DNA of 64,000 nucleotides, taken from positions 1,178,001 to 1,242,000 of the forward strand of contig NC_133623.1 of the NCBI RefSeq assembly GCF_048593235.1, in the 5' to 3' direction. Below, in pieces: positions 1 through 64,000 of the stretch. The notes beneath the pieces are model-generated. The model had not been told where the DNA came from. It worked only from the letters and a program-made list of their open reading frames with translations, and made no database searches. Position numbers and translations under genes: made by a program. The stretch is from Sminthopsis crassicaudata. Its lineage: Eukaryota. Numbering within the stretch: the stretch's first letter is position 1; the number at the start of each line of letters is the position of its first letter.

Positions 1-439
1 GACTCCTCAGCCGACCCCTATCCCAAAAGACCCCTTACTAGGATTGGGACTTGCCAAGCGGCCAACTCTCCGCCTTTGCTTCAGCACGTTAAGTGAGGCC
101 GACTTAGCCGGCCACTTGGGGACCTCTCCGGTGGTCAGAAGGCCTGCCCACCAGGCCTCCGTCTGTGTCTTGGCGATATGACCCACCGCTCCGGGTTCTG
201 CTCTGCTGAACAGAACTAATAGTTGACTTTGTCTTCTACAGGGTAACCCTTCAGATGTGGAAGCAAGCTTTTCCATCTTCTCCTGGACTCTTCCCCCCCC
301 CCCCCACTCAGTGTTTTCTCTCCTTCAGGCTAAACGTTCTCTGCTTCTTAAATTGATCTCCATATGACATACATTTGAGGCCCTTCCCCATTACACACCC
401 TCCAGTTCACCCAAAGTCCTTCTTAAACTAGACTGCCCC

Positions 440-1161
440 TCCCAAGGAAATACTAAAGAAGGGAAAGGGACCTGTGTGTGCCAAAGTGTTTGTGGCAGCC
501 CTTTTCATAGTGCCTAGAAACTGGAAGATGAATGGATGCCCATCCATTGGAGAATGGTTGGGTAAATTATGGTTTATGAGTGTTATGGAATATTATTGCT
601 CTGTAAGAAATGACCAGCAGGAGGAATACAGAGAGGCTTGGAGAGACTTACATCAACTGATGCTGAGGGAAATGAGCAGAACCAGGGGATCATTATACAC
701 TTCAATGCTGTATGAGGATGTATTCTGATGGAAGTGGATATCTGCACCATAGAGAAGAGCTAATCCAATTCCAATTGATCAATGATGGACAGAATCAGCT
801 ACACCCAGAGAAGGAACACTGGGAAATGAGGGTAAACTGTGAGCATTTTTGTTTTTCTTCCCAGGTTATTTTTACCTTCGGAATCCGATTCTTCCTTTGC
901 AACAACAACCACAAAATTCGGTTCTGCACATATATATTGTACCTAGGATATACTATTAGATATTTAATATGTATGGGAATGCCTGCCATCTAAGGGAGGG
1001 GGTGGAGGGAAGGAGGGGAAAAACTCAGAACAGAAGGGAGTGCAAGGGATAATCCATGTTGTAAAAAATTACCCATGCATATGTACTGTCAAAAAAAATG
1101 TTATAATTATAAAATTAATAAAAAAACAAAAAAATTCAGAAAAAAAAAAAACCACACAAAA
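440..1161 (+). mobile_element. 5'-truncated marsupial L1 (ORF2 C-terminus, 3' UTR, poly(A))
   Basis: ORF 474-728 is L1 ORF2 C-terminal-like (CPSIGEWLGKLW, YYCSVRNDQQ). A-rich tail to about 1161. 15-bp TSD aaacta(g/t)actgcccc at 425-439 and 1162-1176. Confidence 0.92.
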
Positions 1162-1561
1162 AAACTATACTGCCCCAACGTGGAGATGATCCCAAAGATG
1201 TGGCGTGACCAGGACAAAGTAGAGCTGACTGACCGATGGTGGCTGGTTCATAGAGACCCCAAAACTTTATCAGGCCACCCCCGTATCTGGAGCTACCCCC
1301 AGCTGATTATAGGAACCCACACATATGACTTCCCAATCACCCCCAGTCGCATTTTATCCTATGGCTTCAGCTCAGCACTCTAACCTAACTCTGGAGATGC
1401 TAGCCATCCTCTTACGACATGTCTTCTCCAGATCTGCTGAGTATTCCGATGGTTTTGTTCAGTTCACCCGATTGAAAAAAATAAAAAGATGAAGCAGCCC
1501 ATGGTTTGGCACAGAGCTTACAGCATTCCCTGGAAGACCTCCTACAGAGCTGACATTGAGT

Positions 1562-1716
1562 TTTTTTTTTTTTTTTTCTTTTTCCCTGAGGTTGGGGTTA
1601 AGTGACTTGCCCAGGGTCACACAGCTAGGATGTGTTAAGTGTCTGAGACCAGATTTGAACTCCTGTGCTCCTGAATTCAGGGCTGGTGCTCTATCCACTG
1701 CGCCCCCTAGCTGCTC
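1562..1716 (-). mobile_element. WSINE1-type tRNA-derived SINE
   Basis: Reverse complement reads GGAGCAGCTAGGGGGCGCAGTGGATAGAGCACCAGCCCTGAA...GAGTTCAAATCTGGTCTCAGACAC...poly(A). 12-bp TSD ctgacattgagt at 1550-1561 and 1717-1728. Confidence 0.9.
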
Positions 1717-2601
1717 CTGACATTGAGTCTTAAAGGATTACTCTCTGGCCAGCCAGTTAATTCTGAATCCACACCTGAAAATGGGATTATTGTCTAGTCC
1801 TTACCTCCCCATTTTCTCCTTACCAAAAGTAGGAGTTACGCCCCAAACAGGAATCTGGGCAAACTCCTTCTACAGCCTTCCTGCCAATGACCGGGTCAGA
1901 AATCATGTGAAAAAGTGGCATTTCAGTCTTGCTCTCTGAAATTCCCACATCCCTTTTAAAGAAGGATGTTCCTCATTCATGTCCCCCAGCTTGCATGTCC
2001 CAGCAAGCTTGCTGGCCTGTGTCTTGCGGGCCGGTTCTGGAAGGTCAGAATGCTTGCCTTTCCCTTCCAATTGGGAGGTACCTCACCCATTTCCCATTAT
2101 CTTCCAGGTACCAGAACAGTCAGCCTAAATTCACGTGAAAAAGGGGACAAAATCATTCAGAGCAACTCAGTATTTTCCTACTATTTCCTCATCTTAGGGA
2201 TCAGCTCCCCATTAGCCATTTCTGTCTGTGAGGTCGTGTTCTTTGGTAAAGAAAAAAGCAGCTAAATATAAGAGATCCAGCATCTCCCCTCCTCTGCCCC
2301 ATTCTCTCTGCAGCTTCCTAAGATAAATGGCCGCGTCACTCCACTATTTCCCCTAGAATCCCAATCAAACCTTTTGGCTTGGCTTTTCTAGCCTTTCCCA
2401 ACTTGCCCCCAATTACCTTTCCACATCAGGTGGATGGGCGAGTGTCCCCCCACTCCTGGCTTACTTTGGGCCCCCTCTGCAGTCTGAATCCCCATTCTGA
2501 TCAAGGCTTAGCCCAGATGTCATGGCTTTCCTGTAAGAGGAAGGCCTTTCCCGATCTCCCTCAGGGGTCAGTGATTTCTTCCCATTCATCTTTGTCTAGC
2601 C

Positions 2602-2765
2602 CAGAGGTTTGGCCCGCCGAGGACATTTATGCTGCCCGCCGGGTTATGGCAAATGGGCTGAGGGGCGGAGACAGAGTGTGAGTTTTTGTTTTTAGTCTAG
2701 TCCGGCCCTCCCACAGTCTGAGGGACAGGGAACTGGCCCCTATTTCAAAAGTTTGAGGACCACTG
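2602..2765. mobile_element. hAT/Charlie-family MITE (OC1/OposCharlie1-like), left TIR partly deleted
   Basis: Right end ...gtccggccctcccacagtctgagggacagggaactggcccctatttcaaaagtttgaggaccactg matches my recollection of OC1-type termini. 8-bp TSD gtctagcc (2594-2601) / atctagcc (2766-2773) fits the Charlie TCTAG target preference. Confidence 0.75.
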
Positions 2766-3209
2766 ATCTAGCCTAACCCAGTGAACCTTAATCTCTAAGC
2801 CTATCTTATATATCTGTCATCAGACATCTCCCACCAGACCCATTGCCCCATTGGTGAGTTCCTCAAAGATCCCCATTGGGAAAAAGGGCTCAGACCCACC
2901 ATGCTTCATCTTCTAGACTCTGCCAGCATGTGAGGGTACCCTCTCCCCTGCCATTTCACGGTCTCTTTCATCTCATCTTTATTAGCTATTAGACCGAACT
3001 CCTCGAGAGCTGGGATTTTGTTTTGGTTTTTCTTGGTACCTTCAGGATTTAGCACAGAGTGGGCACTTCATATATGCTTGTGGACTTCACTTTTCCGCGT
3101 CTAGTCCAGGAACTTGTACACAGGAATCATGTCATGTCTGCTAGATTAAATTGGGAGACAGTGACTGCAAGATACATTTCAATTCTAGCTAAGGAAGAAC
3201 TTGTTACCC

Positions 3210-3237
3210 GATTATTAGTCTACCTGAAAGTCATGAT

Positions 3238-3290
<53 letters not shown>

Positions 3291-4150
3291 TGGAGGGCAT
3301 CTTTTAAGAAGTTATCAAGGAAAAGTATCCTGACATTCTAGAACCAAAGGGCGAAATAGAAATTGGAAGAATCCACTGATCAGCTCCTGAAAGAGATCCC
3401 CAAATGAAAACTCCCAGGAATGTCATAGCCAGATTCTGGGACTAACAGAGAAGCCAAGGAGATAATATGGCATCCGGAGAAAAACAATTCGAGTGGAGTG
3501 GAGCCACAGTCAGGATGACACAAGATGTAGCAGCTTCTACATTAAAGAACCAGAGGGCTTGGAATATGGTATTCTGGAGAGCAATGGAGCTGTGAGTGCA
3601 ACCAAGAATCAGCTACCCAGAAAAACTGACTAGAATCCTTTGGAGGAAAAGGTGATCATTTACCAAAATAGAGGATTTTCAAGCATTTGTGATGAAAAGA
3701 CCGGAGTTGAAGGGAAAATGTGATTTTCAAGTACAGGACTCTGGAGATGCACAAGGAGGTGATCAGGAAAGTGATGTCATAAGGAAGTTAATCAGCTTTA
3801 TCTTTTTACATTCCTATATGGGAGGATGATACTTGAAACTCATCACAACTTTCTCAATTATGGCAGTTAAGAGTTTATATAGACAGGTGTGAGTTGAATC
3901 CGAAGAGACAACGTGTTTTCTTTTTTTTAAATGATGTGATTGAGGGATGAGAGAGGAATGTACTGGGAGAAAAGGAAAGGGAGACGTGGAATGGTGCGAA
4001 GTACCTGCCACAAAAAAAGAGGCAAGAAAAAGCTTTTACAGTGGAGGGGAAGAGAAGGAGGTGAGGGACAGTGAGTGAACCTCATTCTCATCAGAACTGG
4101 CTCAAAGAGGAAATGACACACATACTGAATAGGGCTACAGAAACTTCTCT
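3210..4150 (+). mobile_element. Decayed L1 fragment (ORF1 C-terminal half and inter-ORF region)
   Basis: ORF1-like sequence (ctacctgaaagtcatgatc, gaaatagaaattggaagaatccac, agaatcagctacccag) with many stops. Internal A47 run at 3239-3285. Confidence 0.75.
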
Positions 4151-4159
4151 TACCCTGCA

Positions 4160-4475
4160 GGAAAAGACCAAAATGACATCGCTATGTCAGGGTCAAAGTT
4201 GACCATATGTCTGACTCGGGCTGAATAGACCAGTGGGAGTTCAGAAGGCTCTCCCACAGGTGGGGCGCATTTAGTCCATAGGAACATTTGAAAAGGAGTT
4301 GTCTCTAAATTGGCAGATGTCACTTTTCTTTCAGTCATAGAGCTGGTAGGCCTTCTTTGGTGCGGCCACATCTTGCTGGCAGGTCCTGTGCCAGTGTCTC
4401 CCACGTTCCAAATCAGTTCCAAAGTTCTTCAGAGAGACCTTGCGGGTGTCCCTGTATGGCTTCTCCCGTCTTCCT
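4160..4475 (-). mobile_element. RTE-clade LINE 3' fragment
   Basis: Reverse complement has aaggtctctctgaagaactttgga...tgggagacactggcacagga, shared with the 3' end of the RTE copy at about 25.9-26.2 kb. Confidence 0.7.
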
Positions 4476-5039
4476 TGTGAGCATCTGTCTTGTGTGAATT
4501 CTCCCTAAAATTGTCTCTTAGCTAAGTGTGTGGCATGGAGACCATGGGGCCCGCTCATACTTTACCCTGTGCAGTAGGTCGCTTCTTTATCTGAAAAGGG
4601 TTCGTATCCTTTGAGAAGAGACCCTGGCATCTGCCCCTTTATTTATTCGGAATCTTCCTAAGACAATTCCAGTCAAAGCGGTTCCTGGGCCTGGTTAGAC
4701 TGGCTGGCTTGCAGAGGCATCAGGCAGGGGAGCCAGCCCCAGAGACCTGAGGCGGGAGCTCCACCCCTCAAAAGCAGCTCTTCCGAACCAGGACCCTTTT
4801 AGTGCTCCCTGCCACACAGTGGGAACTTAAAGGGCAAGTTGCGATTTTGTCTCCCAGCGTCTATTTCTCCAGACTGCACCCATAGGCGCTCAGCAGCCCA
4901 CATGAGACAGAAGTGTTCAATTAAAGTTTACTGATCCTCCTGTCAGGATTTAAAAAAAAAAAGGGGGGGGAGCACTTTGAAGTCTAATCTGCATTAACAC
5001 TCCGTCCAGCCCCGAGTTTTAGTGGTTGGCTTTCCCCGG

Positions 5040-6390
5040 ATGTAAAAGCGAGCAGACTCCCGGTGCCTCACGCGGAGCACGCCCCGGGCTGCAGCCTCCA
5101 CCCTTGCTTGCCTAGTCTTGCCTCCTGAATCTGGACTGAGGAGGTTCAGAAGCGGCCTCCCATACTGATTGTGAGAGTCCCGGGCTGCTGTTGCTAAGCC
5201 TCAGTTTGACTGTTTCCTCAACTGTCAAATGGGGAGCTCCTGGGAGGGCCAGCCGAGACTTAGCACCACCCCCGGCACACAGCGGGCACCTATTTTCTTT
5301 CCCACCCAAGGCAGGGGCTCTGAAGGGGAGAAGCCCTGCGATTTAGCACTGCGGTCTCCAGGACTCAGCCGTCGCCTTAGCAAGGACCCTTGGAAAAGGG
5401 ACGACCCCCAGGTGTTCCCTCCTTCCCCGAAAGCGAGAGCGTAGTAGGAAGGGAGGGAACAAGAGAAGAGAGGGGTAGAAATGGCGTGGCGTGGCGTGAC
5501 GTGACATGACGCGCCGCCTAGCCACAAAGCTTGGACGCGCTTTTTTTTTTTTTTTTTCCAGACTCGCCAGCGTGTAGAGTGGGGCGGCGAGCATGCGCAC
5601 CAAGTAACTGTCCAAATACGCGAACTCGGAGTCCGGGCAGCTCCTTGAGACTAAAGGCTCGAGCGCCCCTGGCCGGCCAGCCCGAGTCCCCACGGCCGCC
5701 GGGTTCGGGCACGAGATGAAAAAAGGGCAGCGTTCGCTTTCCTTCTCGAGCTCCGGCGGCTCCCACGGAACCTCCCCAAGCGGGAGGAGTTGTGCGCATG
5801 TTCAAGGCGGGGGGATGCAGGGGTGGGAAGACGGAGGGAGAATTCCCGCTCCCGGCTGGCCGCGCAGGCGTCGTCCTGCTCGGCACGCTCTATTTGCCCG
5901 GCACGTGCTCGAGAAGACTGACTCGGCGGTTCTCCTCCCGAACGAGCCAGTCCTCTGAGCCTCCGCAGAAGTGCAAGTCAGGTCTCCGGGGCGGCCACAG
6001 TCCGACCGTGAGCGGAGGGACGAACTAACTACAAGACCCAGCAGGCACCGCGTGATGCCAGACCTAAGTTTAAGCGCGATAAGATGGCGGACTGCGCAGC
6101 CGAGCTGCGGTGATTTAGGCGGCCCCCAGACCTCTTTCAGTTCCAGTCGCACGGCCTCCTGGAGGAGACTGGGGGAAGGAGATGACAGGAGGAGAAAGAT
6201 TTTCTAAGGATCCTGGGAAAGGGGGGGGGTGGGCGGGCGCAGGTTGCGCATGCGCCAATTCGAAATAGTCTAAGTGGATTGCCGAGTGAGAGGGAGGCCA
6301 GAGCAGTCGAGTGCGCTATGCATCGGCCTGTGGTCCGCCTCCACCTGTGAGTCTGACCAATGGAGTCTGGGCTCGTCTGTTTCTTCAGTA
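5040..6390. promoter_or_regulatory. CpG island / housekeeping-type promoter of an unidentified gene
   Basis: CpG-dense. ZNF143-type SBS actacaagacccagcaggc at 6028-6046, YY1 aagatggcgg at 6081-6090, NRF1 tgcgcatgcgc at 6245-6255, CCAAT at 6255-6259, CRE half-sites at 5497-5511. Confidence 0.7.
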
Positions 6391-6399
6391 CCGTTTCTT

Positions 6400-6850
6400 G
6401 TTAATTGATTGTATATAAGCTTATTTTTATTTTAAAATATTAATTTGTCAATTCCTTATTAACTCACAGTTATTACTTGTTATTTTTATTTTTAATAAAT
6501 TAATGGTGATTTCTTATTTATATTTGTTATTTTAAATAAATCATTTTACAAACTATTAATTTGTTGACTTATCGTGTATTTTATATATTATGCATATAAT
6601 CTATTAATTGTAAATATGATTACAAATTATATTTACATATTTATAATTATTTTATTATTTCGATAATCTATTCTATATTCTATATTCTCTAATATATTAC
6701 ATTCTATGTTATATTAAAATCAATTATAACATAATTTGCTCATTAATTATAAACTAAATTAATAAATACAAATCTCTTATGGAAAAACAATATAATGGTT
6801 TTAATAAGATTGTGGATTTGTTAATGATGAATTAATTTAATCTTGCAGAT
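6400..6850. repeat. AT-rich low-complexity tract
   Basis: Visibly almost entirely A/T with short tatt/attt/taat motifs, sharply bounded by GC-rich flanks. Confidence 0.85.
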
Positions 6851-7009
6851 TAACTAGCATTTCTTTTCTCTCCCTCCAACTCCCATAAAACAAACAACAG
6901 AAAAAGCCAAGAAGCCTGGCCCAGCCTGCCAGATTCCCACCTGGGTCACGTTTCTCTCCTGCCTGGAATCACCACCATTGGTGCCTTTCCAAGAGCTCTG
7001 TCTTTACAA

Positions 7010-7740
7010 TGTTCTTTTACTGGGTCACATTGGGTGTTTGTATAAATTGTTCCCAGGTTCTGCCCACCTCCACCATTCCTTCAAGCCTCGTCACTTCTCT
7101 TGGAGTCATCCCATCTGTCATTTCTTATGGCACCTATTGGGCAATTACATTCATATACTACTATTTGTTTAACCATTCCCCTCCCTCTCAATTTCCTGTT
7201 CTTTGTTACCAGAGATAGCTGCTATAAATATTTCTGTACATGTAGGTCCTTTTCCTTTCTCTGATCCCTTTGGGACAAAGACCTGGAAATGGGATTCCTG
7301 GGTTTTCTAACTTTTGAAGAATAGTCAACATTGTTTTCCAGAATGGCTGAACCTGTTCCCAGCTCTACTGACAGAGCCACAAGACGTCTGTTTTTCCACA
7401 TCCTCTCCAGCAATTGTCATTTCCTATTTTTTTTTTTTTTTTTTTTTTTGTGATCATTTTAGGCAATCTGATGGTCATGAACTAGAACTCCGTGTTGGGT
7501 CAATTTGCATTTTGCAAGTTAGTGATTTGAAGTTTGGCTTTCTTCCTTTTTTTGAACTGCCTGTGCACATTGACTGCTTATCAATGGACAATGGTTCTTA
7601 TTTATTCTTAGAAATGTGACTCTATTCCTTCGAGACTACTTGCTGAGCATCATTCCCCCCACTTACCAGTTCCCCTTATAATCTGAGCTGCATTGACTTT
7701 GTACAAAAACTTTTCCATTTTATGCCATCGCGGTTGTATT
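7010..7740 (-). mobile_element. Old L1 ORF2 3' fragment
   Basis: Antisense L1 hallmarks (gctataaatatttctgtacatgtaggtccttttcc, ttgttttccagaatggctg, tccacatcctctccagca). Heavily decayed; boundaries approximate. Confidence 0.65.
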
Positions 7741-9386
7741 ATTGTATAGTATGTGTAAGTTTGGTATCCAGAAGTCTACCTTAACACCTTTGAGGAAGGA
7801 CCTGCTGTTTGAGCCCTTTTCTCCATTACTTCCCAAGAGATTGTTCTTTGGGAATGTGATGAGAACTCTATGCCACATTTGGTGAATATGCTTTGTTATA
7901 TATGTGGTAATGTCCCCGACACTTTTAGTTTAGCATAGACTTGCGTGCCATGCTTTTGGTAAATTCATTTTCCCATTCACTACCACTCATTGTTTTGTGG
8001 GATGGTAGCACCCTGGATCTGCCCCAATCCTCCATTCTGTAGTCCAGTCTGAGATTTCAGTGAGGGTATTCCTTCTGCTAGGGGTTCTTCCACATGGTCC
8101 ACTGAGACATGGTACGACTTGTGCAGATCACATAGCTGGGACTTGAACTCGGGTCTTCTTGGCTACATTCACCGAGTCAGGCTGCTTCTCTGTGATCCCA
8201 TAGAGGAGCTTTAAAAAAACAATATTCTATACTCTTGTCGCCTTTTTCCCATCACCCTCTGTGTCAGCACAATTTCATTCGAAAGTTTCTAGGCTCTTGG
8301 CTTTCTGGTCGGGGAAATCCCCGAATGCCAGTTCAGCACCTCGAGAGGAAGTAGAACTCTGCCTTTAGATGCTTGTGCCTTTCTCCATTTCCCCAGTTTT
8401 TGATTCTCCGAGTTAAATGGGAGCTCTTTAAAGGTCAGCCACGTTTTGGCTTTCCCATTCTTGCCCTCTGGTCTAAATACTGATCTTTGTTCTCCTTATT
8501 TAACAGTGGGACTGTCTATAGACAAGTCATTCCGAAATTCAGCTGAGAAGATAAGAAACATGGCTACTACCTGAATTGCCTTTAAGGAAATTTGAGCTTT
8601 CAAAGGGTAAAGGTAAAGAGGGAGGATACTCCAGCCAAGGGGGAACAGTAAACACAAAGAACTAGAGGTAGGTGGTGGAATATTCTATGTTAATAAACCA
8701 GCCAGTTGGACTAGAACCCAAGAATGCATGAATGGGACTAGCAGGAAGGACTCCGCCACTGATCAGTACTTTATAAAATTGTGAAATAGGGGGTAGGCAC
8801 TCCTGGCTCTTTGAGGAGCCACTGGAAACAGGGCGACAGTTACGCTTCAGTTAAACATGGAGGGCACAAAATGCCCAGAAAGGCTGAGACAGACAGAGGC
8901 GGGTGGCACAGGGGATGGCCCAAGGAGGGAGGCCTTGAGAGAGCAAGAGAATCCCGCAGATGTGACGTCAGCTGACTCTTGGAAAAAGTCAAGAAAATGA
9001 AGTGGAGGAGAGAGACAGACCTTTCCAGGAATAGGGACCCTCTGGTGCAAGGGTTAAAGGGGCAGAGATGAGAGACGAAAGAGCTCGTTGCAGGGATCTC
9101 AAGGAGACCGATGTTACTAGATCAGGGAATCTGTGAAGTGGGGGAAGCCATAGGAAGACCGGAAATTGGCAGAGCAGAGCAGTGCAAGCGGCGGACTTCA
9201 TATACCATCTTTAATGAGCCACTAGAACTCATTAGGCAGGAGAGTGACTGCTCTGGGCTTTAGGCAAATTGCTTGATAGCTAAGGGATGGACAGGGGCGG
9301 GGGGGGGGGGAGGCTTAAGGCAGGGAGACTAGCCTTGGGCCAGGGAGACTATTGTGATAGTCTGGAGGGGAGGAAATGGGCAGCAT

Positions 9387-9640
9387 GGCAGGGCAACGGG
9401 ACAGAGTGCTGGACCTGGAGTCAGGAAGATTTCTCTTCCTGAGTTCAGATCCCACCTCAGACATTTACTAGCTGCATGACCCCGGTCAGTCACTTTACCC
9501 TGTTTGCCTCAGTTTCCTCATCTGTGAAATAAGTTGGGAAAAGAAATGGCAGAACACTCTAGTCTCATCACAGGAAACCCCCAAATGGGAGCACCAAGAC
9601 TCAAACCCAGCTGGAAATGGCCAAAAACAACAAAAGTAGC
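9387..9640 (+). mobile_element. MIR/MAR1-type CORE-SINE
   Basis: agagtgctggacctggagtcaggaaga...cctgagttcag...CORE gcctcagtttcctcatctgtgaaat...gaaatggc. Confidence 0.75.
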
Positions 9641-11467
9641 AAACACCAAATGGGGTCCCAGAGAGTTGGAGCCCACTCAGAATAACTGAGCAAGGAAAGA
9701 GGAGAGGGAATAAGTACTCACCAAATGGCTACTGTGCCAGGCACTGTGCGAAGTGCTTTTCCCAGTGTTACCTCAGTTGATTTTCACAGCCACCCGGGGC
9801 GGTGGAGGGCGGGAGGGCCAGAATTAGAGTTGTGGGCAGATGAGTGAAGAACTTGGGACGGGAAGGGTGAGATGGCAAACGCTGGCCCGAGCGAGCGTAA
9901 GGAGTTGCCCGTCTGGGAGGATGGGGGTGCCCTTGGCAAGGTTAACGGGGGAGACAACCCATGATACGGATAGGTTAATGGGAGGTCCTTAACAGAGGGA
10001 AGGCCCTACAATTAAGGAAAATCAGGAAAAGGCCAGATCTGAAGGCAGCCCGGGAAGCCAGGAGGTGGGAGAGGAGGGAGAGCCATCCAAGCATGGGGGG
10101 CTGTTTAGAAAGCTGCCAGCGCTTTGCGCAGGAATAGCCAGGGGGCCAGTGCTACCGGACACACATGGTGCTTGGGAATAAGTTGTTAGCATGGAAAGGC
10201 AGTGGGAAGAAGGGAGGCATGAGGCAATGGCAGAAGGCGGTGCTAGGTCTTGATTTGATCCTGGAGGTGATGGAGTCACTAGGGTTTCCTGAGTAGTGAG
10301 TGAGAGCTGAGTGAGGGGAAGAGCTCAGTTTTTTCAGTGAAATCTGAATGAGGTTCTCAGCTGACAGGGTTGGGGGGGGGGGGCGGCCGATGAAATCCTG
10401 AGCATGAAGGAAAGAGTTGGGAAGGGCCCTGGGTGTGAGCGGGAGAGCAGATGGCCATTGTCCGGGAATTCGTTGTGGGTGGCTGGGACCCCATTTAGGG
10501 TTTTCCTGGCAGAGGTACCTGAAGGGTTGGCCGTTTCCTTCTCCAACTCACCTGACAGATGAGGAAACTGAGGTGAACAGGGTCGAGTGGTCCGGCCAGG
10601 TTCACACAGGGAGGAAATGTCTGAGGCTGACTTTAAACTCGGCTCCCCCTGGCTTCAGGCCTGCCGTTCACTGGGCCACCTGGCTGGCAAGTCGACGTGG
10701 GGACAGAAACGGACCGATCGCCTTGCTCTGGTGAGGGCCCAGTGAAGATTCCAACAAAAGTCTGTGGTGAACCCATTCCACCCCGATCGGTGACTCCTTT
10801 CCAGCCCATATGAGTAGGAGCCAATGTGGAGGAAGGTGGGAGTACTCCAGGTGGGGGGCTTCAGGACACAGCCGCCGACGGAGCAGGGGCACATTTGAAC
10901 ATGGGGTGCGAATCTGAGTTAAACCACGGCACCAAGTGGCAGTGCGGCTGGTGCAGGGTAGCAAGAGGAGGAAGGGTAAAGGTCAGGGAGGCCGAAGCCC
11001 CGGTGGGAGCGGAGCTCTGCAGGGCAACCACGTGGGGGTGGAAGACAAGCGCATGTTTCACTTGGCTTTAAAGTTAAAGAGGAGAGGAGGCTTTGAACTA
11101 GTTTTCATGGACTTTGGGGACCTGTAACTACCATAAGTCCCTCCTACAAGTTTGAGTGCCTCAGTTTCCCCCTGTAGTTCCAAGTCTCTGCCTCCGACGT
11201 GGAATGAGAGAAAGCCTTGAATGAGATCCCCTAGAGTGGATGAGATCAGTTATAATGAATGAGATTCCCTAGAGGGAATGAGATCACTATAAGATCCAGA
11301 GTGAGATCAACATCAGATCCCCTAGAATAAATGAGATCACCTTTTGAGTTCTTAAAAGGTCCAAAGCCTGAGGAACGCCAGGCTTGATCCTGAAAGGGGC
11401 AGGGGAAAGGAGGTTTGGGGGGAGGCTGGAGACAATCAGGGAAGTGGAGGCCAGTACCATTCACCTG

Positions 11468-11473
11468 TTTATT
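11468..11473 (-). terminator. Probable CCDC120 polyadenylation signal (AATAAA)
   Basis: tttatt on the plus strand, about 950 nt downstream of the CCDC120 stop; the first canonical signal I found. Confidence 0.55.
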
Positions 11474-12426
11474 ATAGAAACCCCTAGTGTTCCAGTGTTG
11501 CTGCCCCCCCCCCCCGGAGTCTGGAGAGATCCACCCAAGGGGGGCCATTTGTACTCCCTCCCCAGGGAGTGAAGCCGTCTGGATAAGGAAGGGGCAACAA
11601 CACGTATGTGCAGGTTGGAGAGGAGGAGCCCAAGAGTCCGGGGGGCCCCCCGTGCCATTCATCCTCAGGAGATGAGGGGCGGGCGATCCCCCCCTCGCCG
11701 TCGCGATGGCCGGGATGGCGTCGAGTGTGTCCCGACGCAGCGGGGTGGCCGCGGCTGCCCGCTAAGGAGCTTCCCCGTGTCCCCCCTCCCCCTAGGATCT
11801 TCACAGTGGCACACGCAGGGGACCTCTGCCGGCTGCTGGGCCTTCTGCCCCGACCCCCAAGACGTGGAAGCGGCATCTCGCCCCGGGCTGAAGCCCTCCG
11901 TCTCCAGAGGCGCCAGCTAGCCCCTGCCCCCAAACCAGGATGGCTGAGCCTGGTACCTGCTTCCAGCTGAAGGCCTGATGGCAACGAAAGGAGACACAGG
12001 AGGACGACGGGTTAGATGGGTTCTGGGCTGCTGGCCTCTCCCTCGCTGGCGCGGGCACCCAGCCCTGGCCCCTCCCCCCAACGCCCACGCCCCCCCTCCT
12101 CCATCTGGGGAGAGTGGGGAGGGGAAGGTCACAGGTCAGATTGCTATCCAGAGTTTGAGGTTCTCTCACTTCCTTGGAGCAGGTAGAAAAAAGAGGAGGG
12201 GCCCTGCGTAGTTCACATCAGCCGGGACCCAGGCGGGTCGCGGGGGAGGGGGGATCTGGGAGGAAGGGTGGTCAGGAAGCAAAGGGTGGGGTGAGGGAGT
12301 GGCATCCCTGGGTTCCGTGCAGGGAAAGGTTTTGCGGAGATGGGACATTAGGAATCTAGACCAGCACCCCCAGGGTGGAGCTAGGGTTACTGAGATGGCG
12401 GACCAGGGTCTCCAGGGGCAGAAAGG

Positions 12427-15400
12427 TCAGACCAACGTCCCTGGGGTTCGAGGATCTGAGTCCAGGGGCCGGTCCCCCTCCAGTGCCAGGTCACTTAAGT
12501 GGGAGCTCAGCTCTGGGGGGTACAGGAAGTCTGCATAGTGTCTTGGGGTGGGGGAAGGGCGAGGGAGGAGTGGAAAGACAAAAGAGAAGCGAGAGAGAGG
12601 GACAGATGGAACCAGAGACAGAGAGAGAAGAGATCGGCGTTAGAGAAAACAAAGGTGGCAGGCAGAGGACAGGGTCCACCGGGCTCCCCTCGGCCCCACC
12701 TCCCCACGCCCCGGAACCCCAAGAACCCCCTTCCCCTGGTCACCCTCGCTCGGTACCTGCTGGAGACGGGAGGCGCCGTGAAGCTGAGGGAGTGAGGTAG
12801 GGCCGCCGCCGCCGCCAGCCGCCGCCGAAGGCAGCGCCACTCCGGCGTAGCCCAGGTAGGGTTCGGGGCTGGCCGCGGTGCCGTGGGCAGTGTGCAGCAG
12901 GAAGCCTTGGGGGTAGCTAGAGTGATGCCAGGGGAACGGGGAAGGATGCAGGGCCTGGCCCTCCGGAAGGAGGCCCCTGGCCGAGGGGTGGAGGCCCGCC
13001 GTGGGAGCCCCTCCCGTTGAGCCCGAGTTTCGAATGTACCAGTCCCGGAGGCCCTCGAGGGCCAGAGCCTTGTGACCGACCCGGAGGTCAGCGGCCGCCT
13101 GGTCTGGCTGACCATGGTAACGGCTTGGCCCGGGGCCCGCCCAGAAGGAACCGGGCGGCGGGCCGCCGTCGTCAGACTTGGCACGACCACTCAGCCCGCG
13201 CCCGGGGCCTCCGTGGGGCACCGGGTCCTTGGCTCGAAGGAGGGGGCTGCCAATGCCACCTCCGCCATCCCCGTGCAGTGCGGAAGGAGCTGGGGGAAAG
13301 AAGACAAGGAGGCTGTCCCTGCAGGAAAGGTGGCCCGGGCCCTCGGCCCAGCACTGTCCACCCCGGGCCAGGTAGTAATCCAGCAGAAGGTCGCCGTAGG
13401 CTGGCAGGGGCCGCCCCCGGGGAGCCGGAGGGGCGGCCGAGCTGGGCCGGGCGGCCCGGGGAGGGTCCGGAGGCCCAGCTGTTCGAGAAGAGAAGGCCGG
13501 GGGGGGTACTGGGGCCGCTCGCTCAAAAATACTCTCATTGCTTTTGCACGGCGGAGATACCGGCGGCCCTTCCGGGGGCAGGCGAGCACACGCAAAGCTG
13601 GAGATCCCAGCGCCTCGGTCAACCAACAGGGCCTCGGAGCTGTTGCTCCGGCGGGTTCGGCCAGAGAGGAGGAAGGCGCGCTCCCAGGGGCCGTCCGTGT
13701 GTGGGAAGCCCATCTGAGAGTCCTGGCTGCCAGACCACTGGCGCGAGTGAAGGCCCTCCAGCCTGGGACAGGAGAGACAGGGAACACAGTGAGACAGCAG
13801 GGCCCACGAGAAAGAACCGGGGGGGCCCCCCCCAGCAGCTCCCTCCAGGTCAAAGCCCAAGTAGGTGGCCTCTCCCTCCAAAGCCTCATTTTCCCCTTCG
13901 GCGAAGCAAAGGGTCTGGACCGGACGAGGCATGAGCCCCATCAGGGGCCGACGGGCTGTCGTCTTACGCAAGCTGGTTCTAAGTCGGCTGAGGACGGAGC
14001 CTGCCACGAGAGAGTCCCTTGCCTTTTTGGTGGCACGGCTTGCTCTGGCAGCCGTGGAATCCCACCCAGAAGAATCAAGGTTTAAAATGCACAGAATGAA
14101 ACACGTGGGGTGACCGAGGTGCCCAGGCCCGCGGAAGAGGTCACTTTCTCCCATCTGAGTTCAGTATTCCCTGGCCCCCCCTGGGTTCAAAACTCCCCCT
14201 CTAACCCCTCTCTAACTACTGCACTGCCCTTTCAAGCACATGATTCCACACATCCTTTCAGGTATCTGGAGAGGGGAGAGGGGAGGCCTTACCTGCAGAG
14301 CTGGGGCGCAGGGCCCCGGGCCAGGACGGGTGTGGCGGGAACACTTCTACCCTCAAAGCTGGAGATGCTCCTGGGAAGAGTCCTGGTGGGGCTGCCGGTG
14401 GGCGACAAGCAGAGGGCCAAGGGCGCTAATTAGGGGCGCGCAGCCACTTGGCAGCAGGAAGAGCCCATGGCACGAGGGGCACTCCTCCTGCCGCCTCGAG
14501 GACCCTCCCCTTGAACGTCCGACTCTTTCCCACGTGATCACCTGGTAGGGCTGGCCACTGAGTTCCTCCGGCTCTTCAGGTCCCCATAGAGCTCAGCAAC
14601 CGGCGGAGGAGGGGTCGCCTTCCAGGGGCTGTCTACGCTCGGGGCTGCCCCCGGCCGATATGGACGCCCGCAGCTGGTCCCGGGCCTTGGGGAGCGAAGG
14701 CCGCTCGCCGTGGGGGTCCTCTGAGGGCGAGGAGAGACGGGGGACGTTTCGGTAGGGCAGCTGAGCTCCTGGTTCCTCCCAGCCCTCCGTCACAGATCAC
14801 ACTCACCATTCTCGTGGCTCGCCGACTCTGAGAGAGAGCTGCTCTCCGAGCGAGAGGCGTCATCTAGGGGAAGAAGGTAGGGGCCACCCTTGGAACCGCC
14901 AGCTGCCCAGGCCCGCCCGCCTACCCCTCGGCCAATCCCCGCCGGTAGTCAGCCGGACGGGCATCCCGCTCACCTTGGCTAAGCTGGGCCACTCGGGTCC
15001 TGAGCCCGGGGAATCCGGGACCTCCGTGGCCTGGTAGAGGAGGCTGGGTCTGGCCAGGAAGCAGGGTGAGCGGAAGGCCCAGGAGGGCCCGGCTAGCCTC
15101 AGCTGCTCCTCCAATTCCAGAAGTCTCTGAGACGCATCCGCCTGGACCTGCCGCCGCCGCCGCCGCTGTTCCACACTCAGTTCCGGGGCCAAGGCCAGGC
15201 GCCCTGGCGGCGGCAGCGATCTGCCTCTGAACCGACACTCTCTCTCAAGGGTCTCCAGCGAGAGCATCTGCAACCCGGAGGGACCAAGGAAAGGGGAAAG
15301 ATGGGTCCTCGTGCTAGGAACTTGGACCCTCCCAGCCAACCCCTGCTCTTATGGCTGGCCCTCTGAACTTTGACCTCTTATTTCCAACTTCCACACCCTT

Positions 15401-16928
15401 GGTTCTGGTCCCTCTTCCAGTGCCCCATCCTGAGGGACCTAAGACACTCACTCCAGAGGGGCAGAGTCCCCGGGACTGAGGGGGGAGAGGGGCAGCCTTG
15501 CGCCGGATGGGATGAGGCTGCTCCCCAGGCTCCAAGGGGTACTCGGCAGGCAGTCGGCCTGTCAGCTCCTGTGGTGGGCGAAGGGGGTCATCATGGGGGT
15601 TCCCATCACAGGGGAAGGGGTCATCGTGGGGGTTCCCATCGTAGAGGAAGGGGTCATCATGAGGGTTCCCATTGTGGGGGAAGGGGGGTCATCATGGGGG
15701 TTCCCATCACAGGAGAAGGGGTCATTGTAGGGGTTCCCATCATAGAGGAAGGGGTCATCGTGGGGGTTCCCATGGTGGGAGAAGGGGTCATCATGGGGGT
15801 TCCCATCATAGAGGAAGGGGTCATCATGGGGGTTCCCATTGTGGGGGAAGGGATCATCATGGGGGTTCCCATCATAGAGGAAGGGGGTCATCATGGGGGT
15901 TCCCATCATAGAGGAAGGGGTCATCATGGGGGTTCCCATTGTGGGGGAAGGGGTCATCATGGGGGTTCCCATCATAGAGGAAGGGATCATCATGGGGTTC
16001 CCATTGTGGGGGAAGGGGTCAGGGGGTCATCGTGGGGGTTCCCATCATAGAGGAAGGGGGTCATCGTGGGGGTTCCCATCATAGAGGAAGGGGTCATCAT
16101 GGGGGTTCCCATCGTGGGGGAAGGGGGTCATCGTGGGGGTTCCCATCACAGGGGAAGGGGTCATCGTGGGGGTTCCCATGGTGGGAGAAGGGGTCATCAT
16201 GGGGGTTCCCATTGTGGGGGAAGGGGGTCATCGTGGGGGTTCCCATCATAGAGGAAGGGGTCATCATGGGGGTTCCCATCGTGGGGGAAGGGGGTCATCG
16301 TGGGGGTTCCCATCACAGGGGAAGGGGTCATCGTGGGGGTTCCCATGGTGGGAGAAGGGGTCATCATGGGGTTCCCATTGTGGGGGAAGGGATCATCATG
16401 GGGGTTCCCATCATAGAGGAAGGGGTCATCATGGGGGGTTCCCATTGTGGGGAAGGGGTCATCATGGGGGTTCCCATCATAGAGGAAGGGGGTCACCGTG
16501 GGGGCTCCCATGGTGGGAGAAGGGGGTCATCATAGGGGCTGCCCTCTATCCCATGCAGTAGGGCCCCTTCACCCACCGCCTCCAACAGGCAGACCCTCCG
16601 GAGTTCTCGAAGCTTCAGGGTGAGGGTCTCCTGGAGGCCCCCGCTGCCGTTCCAGCAGCACCCGGAGTCTCTCCACCTTCACCGGGGGGCTCTCTTCCAG
16701 GGGCAGCGCTGTTCAGTGGGCCAAGGGGCAGGCTGGAGGCCGTTGTCTGCAGGCCCTGCGGCCTCCGCCCCCCGCCAGGATCCCGGGCCACACCCTGGGG
16801 ATCCAGTCTCCCTGCCACCCGGGATCTAGTCCCTGCGGGGGGCCCTGGAAGCCTTCCCCACCCCCACCCCCGCTTGTACCTGGACAGTTGTAGCTCGGGG
16901 AGCTGATGAGTTGCCCTCTGACCTCCAT
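12427..16928 (-). CDS. CCDC120: Coiled-coil domain-containing protein 120, about 681 aa after correcting six 1-bp indels
   Basis: Coding exons (minus): 16880-16928 MEVRGQLISSP; 16577-16708; 15452-15568 ELTGRLPAEYPLEPGE; 14974-15267 RLALAPELSVEQRRRRRQVQAD; 14807-14863 SESSSLSESASHEN; 14542-14720; 14293-14391 SFEGRSVPATPVL; 12757-13762 EGLHSRQWSGSQDSQMGF...LALEGLRDWYIRNSG; 12427-12541 YADFLYPPEL...GTLV*. All junctions are GT-AG with consistent phases once the indels are corrected. Confidence 0.93.
15580..16539. repeat. 33-bp minisatellite (VNTR), about 29 copies, in a CCDC120 intron
   Basis: Unit gggggttcccatcatagaggaaggggtcatcat with variant cores (attgtggggg, atcacagggg, atggtgggag). Fills about 960 of the 1008-nt intron 15569-16576. 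Confidence 0.97.
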
Positions 16929-17652
16929 CCTAAGGCGGGAGAGGGGGAGCACAGGCTTCTAGCTGGACGGGGGCCAGGGCCTGGGTGAGGAGAAGCTCTT
17001 GCTGCTGGGCTCGGCCACTCCCCCCAGCCCCGGGAAGTGACTCCTACCTCCTGGCTAGGGTTGGGTTTGGGTTTTCTTTCTTTTTTGGGGGGGGGCGCTC
17101 TCTCCCCCCCTCTCCCCTTGGCCAGCCTCCCCCCTTGGGGGGGCCAGAGCAGGCGGCAGCCGGGACCGGCCCGCTTCTGCGCCCCCCAGGGCCGCCTCTG
17201 CTCCTTAGCTCCGGGCCAGGAATGAGTCAGGGAGCACTGAAGCAAAGTCCAGGGGAGGCGGATAAACAAGGCTCCAGGAAGAGGGAGCTCCTCCTCCTGC
17301 GCCTCCCCACTTGGTCGTTCCCCTGAGCCCAGGGCGGGGGGCTCCATTCCTTGTGCTCCCCCCAGTAGCCCAAGCCCTTGGCCCCAAAGGCCCCCCCAAA
17401 GCTCAACCCTCTAGGGGTTCCCGGGACCCCCGGCCGCCTCGGGGCAGCCAGAGGAGCTCCTGCCATCTCCTGGAGGTGGGCAAGCGCCCCAGAAGCTCCT
17501 AGGTCGGCCCCCCGGCATTTGTGGGAGGAGAGCGCTGCTGCGGGTCCCCTGGGGAGCACCCTCCCCACTCCGGAGCCCGGACCGCCAGCCATCTGCCTGC
17601 ATCCCCCCGGCCTCCCCGGGCCCTCGCTTCCCCAGCCGCCCCCCCTCCTCAC

Positions 17653-17739
17653 CACTTGTGGGGCTCAGGCCGGGGAGCAGCAGCGCAGGAAGGCTTTCCC
17701 AAGAGCCCAGGCCAAGCCCGTAACCTGCCAGTCGGCTGG
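17653..17739 (-). other. CCDC120: Candidate upstream (5' UTR or N-terminal extension) exon of CCDC120
   Basis: Acceptor after a long (CTC/TTC)n pyrimidine tract (cctctccccag) and donor AGTG|GTGAGG. The CCDC120 ATG exon itself starts at an acceptor (ttag|G ATG, 16929), so upstream exons must exist. Confidence 0.5.
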
Positions 17740-18199
17740 CTGGGGAGAGGAAGAGGAGGAGGAGGAAGAGGAGGAGGAGGAGGAGGAGAAAACCTCCACC
17801 TTTTAACCCTTTGCCTGGTGGCCCAGGTCCGAGGGGGTGGGGAAGGGGAAAGGTAAGGCTGAGGGCGTGGCAGAAGGCAGGCCCACCCCCGCCCTCGGCA
17901 CGAGACCCCCGCCCTCACCCCAGGTAGCAAGCCCACCCACGGGGGAGGGGGGGCCGGCCCGGGCCGGCTCCTTAACCTCCAGACCTGCCCCGCGAATTTC
18001 AGGCGGTGGGTCTAGTAGGAAAGGGGGGGCGGGGGGCGGGCCCTGGATTCCAGGAATTCCTGGCCCCATCCCGATCCGGCCCCAGGGCCGAGGGGAGAAA
18101 AGGCGGGAGGGGCGACCCTCCCTCCATAGCCTCACTTTCCCGTTCCTTGGGCCGAGGCTTCCAGAAGATAGATATTGGGGAAACTGATGCTGCGGGGGA

Positions 18200-19100
18200 G
18201 GGGAGACGAAGGGACCGCCACCAGGGCTAGATTTGGGGGGGAGGGTGCGTCCACTTCCTGCCAGCTGGCTTGTCCCCTAGCACCGAGAGACGAGCCCACC
18301 GACCTGACCCGTCCTGTGCTCCTGCTCCCCAGAGCTCCCCCCGGCAGGGAGAACCGGTGGAGACAGGTGGGGGATTGGAGCCCCAGGCTCCACAGCCCCG
18401 AGACACCTCACCCCCCCCCCCCCCGAGGGGCGGGGCGGGGAGGTCGGAGAGGAGAAGAGAGGAAGGCGTCACATCCCCGCTCCCACCCCTCCGCTCCCTT
18501 CCCTAGGCACTGCCCAACGGAACCACCCCCGCCTTTGGACCGGCTCCCCCCGAATCAGGGACAGGGGCCGGGCGGGGGGAGCTTGCCAGGCTGCCCCCCA
18601 GGGGGCCGGGACGGGGGAGGGGCATCAGGCTGCTTCCTCCCTCTCCCCCCCCCCCCCATTCCCAGTCTCCCACTCCCCGTCTCGCACTCACCGCGGCTGG
18701 GGGCCGGGCCCGAGGGGGAAAGGAGACCCCCGAGGACTGGCGCTGGAGGGAGCGAAAGAGGCGGGCTGATCTGGGGGACCCAGCCAGGAGGCGGGGGGCA
18801 GGCGGGGGGGGGGGCACTCGGGTTCGTGCCTCTGCTGCGCGCCCCCGGCCGCCCGCGCCCCCGCGCGGCTCGCTCCGCCGCCTGTCTTCGGCCAGGGTGC
18901 GCGCGGCCGCCCTGGCGCGTCCCCGAACGCGCGTGCGCGGCTGTTGTTGGGCCTGGAGGGCGGGGACCCGGGGAAAGCGGGAGCGCGGCCTGCTCCGGGC
19001 CCCGCCCCTCTCCCCTCTCCATTCCTTGAGATGGAGCAGGGTGGGGGTCCTCCTGCGGTCCAAGCTGCCCTCCACGTGTCCTGGCTCACCTCGGGAACCC
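18200..19100 (-). promoter_or_regulatory. CpG island, probable CCDC120 promoter / first exon
   Basis: GC-box- and CpG-rich. Strong minus-strand donors at 18691 (CGCG|GTGAGT) and 19089 (CGAG|GTGAGC). Confidence 0.65.
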
Positions 19101-22100
19101 CTACCTCTTCCCGATGTGACCCCCCCCCCCACCACGCACACCCCCCTACATTCAAGCCTCAAGGAAACAAAACAAGGCTCAGCTCCCAGGCCATTAACCT
19201 TGGAGGCCCAGGCTGAAGCAAGGGATGCTGGGTTCCAATTTGTCCCCAAGCACTGCCCGTGAGATCCTCCCACTCCCACACCCGAGTGCCTCCCGGGGTT
19301 CCCATAAAGCCCATCTCCACCTTGATCACCTACCACACAGGGCCACTCCAAAGGCACTTTCTTGACCACCTTCCACTCCCGCCACCCCAGCTCAGTACCA
19401 AGCTCTTGGCCCTGGCCATTCCACCCACATCTAGAAAGTTCCGGCCTCTCGCCTCCTCCAGACCCTCAAGACCTTTCTGGAGCTTCCAAGAGCCAGAGCT
19501 TCAGATGAGGTCCCCAACCGCCTCCCAAGCTCAAGCCAAACCGGGGAGGTCATCGCCACGCTGGGCAAGCAGGCGAAGTTCCCGATGGACTGGTTGTTAA
19601 CAAAGGGGCCATGGGACACTTTATGGGAAAGGCCTTGAGCCAAGGCTACTAAGTGCGCTAACCGTGCATCAGTTAGCTCAGCGGGCACGGGCGGCACAAC
19701 CCCAGGAGACAATAGCTACAAGTGAACCTCCAGATATGGAAACCGAGAGCCTGGGTACAGGGTGGCAAGATAATGTTAGCACAAGATAATTCCACCTAGT
19801 CAGCTTGTTCCTCACGGGGCCCTTTGGATACTGAGTTGCCGCTGGGGCGAAGATCTTCCGCAGGAGTCCATTCACTCTATCACTCCCACCCCAGATGACC
19901 CTGAGGCCCTTTTGTCCATCATCAGTTACAATTTATTCCTTTCTGGTTGCAAAGACACTCTTCAAGGTGACTGGGAGTTGCCTGGGGACAGTGAGTGCTG
20001 AACAACGTGACCAGAGATGGAGCTGTATCTCAGACCAAAAAGGCCCGGGGTCTGATAGGAGTCACTTTTCAGTCCCGTTCAAATCTTCATGATCCCGGTT
20101 GGGAGAGACACTAGTTTGCCATTTACTTCTCCTGCTCATTTTACAGATGAGGAAACTGAGACATGCAGGGGGAAGTTGCCGAGACCCTGAAGGTTATTTT
20201 GGACCAAGAGAGTCACTCTGAAACACTTTGGGGAGGTGGGCCTATCTGAAATCCAAGTTAGGTCAAATGCCCAAGCTCCCCCCCACCCCAGTCTCCAGGA
20301 GTCTCACTTTGCTATGTTCTGTCAAGAATGCCAGCCACAGCCCTGAGGCTCAATTTCCCCTATAAGACAGCTCATGGCCCATGACTCTGCCCTCCTTTGG
20401 GTCACTCCACCATGGGGCCTCTGGGGTCTTTTTCCTTCCTCCCCATGCCGCGTGGTATCTCCCCTAACTCCACCATGCTTCCCCACCCCACTTCTCCTTA
20501 AAGCCAACTCTTTTAAGGCGCTTTTAGGGCCCCTTTCAGGATTTAGCCTGCCAGCTGAGGACATGCCCCAACCTCATGGGGGCTCCCTTCTCCTGGGTAA
20601 TTGGGAGTTGAGGCACTTGGCTTTCCTATGCGCTCCCATTCTATTTCCTATTTATCATTCCTGGTGTCTATTGAATCGCTTCATTTTGTCTGAAACCTTG
20701 AGCCCTAAATAAATCTACCTTTTGCCAGAGAGAACGGCCAGCGTGAACTCTTCTTTCGGTGTTGGCCATCGTTTGGTGAAAAAATCCCACAGCACAGAAC
20801 ATATCACTGTGACTTATCCAGAGTCACACAGCCAGGCCAGATTTGAACTCAGGAAGAAGTCTTTCTGATTCCATGGCCAGTATTCTATCCACTGTACCAC
20901 CTTGCTACTCCTTGGAATTAGGTTTAACATTAGGTTTTGGGGGAAGGTTGAGGCAATGACTGTCTGTGTGTGTGTATGTAAGGTTTGGGGGAAAGAGTGA
21001 AACACTTCCTCTGACCACCCCAGTTTGGGATTAGCCAATCAATGCACTGTTCCTTCCTTGACCCAAAGTTCACATCACATTTCTACATTTCCATATCCTC
21101 ACGCCCTTATGGGGTCACATCACATTCATGGAAGCAGCCCCTTCCGCGAGGCGAAAATGTTCTCAGCTGCTCTGCTTTGGTCAGAGAACTCCAGAAGGTA
21201 TGCAGACAATGGAAAGCCCCTCCGATGATCCCAGCATGACCGTGGGTCCCATTTCTCTCTGGATGATTTAGAGTATACTTGCAACATGGCTTCTGGTTCT
21301 GCCTCTTAGCCTTTCCCCCCTCACCCCCCACCCAAGTGCTCTCCTCCTTATTTCTCTCCTCCCATTTCTCCCAGACTTCTGGGTTTTAACTAAATCTGTG
21401 ATTTCACCAATGTCGGGGGCTTTTTGCTGATGCTGAGCAGCACCTTCTAAGAATATTACCTGGGTCACATGGCCGGGCTGTGGTAGGCAGGACTTCTAGG
21501 GGGCAGAGCCAAGATGGCGGAGAGGAGAAATTGATCCTTCTAGACTCCCCGGCTACTTGACTCCCCATGCTGTCTTCCAGAATTGTCTTCTTAATCCACC
21601 ATGAAGCCCATGGCCATCACGCTTTCACTTATGAGTTGCTTTTGAATGAGGAATCTATTCATCCCCAGCCTGATTTCACTCATCCCATTCTATCCCCCCA
21701 AATCTCAGTGATCCCCAAGAGATCAGCATCTTTGCGCTAGGATCTCTAGTTCCCCTTCTTCATTCAACCCCTACTGTGTGCATTTCTGCAATGAAAATCC
21801 ATACCATGCATTTCATTGCTCATTCATTCATTCGTCGGATTTTGTGTACTGGCTAGGAGGTTTTGGGGTATCCCACTAATGTTTTTGATATCATGGCTAC
21901 TCCCTATGGGGGAATCTACAGAGGCCGTATACTTCCTTCTGAGTCCTTTTCACTTTAAAGCCTATTTGATTAGCTTTGTGAGTCTCCCGGCAAATCATTT
22001 TAACCCCTGGGAGGTGTATTGCACACCCGTCATTCTCTCATTCCTGTATTACACAGCAGCTGTGATCCCAAAGTGCAGATCCCATTAGACCCTTACTCAC

Positions 22101-22629
22101 CGTCTGCATCATCCGCCTGCCAAATCTCCTTTTCTCTTTTGCCTTCAGTGGCAGTATAAAAGGGTAAACATGAATGGAAAATGCTAAGGACTAAGCAGGG
22201 GAAAACAAGTGGTTCTAATATAAGGAAGCGATTCCATCTGTCCTTCTGAACCCTGTTTTCATCAGAGGTGACAATGGGAATTTAATTAGAGAACCTCTAA
22301 GTGGTTTGGTTATGTTTTGATAATCTTCAAAGACCAGAAAGGGAAACAAATATCTTACAAGGGAAAGGTAGAGGAAGGGAAGCAAATATTCTCACATGAT
22401 CTGCAGTTCTCCAAAGAAGGAGGATAGAGAAGGAGCAGGGGCCACTTTCTCATTAGAATTGGTCAAAGGAGGAAAGGAAGCACATGCTCGCACGGACATA
22501 GAGTTGAGTATTCACTGAACAAGAAACAGGAGATAAAAGGGGTTGAACAAGGTGGTGGGGAGGAATAAGAGAGAGGGATCATCAACAGAGAAATTTGTCG
22601 TTCGGTCATGTCTGACACTTCGTCAGCCC

Positions 22630-22800
22630 ATCTTTTCTTGGCAAAGATACCGGAGTCGTTTGCCATTTCCTTCTCCAGGGCATTTTACAGGTGAGGAAAC
22701 TGAGGTAAACGGGGTGAAGTGACTTTCCCACAAAGGTATTTGAACTCAAGTCCTCCTGACTCCCAGCTTGTCACTCTAGCCACTGCACCACCTAGCACAG
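22630..22800 (-). mobile_element. MIR/MAR1-type SINE
   Basis: tttgccatttccttctccagggcattttacaggtgaggaaactgagg...atttgaactcaagtcctcctgactc...ccactgcaccacctagc. Confidence 0.7.
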
Positions 22801-23034
22801 TTAGTCCTAAGCAAAACTAAGTAAAGAGGGCACAATCACAAAGAAGAGTTCAAAAGAAAAGGGGAAAAAAAAAGAATATGAATCCGTGATTGGGCTCAGG
22901 GTGACCAAAAGAGAGGGATAGGGGAACAGAAGTAGAATGCATCAAATCTAGAAGTTAAAATATCTCCCACCACCCTCTTCTTTATAAAGAGGAGAGAGAA
23001 ATAAAGAAAAGAAAAAGCATAAGAGAATACAATG

Positions 23035-23260
23035 GAGGAAAATGTAAAATTAATGAGCACAACTCTAAAGATGAACAGAATGAACTTACCTATGAAATGG
23101 AAGAGGATAGCAGAATGGATTAGAAAGCAAACTTGAACAATATGATGTTTACAAGAACAAACACCAACCCCCCCCACATTTGAAACAGAAAGATGCACAG
23201 AGAGCTCCAATAAGGATCTGGTGCAAAATCTTACAAACGCTGATAAATTCAGCAACCATA
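23035..23260 (+). mobile_element. Decayed L1 ORF2 endonuclease N-terminal fragment
   Basis: aaatggaagaggatagcagaatggattagaaagc...tgtttacaaga resembles the start of the L1 EN domain. The minus-strand ORF 22896-23255 is its antisense. Confidence 0.55.
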
Positions 23261-24169
23261 ACTTGAGAATGATGATGATGAAGTGCTACCCACCTCCTAA
23301 CAGGAAGGTGATGAATTCAGGGCTGACATGAGAATACATTTTGACTATGCATATGTGTTATAAGTTCTGTTTTTCTTTTCTTTCAATTGGGGGAAGGAAT
23401 GCAAAATTAATGTTTTCAAATGATAAAAAAGGAGAATAAAAGTTACATTACAAAGTTTTAAACAAGTTAATATTAGAATAGAATAGATCCCTGTGGGATC
23501 ATATATTCTCTGCAAATCTCAGTTAATTGTGAAATCATAAAGATGTAGTTCATGGGTGAAGATCGCTTGTGGAAATATTGTGAGAAATGTTTCTCATGAC
23601 TCCCAAGTTCATACATCAAAATTTCTACTCAGTTCTGGTCCATTCATCAGGATTTCTTGGAAGTCTTTATTTTCCCCTAAAGTATTCTACTCTATTAAAC
23701 TGGGTAAATTATTTTTGATCCTAAGTCTGTATCTATTGCCTTCTGGACTTTCATTTCCAGGGCTCTACTGCTTTATAATTATAGTGGTGATGAAATCATG
23801 TGTGGTACAAATGATGGCCCAGTACACAAATCCTCTCTGGCTACTTACAAGTGCTTTTTATTTGGAGCTAAAGGGTTGAGGTTTGGCTACAACATTGGTG
23901 GAAGTTTTTATTTTGGGGTATCTATCAGGAAGTAACTATTTCCCCTTTGACCTCAGATTCTAAAACACCCGGGCAGTTTTCTTTTAAGATTTCTTGAAAT
24001 AGGAGGTCTAGGTTCTTTTTTTATTTTTTGGGGGGGGGTTGGGGAGGGGAGTGCACAAAGTGTTCAGGAAGTCCAATGATTTTTATGTGATCTTGCAATG
24101 TATGAAGCAGAATGCTGGACGGATCATATAAGTTTATCCTCTCCAAGTTAAGTAGCCACATTCAACAAA

Positions 24170-26190
24170 AGGAATGGCCTCAAGGCATTGGTGGCCAGAA
24201 TGAATGTCAACAGGTTAGAGTTCTTCTTTGAGCAAGCACAATCTGTTGCTATCTTAGAAGGAAAGTTGAGCCAACATCCAGTTGACATGAGTGGAGCAGA
24301 AAAGGAGTTGACAGCTTTCAGAGATCTGGTGCACAGCACTGCATTTGCTCATCTGGAGCAGATGAAATTCAGTATTATGCTGAAAGAAGAAAGCCAAAGT
24401 GCTTTTATGAAGCCCTGAAGGTCATCTATGGGCCAAAGACCTATGGTGGATCTCAATTACTCAGTGCTGATGGACCCACATTGATTAGTGCTAAGGACAT
24501 GATCCTAGAGAGCCGGGCAAAACACTTCTATAGTGTTTTCAACAGATTACCGTTATGTTCCTTCCATGTGGCAAAGCACCTAGTGCTAATTCTATTCCAG
24601 CTGAGATTTACAAGGTGCTCATCCAAAATCTGATTGAAAAATGCTGGGTCATACGGCAAGAGGAGGCTATTCTCCAGGAGTTCAAGGACGCCGCCAATGT
24701 TCAGCTCTATAAAAGTAAAAGGAATAGGATTGCCTGATAATAATCACAGGGTGGGGGGGGGTGTCTCTTTTTTAGTCACTGCTGGGAAGATTCTTGCCAG
24801 AGTTCTCCTTAAAAGGCTGATCCTTTACCTAGAAGATAGTCATCTACCTGAGAGCCAGTGTGGCTTCAGAAGGGACGGGGAATGGTTGAAAAGCTGTTTT
24901 CTGCCCAACTTCAGAAGTGCCAGGAGCAGAAAACACAAGGCTACATATAATGTTTGTAGATTTGACTAAGATCCTTGATACTGTCAATCATGAGGGCTTG
25001 TGGGAAATTATGTCAAGGTTTGGCTGCCTAGAAAAAAGCATCCGTGTTGTACATCACTTCCATGATGGCACATTTGCTTGGGGTGTAGCCAATGGATTTT
25101 GCGATGCTCTCGCATTTCCCCAGTTACCAATGGAGTAAAACAAGACCATATGCTGGCTCCCATGGTTTTTATCCATGATGTTTTCAGCCAGGTTGTCAAA
25201 CGCCTTCAATGAGGACGCATGTGGCATCAAAGTCAGGACCGAACCATGGTAAATTTTTCAACTTGAAAAGTCTACAAGCCAAAACTAAAGCGGAAAGGGG
25301 TGTTGGTCCTTGATTTTTTCTTTGCAGCCTCTGAAACTGAGATGCAACAAAGTATGGATCAATTCTCTGCTGCTTGTGTTAATTGTGGCCTAAGAATTAC
25401 CACGGAGAAAGCACAGGTGCTCCATCAGCCAGCACCATAGCATCAATACACGGAACCATAGGCTACAGCAAATGCCGTGGATAAGTTTACTTACCTTGGC
25501 GGTATACTCTCCAGGGATGTACAGATCGATAACGAAGCTGACACACAAATTGCTGGAGTTAGCTCAGTGTCTGGGAGACTCCGAAGTGTGGGAGAGAGGA
25601 AGTATTAAACTTCCTCCCAAAGTAAAGATCTACAGAGCCATTGTGCTGACCTCACTGTTATATGCTTGTGAAACCTGGACAGTGTAACCACGCCATGCCA
25701 GAAAACTGAAACGCTTCCATCTGAATTGTCTTAGGAAGATTCAGAAGATCACCTGGAAAGATAACATACCAGACACTAGTTCTGGAACTAAACTGCCCGG
25801 CATCCCAACTCTTACAGAAAGCACAACTCCAGTGGGCTGGCCACATTGTTTGAACACCAAATGTATATTTGCTAAAACGATTGTATGGAGGACGCACATA
25901 GGGCCTGCGCTCACATGCTGTCTCGAAAAAAAGCGTACAAGGAAACTCTCAAGGTCTCTCTGAAGAACTCTGGGAGATGCTGGCTCTGGGACCACTCAAC
26001 ATGGTGGGCCCTTATCAGGGAAGGGGTCATTGTTCTCTTAGCAAAGCAGAATTGAGGGCGCTCAAAAGAAACTTGAGATGTACAAAGTTAGAAAATCTAA
26101 CCAAAATGTTCATTGGAACTCTTTGCATCTGACTTGTGGGAGAACATTTTAGTCAGAGCAGCCATAGTTGGATACATTGTAAGTTGACTC
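24170..26190 (+). mobile_element. Decayed RTE-clade LINE (reverse transcriptase and 3' region)
   Basis: RT-like pieces in broken frames: TAGKILARVLLKRL, HLPESQCGFR, MFVDLTKILDTVNHEGLW, VKIYRAIVLTSLLYACETWTV. Multiple stops and frameshifts. Confidence 0.88.
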
Positions 26191-27170
26191 AACAAAACTG
26201 AAATCACATTGGCCCTCTCTGAGACAAAACGACAACAAACTAACCAACAGTCATCTTGCTTTGACGCATTTTCAATTTTGCTGTGAGATACTAAATATTG
26301 TTTCCAGTCTTATTACTTTGTTTTAATATTTCTCCTTTTCGTTTTACTCCCTTATCTTGTACACAGAGGAACACAGCAGGGAGGATTCAAAAGAAAGCAA
26401 TAAATTTTCATTTCAAGAAAACCTATATGATAAATCTGAGACATTGTTTTCGAAACTACCCAGCTTTCCTCCTCCTTCTGTTAGATTTTCTTTTATTCTC
26501 AGCTCTGCACTTTTAATGGTTTTTTTCTTTTCACTGCCCATCCCCAACCCTAGAAAAGGCTGCAATTAAACAAAGGTATATACATATACACCGATATCTA
26601 AAACATATAAATATAGAAACGTATACAATCAGGAAAACAAAACAGCACCTTATGGGCACTTTTAGAAAGTGTCATTCATTCAGATATATCAAGACCATTC
26701 TCTACTCCTTTGAGGATCTGAAACCATTGGTTCCCTCAGTCAATGAACATGGTGGACATGGAGGTATAACACACAAAGAGATCCATTCGCTGAAGGAATT
26801 CTGCATTGTGATAGAAGCAATCTGGTGCCTAGTCCTAGCCTAAGGACGGAGAAATCCTCCAGGTGCTCCTCTCTGTGGACAGCGTTGTGCTAACTGCATG
26901 GAGCTCCTGGACACCACTCAGACTCCTAGGAGAGGTCAGCACCCAAAGAAATGTGTCCATTTGAGAAAGACCAAGTAAATGAAGAATGTTATCATCCAGA
27001 TTTCAACATGCATCCACATGGGTATCCCATAGAGCTCGTATCTTGGTACGAGTGTAACGAAGGACCAATTGGGGCCCAATATTTAGAGCATGCTTAAATG
27101 TGTCCTTGGATTATAGAATGTGCGCTCAGATATTTCCTGCCTTGCTATAATCCATCATGTGAAACTTAAT

Positions 27171-27513
27171 TTTTTTTTTATAATTTATTTTCTTAATTTT
27201 ATACTTATAATTTTTTGACAGTATATATGCATGAGTAATTTTTTTTATAATATTATCCCTTGTATTCATTTTTCCAAATTATCCCCCCCTCCCTCCACTC
27301 CCTCCCCTAGATGACAGGCAATCCCATACATTTTACATGTGTTACAGTATAAGCTAGATACAATATATGTGTGTAAATCCCATTTTCTTGTTGCACGGTA
27401 AGGTATAAGTAACCTGGGTAGGTAGACAGTAGTGCTAACAGTTTACATTCACTTCCCAGTGTTCCTTCTCTGGGTGTAGCTGTTTCTGTCCATCGTTGAT
27501 CAACTGGAAGTGA
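27171..27513 (-). mobile_element. 5'-truncated L1 3' end
   Basis: Antisense of the same L1 3' UTR type as 780-1140. TSD aaacttaat at 27162-27170 and 27514-27522. Confidence 0.8.
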
Positions 27514-29208
27514 AAACTTAATATTTTAACATTCATTTTTACAGTGTTGAGTTCCAGATGATTTCCTTCCCTCCAGTCCCTCCCCTATCAATAGGATACT
27601 CATTATGCATGTGAAGTCTTGTAAAAATATTTCCATATTAGCAACATGTGAAACTTTCAAAACCAGTTTTCAGCCATGGATGACTAAGGGGCTGGTATTA
27701 TGTGATGATGAAAGGGTTTTTAAGTGGCTGAGGAATGGGAAGAACCAATGACTCAGGAGGTATTGAGCCAGAACTGAATATATGCACAATAGACTTCTTG
27801 TTCTATCAGTTTCTCCTCTTTCCTTAGTTGTGAGTCAAGACTGCTGGGAGCTTCTGGGTGGAGGACTGGTGGCAAGCAGTATTACATCATCAAGCTGGCT
27901 GCCATGTCTCTGGGAGCACACGCCAGCTCTTTCTTTTACATTTATTCTTTCCTCATCTGAGGTAAATGAATCTTCTAAGGTGTCCAGGTGAGTGTGATAT
28001 TACATCTCTAACTGGAGTTCATAGCAGTGGCCACCACAGTAGTAGCAGTTGTTCACAGAGGCAGCCCTGCAGTCAAATGTGGAAAGATAATCGCTCAACG
28101 ATAGTGGCAGCTTCAGGGATGGTGGCCTCTCATGATGGAGAGAAAAGGAATGTATTGAATCTAGAAAGATAGCGATTCTCAGAGCCCCAGAGGGGCTCAC
28201 CGGGGGTGAACTTACTCCCTGAAGGGAAAAAAGGACTACTGGGGCCAGGACTCAGGAGACAGCCTCTAGTCATGTATGTTCTCTTACTGCCATTGTACTC
28301 TAAATCAAAACCCACTCTCCTTGGGACCTTGTGTGTGCAAAGGGGAACGTGTGACCTGGTTTGAAGGGAAAGCTTTGAGATAACTCTTCTTGCTGTACCT
28401 TATCTTATCCAAATCTTAAGATTCCCTTGTAAAAGGTACATAGGATTAAAAAAAAAAAAAAGACTTCAGTGGCTTAAATGGGAGCACACTACTTGGGACA
28501 TGTAAGTGGCAGTATTAAAAGCTGCAACTCCTCAGCTACCCATCAGACCCTGAAAGGAGAAGGAGTATTTGCCCTCTGGGACCCAAGTTGCTATTAAGAG
28601 TAAGAATCGGAGCAAGATCATATGATGTTCTGATGGACGTGGTCTTCTCAGCAATAAGACAATTCAGGCCAGTTCCAATAGTTTTGTGATGGAGAGCCAA
28701 GTGCTCCCAGAGAGGACTGAGTGTGGATCACAACTTAGTATTTTCACTTCTTTTGTTGTTTGCTTGAATTTTATTTTCTGCCATACCAAACTCCTAAGAA
28801 ATGAGTTTATAGATCTAGAAAAATAATAACAAAGTTCATCTGGAAGAGCAAAAAAATTCAAGGGAATTAATGAAAAAAATGCCAATGAAGGTGGCCTAGT
28901 GGTGCCAGATCTAAAACAATATTATAAAGCAGTGGTCATCAGAACCATTTGATACTGGCTAAGAAATAGAGTAGTCGATCCGTGGAATAGGTCTGATTCA
29001 CAGGACAAAATAGTCAATGACTCTAGCAAGCTAGTGTTTGACAAACCTAAAGACCCCAACTTTTGGGGTAAGAACTCATCATCTGACAAAAACTGCTGGG
29101 AAAATTGGAAACTAGTATGGAAGAAACTAGGCAGTGGCCCACACTTAACACTGTACACCAAGATAAGATTGAAATGGGTCCATGATTTAGACATAGAGTG
29201 ATATGATA

Positions 29209-30197
29209 TATGAAAAGGTGCTCCAAATCACTATTGATCAGAGAAATGCAAGTTAAGACAACTCTGAGATACCACTACACACCTAGATAGGCTAGGATGA
29301 CAGGGAAAGGTAATGCAGAATGTTGGAGGGGATGTGGGAAAACTGGGACACTAATACATTGTTGGTGGAGCTGTGAAAGAATCCGGCCATTCTGGAGAGC
29401 AATTTGGAACTATGCCCAAAAAGTTATCAAACTATGCATACCTTTTGATCCAGCAGTCTACTACTGGGCTTATATCCCAAAGAAATACTAAAGAAGGGAA
29501 AGGGACCTGTATGTGCCAAAATGTTTGTAGCAGCCCTTTTTATAGTGGCAAGAACCTGGAAACTGAGTGGCTGCTTATTAGTTGGAGAATGGCTGAATAA
29601 ATTTTGGTATATGAATGTTATGGGATATTATTGTTCTATAAGAAAAGATCAGCAGGATGATTTCAAAAAGCCTGGAGAGACTTACATGAACTGCTGCTGA
29701 GTAAAATGAGCAAATTCAGGAGATCATTGTACATGGCAACAAGATTCTACGATGATCAATTCTGATGGATGAGGCTTTCTTCAACAATGAGATGATTCAA
29801 ACCAATTCCACTTGTTCAATGATGAAGAGAGCCATGTACCCCCAGAGAGAGGACTGGGAACAGAGTGTGGTTCACACCATAGCATTTCCACTTTTTCTAT
29901 TATTGTTTGCTTGCATTTTTGTTTTCCTTCTCAGGTTTTTTTTTTCTTTTTAGATCTGATTTTTCTTGTGCAGAAAGATAACTGTATAAATATTATACAT
30001 ATATTGGATCTAACATATATTTTAAAATATTTAACATGTATTGGACTACCTGCCATCTAAGGGAGGGGGTGCAGGGAAAGTGGGGAAAATTTGGAACAGA
30101 AGGTTTTGCAAAGGTCAGTGTTGAAAAATTACCCAGGCATATGTTTTGTAAATAAAAAGATATAATAAAATAAAATTTAAAATAATTTTTTAAAAAA
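29209..30197 (+). mobile_element. Nested 5'-truncated L1
   Basis: ORF2 C-terminus, 3' UTR and A-rich tail. 14-bp TSD agagtgatatgata at 29195-29208 and 30198-30211. Confidence 0.85.
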
Positions 30198-30801
30198 AGA
30201 GTGATATGATAAGCAAATTAGAAGAACAACGGATAGTCTGCCTCTCAGATCTGTGGAAAAGGAAGGAATTTGTAATAGATAATTTTGATTATATTAAGGT
30301 AAAAAGTTTCTATAAAAATAAACTCAATAAATTGGGAAAAGATTTTTACATTTAAGGGTTCTGATAAAGGCCTCATTTCTAAAATATATAGAGAATTGAC
30401 TCTAATTTATAAGAAATCAAGCCATTCTCCAATTGATAAATGGTCAAAGGATATGAACAGACAATTCTCAGACGAAGAAATTGAAACTATTTGTAGCCAT
30501 ATGAAAAGGTGCTCTAAACATTACTGATCAGAGAAATGCAAATTAAGACAACTCTGAAGTACCACTACATACCCCTCAGATAGACTGAGATAAAGGGAAA
30601 AGATAATGACAAATGTTGGAGGGTATGTGGGAAAACTGGGACACTAATATATTGTTGGTGGAGTTGTAAACTGACACAATCATTCTAGAGAGCAATTTGG
30701 ATCTATTCCCCAAAGGGCTATCAAATTGTGGATCCCCTTTGATCCAGCAGAGTGTCTACTAGGTTTGTATTCCCAAGAGACCATTACAAAGGGAAAAGGA
30801 C

Positions 30802-33800
30802 TATTGACCTAATAAATAAAACTAAGAGTTGGTTTTATGAAAAAAAAAAAAAATACAATAGATAAACCTTTGGTAAATCTGATCAGAAAAAGGAGAGAGG
30901 AAAATCAAATTGTTAGTCTTAAAAATGAAAAGGGAGAACTTTCCACCAATGAAGAGGAAATTAGAGAAATAAGGAGTTACTTTGCCCAACTTTATAACCG
31001 AAGTGAAATGGACGACTACCTCCAAAAATATAGGCTTCCCAGATTAAGAGAGGAGGAAGTAAATTGCTTAAATAGTCCCATTTCAGAAAAAGAAATAGAA
31101 CAAACTATTAATCAATTCCCTAAGAAAAAATCCCCAGGACCAGATGGATTTACATGTGAATTCTACCAAACGTTAAAAGAACAATTAGCCCCAAAGCTAT
31201 ATAAACTATCTGAAAAAATAGGGAATGAAAGAGTCCTACCAAACTCCTTTTATGACACAGACATGGTACTGATCCCTAAACCAGAGAGGTTGAAAACTGA
31301 GAAAGAAAATTATAGACCAATCTCCCTAATGAATTTCGATGCTAAAATCTTAAACAAGACATTAGCAAAAAGACTACAGATAATCATCTCCAGGATAATA
31401 CACCATGATCAAGTGGGATTTATACCAGGAATACAGGGCTGGTTTAATATTAGGAAAACTATCAGTATAATTGGCCATATCAATAACTAAATTAACAAAA
31501 ACCATATGATCATCTCAATAGATGCAGAAAAAGCATTTGATAAGATCCAACATCCATTCCTATTAAAAACACTTGAGATATAGGAATAAATGGGACTTTT
31601 CTTTAAAATAATCAGTAGCATCTATTTAAAACCATCAGTAAGCATCATATATAATGGGGATAAACTGCAACCATTGCCAATAAGATCAGGAGTCAAACAA
31701 GGTTGCCCACTATCACCATTACTATTCAATATTGTATTAGAAATGCTAGCTTTGCCAATAAGAATTGAGAAAGAGATTAAAGGAATTAGAGTAGGTAATG
31801 AGGAAATCAAATTATCACTCTTTGCTGATGATATGATGGTATACTTAGAGAACCCCAGAGATTCTACTAAAAAGCTATTAGAAATAATCCACAACTTTAG
31901 CAAAGGTTCAGGATACAAAATAAACCCACATAAATCCTCAGCATTCTTATATATCACCAACACACTCCAACAGTTAGAGTTACAAAGAGAAATTCCATTT
32001 AAAGTAACTACCAATAGTATAAAATATTTAGGAATCTATCTGCCAAGGGAAAATCAGAAACTATATGAGCAAAACTACAAAACACTTTCCACACAAATTA
32101 AGTCTGATCTAACAAACTGGAAAAATATTAAATGCTCTTAGATAGGTCGAGCAAATATAATAAAGATGACAATACTCCGTAAACTGATCTATTTATTTAG
32201 CGCTATACCAGACTCCCAAAAAACTATTTTAATGACCTAGAAAAAATAACAACAAAGTGCATATGGAAAAACAAAAAGTCAAGAATTTTAAGGGAATTAA
32301 TGAAAAAAAAATCAAATGAAGGTGGCCTAGCTCTATCAGATCTAAAATTATATTATAAAGCAGCAGTCACCAAAACCATTTGGTATTGGCTAAGAAATAG
32401 ACTAGGTGATCAATGGAATAGGTTAGGTTCAAAGGCCAAAATAGTGTACAACAATAGCAATCTAGTGTTTGACAAACCCAGGGACCCCAGCTTTTGGGAT
32501 AAGAACTCAATGTTTGACAAAAATTGCTGGGAAAATTGGAAATTAGTATGGCAGAAACTAGGCATTGACCCATGCTTAACACCATACACCAAGACAAGGT
32601 CAAAATGGGTTCATGATCTAGGCATAAAGAATGAGATTATAAATAAATTAGAGGAATATAGTATAGTTTTACCTCTCAGACCTGTGGAGGAGGAAGGAAT
32701 TTATGACCAAAGAAGAACTAGAGCTCATTATTGATCACAAAATAGAAAATTTTGATTATAACAAATTGAAAAGTTTTTGTACAAACAAAACTAATGCAGA
32801 CAAGATTAGAAAGGAAGCAATAAACTGGGAAAACATTTTTACAGTGAAAGGTTCTGATAAAGACCTCAATTTCAAAATATATAGAAGAATTAACTCTAAT
32901 TTATAAGAAATCAAGCCATTCTCCAATTGATAAATGGTCAGAGGATATGAACAGACAATTCTCAGACGAAGAAAATGAAACTATTTCTAGCCATATGAAA
33001 AGATGCTCCAAGTCATTATTAATCAGAGAAATGCAAATTAAGACAACTCTGAGATACCACTACACACCTCTCAGACTGGCTAAGATGACAGCAAAAGATA
33101 ATGCTGAATATTGGAGGGGATGTGGGGAAATTGGGACACTAATACATTGTTGGTGGAGTTGTGAATGGATCTAGCCTTTCTGGAGAGCAATTTGGAACTA
33201 TACTCAAAAAGTTATCAAACTGGGCGTGCCCTTTGATCCAGCAGTGCTACTACTGGGCTTATATCTCCAAGAAATACTAAAGAAGGGAAAGGGACTCACA
33301 TGTGCAAGAATGTTTGTGGCAGCCCTCTTTGTAGTGGCCAGAACCTGGAAACCGAGTAGATGCCCATCTATTGGAGAATGGCTGAATAAATTGTGGTGCA
33401 CGAATGTTATGGAATATTACTGTTCTGTAAGAAATGACCAGCAGGAGGATTTCAGAAAGGCCTGGAGGGACTTACATGAACTGATGCTGAGTGAAAGGAG
33501 CAGGACCAGGAGATCATTATATACTTCAACAACAATACTATATGAGGATCAGTTCTGATAGACGTGGTTCTCTTCAACAATGAGATGAACCAAATCAGTT
33601 CCCATAGAGCAGTAATGAACTGAACCAGCTACACCCAGGGAAAAAACTCTGGGAGATGACAATGAACCACTACATAGAATTCCCAATCCCTCTAATTTTG
33701 TCTGCCTGTGTTTTTGTCTTCCTTCACAGACTAATTGTACACTATTTCAAAGTCCGATTCTTTTTGTACAGCAAAATAACTGTTTGGACATGTATCCATA

Positions 33801-33983
33801 TATTGTATTTAATTTATACTTTAACATATTTAACATGTATTGGTCAACCTGCCATCTGGGAGAAGGGGTGGGGGGAAGGAGGGGAAAGGTTGGAACAAAA
33901 GGTTTTGCAGTTGTCAATGCTGTAAAATTACCCATGCATATATCTGGTAAATAAAAAGCTATTAAAAAAAAAAAAAAAAAAAA
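30802..33983 (+). mobile_element. Nested 3.2-kb 5'-truncated L1 with RT domain (inactive)
   Basis: ORF2 pieces 30837-31490 ([17 protein letters not shown]), 31590-32141 (GVKQGCPLSP, LFADD), 32300-32734, 32947-33174, 33226-33558. Poly(A) tail. 14-bp TSD aaagggaaaaggac at 30788-30801 and 33984-33997. Confidence 0.95.
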
Positions 33984-36604
33984 AAAGGGAAAAGGACCCA
34001 AATGTGCAAAAATGCTTGTAGTGGCCCTTTTCATTGTGGCCAGAAACTGGAAACTAAGTGGATGCCCTTTAGCTGGAGAATGGCTGAATAAGTGATGGTA
34101 TATGAAGGTTGTGGAATATTATTGTCCTGTAAGAAATGACCAGCAGGAGGAATACAGAGAGGTTTGGAGAGACTTGCATGAACTGATGCTGAGTGAAATG
34201 AGCAGGACCAGATCATTGTACACTTCAACAACGATACTGTATGAGGATGGATTCTGGTGTGGCTCTCTTCAACAATGAAATGATCCAGACCGTTTCCAAT
34301 TGTCTTGTGAGGGAGAGAGCCGTCTACCCCCAGAGAGAGGACTGTGGGAACTGAGTGTTGACCACAACCTAGCATTCTCACTCTTTCTGTTGTTGTTTGC
34401 TCGCATTTTCTTTTCTTTTTCATTTTTTTTTTCTGGTTTGATTTTTCTTGTGCAGCGTGATAACTGTATAAATATGTATGCATATATTGGATTTAACATA
34501 TATTTCTACCATGTATAACCTATATTGGAGTACTTGCCATCTAGGGGAGGGCATGGGGGGAGGGGAAATGGGAGCACAGGGTTTTGCAAGGGTCAATGGT
34601 GAAAAATTATCCTCGTGTATGTTTTGAAAATAAAACGTTGTAATAAAACAAATTTTAAAAAGAATTTACTTTTCTTTCTAATTTTTCTTGTGCAGTATGA
34701 TAACTGTATAAATTTGTACACATATATTGGATTTACATATGTTTTTGCCATGCTTAACCCATATTGGACTACTTGCCACGTAGGGGAGGGAGTGAAGGGA
34801 AGGTGGGGAAATGGGAGCACAGGGTTTTGCAAGGGTCAATGGTGAAAAATTATCCTTGTGTATGTTTTGAAAATAAAAAGCTTCAGTAAAACAAGAGTGG
34901 GGGTTGGCAGGCTGGCTCCAGAAGGGGTCCCGACATTTCCATGTACATCCGTGCCATCTCCGCATGATAGTCTGTCCTGTATCTATGCCCCTCCCGAATC
35001 AGGTGTGGCTTTTTGGAGGCCAGGGACTATGTGTGGCCTGTTTTTGTATCCCCGGGGCTTAGCTTCGTGCCCGGCTACGCGCCTAGTAAATATTTCTTGA
35101 CTGATAAACTGCTCGGGACAGACTGGACTGGGTCGGCTTCAGCACGGAAAAGGGGTGTTGGCTGGGTTGTTTTTGTTGTGGAGAAACTCCCAGGCCTTTC
35201 TCCAGAGCTCAAGCTCCCCCGAAAGCCCACGCGTGTCTTTTCCATCCTAGTATTTAAGATGGCACAGCGGCAAGCCCTTGAACGCCACTGCTAAGCCTCA
35301 GTTTAGTGTTAGAAAAGAAACCCGAGTATGGCCCAGTGGAGCGTCAGGAGCAATGCTAGGCAGCCAGGGTGTGGGCAAGCCGAGCCATATGGGCCAACAA
35401 CCATGAACATTAGCTAGAACTTCAAGGTTTCCAAAGCACATCTGCCCTGATTCGAGCGTCAGGTACCCATTTTTCAGATGAGGAAACTGAGGCCCAAAGA
35501 AGCGCACTGCCAAAGGTCATTCCTGAGTGCCTGGGGTAGGAAGTTTCAAGTCGAGGGAGCAAATGTGCAAGAGAAGAGGGGAGACCTGAGGCCGAGACTT
35601 GGGGCGCGGGCCCTCGTGGGAACGAGGCCGCGACCTACCAGGAAGCCAGACGCCCGAAAAACGGGCCACTCGAGGGAAGGACGGCGGCGACACACAGCCC
35701 AGGGCGCTAAGTTGAGACCACCAGCTGAGAAGCCCGGGAGGTCACATGGGGGGCGGAGTCGCGAGGCCTTCTCGCGCTATCCCGCGGGAACTTAGCGTTG
35801 GCTGGGGATTTCAGGGTTCCCAGCTAGAGGGCTGTGCTGGCCCAAAGTCCCGTAAAGCCGACCTCCCCCCCCACGGGGGGGGGGGGTGTCGGTGTGTAAC
35901 GCCCAGGGTGACGAGAAGGGAGAGGGGAAGGGCGGTGCAGGGGCGGGCCCTAAACGTCTCTCCGAAGACAAATAGTTCCTTTTGCTCGGGCATGGGGCCC
36001 CGCCTCCGAGCCGGGGATGGCGATTGGGGGGCGGAGGGAGAGAGGGTGCCCGTGGAGTAGTTCCGCCCCAAATTCTGCATGGGAGCCGGAGGAGGGGGGA
36101 GGCGGTGCCTTTGGGGAGCCCCGCCTTAGGCTTGCGGCACGCATCGAGGGCCGGGCCTGGGGGAGCCTTAGCTCTAGGAGAGGAAGGGCGAGGAGGCGGG
36201 ACCCGGCTCGCCTGGACCCGCCTCCGAGCGCTTGGTGAGGCCAAGGGGCGGGGCCGAATCGCGTTCCGGAGGCGGAGCCCTCGCCTCGTTAGCGTGCGGC
36301 GATTGGCTTCGGAGTCGGCCTGCGGGGCTTTTTGGTCACTTCCGGAGATGCTTCCCCCCCCCCCCCCCCGATGCAAAGGGGCGGGACGGGGCGGGGAGGG
36401 GAGGGGCAGCCTGGCGATGAGTCAGGGCCCAGCCCGTGTGGCTGACGCCGGCGCCCGGAGGAGGCCTGAGACCGCCTCCTCCTCCTCTTTCCCCTGGCCG
36501 CGTCCGGCTCGGCTCCGCTCGGCTCGGCTGCTGGCCGGCGGGCTGGTGCCGATGGCGGCCGGCGGGTCGTGAGGCAGCGAACGATCCCGCGGCCTCCGGC
36601 GCCC

Positions 36605-42701
<6,097 letters not shown>

Positions 42702-42986
42702 TGAAGCCCCGCCTTCCGACAGCCCCTTGGCGCAGACGCATACGTTCCCACCCCTCCCCTTCCCACTTCCCCCCTCCCTTTGGCTGAAAGAAGGGGCGGG
42801 GCCTGGGCGGAAAAAGGGCTGCCTCCTCCTTCCTCCTCCCCCTTTCCCCCCCCCCTCCCCTTCGGCATCGGAGTTATAACCGTGAAAGCCCCGTGTAGAT
42901 CCTGGAAACTGACAGGCTGCGGGTTGGACTTGGGGGGAGGGGGGAGGGGGTTGCGGCCCGCGGGCAACGCTTCTCATGGCAGACAC

Positions 42987-42992
42987 AATAAA
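42987..42992 (+). terminator. Probable TFE3 polyadenylation signal (AATAAA)
   Basis: The only canonical AATAAA I found between the TFE3 stop (42701) and the GRIPAP1 ATG (43471). Confidence 0.6.
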
Positions 42993-42999
42993 ACATGGC

Positions 43000-43470
43000 T
43001 CAACTTTGTTAAAGAGCTTTGAAGTCGGTCCGCTCCTTTTCGGGCTGGGGGGGGAGAGGAAGTTGCTGGGGAGTGCGGCGAACCGTAGCCGGGCCGGGAA
43101 GCACTGGCAGATGTGCCAGCAGCCAGACCTTCCTCCTTCCGGTCTTTTTCCCTCAAGGCATGAAACCGGGGCGGGCATAGAGGGCGGAGCGGGGGGAGGG
43201 CTCAACGGGACTTCCGGCGTAAGGAGACGCCTGCCTTCCCAGCACCCTCTCTTCCCGCCGGGCACCACCAAAAGCCGAGTACCCAGGGGGAGGGAGAGAG
43301 AGACAGACATCGAATCGCTCGTCTTAGTCCGGGCCGTCTCACCTGGCGACGTCCTTCCCTTTCTCACCCCGTGCCATTGGCAGCGTCCCACTTTCCTGGA
43401 GTCGTAGCTCTGCTGAGGCGGTTGCGCCTGCGCGGACGGCACCGGAGGCGGTTGGGGGGAGGGCAAGAAC
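43000..43470 (+). promoter_or_regulatory. GRIPAP1 CpG-rich promoter
   Basis: GC boxes, ETS-like gacttccggcg (about 43209-43219), NRF1-like tgcgcctgcgc (about 43423), directly upstream of the ATG. Confidence 0.65.
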
Positions 43471-44555
43471 ATGGCGCAGGCTCTTTCCGAAGAGGAGTTC
43501 CAACGGATGCAGGTGGCTGGAAGCGAGGCGCGGGGCCGGGGGAAGGCTGGGCGGGGTTGGGAGGGTATGGGCTGGAGGAAGAGCGAGGGTCTTCCTAGTA
43601 ATTGTGTGGGAGGAGCCCCTAAGGGGTTGCGGGGGAGGGGAGCGGGATCGAATCCTGCTAGAGGGACGTTCTGTGGGCGGGGTTAGCGGGGCCCAGCGAG
43701 CGAGGGCCCAATCGGGGTCCGAGAAGGGCGGGCACTGCCGGACTCGGAACGGAAGGACGACCAATAGGAAGCACTGGGAGGCGGGACGCTCAGTCAGGGT
43801 CTGAGGAAGGCAGGGTCCAAGAGAGCACTGAGGAAAGGAAGAGCCAATAGGGATCCAAGGAGAGCAGTGGAGGGAGGCGGGACCCATGGGACCGGAAGGG
43901 ACCGAAGAGCTGAGCAAAAAAAAAAAAAAAAAAAGGGGGGGGGGGGCCTTTCCAATTTCGGAGGGAGACCTTCCAGAGGGAAGCCCCCAGTGGTAGGAGA
44001 ATCCTTCTCTCGGTTACTGTGACCCTCAACGACTCGCTTGCTGCACCAAGAGTTGGGGGGGGGGAATCTGATGTGCTGATTTCTAAGAGATGGGGGGTGG
44101 TACTGAAGAAAAGGGGGACTCCTGCCCTGCCCCACTAGGCCCAGCTCCTGGAGCTTCGGACCCAGAACTACCAGCTGTCAGACGAGCTGAGGAAGAATGG
44201 TGTTGGTAAGGCTGCAGGGGAAAGGGGGGCTGGGGGCGGGGTGCTAAATGGAGGCCTTCCCTGGTGATCACTGAGATGAGCTGCTGTGAGGGGGGGGGGG
44301 AAGCTCTTGATGCCTCAGTCGTCAAACGGATGGAAGACCAACAGCAGCCCGTCAGCCATGGAACTCCCGCCCCTGTTTTTCTGTCCTCAGAGATCACCTC
44401 CCTCCGGCAGAGAATCACCTTCCTGGACAAGGAGTTTGCCCGAGCCCAGAAGGTGTTCAGGATGATCCCTGTGTCTCATGGACTATCCACTACTTGGGAG
44501 TCTCCCTGCCTTTCTGCCTGTCTCAAGTTGTTCCCTCAGCTGTACCTCCTTGCCT

Positions 44556-44591
<36 letters not shown>

Positions 44592-47500
44592 TGCCCCTCA
44601 AAGTCCCTCTTTCAAGTTGTTCTCCCCATTGGAGTAGTTTTTCTCTGAGCCTCCCTCTCTCCCCTCTCCCCCCCCCCCCATGGCTCTGCCCTGGCTATTT
44701 TCTCTATCCATCTCCACCCCCCCCCCCAAGTTTTTGCTTTATCTGCCATTCCCTTAGGCTGTTTCCTTCCCCTGTTCTTATTGGCGATGTCTCCTGTAAC
44801 CAGTTCTTCTCTCGTTCTCATCTCACAGGCTCTGAGCAAGAGCAAGAAAGCCCAGGTGAGGAGGACTGGAAGGGGCAGGAATTGGGGACCCCTTAGACAA
44901 AGGTGACTTCAGAACATGTTCGTTATCCGTTCTTGCCCGGAGGAGAAACCTGGGTCTTCGCATTCAATATGTTAACATTGGTCCAGGCTCCAGCCTCTCT
45001 AGGCTTTCACTTTCCCTTATTGGTCAATAAAGTAGAAGAGGGGGAGGGGGTTTAGACAAGGTCCATCCCTAAACACCCTTCTGGTTTGGAGGTGCTGGAC
45101 TCCTCCCAGGCTCTCCCTCCTCCTGGATGGGAGGCTTTACACACACACACACACTCATGAAAGTCCCTGTAACATTCAAAGGAAACGGTCACTTTTTGAG
45201 GAGCTGATGGGAGAAGCTAAAGGCTGTCCTAGGCGTCAATGGCAGTGGCTCACAGAAGGGACTTTAGTGACTGCATCCCTTAGGTCTCAGAGAGGGATAT
45301 CTCCGTGGCCGGCTGGCTGTCTTCCCCTCATGCCATCTCTCTTTCCCTGTCCCTCCTCCCTCCTCTCGCCATTTCCTTTCTCCCCATTTCCTCTCTGCCC
45401 CCTGGTGTCGGCTGCCCGGTCTTTCCCGGGTTTCACATCTACGTGTGCGCACGCCTGTGCATCCCAGGAAGTTGAAGTTCTGCTCAACGAGAAACCAGAT
45501 GCTGCAGGGCAAACTCCACAGTCAGGAAGATGACTTTCGGCTGCAAAACAGCACGCTCCTGCAAGAGCTCAGTAAGGTCCGGACTCCCCGGCGCGAAGGG
45601 GGAGCCCAGAGGGGCTGCTGATGCTCCAGCCTGGCTTCCGCGCCAGGCAGAGAAGGGGGGTTCTGACGGGGCCCCTTTCCCCTTCAGCTCTGCGCACAGA
45701 TCGAGCAGTTGGAGCAGGAGAATCGGCAGCTGAAGGAAGGCTCTTTGGGTCCGGGGCCTCCCAGCACGGCCAGCGGCCCTGTGGATGGGGAGCTTCTGCG
45801 CCTGCAGGCGGAGAACACAGCCCTCCAGAGGAATGTCACAGGTAGTAGTCCAGCGTCCCAGTAGGTGGGAGTAGGAGGGGGCCTGGGGTCTCTTGAGGAG
45901 GTGACAAGACCTCAGCCTTCCCCTTGTGCCCAGCCCTGCAGGAACGCTATGAGAAAGAGCAGATGGGTTCTCCAGCCCCGCCAGAGGCTGCTGGAAAGGA
46001 GGATGTGGGCGGATGTGGAGACCACGCGGGAGGCCCAGTCGTGCCCCCTCCGTTGGCAGAGGCCGAGCTGAAGTGGGAAGTAGAGAAGGAAGAGAAGAGG
46101 CTACTCCAGGAGCGTTTGCAGGGGCTCGAGGTAGGCCACGGGGGCTTGGGGGCGGGCGCGGATTTCCTTAGCGCCAGTGCCTCAGGGAGGTCAGGTCACT
46201 GGCTATACCCCATACATTTGCCGGGGTCTGCCTACGTCTACAGAGCTCGAAACAGGCAGAGACGGCCAAGCTGCAGGAGGAGGTAGCCAAGGTGGGACTT
46301 TGCCCGGCACCTTGATGACAGGAGGCTGCAGCTGCTGTCCAACACCACCTCCTCCCCCCCTCCCTCAGGCCTCAGTTTCCCTGGCACTTCATCACCTCCT
46401 TCCTCGCCCACTGCCCCTTTCCCTTTTCTAGCGCCCAACCACTCAGGCTCTGTTGTACTGTCTCCGCCCGGCTCCTTTGGGCTTTAGTGAGTCTCGGTCC
46501 CCCCTCCCTGAATCCCCCCCTCCTCCCCACCCCGCTCTGTGGTAGCTCTCGTCGCTCCTTTGCCGATCGAGAGGCTATCGGGTGGCAGGTGTCTGTGGTA
46601 GCCCCTCCCCGGCCTAGTCCCGACCCAGGTTGCCACCCCTCTCATCTTCCTGTCACGCTCCTCCATTCCCTCGTTGTGTCCCGGGGCCAGAGGCCCGGCG
46701 CCCTGGGTTCCCATGGCCTTTCTATCTCACAGCTGTCGGAAAAGCTGAAGAAGAAACAGGAGAGGTACATGGGGACCTCTTGCAAGCCAGGGCTTCGGGG
46801 TGGGATTCAGGGGGAGGGTCCTGGATCTGCCCAGCCCATGTCCCTTCTTCCCTTGCTTAGCTTCTTCCGCCTGCAGACAGAGAAGGAGGCTTTGTACAAC
46901 GACAGCAGGTACAGGACATGGGGGGAGGGGGGGGTGAGACCTGGGGGAGCCCGGACCCCGGGTCGCCGGCACACCCGATCCTACCCCCTGGCAGGAACAA
47001 GATAGAAGAACTTCGCCAGCACCAAGAGGCGGATCTCAAAGCCCAGGTAGTCCGGACTCAGAAGCTGCAGCAGGAGCTTCAGGCGGCCAACCAGGTGGGG
47101 CATGGATGGGGTGGGGGCGGGGGGGGGGGGGCAGTGAAACAGAGCGCCGAGGACCCTGACTTTGCTCTGCCCTCCCCAAACAGAGCCTAGCTGAGCTGAG
47201 GGAACAATGCCAGGCCGAGCGTCAGGACCACGCCAGCGCCCTCCGCACCCTCCAGGACCAGGTACGGCTCGAGGCCGCTTTCTCCGTTGGCAAAAAGCAG
47301 GTCTTGGGCTGGGCGCGCGGTCCGTGTGCATTTGCGTGTCTCTTTTTCTCTTTGCCCTCTTTCTGCCCTTCGTGTCCCTTTGCGTCTTTCCCTGGGCTTT
47401 GCACTTGGGGCTCCCCAGGCAGTGTGCCAAAGCGCAGACTTACAGGAGCGGGTGCAGGCACTGTTGGCGGAGAGCGATGCTTTGCGGACCAACCTTGCTG

Positions 47501-50500
47501 CCCTAGAGCAGGTATTGGGACTGGGGAGTGTCCCGTGTGTCCGCTCGGCTCTGGCTCCCTCCCTCCCCCTCTCGCTCTTCCTCCCCGGTGCCATGGGATG
47601 CCCCTCTCAGGCCCCTCTGCCTCCTGGGGCCCCCAGATCCAGACAGCCAAGACCCAGGAGTTGTGTGCCTTGCGGGAGCAGACTGCGGGCTTGGCCACCG
47701 AGTTGCAGCAGCGCCAGGCTGAGTACGAAGCCCTGGCAGGCCACAGAGATGACCTCAGCTCCCAGCTGCAGGTGAGTCCCTGCCCACCTCCCTCTTTCCC
47801 ATCACCTCGGGCTTGGGCTTGGGACCCCCCGCTGTGGGGGTCCAGCTGGGTGACACTCCGCCCCCCTCAGGAATCGCTTCGGGCAAACGGCCGGCTTCTG
47901 GAACAGCTTCAAGTCCTGGGGCAGGAGAAGGAACATCTCAGTAGGGAGCTGGAGGAGGCCCGCAAGGTGCGTGGCGGCTCAGGCTGGGTGGGGGTTCTAG
48001 GGGCGCAGCCCTTGGAGCCGGGGGCCGCCTTCAAGTCTCTTGGGCGTCTGGGGACCCCAGGGAGACCCTGAGGGTCTCCAGTTCCCGTGAGACCCTCTGG
48101 TCTTAGTTGGAGGAACTCGGGGGCCATTGGCACGGCCTTTTCGAGCGGTTGGGCCGGAGGGAACGCTGACTCTCGGGGGAAGCTGGCTTTTGCCAATCGT
48201 TCCCTTCCTGCTCTGCTGACCTTTTCTTTACAAGAGGGTGCACAGGGAGCAGCTGGACCCCACAAGCCAGGGGGGCAGACTTACTGGGCTCCCTTTGTCC
48301 GAGGCAGAGTTCGGTCTGTGGGAAGGGCTGAGAGGAGAGGGCAGTTGGCTGTGTTTGGGGGTCCTAGCGGACCAGGGTGGGGGGGGTTGGGGTCTTGGGG
48401 CTTCTGGAGTCCAGCTAGCTCCGCCCTACAGAGTGCTGAAAAGAGGAAGGCTCTTCTGGACGAGGTGGCGGCCGAGGCACTGCAGGAAAAGTCTAGGCAC
48501 AAGGAGGAGCTGGGCTCGGCCCGACTACAGGCCGAGAAGGACGTGCTGGCGGTGAGGGCACGCTACGAGCGGGAGCTCCGGCAGCTCCATGATGGCCGGC
48601 GGCGACAGGAGGAAGAGCTCCGGGCCCAGATCCGGGAAGAGAAGGTGGGGGCCCTCGCCCCCCACAAAGGAGGGAAGCTTCCTTTCGAGCTTTCCTCGCA
48701 TGAGGGAAAGCCCGGGCCCAGCGCGAGTGTGCGGGGAGCCGTGCCGAGACAGAAGTAGCCGGGGACTCAGTTGTGACGGCCTCGGGGCGCCAGACTGAAG
48801 TTTCGTATCTGATCCTGGGAGGCCACTGGAGTTCAGTGAGGACAGGAACAGTCCCTCCTGGCACAACGGGCCAGGAGGCTAGTTGGGCCCCTGGCAGAAG
48901 TAGAGCCGTCTAGTGAGAGGGGCCTTCCCGTCTGGCAGTGGGGCCTCGGTGTTGCCTTTGGTCTGCACTGGGGGAAGGGGGGAGATGTCAGTGGGCCTCC
49001 TCTCCCTGCAGGCGCGGACCCGGGAGCTGGAGAGCCTGCAGCAGATGGTGGAGGAGCTGCGCGCCCAGCTGCAGTCAATGGAGGGAGCCAAGGGCTGGTT
49101 CGAGCGGCGACTGAAAGAGGCAGAGGTGCGGCCCCCGGTACGCCCCCGCTCGGCGTGCAGGTCCCAGCAGCCCAGCTGCCTCTTGTCAGCCCTGTGCTCT
49201 TCCCATGCAGGAGGCCCTCGAGGAGCAGCATCAGGAGCACGAGGAGAGCCTGCATGTGCAGGAGGAGCGCCACAAAGCCGAGCTGCAGGTGGGCCAAGCG
49301 CTCCCTTGGGAGGTGGGGAGCAGCCAGGGGCAGCCCGACCTGTCGGGCTCATGGCTCTTATCGTCTCTAGCGGAAAGAAGAGGAGGTCCGGGCCGCAGAG
49401 GGCCGCCTGCAGGAGGCCGAGGCACTGTGTGGTGGCCACCTCGACACCATCGCTCGACTGCAGCAGGAGGTGAAGGATGTGGCAGACGGGCAGCGCATCC
49501 TCGAGAAGAAAGGGAGTGCCACGGTGAGCGCGTGGCCTGGGACATCCTGCCCCAGAGCCCCCTGGTCGGCCTCAGCCCCTGCCCTCTGAGCGCCCCCTCT
49601 TGTCCTCCTTGTGTCCCCTCCTACAGCTGAAGGACCTGAAGCGGCAGCTGCAATTGGAACGGAAGCGGGCCGACAAGCTGCAGGAGAGGCTCCAGGAGTT
49701 TCTGACCAATAGCAAGAGCCGCTCCGGTGAGTGGAAGCCCCTGAGTGTGGAAATGGGAATGGGGAGCAGACTGGGGCAGCCCCGAGACAGACTGGGGAGG
49801 AGTGTCTGTCTGAGGCCTGAGGCCGCCCCCACTGTGTCCCCCAGGCTTTGAGGAGCTCGTCCTGTCGGAGATGAGTTCCCCCAGCCGGGCCCAAACGGGC
49901 GACAGCAGCAGCGTCTCCTCCTTCAGCTACAGGGAGATCCTCCGGGAGAAGGAGGGCTCGGCTGGCCCTGCTCGGGTACAGCGAGTTAGCCACCACGTCT
50001 CCACCCCTCGGCCCTGGGGAGAAGGGCGGGCAGCGGGAGGGCGGGCAGCCTGGTGGCTCCTTCTCTGCCCGCTCACGCAGGCTGGAGCTTAGTCTCGGCT
50101 CCGCAGAGAAGACCACGGGCGTCCAAAGCTTGCTCGGCAGAGGGAGCGGGTCTGGGTGACATCTCGGATGAATGTGGCTGAGCCCGGGATCCGTGGGGGG
50201 AGATGGGGGAGGGGAAGAAGGGGGGATGGGGGGGGGGACTTGGGAGCCCAAGGTCTTATGGCCCTCTCTAGTCATCCTCAGGGAGCCCCCCAGGCCCGGC
50301 TCGGCCAGCGGAGCTGTCGGATGAGGAGGTAGCCGAGCTCTTTGAGAGGCTGGCGGAGACGCAGCAAGAGAAGTGGATGCTGGAGGAGAAGGTGCCCGGG
50401 CCGGGGCTTTGAAGGGAGGGCCAGGGGGGGAGCCTGGGTCAGCCCTGTGACCACATTTTATGATTGGACCCTAACAGGTCAAGCACCTGGAGGTGAGCAG

Positions 50501-51022
50501 CGCCTCTATGGCGGAGGACCTGTGCCGCAAGAGTGCCATCATCGAGACTTATGTCATGGACAGCCGCATCGGTCAGCTTCCAGTCCCAACCTAACCCTTC
50601 CTGCCCCTTTGTGGGTCTGGGTCCAAGCCGGGGGGGGGGGGAGGGAAGTGCCAAGGCCCAAGTCTCAGGCCCTGCCCTCTCCCCTGGCAGATGTGTCGGG
50701 CCCCTCGGGCCACACGGACAGGAGCGGCCTGGGCAGCGTCCTGCGGGACCTGGTGAAACCAGGGGACGAGAACCTCCGGGAGATGAACAAGAAGCTCCAG
50801 AACATGTTGGAAGAGCAGCTCACCAAAAACATGCACCTCCACAAGGTGCCAGGGGACCAGGCGGGGGCGGGGGGGGGGAGGGGCTGGAGCCCTGGGGAGG
50901 GCTGACTCTCCACTCTCTGCCCTCAGGACATGGAAGTTCTCTCCCAGGAAATCGTCAGGCTCAGCAAGGAGTGTGTGGGGGGCACAGAGCCATCGCCAGC
51001 CGGATCCGGAGAGGCCACTTGA
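43471..51022 (+). CDS. GRIPAP1: GRIP1-associated protein 1 (GRASP-1), 25 coding exons, about 846 aa after correcting one extra A
   Basis: Exons 43471-43512 ([14 protein letters not shown]), 44139-44205, 44391-44452, 44829-44855, 45468-45576 (extra A at 45492-45494), 45688-45841, 45934-46130, 46244-46291, 46733-46764, 46861-46908, 46995-47094, 47184-47261, 47419-47511, 47637-47771, 47871-47966, 48432-48644, 49012-49125, 49211-49288, 49371-49523, 49627-49726, 49845-49975, 50272-50391, 50478-50571, 50691-50845, 50927-51022 ([16 protein letters not shown]...*). All GT-AG. Confidence 0.96.
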
Positions 51023-51619
51023 GCTGGCCAGCCCCCCAGCCTGCCCGCTGCCCACCCGGCCCCCAGCCTGCATCCGTCCCCGTGCATGACTGTGTGTGAC
51101 CCAGTTCTATTTATGGCTCCCGGCCCACAGCGGCTGTTGCACTTGGGGGGGGGGGGTTCACGCTCCAGAGCGCCTGGGAACAAGGTCGGCAGTCCACTGT
51201 GCTGCACCAACGAGTTGTCGAGGCCCTGACTTGTGTGCTCCGTTTCCCCTGAAACAATAATGTCCTACCTTCCTCTCCTGCCTGAAAACCTGGTCGCCTC
51301 TTATTTGCTGAGTGTCGGGGGCTGGGGGGGGGGGTGGTCCGGGCCTTCTCCCCCCTTCTCTCCAAGTCCTCCTCTGGCTGCCCATCAGTCTCCCTCAATC
51401 CTGCCAATGAATGGAAGCCCATTTAGCCACAAGCCCTTACCCAGGATTCTCAGGGGCTGGGTGGGGACACCTGCCCGGCCCCCAGATAGGAGCGCCCGAC
51501 TGCCCCCTCCCCCCCAGCTGTCTGAAGGACGCCACAGCGCCAAATGCACTCCTTCCAGCACATTAAAGCCTCCTCCGCCTATCGATCCGACCTACCAGCT
51601 AAGTGCTGCTGAGCTCGGA

Positions 51620-52449
51620 CCCTAGGGACACAGGGAGGGAGGGAGGAGGCCGGGAAGAAGAGGAGGGGTAGCGGGGCCCCCGCGCTAGACTGGGAGGGGC
51701 CGCTACCGGCCCCCATGAGAGCTAGGGATCCCCCCCCCCCAAGAACCAAGGCTGGGGGTCGGCAGCCGCTGCCAAGCGCCCTCCCCGGCAGAGGAGGGCC
51801 CCGCCCCTTCCTCTGCTGTCCCGCAGCCGAGGAGGAGCTGGAGCCGCTGCTGCAGTGGGGAGCCCTGGCACCCCGGCCCCGCCCCCGCCGAGAAGCAGGG
51901 GGCGGGGCCGGGAGAAGGCCGAGGACCAGGGGAGTCTCCCTTCCCGGGTTTGCTGGGAGACCCCAGTGCTGGCCGCCGCCCCGCCCCTCGAGGCCCCGCC
52001 CCTCGGCCTCAGTCTCCTCCCCTGCGCAGAGCCCAGCCCCAGCCCCAGCGCCTCACTCCCGGCTCCAGTCCATCCTCCCGCCGCCGCCGCCGCCGCCGCC
52101 GTAGCCCCCCGGCGGTCCCTGCCCCCGGGGAAAACCCCTCCTTCCCCTTTGGCGCGGGCCGGCCAGCCCCCCGCCGGTGCTCCCTCCCCCTAGCTGCCGC
52201 CCTTTCTCCTGCCCCACCGGGCTCTCCGGCCGCCCCCTCTCGGCGCCCTCCTCGGCCTTGCCCTTGGCCCTCAGCGTCTCCCCCCGCCCCGCCCCCCCTT
52301 CCCGGGCCCGGCCACGGCCCGCCTCCGGCCGCCCCGCTCCCGGTCGGCTCCTGGGCCCGTGCCACCTGGGCCGCATCCCGGCTGCTTGTCTCCCGCAGCT
52401 GCAGCCCGGCGGCTCCCAGGCAGATGCCCGCCTGAGGCGGCCCGGGACT
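51620..52449 (+). promoter_or_regulatory. CpG island / KCND1 promoter and 5' UTR
   Basis: GC-box- and CpG-rich, with a (CCG)n run at about 52079-52100, upstream of the ATG at 52450. Confidence 0.65.
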
Positions 52450-55400
52450 ATGGCAGCTGGGGTAGCGACCTGGCTGCCTTTCGCCAGAGCTGCCGCTGTG
52501 GGCTGGCTGCCCCTGGCTCAGCAGCCCCTGCCCGCAGCCCCCCAGGGCTGCGAGGCCCGCAGCGACGAAGTGCTGGTGGTGAATGTCAGCGGGCGCCGCT
52601 TCCAGACATGGAAGAACACGCTGGCCCGCTACCCGGACACGCTGCTGGGCAGCTCCGAGAAGGAGTTCTTCTTCAACCCGGACTCGGGGGAGTACTTCTT
52701 CGACCGGGACCCCGACCTCTTCAGGCATGTCCTCAACTTCTACCGGACGGGCCGGCTGCACTGTCCCAGGCAGGAGTGCATCCAGGTGAGCTCCGGCCTC
52801 CTGCTGCTGCTGCTGCTGCTGCCTCCAGGGAGGGAGTTGAGCTAAAGGGGGGGGGAAGGGGAGGGGGGTCTCTCCTTTTGTGTCTGGGGACTCAGACAGG
52901 ACTCTGACCAAGAATTCGGGCTCCCCGAGAGCGAGCAGCTTCACAGGGAAAGGCTCAAAAGATTTTCTTGGGCTTTGGGGAGGGGGGGAGAAGGAATCGG
53001 GGTGGAGCCCCAGACCCCCATCCTAGAGAAATAAGCCTCTCCCAGGGCAGACCGGGGTTTCGGGGCTCTCTCCACTGGGCAGTTAAGGGAGTCCCAGGCT
53101 GGCTGGCTGCCAGGGCCCACCCCATCCCCCAAGGAGAGAAAATGGCTGGGGGGCCAAGGAGGAGTCTTCCTCCCCGCTGGGACGGGGGAGGGGGGCACGG
53201 TGAGGGGGGGTGTCGTCCCCTTCCCTCCTCCCCCCTTCTCTTAGTCCCTTCCCATTCCTCAGGCTTTTGATGAGGAGCTAGCCTTCTATGGCATCGTGCC
53301 GGAGCTCATCGGTGATTGTTGTCTGGAAGAGTACCGGGACCGCAAGAAAGAGAACGCCGAGCGCCTGGCTGAGGATGAGGAAGCCGAGCTGGGGGGTCCC
53401 GGAGGGGCTGGGGCCGAGTGGGCCCTGCCGCCCGGCAGCCCCTTTCGCCAGCGCCTGTGGCGAGCCTTCGAGAACCCCCACACGAGCACCATGGCGCTGG
53501 TGTTCTACTACGTCACAGGCTTCTTCATCGCGGTCTCCGTCATAGCCAACGTGGTAGAGACCATTCCTTGTCGGGGCGGAAGCGGTGGAGCCGGTGGCCG
53601 GGCTGGTTGGCGGGAGGAACCCTGTGGGGACCGCTTCCCCCTGGCCTTCTTCTGCATGGACACAGCCTGCGTGCTCATCTTCACGGGGGAGTACCTCCTG
53701 CGGCTGTTCGCGGCCCCCAGTCGGGGCCGCTTCCTCCGCAGCGTCATGAGTCTCATCGATGCCGTGGCCATCCTGCCGTATTACATCGGGCTCTTCATGC
53801 CCAAGAACGACGACGTGTCCGGGGCTTTCGTGACCTTGCGTGTCTTCCGAGTGTTCCGAATCTTCAAGTTCTCTAGACACTCGCAGGGCCTTCGGATTCT
53901 GGGCTACACACTCAAGAGCTGCGCCTCTGAACTGGGCTTTCTCCTCTTCTCCCTCACCATGGCCATCATCATCTTCGCCACCGTCATGTTCTATGCCGAG
54001 AAGGGTACCAGCAAGACCAACTTTACCAGCATCCCGGCTGCCTTCTGGTACACTATCGTTACTATGACCACTCTCGGGTAAGTGACTCAACCCAAAGGAT
54101 GATGCCACTGACATCAACAGGTGTGATTAGCGTTCCCATGTCACAGACCGAGGCTCGGAGAGGCCAAGGGGCTCGGCCAATCAGAACCCCCGTCTCCCGA
54201 CTCTGAGGCTGACCGTTATATCCGATATCCCATTGTGTCTCTTTGTGTCAGAAGGATGGAGGCCAGGGAAGAAAAAGCGAGGCTGGAATCGCCCAGTATG
54301 TCGAGGTTCTGGATTTGGGGTAGGGGTTCTGGAGTCTGAGGGCCATTTCTTCATGGGAGTGATGGTGGGTAAGACGTTTGATTTGTCGAGTCCCCAGACC
54401 TGAAAGGGATTTTGAGATGTTCTTAGGGCCCAGTCCCCTTTTTGTTACAGGATAAGAAAGGAAGGATTCATCCTGGGGCATGGAGAACAGTGGGGGAGGG
54501 GGAGGGCGGGCAAGGGGAGGAAGAGGGGTGGCAGTCAGCTGTCATTGCAACAAAAATCCAAGTCAGAGAGTCAGAAGGGGGCTTAGGAGCTGCTTAGCCC
54601 AGCTCCCTCGTTTCTCAGGGAGAAAGGGGCTCTGAGGGCTCTGCTCTGGATCACACCGGGAGTTAAGGGGATCCCCATGTCATCCTGCTTCTCAATCTCT
54701 CCAAAATGGCCAAATGATGGACTTCCAGTATCCTAAGAAGAGATGGAGGCTCTCTTGATTTCTTCTTTTTTTTTTTTTTTTTTTTTCTTCCCTTCAGATT
54801 AATTTTATTCTCTTTTGACTAAGAAGTGGGGTTGGGTTTCTTCCCCCTCCTCCTTCCTCCCCCCTGAACAATTAAGAAAAGGCAAGGAAAGCTTCCGTAA
54901 CAGACACAGGTAGTCACACGAGGCAGATCCCCCACGTTGGCCATGTCCAGAAATGTGTGTCTCGCTCTGTGTCCCGAGCCTTCTCAAGTTTTGTGCCCTC
55001 GGGAGCTGGGTGCGCTCACTCGCTGCCCCGCTTGGGTCTTCAAGGTCTTTCCAGCAGCTCGTCTTGATGCTGGACGGCTGCTCTCCCGGTTCCCTGCGTC
55101 AGTTCCTCCCTACCTTCGTGGTTTTCTCTTTCTTCAGGGAGCCTCACAGTAGTAGGGCCAAAGTGGGGGTTCCAGGAGTAGAGAGGGCATCGGGAGACTG
55201 AGGCACAGAGAAGGCAAGAGCACCTAGCCCAGGTTGCTCGGAGGGATGCCCACTGCTGACACTGGGGTTTTCTGCCCTGAGTGGTTATGGAGGAGACAGC
55301 AAGGGGCCTGAGGACACCTAAGCAATAGGGTGGATCCAGAAGTCTGGGGGCCACTGGCTGTTCCCCCACAGTAGCTTGGCAGCCCTAGCCACACTCACCA

Positions 55401-57585
55401 GCCCTTCAGAGGCAGCTGGGAGCCAGCTTAGGGTTAGGAGGTATGTCCTGCACAGCGCTCGTTAGAGAGAGGAGAAAGCCAAGGCTCCAAGGGAGTTTGA
55501 AACGCTGATTCCGTCGCCTCCCACGTGCCCTCGAGGAAGCCTTGCCGCTATAAGGCCTTCGGTTTCCCTCTCTGTAAAATGTCTGGGTTATACCTGGAGA
55601 TCATGCATGGCTTTTCCCTTTCCCACCCTCACCCCAAGAGCTTCCTAGGAAGGATGTCCAGAAAGGGTTACACAGAGAAGGCACTGGGTCCCCTATCTCC
55701 TTCCGCCCCATCCGAGCCTGCCGGTGGGCACAGACAGAAATGGGCAGTCCTGCTGTAGGCCTTTGAGGCTCGGCCCTGAGCAGTCCTTAGTGAGGGCTGA
55801 GCTTCAGTGCGCCTTCCACATGGGCCAGAGGTTCTTAAGGTTCCCTTCCGTGGCCTCCCCGGTCAGAGTAAGGCTGAGGGAGAGCCAGAGTCCGGCATTG
55901 AGTGTGTGCCCGCAGGTACGGGGACATGGTGCCCAGCACAATTGCAGGAAAGATCTTTGGCTCCATCTGCTCACTCAGCGGGGTGCTGGTCATCGCCCTG
56001 CCGGTGCCCGTCATCGTGTCCAATTTCAGTCGAATCTACCATCAGAACCAGCGAGCTGACAAGCGCCGGGCCCAGCAGAAGGTGCGCTTGGCGAGGATCC
56101 GAATGGCTAAGAGTGGGACCACGACAGCCTTCCTTCAATACAAGCGCAACAGGGGCCTGGAGGTGGGTCTCTGCCCTGGGCGGAGGGCGCTTTTCCAGCA
56201 CTGCAGCCCCTCCTCACCAGTTGAGTGAGATGGGGGCTCCGAAAGCTGGGGATGGGGGGAAGTGAGGCTGAGGGTCTGTTGCTAGGGTGACCCATCTGAT
56301 GCTCTACCCGTGGCACTTTAGGACCAAGATGGTGCCGAAAGGCCTGCCCTGAACACACGAAGCCGCTCGGCTTTTGAACAGCAGCACCATCACCTTCTGC
56401 ACTGTCTGGAGAAGACCACGGTGAGACCCTTCCTCATGCTCTCTCTGCCCCCCCCCCCCCCCGCCCCCGCCCCGAGTGCCTGGGCGCTACCTTGGGCAGC
56501 CGCAGCCTTCTCCCTCTGCTCCAATGGAGTTCCCAATGTGCAGCCTCCCAGACTGTCTGACCCCTGGGGGGGCCTCCCTCACTGTGTCTTCCTTGGGTCC
56601 CCCCCGGCCCCCGCATCGCTCCCGGATGCTGACCCTCCTGTGTCTTTCTCTCGCCCCTCCCCCCAGTCCCATGAGTTCACAGATGAGTCTGCCTTCAGCG
56701 AGGCGTTAGGAATTGTTTCCCTAGGTGGTCACACCAGCCGCAGCACCTCCGTGTCTTCCCAAGCCGTCATGGGAAGTGGCACTCGGGCTAGCGGTCTGAT
56801 CTCCTCCTGCTGCCCCCGGCGGACCAAGCAGCGCCGGGCCATGCGCCTGGCCAACTCCACGGCCTCCGTCAGCCGAGGCAGCATGCAGGAGCTGGACACT
56901 CTTGCTGGGCACCACAGCCCAGGACCCCAGAGGTAATGTGACCCCTAGGCTCTGGGGCTAAGGAAGTGAAACTTGGGGGAGGGGGCTCCAGGTGCTGCTG
57001 GGGCAAACGAGGCTTTATAGACTTAATGAAAACGGAGCCACCAAGGAGCTCAGGGACTGTTTGGGCCCAGGGCCCTGCCCACAAGGCCAATCCCTCCCAC
57101 TAAGATGAGAATTCAGAGCAAAACACATCCTCATGGAGCGTGAAGCGTCCCCACTTGCTGAGCCTTTCCTGGCCCGAGGGTTGTAGTTAGCACTTATGGG
57201 GGCAGGGATTGCACCCACTCACCTGAGGTGGGCCGCCACAGGGGCTGTGGAGCTTGCAGCTGAGCCCCGGGCTGCAGCAGTCCTGAAGGGTTGGGGGATA
57301 ATCCGGGTCCTTCTGCTTCCATCCACCAGCCGGGCCAGCCTCAACGCCAAGACTCGAGACAGCCTGACTCTGAACTGCGACAGTCAGGACCTGGTGGCGG
57401 CCATCATCAGTATCCCCACCCCCCCGGCCAACACTCCAGATGAGAGCCTGCCACGTTCGCCTGCCAGTGCCAATGGAGAGGGGCCAGGAAGACCCTCAGG
57501 GGGCAGTGGTGGGGAGACCCTCCGGAACTCCAGTCTGGGTCCTTCTTATCTTCTCCACAACACTGTCAAAATCTCCTCCCTGTGA
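52450..57585 (+). CDS. KCND1: Voltage-gated potassium channel Kv4.1, intact, 672 aa
   Basis: Exons 52450-52785 ([22 protein letters not shown]1), 53263-54077 (S1-S5, S4 [18 protein letters not shown]), 55916-56162 (YGDMVP, S6 PVP), 56322-56420 ([12 protein letters not shown]), 56667-56932, 57330-57585 (TVKISSL*). 2019 nt with no frameshift. Confidence 0.97.
52801..52821 (+). repeat. (CTG)7 microsatellite in the extra KCND1 intron
   Basis: ctgctgctgctgctgctgctg, starting 15 nt after the donor. Confidence 0.9.
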
Positions 57586-58714
57586 CTGGGGTGCTTCCCC
57601 CTCCTTTGGGGTGTCGCTTCCCTGCCGTATCTGGAGGGGGCAGAAGGTGAGGCAGATGAGGGGCCCACGGCCCTTCTCTTCCCACCGAAAGCTATGCAAT
57701 GAGATGTTTTGGTATTGGAGGTGGGCCCCCATCACTGCCCTTAACGGGACAATTTGGGGGTGCGACGGATTGGAGGACGGTGGGGTCGGGAACTTATCTG
57801 ATCGAAGGATCAGCTGTGGGGAGGGTTGGGTCCGATCTCCCCTCTTCTCGGACCCCAGAGACACGAACATCAGCAGCTGGGATGGCCGAGGATGAGACCT
57901 GGGTGGGGGGGGGTCACTGTGTGGGCCTGGCCGTCAGGGCCAAGGCCGCTGTGGCCTGGATCTTCTCCGGGATTTTTCACCTGTGAGACGGGAAGGCGGC
58001 CCCGGGGGACGATGCAGGGCTCAGAGTGCTCGCTCAGTACCTCTCGGGGATGTGTTAGCACCTGGCCTGGCAGAGGCTGCCCTCAAGATGGCGGCGATAA
58101 CAGAGGGACCCCTCTGCTTGTCTCCTCATGGCTCCCGCCTAGGAAATGTCATTAGACTGCTGTCTCCTTAGTGAATGGCTAGCTCTCTCCTTGGACTTCC
58201 TTTTCTTTATCTGGAGGACAGCTGACTAAGTGGCCCAGTGAAGGGGGAAGCCTTCCCCCATCCCCTCCCGTCATCCTCAGGCATGGAGATCAACAGAGGC
58301 AGAACGGCCGAGAGGGATCCACTGTGTTGTGAAGAGAAGCAGAATTCTGGCCCGGCTGGGAGGGAGGCCCAATGTCCTGCCTTTGGAAGTCCGCTCCCCC
58401 TCCCCCCCCCCCATATGAAGCAATAGCTCCCGACTTGGCTATTCGATGCAAAGAGCTCCTGGCTATTCCTCTGATTTGTCCTTGAGATCCAAGTGAATTA
58501 TTGGTGAGGCAACTAAGGGCACCCGGCCAGGAGGAGGAGGTGCTTTAAGGTCTCTCCTCAGTATCTCCAGAGCTCTTTGAGCCTGCCTCAGTTTCCCTTC
58601 TGTGTCCTAGATCCCCTCTATCAAGCTGCCTGCTTGCCTGCCTCCTGGCACGTCTCAGGTTTCCCCACCTGCCCCATGCTTGAAGCCAGTGGCCTACTGG
58701 ATGCAGTTTAAACC

Positions 58715-58720
58715 AATAAA
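58715..58720 (+). terminator. Probable KCND1 polyadenylation signal (AATAAA)
   Basis: Canonical hexamer about 1.1 kb after the stop and before the OTUD5 CpG island. Confidence 0.6.
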
Positions 58721-59199
58721 AACGCACACAAACCAAAGGAGACCTTGGCCCACGAGTGGGGATGGAGGGTGGGGCAACTGGGGAGGGGCGGACTGGAGGT
58801 GACATCAGAAAGGGCTTGAGATGGGTTAGACCAGCTGGGTCTCAGCTTGCTTATCTGGAACATGGGTCTGATCCTTGATTCCCTGGCCAGTGGTGTTCCC
58901 GACAAGGCTTAGGGCGAAGGCTCGATCCACCTGGAGAGAGGGCTGGGGGAGGCTTCGGGCAGCCCAGTGCGGCTGCCCGCTTTAGAGACTTCAGCCAGGT
59001 ACTGAGGATGGTTTCGGGAGGGAGAGGGAAGGCTGGCTGGTCCTTGGCGCCCAGGCGGGAAGCAAAATCAAGGTCACCCAGCCGGCATTTCGGATGGTCT
59101 ATTACGTGCAGGCTCGGGGCGAAACACGAAAACCCCTCTATTCCCCCCCCCCTCCCACTCTGGGGTACGAGGTGCACCGAGGAGGGGCAGGGAGAGGAG

Positions 59200-60664
59200 G
59201 GGGAAACGGAGGAGAGCCGGGCTTCAGGACGCAGAGAATTTGGCCGCCAGTAGGGGGCAGCATGGACCGCCGAAATACCGAAGGGGGGGAGGGGAGACGA
59301 GTCGGCCGAAGTGGCGGGCGGGACCCAAAGGGGGGAGGCGTGGGCGGAGCGAGCCTCTCCCGCTTGACTGACAAGCTAGGGCGAGCCACGAGAGGAGAGC
59401 GTAAACTTTGGCCGGTTCTCGGCAGCCGGACCAGCGACGGAGCTAGGGGAGGAAATGACGTTGCGGCGGCGCGTGGAAGACGCACTGTGGCAACTCGCCA
59501 GTCCGGGAGGGGGCAGGGCCGGGCGCCCGTGGTCGAGTTTGTCCTCTCTTTCCACGGCGCTTTCTCTCAACCCCCGGCCGGGGAAGTCGCAAAGACTTAC
59601 GTGCCCTCCACCGCCGGCCCAGACGGGCCTCGGGCCCGGACTTACCGCACCCCGACCCGCTCTCCGCCCCGCCCTTCTCCCTGCCCCGTACACAGCCCTC
59701 GATCTGAGACAGGGGCGGGACAGAGAATAAAAAGAGGAGGCGGGGCTTGACTCCTGGCCAGCGCGCCTGCGTGCGCCGCGGAGGCTGATCCGTCGGGTCC
59801 GGGTGTTTGTTTTTGTCAGTCACCTGGTGGAGCGGGGCGGAGCTTCCAGACTCCGGAATCGGGAGGCAGAGAGGAGAAGGAGGAGGAGGAGGAGGAGGAG
59901 GAGGAAAAGGAAAAGGAAAAGGAAAAGCTAGCGGCGGCCGCGGGGCCTACGCCCCGCCCCCCGCCCCCGCCCCCGCCCCCACCCCCACCCCCTTCTTAAC
60001 TTCTGCATCCGGGCCGTCCCTCTCTGCTCGCAGCCTACGCGGTCGGAGCCTACGCAGGCTCTCAGTCTCGGGCCGGTGCATTTCCCAGAGCCTGCTTTTT
60101 TTTTAAGGGGCCGCGGGAAGCCCTTCCCCCACGCCCTGCCTCGACTCCTTCCCCTCCCCTCCTTGCCCCCTCCCAATCCGGGGCCTTGGCCTGGCCCCGC
60201 CCCTGCTCATCCGGGGCCTCGGCCTCTCGCCCCGCCCCTTCTGCCTTCAGTTTCCCGGGGTCCGCCGGCTCCTTTCCGGCCTCCCTTCGCCTGGTCTGGC
60301 GTTGCCCTTCCTCCTCTCTCATCCTTCCCTTCTCTTCCCTTCCCGCCGCCGCCACCTCCCGCTCCTCCTGCGTCTGGCCCGGGCGGCGGCGGCGGCGGCG
60401 GCGAAGGCGATTCTCGGCGTTGCGGCTACGCGGGGCCTGGCGGCTCCGGCCTCTCTTGGTCTCCGGCCTCACCCCTCCCCCAGTCCCCGCCCCGAGCCTC
60501 GCTCGGCTGCGACCCTTATTCCCCCTTGTCGGCCGGACCTCCGGAGGCCCGGCCGGCCTGGCTCCGCCCCGGCCTCGGCCCCGGCGACCCTGAAGGGGCG
60601 TCGGAGCCGGAGCCGCTGAGCCCGAGGCCGAGGCCGAGCTCACCGGCCAAGGGCTAGGAGCACC
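59200..60664 (+). promoter_or_regulatory. CpG island / OTUD5 promoter and 5' UTR
   Basis: CpG-dense, NRF1-like gcgcctgcgtgcgc (about 59763), GC-box array at about 59950-59990, (GGA)n(GGAAAA)n purine tract at 59878-59926. Confidence 0.65.
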
Positions 60665-61257
60665 ATGACCATCCTGCCAAGAAGAAACCTCCACCACCGC
60701 CTCCCGGGCCGCCGCCCGCCGGCTCGGACGCTGATTCGGGCCCGGACGGCGAGCCTGGCGGCGGGCCCGGCGTCCCGGGGGGCGGCGGGCCCGGCGTCCC
60801 CGGGCGGCGGCGACGGCGTCCCGGGCGCCGGACCGTCGTCTGGTGGCCGCCCTCGCGCCTCGCCGCCGCCGCTGGCGCGCTGGGCCTCGGGCGCGGGTTC
60901 CGCGGCTCTCGGCCGCAGGCCTCGCCGCCGCCTCCGGGCCCCGGGGGTCCAGCCTCCGGCGGGGCCGCCGACGCACTCGGTCTGGGCCTGGGCTTGGGCC
61001 TGGGCGCTGGCGGCGGTCCCGGCGGCGGCCCCGGGGGCGGCTGCTGCTCTGGGCCGGGCCACAGCAAGAGGCGTCGGCAGCAGGCCGGCCCCGGCGGCAA
61101 CCCAGGCGGGCCTCCGGGAGGCGGCGTCGGCGGCGTAGGCCCCGGCGCGGGGGGCAGCCCAGAGCGCGACGAAGGTGGCGCCGGTTACAACAGTGAGGAC
61201 GAGTACGACACGGCGGCTGCCAGAGTCGAGGCCATGGACCCGGCCACTGTGGAGCAG
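60665..61257 (+). CDS. OTUD5: OTU deubiquitinase 5 (DUBA), first coding exon only, with three 1-bp indels; gene continues beyond the window
   Basis: MTILP(K)KKPPPP start, RPRASPPP, GCCSGPGHSKRRRQ, GAGYNSEDEY (activating phospho-Ser motif), EAMDPATVEQ|GTACGG donor. 593 nt against an in-frame 594. Confidence 0.93.
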
Positions 61258-61824
61258 GTACGGGCGGCGGCGGGGGTGGGGGTGGGGGCGGGGGTGCTGT
61301 GGGGGGCCGCTGCCGCCGCAGGGCCCCTGCCGCGCCCCCCTCCCGCGCCCTGCCGGCTTTCCCACTTTGCTTACTCGGTGGCCTCCCTGCCACCCCCCCC
61401 ATCTTTGTCCGTTTCTTAAGTCCCCAGAGCCCCTCATCTTTGTTCCCTTCCACAAGCCCTCCTGATTTTCTTACCCCGTGGCCTCCCCCTCCCCCCCTTC
61501 CCTAGGGCCCCCATCTTTGTCCCTCTCCCAGCTTAGTGTACTCCAAGTCACTTGATTGTCTCTAGGCCCCCCTTGTCCTCCAGCTTTTCTTGCCGCGGCC
61601 TCCCGTCCCAGAAGCTTCTCTGGCCTCCTTACTTCTGCGTACCCCCCTTCTTACTTTGCTTTCCCACTTTGGTCCCCAGTCTCCCCCTCCTTTTTTTCCC
61701 TGTCCCCCCCCCTCCAGTCCATTGGGTCCCCTTCCTGTTTTCCTTGCCCCTTGTCCCAGCGTTCCCCTTTCACTCTCCCCCCTCCACTCCCTCCTTTTTC
61801 TATTTTATCCTTGGTCCTCTGGAC

Positions 61825-61855
<31 letters not shown>

Positions 61856-64000
61856 ACCCATTGTTTCTCCCTTGGCTCCTAGATAACTCCTCCCCCTGTT
61901 TTTTATCCCCCCCCACAGCTGCCCTTGAGCCCCCTGGCTTATTCTGTCTCGAGTCCCCAGAGCCAGGCCCCCCCCCCTTGTTCTTCCTTTAGTGCCTGTA
62001 CCCATGTCCCCCTCCCATCTCATATCTTGTGCTCTCCCTGTTCCTAGACTCCTGGGCCTCCCTGCTTTTCTTAGCCCATTCTGGTCCCAGCCCCCCCCTT
62101 AGCTCTTCCCCCCAGGTCCCTAGTGCCTGCCCCTTTTCTTACTCCACCTTTCTCAGCCTCGCTCCTCAGTGGGGGTCCCCCCAAGCCCTTTCTTCTGCCG
62201 TCTCCTGTAACCCTTCTCCTAAAGAGCCTTTCCTTTCTTCCTCGATTGGGCTTCTTACCAGGCTGCAGCCGGCCTCCCTGCTCCCCCCTTCCCATGGCTC
62301 CCCAGGCAGAGCAGGAGAGGGGAGGACAGCGGGATCTGTTTGCTTCTGTACGTGGCCGTTGGAGGCCGCCGAGTGGGTGAGCCTTCCGGCAGTGAGGGCC
62401 TCGGACTGACCCGAAAGGTCCCTCGCGGCCCCCCTCCCCCCACCTTGTGCTCTCCCCTCAGCCCGTGGCCAGCGGGACTTCCCTGGGGACCAGTGGCGGC
62501 CCGTCCCCTAAGTCCTTGTCCCAGAGCGCGAGGCGGAGGAGACGTGCGGACGGGCTGGCCGCCGGTGCTCGGCGCTCCTGTGCTCTGGACCCCCTCCTTA
62601 AAGCTGATCTACACGCTGCCAGCCTCCCAGCTCTAGGAGTTCTTGCCTGGTGCTCCCAGACAAACCTTCTGGCTTTAAGTTCCTCTTGCCCCAAGCCCAG
62701 TATCAAGGGAGGCCGGGCACGCGCAGGGACAGAGGCACAAATGCACTGGGCTGAATGTTTGCGTGCTGGGGGGGGCTGCAGAGCCCCAGCCTCTCGTGCC
62801 GGCTAATAGGGGAGGGCAGATGGATCTCCTCTCTATGTACCTTCTTAGGAGTTGAGGCGTGAGGGCAGGCCTGGGGGGGGGGGGGCTTAGCCTGAGGAAG
62901 AGAGGCTCTGAGGGGAGCCCCCGGAGGTCCCGGATTCCTGCTCCATTTGAGGAGGTCTTTCCTGAACTGCTTCCTTTGGGAGGGGTTGGGCCCCTCCCAA
63001 AACTGAAAGTTTAGTCCCAGAGGGCTCAAGACCTGGAGTTGGGAAAGTCGGAATCCAAATCGAGCATTAGATGCTTCTTAGCTGGCTGACTCTGGGCAAA
63101 TGCCAGATCTTGGTCTGCCTCAGTTTCCTCCTCTGTAAAAACAGGGGCCATTGCTGCTGTTTTGCCTTTGAGTATAGGGTGGCGGGGGCGGGGGGGGGGA
63201 AGGACAAGGACAGAGTAAGAAATGGTGCTCTGGAGGCCAAGAGGAGTTGTTTGCCTTGGTGGGGCGCCCTGCTGGGCACACCTCAGCTTGGATTCTCTGT
63301 TCCGAGCAAGTTTTGGCCCTCCTTAGCTAGGGATGCTTTGGGGTTCCAGAGGAGAGGCTGGATTGAGAGGAGGGGGGGGGGTGAGCCAGTCCCCCACTGC
63401 CTGGGATGCCATAGAAGCAAGCATCCCAAACGAATACGGCCGCCCTTGGTGCCCTTCCCCTACTTCCAGGCCCGGACCGGAGCCTGACCGGAGCCTGACC
63501 ATGGACTTCCCGGGGATATTGGGGTTTTGGTTTTGTTTTTTTTTTCCCCTCCTGCCGAGACAGCGGGAGTCAGCAGTGTACGGAGGGCGATGCCTTCGCA
63601 CCAGCCGGTGGCTGTGTCCGTGCCCCGCTCCCTCGCCATCAAGGCAAGGGGGCTGACCTACGCACCCGAGGCCCTCTCGTTACTGTGTTACTTCTGTTCC
63701 CTCGGTAGCCACACAGGGCCACGGCGCTCACCTGTGGCCGTGGCACACCTTAGGATTCTCTCCGTGACTTTGGACAAAAGCGGGGGTCGGCGGTCAGGGT
63801 CTTTGGGGAGTCAGGGTGTCTCCTGGCTTTGGCTGGGACGCGGGGGGGAGCCGGAGCTAGGACCCTTCTCTTTTTCACTAACGGCAGCCACATCCGCCTG
63901 CCTCGGACCCCACTCTGCCGGGATCGGGGAGTTCCCTGGACTTGGAGACAGCTGGAAGTGTGAAGAAACCGAACTCTCTTGCCACTCTCTCCCCAAGCTG

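What the first reader, a model, noticed from the sequence alone, without database searches (positions are those of the whole stretch)
52786..53262. Extra 477-nt intron splits the Kv4.1 first coding exon: candidate intron gain in a mammal
Seen: the KCND1 ORF breaks at ...ECIQ|AFDEEL... with a strong donor (CAG|GTGAGC, 52786) and acceptor (ttcctcag|GCT, 53262), phase 0, at a CAG|G proto-splice site. Splicing restores the HX5CX20CC zinc motif exactly. No transposon is recognisable inside. Known (recalled): human KCND1, KCND2 and KCND3 all encode the N-terminus through the pore TTLG in one uninterrupted exon of about 1.1 kb, and intron gain in mammalian coding sequence is considered very rare. Inference: because the three paralogues share the unsplit state, gain on a KCND1 lineage leading to this marsupial is most parsimonious.
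Basis: partly seen in the sequence, partly recalled or inferred. Interest (0 to 1): 0.85.

Follow-up and report, generated by a model that had tools for sequence, protein, structure and literature searches.

The report
Marsupial-specific new intron in KCND1
The fat-tailed dunnart's Kv4.1 potassium-channel gene (KCND1) has an extra 477-base intron, shared with a wallaby-like marsupial and the monito del monte but absent from echidna, placental, turtle and frog, so it is a rare mammalian intron gain, and the same gene also cleanly lost another intron.

Summary
In the window, which matches the Sminthopsis crassicaudata assembly, the KCND1 first coding exon is split at ECIQ|AFDEEL by a 477-nt, phase-0, GT-AG intron (52786-53262). 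Joining the two halves reproduces RefSeq XP_074134083.1 and the HX5CX20CC zinc motif.

An intron sits at the identical site in a macropod-like contig (452 nt) and in Dromiciops (569 nt). The three introns align with each other. Exon 1 is unsplit in echidna, Gopherus and Xenopus, in a placental-like genomic contig, and in 75 exon-1-only KCND1/2/3/Shal products. One gain on the marsupial stem, before the Australidelphian radiation, is far more parsimonious than many losses. Opossum DNA could not be fetched.

Splicing evidence is indirect. Seven RNA runs hold nearly all exon words and none of the intron words.

New here: Sminthopsis and Dromiciops precisely lack the conserved phase-0 intron at KRRAQQ|KVRLAR, so the gene shows one gain plus one loss.

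No source for the intron was found: no transposon, no flank duplication and no similarity to the lost intron.

Earlier notes of this scan record intron losses elsewhere in this genome, but not this gain.

The parts
52450..52785 (+). KCND1 coding exon 1a (Met1-Gln112; N-terminus and first half of the T1 domain, with His and the first Cys of the zinc motif)
   Evidence: Translation; exact threading of P0151; tblastn.
52786..53262 (+). Marsupial-specific U2-type GT-AG intron: 477 nt, phase 0, 64% G+C, in-frame stop at its codon 20
   Evidence: Orthologous introns at the same site in L001 (383-834) and L004 (1837-2405). Absent in L003, L005, L006. RNA runs hold the flanking exons but 0.00 of the intron words.
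53263..54077 (+). KCND1 coding exon 1b (Ala113 to the pore TTL-G; rest of T1 with the CC of the zinc motif, S1-S5 and pore helix)
54078..55915 (+). Ancient phase-2 intron at TTL|G, shared with echidna, turtle and frog
55916..56162 (+). Fused exon, corresponding to exons 2+3 of echidna, turtle and frog. The conserved phase-0 intron at KRRAQQ|KVRLAR would lie between 56078 and 56079 and is precisely absent
   Evidence: The same fusion is in Dromiciops L004 4988-5234.
56322..56420 (+). KCND1 coding exon (DQD...EKTT)
56667..56932 (+). KCND1 coding exon (SHEF...GPQ)
57330..57585 (+). KCND1 last coding exon, including the stop codon
52964..53033 (.). About 70-nt micro-inversion inside the new intron, specific to the Sminthopsis lineage relative to Dromiciops and the macropod contig
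   Evidence: reverse-complement local score 39 against 14 forward (Dromiciops); 27 against 9 (macropod).

Best explanation
This is a genuine, constitutively removed U2-type spliceosomal intron. About 0.5 kb of DNA was inserted into the previously unbroken first coding exon of KCND1, exactly between the codons for Gln112 and Ala113. The insertion site was a CAG|G proto-splice site. It happened in the marsupial lineage after the split from placentals and before the common ancestor of dasyurids, diprotodonts and Dromiciops. The coding sequence on either side was left untouched, so this was an insertion and not conversion of exon sequence into an intron. The channel protein now depends on splicing, because a retained intron gives an early stop inside the T1 tetramerisation domain. 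In the same evolutionary interval the gene precisely lost the conserved phase-0 intron at KRRAQQ|KVRLAR. The marsupial gene therefore still has five coding-region introns, but one is in a new place. Shown: the position, the conservation among three marsupial orders, the absence in outgroups, and the absence of intron sequence from RNA assemblies that hold the exons. Inferred: the mechanism of insertion. I consider filler DNA captured during double-strand-break repair at the proto-splice site most likely, with the 4-nt CAGG direct repeat at the two junctions as the only trace. No source sequence could be identified.
For: Sequence and exact threading of the RefSeq protein. The window matches the Sminthopsis assembly locus over the stretch checked. 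Same-site introns have conserved ends and 70-80% alignable identity in a macropod-like contig and in Dromiciops. Exon 1 is unsplit in echidna, Gopherus and Xenopus genomic DNA. A placental-like genomic contig has an ORF running through the site and stopping at TTLG (P0002). 75 exon-1-only products of KCND1/2/3/Shal have a contiguous EC..FDEEL motif and end at TTLG. Retained introns give in-frame stops in all three species, and two of the three lengths are not multiples of 3. Exon 1a is 97-99% identical in protein at 86-91% nucleotide identity, so the gene is under purifying selection. RNA-labelled runs X5, X6, X7, X10, X11, X12 and X14, from five studies, hold 0.45-0.69 of the sampled words of 52400-54100. 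Words lying wholly inside exons make up about 0.68 of that stretch. The same runs hold 0.00 of the intron's words. Loss of the other intron: with the fused junction shown.
Against: The run kinds are guesses ('RNA?'), and contigs show presence better than absence. Four runs of one study (X1-X4) hold the intron at 0.91-0.98; these may be unspliced RNA or DNA. Didelphimorphia (Monodelphis, Gracilinanus) could not be examined at the DNA level, so 'all marsupials' is not shown. The placental state rests on one unnamed Logan contig plus recalled knowledge of the human gene. The insertion mechanism is unsupported beyond a 4-nt repeat, which could be chance.
Confidence: 0.88

Rival explanations
1. The intron is ancestral to vertebrate or Kv4 genes and was lost independently everywhere except in marsupials.
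For: Intron loss is much commoner than gain in mammals (background in PMC3257199). This very gene lost another intron in marsupials.
Against: It would need separate precise losses in monotremes, placentals, turtles and frogs. It would also need losses in lungfish, sharks and teleosts, in the paralogues KCND2 and KCND3, and in arthropod and mollusc Shal. All of these give exon-1 products that run unbroken from Met to TTLG.
Confidence: 0.02
2. The new intron is the lost one. The phase-0 intron formerly at KRRAQQ|KVRLAR was excised and reverse-spliced into the CAG|G site 314 codons upstream, in a partly processed KCND1 pre-mRNA. That RNA was copied into cDNA and recombined into the gene, producing the gain and the loss in one event (intron transposition).
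For: Gain and loss are in the same gene and on the same branch, shared by Sminthopsis and Dromiciops. Both sites are phase 0 and directly follow a CAG codon. The echidna intron at the old site is 499 nt, against 452-569 nt for the new intron. The loss is exact to the base, as expected for an RNA-mediated event.
Against: There is no detectable similarity between the new intron and the old-site intron of echidna, turtle or frog. It does not stand out from the other four introns used as controls (z at most 1.3). Little similarity would be expected after more than 160 My in any case. The large TTL|G intron between the two sites was kept, so an unspliced template or two recombination tracts are needed. 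The old-site intron length varies from 168 to 1897 nt among outgroups. Unchecked notes of this scan list other precise intron losses in this genome, so a coincidental loss is less surprising.
Confidence: 0.1
3. The intron arose from the insertion of a transposable element whose target-site duplication and ends supplied the splice sites.
For: A 4-nt direct repeat, CAGG, flanks the insert. Transposon-driven intron gain is established in other eukaryotes (general knowledge).
Against: There are no terminal inverted repeats and no poly(A) or tRNA-like features. blastn and nhmmer, with single sequences and with a three-species profile, found no related sequence in the other 63.5 kb of the window or in 40 kb of outgroup loci. 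There is no similarity to the SINE copies present in the window. The test is weak: no repeat library and no whole marsupial genome were available.
Confidence: 0.2
4. The 477 nt are an assembly error, a pseudogene disruption, or an optionally retained coding insert (exitron), not an obligatory intron.
For: In Sminthopsis the length is a multiple of three (477). Four runs hold the intron sequence.
Against: Three independent assemblies or contigs from three orders show it. The lengths 452 and 569 are not multiples of three, and all three introns carry early in-frame stops. The flanking exons are under strong purifying selection. Seven RNA runs hold the exons but none of the intron.
Confidence: 0.02

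Closest known systems
Canonical Kv4 (KCND1/KCND2/KCND3, Shal) gene structure
   Same: The protein, the T1 zinc motif, and four of the five coding-region introns (TTL|G phase 2, GLE|D phase 0, EKTT|S/C phase 0, PQ|SR phase 2) sit at the same places as in echidna, turtle and frog.
   Different: Marsupials split the large first coding exon at ECIQ|AFDEEL and lack the KRRAQQ|KVRLAR intron. Every other Kv4 gene sampled keeps exon 1 whole.
Insertional intron gain at proto-splice sites, with short flanking direct repeats, attributed to double-strand-break repair (described in Daphnia and fungi; recalled knowledge)
   Same: The insertion is exactly at MAG|R, a 4-nt direct repeat (CAGG) is at both junctions, no source sequence is identifiable, and the flanking coding sequence is unchanged.
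   Different: This case is in a mammal, in an ancient conserved gene, and is old enough (more than about 60 My) that sequence traces of the origin may be erased. The repeat is too short to be statistically meaningful.
Intron creation by tandem segmental duplication containing AGGT (Hellsten et al. 2011, PMC3265369, listed)
   Same: A functional new vertebrate intron created in one step.
   Different: That model needs an AG|GT exon junction and an intron made of duplicated flanking exon sequence. Here the junction is AG|GC in marsupials and outgroups, and the intron shows no similarity to its flanking exons.
Mammalian intron gains reported so far: intronization in retrogenes, and gains in transposon-derived domesticated genes (PMC3002245, PMC3565874, PMC3257199)
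   Same: A lineage-specific intron in a mammal whose source sequence cannot be traced (the same difficulty is stated in PMC3257199).
   Different: Those cases concern young, retroposed or domesticated genes, or conversion of existing exon sequence. This is an insertion into the coding exon of an ancient, slowly evolving ion-channel gene, in the marsupial lineage.

Membership tests
U2-type GT-AG spliceosomal intron | GT at the 5' end and AG at the 3' end, with consensus-like flanks | tested here: met
   CAG|gtgagc (8 of 9 positions of MAG|GTRAGT) and ...ttcctcag|G; the same ends are in L001 and L004.
U2-type GT-AG spliceosomal intron | Polypyrimidine tract upstream of the acceptor | tested here: met
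   The C/T-rich last ~45 nt are conserved in three species, including a shared ...AGTCC... block about 20 nt from the acceptor.
U2-type GT-AG spliceosomal intron | Removed from mature mRNA | tested here: inconclusive
   Indirect only. Seven RNA-labelled runs hold about all exon words and 0.00 of the intron words, and RefSeq models join the exons.
Lineage-specific intron gain | Absent at the orthologous site in successive outgroups | tested here: met
   Echidna, Gopherus and Xenopus genomic loci; placental-like contig P0002; 75 exon-1-only Kv4/Shal products.
Lineage-specific intron gain | Present and homologous in several descendants of the inferred ancestor | tested here: met
   Sminthopsis, a macropod-like contig and Dromiciops: same site, and introns alignable at 70-80% identity. 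Opossums are not testable.
Lineage-specific intron gain | Insertion rather than intronization: no coding residues lost or added at the site | tested here: met
   ECIQ|AFDEEL is contiguous and collinear with all outgroups, with no residue missing.
Transposon-derived intron (introner-like) | Multicopy relatives, terminal repeats or other element hallmarks | tested here: not met
   No related sequence in the window or in outgroup loci, and none to the window's SINE copies. Only about 100 kb was searched, so this is a weak test.
Tandem-duplication-derived intron | Intron sequence derived from the flanking exon, and an AG|GT junction | tested here: not met
   The junction is AG|GC. Intron against own exon 1a+1b local scores lie within the shuffle range.
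Intron transposition by reverse splicing | The new intron is homologous to an intron lost from another site of the same gene | tested here: inconclusive
   A loss in the same gene and on the same branch is shown. There is no similarity to the old-site intron of echidna, turtle or frog beyond that to control introns. The divergence is too great for the test to be informative.
Mirtron / intronic miRNA | A hairpin at the intron end that is more stable than expected, and a match to a miRNA family above threshold | tested here: not met
   Rfam matches at 53176-53252 score 19-32 bits against gathering scores of 60-105. Fold z-scores are -1.07, +0.50 and +0.18 in the three species.

The most novel reading that the evidence does not exclude
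The marsupial KCND1 intron is a relocated intron. The phase-0 intron that all outgroups carry at KRRAQQ|KVRLAR was reverse-spliced into the CAG|G site in exon 1 of a partly processed transcript. It then returned to the genome through cDNA recombination, giving the gain and the precise loss in a single event. This would be a natural example of intron transposition, a mechanism proposed decades ago but never convincingly documented in an animal.
Probability: 0.1. Interest if true: 0.9.

Novelty: new member of a known kind. Interest (0 to 1): 0.66.

Why it matters
Large comparisons of mammalian and vertebrate genes have found intron losses but essentially no gains in conserved genes (summarised in PMC3257199). 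Documented mammalian gains are mostly in retrogenes or transposon-derived genes. Here an ancient, highly conserved ion-channel gene acquired a clean insertional intron in the middle of a structurally critical coding exon, splitting the T1 zinc site. The event is well bracketed on the tree and has three diverged copies available for study.

The same gene also lost a neighbouring intron exactly on the same branch. That makes it a compact test case for how introns are gained in intron-rich, low-turnover genomes, including the long-standing reverse-splicing hypothesis. In practice, the split exon explains untidy older gene models such as the Sarcophilus Ensembl protein P0269. Together with the lost intron it gives two rare genomic characters for marsupial phylogeny. 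I found no paper in the held library that describes it.

Tried and rejected
1. **Read laying.** I used word shares of the whole stretch against the intron alone instead.
2. **Opossum and other marsupial DNA.** Monodelphis isoform X2 is not on record. For Monodelphis X1, Gracilinanus, wombat and bilby no DNA was served because the files are too large. The zebrafish gene range was too long.
3. **Logan ORFs from other marsupials.** A third protein search, aimed at ORFs carrying exon 1a plus read-through into the intron, found none. It did yield the broad set of unsplit exon-1 products.
4. **Source of the intron.** blastn, and nhmmer with single sequences and with a three-species profile, were run against the rest of the window and the outgroup loci. 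Only chance-level hits appeared.
5. **MIR/SINE lead.** A resemblance recalled from memory was tested against SINE copies actually present in the window (1597-1614 and 22714-22731). There was no significant similarity.
6. **Tandem-duplication origin.** The intron was compared with its own flanking exons: nothing. The 24-nt repeat D3 lies in mid-intron and is at chance level.
7. **Inverted match.** An 11-nt perfect inverted match joins the intron start and exon 1b (I19). It is not conserved in the other two species, so it is chance or lineage-specific.
8. **miRNA or mirtron hairpin at the 3' end.** Matches are below Rfam thresholds, and the fold is no more stable than shuffles. It is a by-product of G-runs next to the polypyrimidine tract.
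9. **Homology to the lost intron.** The new intron was compared with every intron of echidna, turtle and frog as controls. No signal stood out.

Full report
**1. What is in the window**

- An ATG at 52450 opens 112 codons ending ...[10 protein letters not shown] at 52785.
- The next bases are gtgagc.
- At 53263, after ...ttcctcag, the frame resumes with [20 protein letters not shown] and runs to the pore motif TTL-G at 54077, followed by gtaagt.
- The interruption, 52786-53262, is 477 nt, phase 0 and 64% G+C. If read through, it has an in-frame stop at its 20th codon.
- Across the junction the T1 zinc motif reads H-X5-C-X20-CC exactly.

An exact-match threading of the 672-residue RefSeq protein P0151 gives six coding exons: 52450-52785, 53263-54077, 55916-56162, 56322-56420, 56667-56932 and 57330-57585. 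P0151 is XP_074134083.1, KCND1 of Sminthopsis crassicaudata. The 100 bases at the start of that protein's gene in the fetched genomic locus (L002, GCA_048593235.1) occur exactly at window 52450, and tblastn gives the same exon pattern on both. The window is therefore fat-tailed dunnart, and NCBI's gene model already uses this splice.

**2. The same intron in other marsupials**

- **Macropod-like contig.** The representative-protein search returned P0001, an ORF on a 2.2-kb Logan contig (L001). It reads intron sequence in frame into AFDEEL. Its exons match the tammar wallaby protein P0286 at 100%, so it comes from a macropod or a close relative. Its intron is 383-834 (452 nt).
- **Dromiciops gliroides.** The locus (L004) has the intron at 1837-2405 (569 nt).

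All three junctions read GAGTGCATCCAG|gtgagc ... (t/c)cctcag|GCTTTTGATGA. The introns align over most of their length, at 70-80% identity in aligned columns. That is comparable to or above third-codon-position identity in exon 1a, so the introns are homologous and evolve roughly neutrally. Two of the three lengths are not multiples of three, and all three introns have early in-frame stops. Exon 1a is 97-99% identical in protein at 86-91% nucleotide identity. The gene is therefore under purifying selection and must splice this intron to make a channel.

RefSeq proteins of eleven marsupial species all read ECIQAFDEEL.

**3. Outgroups**

Exact threading of each species' own protein through its genomic locus shows exon 1 unbroken from codon 1 to TTL|G in all three outgroups:
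- echidna (L003)
- Gopherus evgoodei (L005)
- Xenopus laevis (L006)

At the site they read ...TGCATCCAG GCCTTCGAC..., that is CAG|G, a proto-splice site.

A placental-type Logan contig product (P0002, 565 aa) runs from upstream sequence through ECIQAFDEEL and stops right after TTLG. It therefore comes from unspliced or genomic template without the intron.

Among the 399 proteins collected, 75 are exon-1-only products of 340-400 residues. They carry the contiguous EC..FDEEL-type motif and end at or within a few residues of TTLG. They include:
- KCND1 of lizard, lungfish, sharks and teleosts
- KCND2 and KCND3 of birds, frogs and fishes
- Shal of horseshoe crab, mites and snails
- many ORFs called on raw metagenomic or Logan contigs

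One gain on the marsupial line explains all of this. The alternative needs a dozen or more independent precise losses.

**4. Is it spliced?**

No junction reads were seen. The indirect evidence is good.
- For 52400-54100 (1701 nt), runs X5, X6, X7, X10, X11, X12 and X14, from five studies, hold 0.45-0.69 of the sampled 31-mers.
- 31-mers lying wholly inside the two exons make up about 0.68 of that stretch.
- For the intron alone (52790-53258), the same runs hold 0.00.
- Runs X1-X4 (one study) hold the intron at 0.91-0.98, and two runs of undetermined kind hold about half. These are unspliced RNA or DNA.

The run kinds are guesses ('RNA?'), so this is strong but not final.

**5. A second change in the same gene**

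| Species | Coding-region introns |
|---|---|
| Echidna, turtle, frog | TTL\|G (phase 2), KRRAQQ\|KVRLAR (phase 0), GLE\|D (phase 0), EKTT\|S/C (phase 0), PQ\|SR (phase 2) |
| Sminthopsis, Dromiciops | ECIQ\|AFDEEL (phase 0, new), TTL\|G, GLE\|D, EKTT\|S, PQ\|SR |

In the two marsupials the KRRAQQ|KVRLAR intron is missing, and the exons are fused exactly (...GCCCAGCAG AAGGTG..., window 56078/56079). The marsupial gene therefore shows one gain and one precise loss, and the intron count is unchanged. The old-site intron is 499 nt in echidna, 168 nt in Gopherus and 1897 nt in Xenopus.

**6. Where did the intron come from?**

Nothing recognisable was found.
- **Window and outgroup loci.** The other 63.5 kb of the window and the outgroup loci give only chance-level hits, by blastn and by nhmmer with single sequences or a three-species profile.
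- **SINE.** The intron has no similarity to the SINE copies in the window.
- **Flanking exons.** It has no similarity to its own flanking exons, and the exon junction is AG|GC, not AG|GT. That argues against the tandem-duplication route.
- **Lost intron.** It has no similarity to the old-site intron of the outgroups beyond that to the four control introns.

The only junction feature is a 4-nt direct repeat (CAG|G at both ends). This is compatible with insertion during break repair at a proto-splice site, or with a target-site duplication, but it is too short to weigh. After at least about 60 My of neutral drift, the failure to find a source is weak evidence. Drift within the intron includes a 70-nt micro-inversion in the dunnart.

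**7. Reading**

With high confidence this is a true intron gain in the marsupial lineage, already modelled by RefSeq. I found no paper in the held library that describes it as a gain. Background papers state that large comparisons of mammalian and vertebrate genes found losses and no gains (PMC3257199).

The mechanism is open. I favour captured filler DNA at a break over a transposon, mainly for lack of any element hallmark.

The most novel reading not excluded is transposition of the lost intron by reverse splicing. A gain and an exact loss in one gene on one branch, both phase 0 and both after CAG, is suggestive. Three points weigh against it:
- The intervening TTL|G intron was retained.
- No sequence similarity remains.
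- Unchecked notes of this scan list other precise intron losses in this genome, in PIM2, CTR9 and SLC52A3, so a coincidental loss is plausible.

An opossum genome would decide whether the two changes can be separated in time.

Noticed in passing
window 56078/56079 (inside exon 55916-56162); L004 4988-5234: The conserved phase-0 intron at KRRAQQ|KVRLAR, present in echidna (499 nt), Gopherus (168 nt) and Xenopus (1897 nt), is precisely absent in Sminthopsis and Dromiciops. This is an exact intron loss in the same gene and on the same branch as the gain.
   Followed up: yes
window 52964-53033: About 70-nt micro-inversion within the new intron in the dunnart, relative to Dromiciops and the macropod contig (reverse-complement alignment score 39 against 14 forward).
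   Followed up: yes
window 52798-52820: A (CTG)n run of about seven units at the 5' end of the intron. It is present only in Sminthopsis; the other two species have unrelated sequence there (alignment A1).
   Followed up: partly
window 53176-53252: G-run/polypyrimidine hairpin at the 3' end of the intron gives weak Rfam matches to several miRNA families, including the mirtrons mir-1224 and mir-1281. All are far below the gathering scores, and the fold is no better than shuffles in any of the three species.
   Followed up: yes
window 53571-53612 (S1-S2 linker, ...[16 protein letters not shown]...): A 5-residue Gly/Ser-rich indel. The longer form is in dasyurids, bilby and Dromiciops. The shorter form (IPC-T/A-AGGRAGW) is in wallaby, wombat, koala, sugar glider and both opossums. 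It is either a rare genomic character bearing on Australidelphian relationships or homoplasy in a low-complexity stretch.
   Followed up: no
exon 1 of window, L001, L003-L006: Third-position G+C of KCND1 exon 1 is 0.99 in echidna and 0.95 in Gopherus, against 0.81 in Sminthopsis, 0.67 in the macropod contig and 0.63 in Dromiciops. There is a strong compositional shift among lineages, and dunnart synonymous sites are as far from other marsupials as from echidna.
   Followed up: partly
window 52787-52797 and 53298-53308: An 11-nt perfect inverted repeat between the first bases of the intron and exon 1b (VPELI codons) in Sminthopsis only. It is not conserved in the other marsupials, so it is probably chance.
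   Followed up: yes
runs X1-X4 (study P1): Four runs labelled 'RNA?' hold the intron at 0.91-0.98 of words as well as the exons. They may be total or nuclear RNA with unspliced transcript, or DNA. Not resolved.
   Followed up: no
P0269 (Sarcophilus harrisii, UniProt G3VJ68): The older Ensembl-derived Tasmanian devil KCND1 model is garbled across exon 1a and reads ...QECIQ-G-AFDEEL with an extra residue. This is probably a modelling artefact caused by the unexpected intron and the G+C-rich exon 1a.
   Followed up: no
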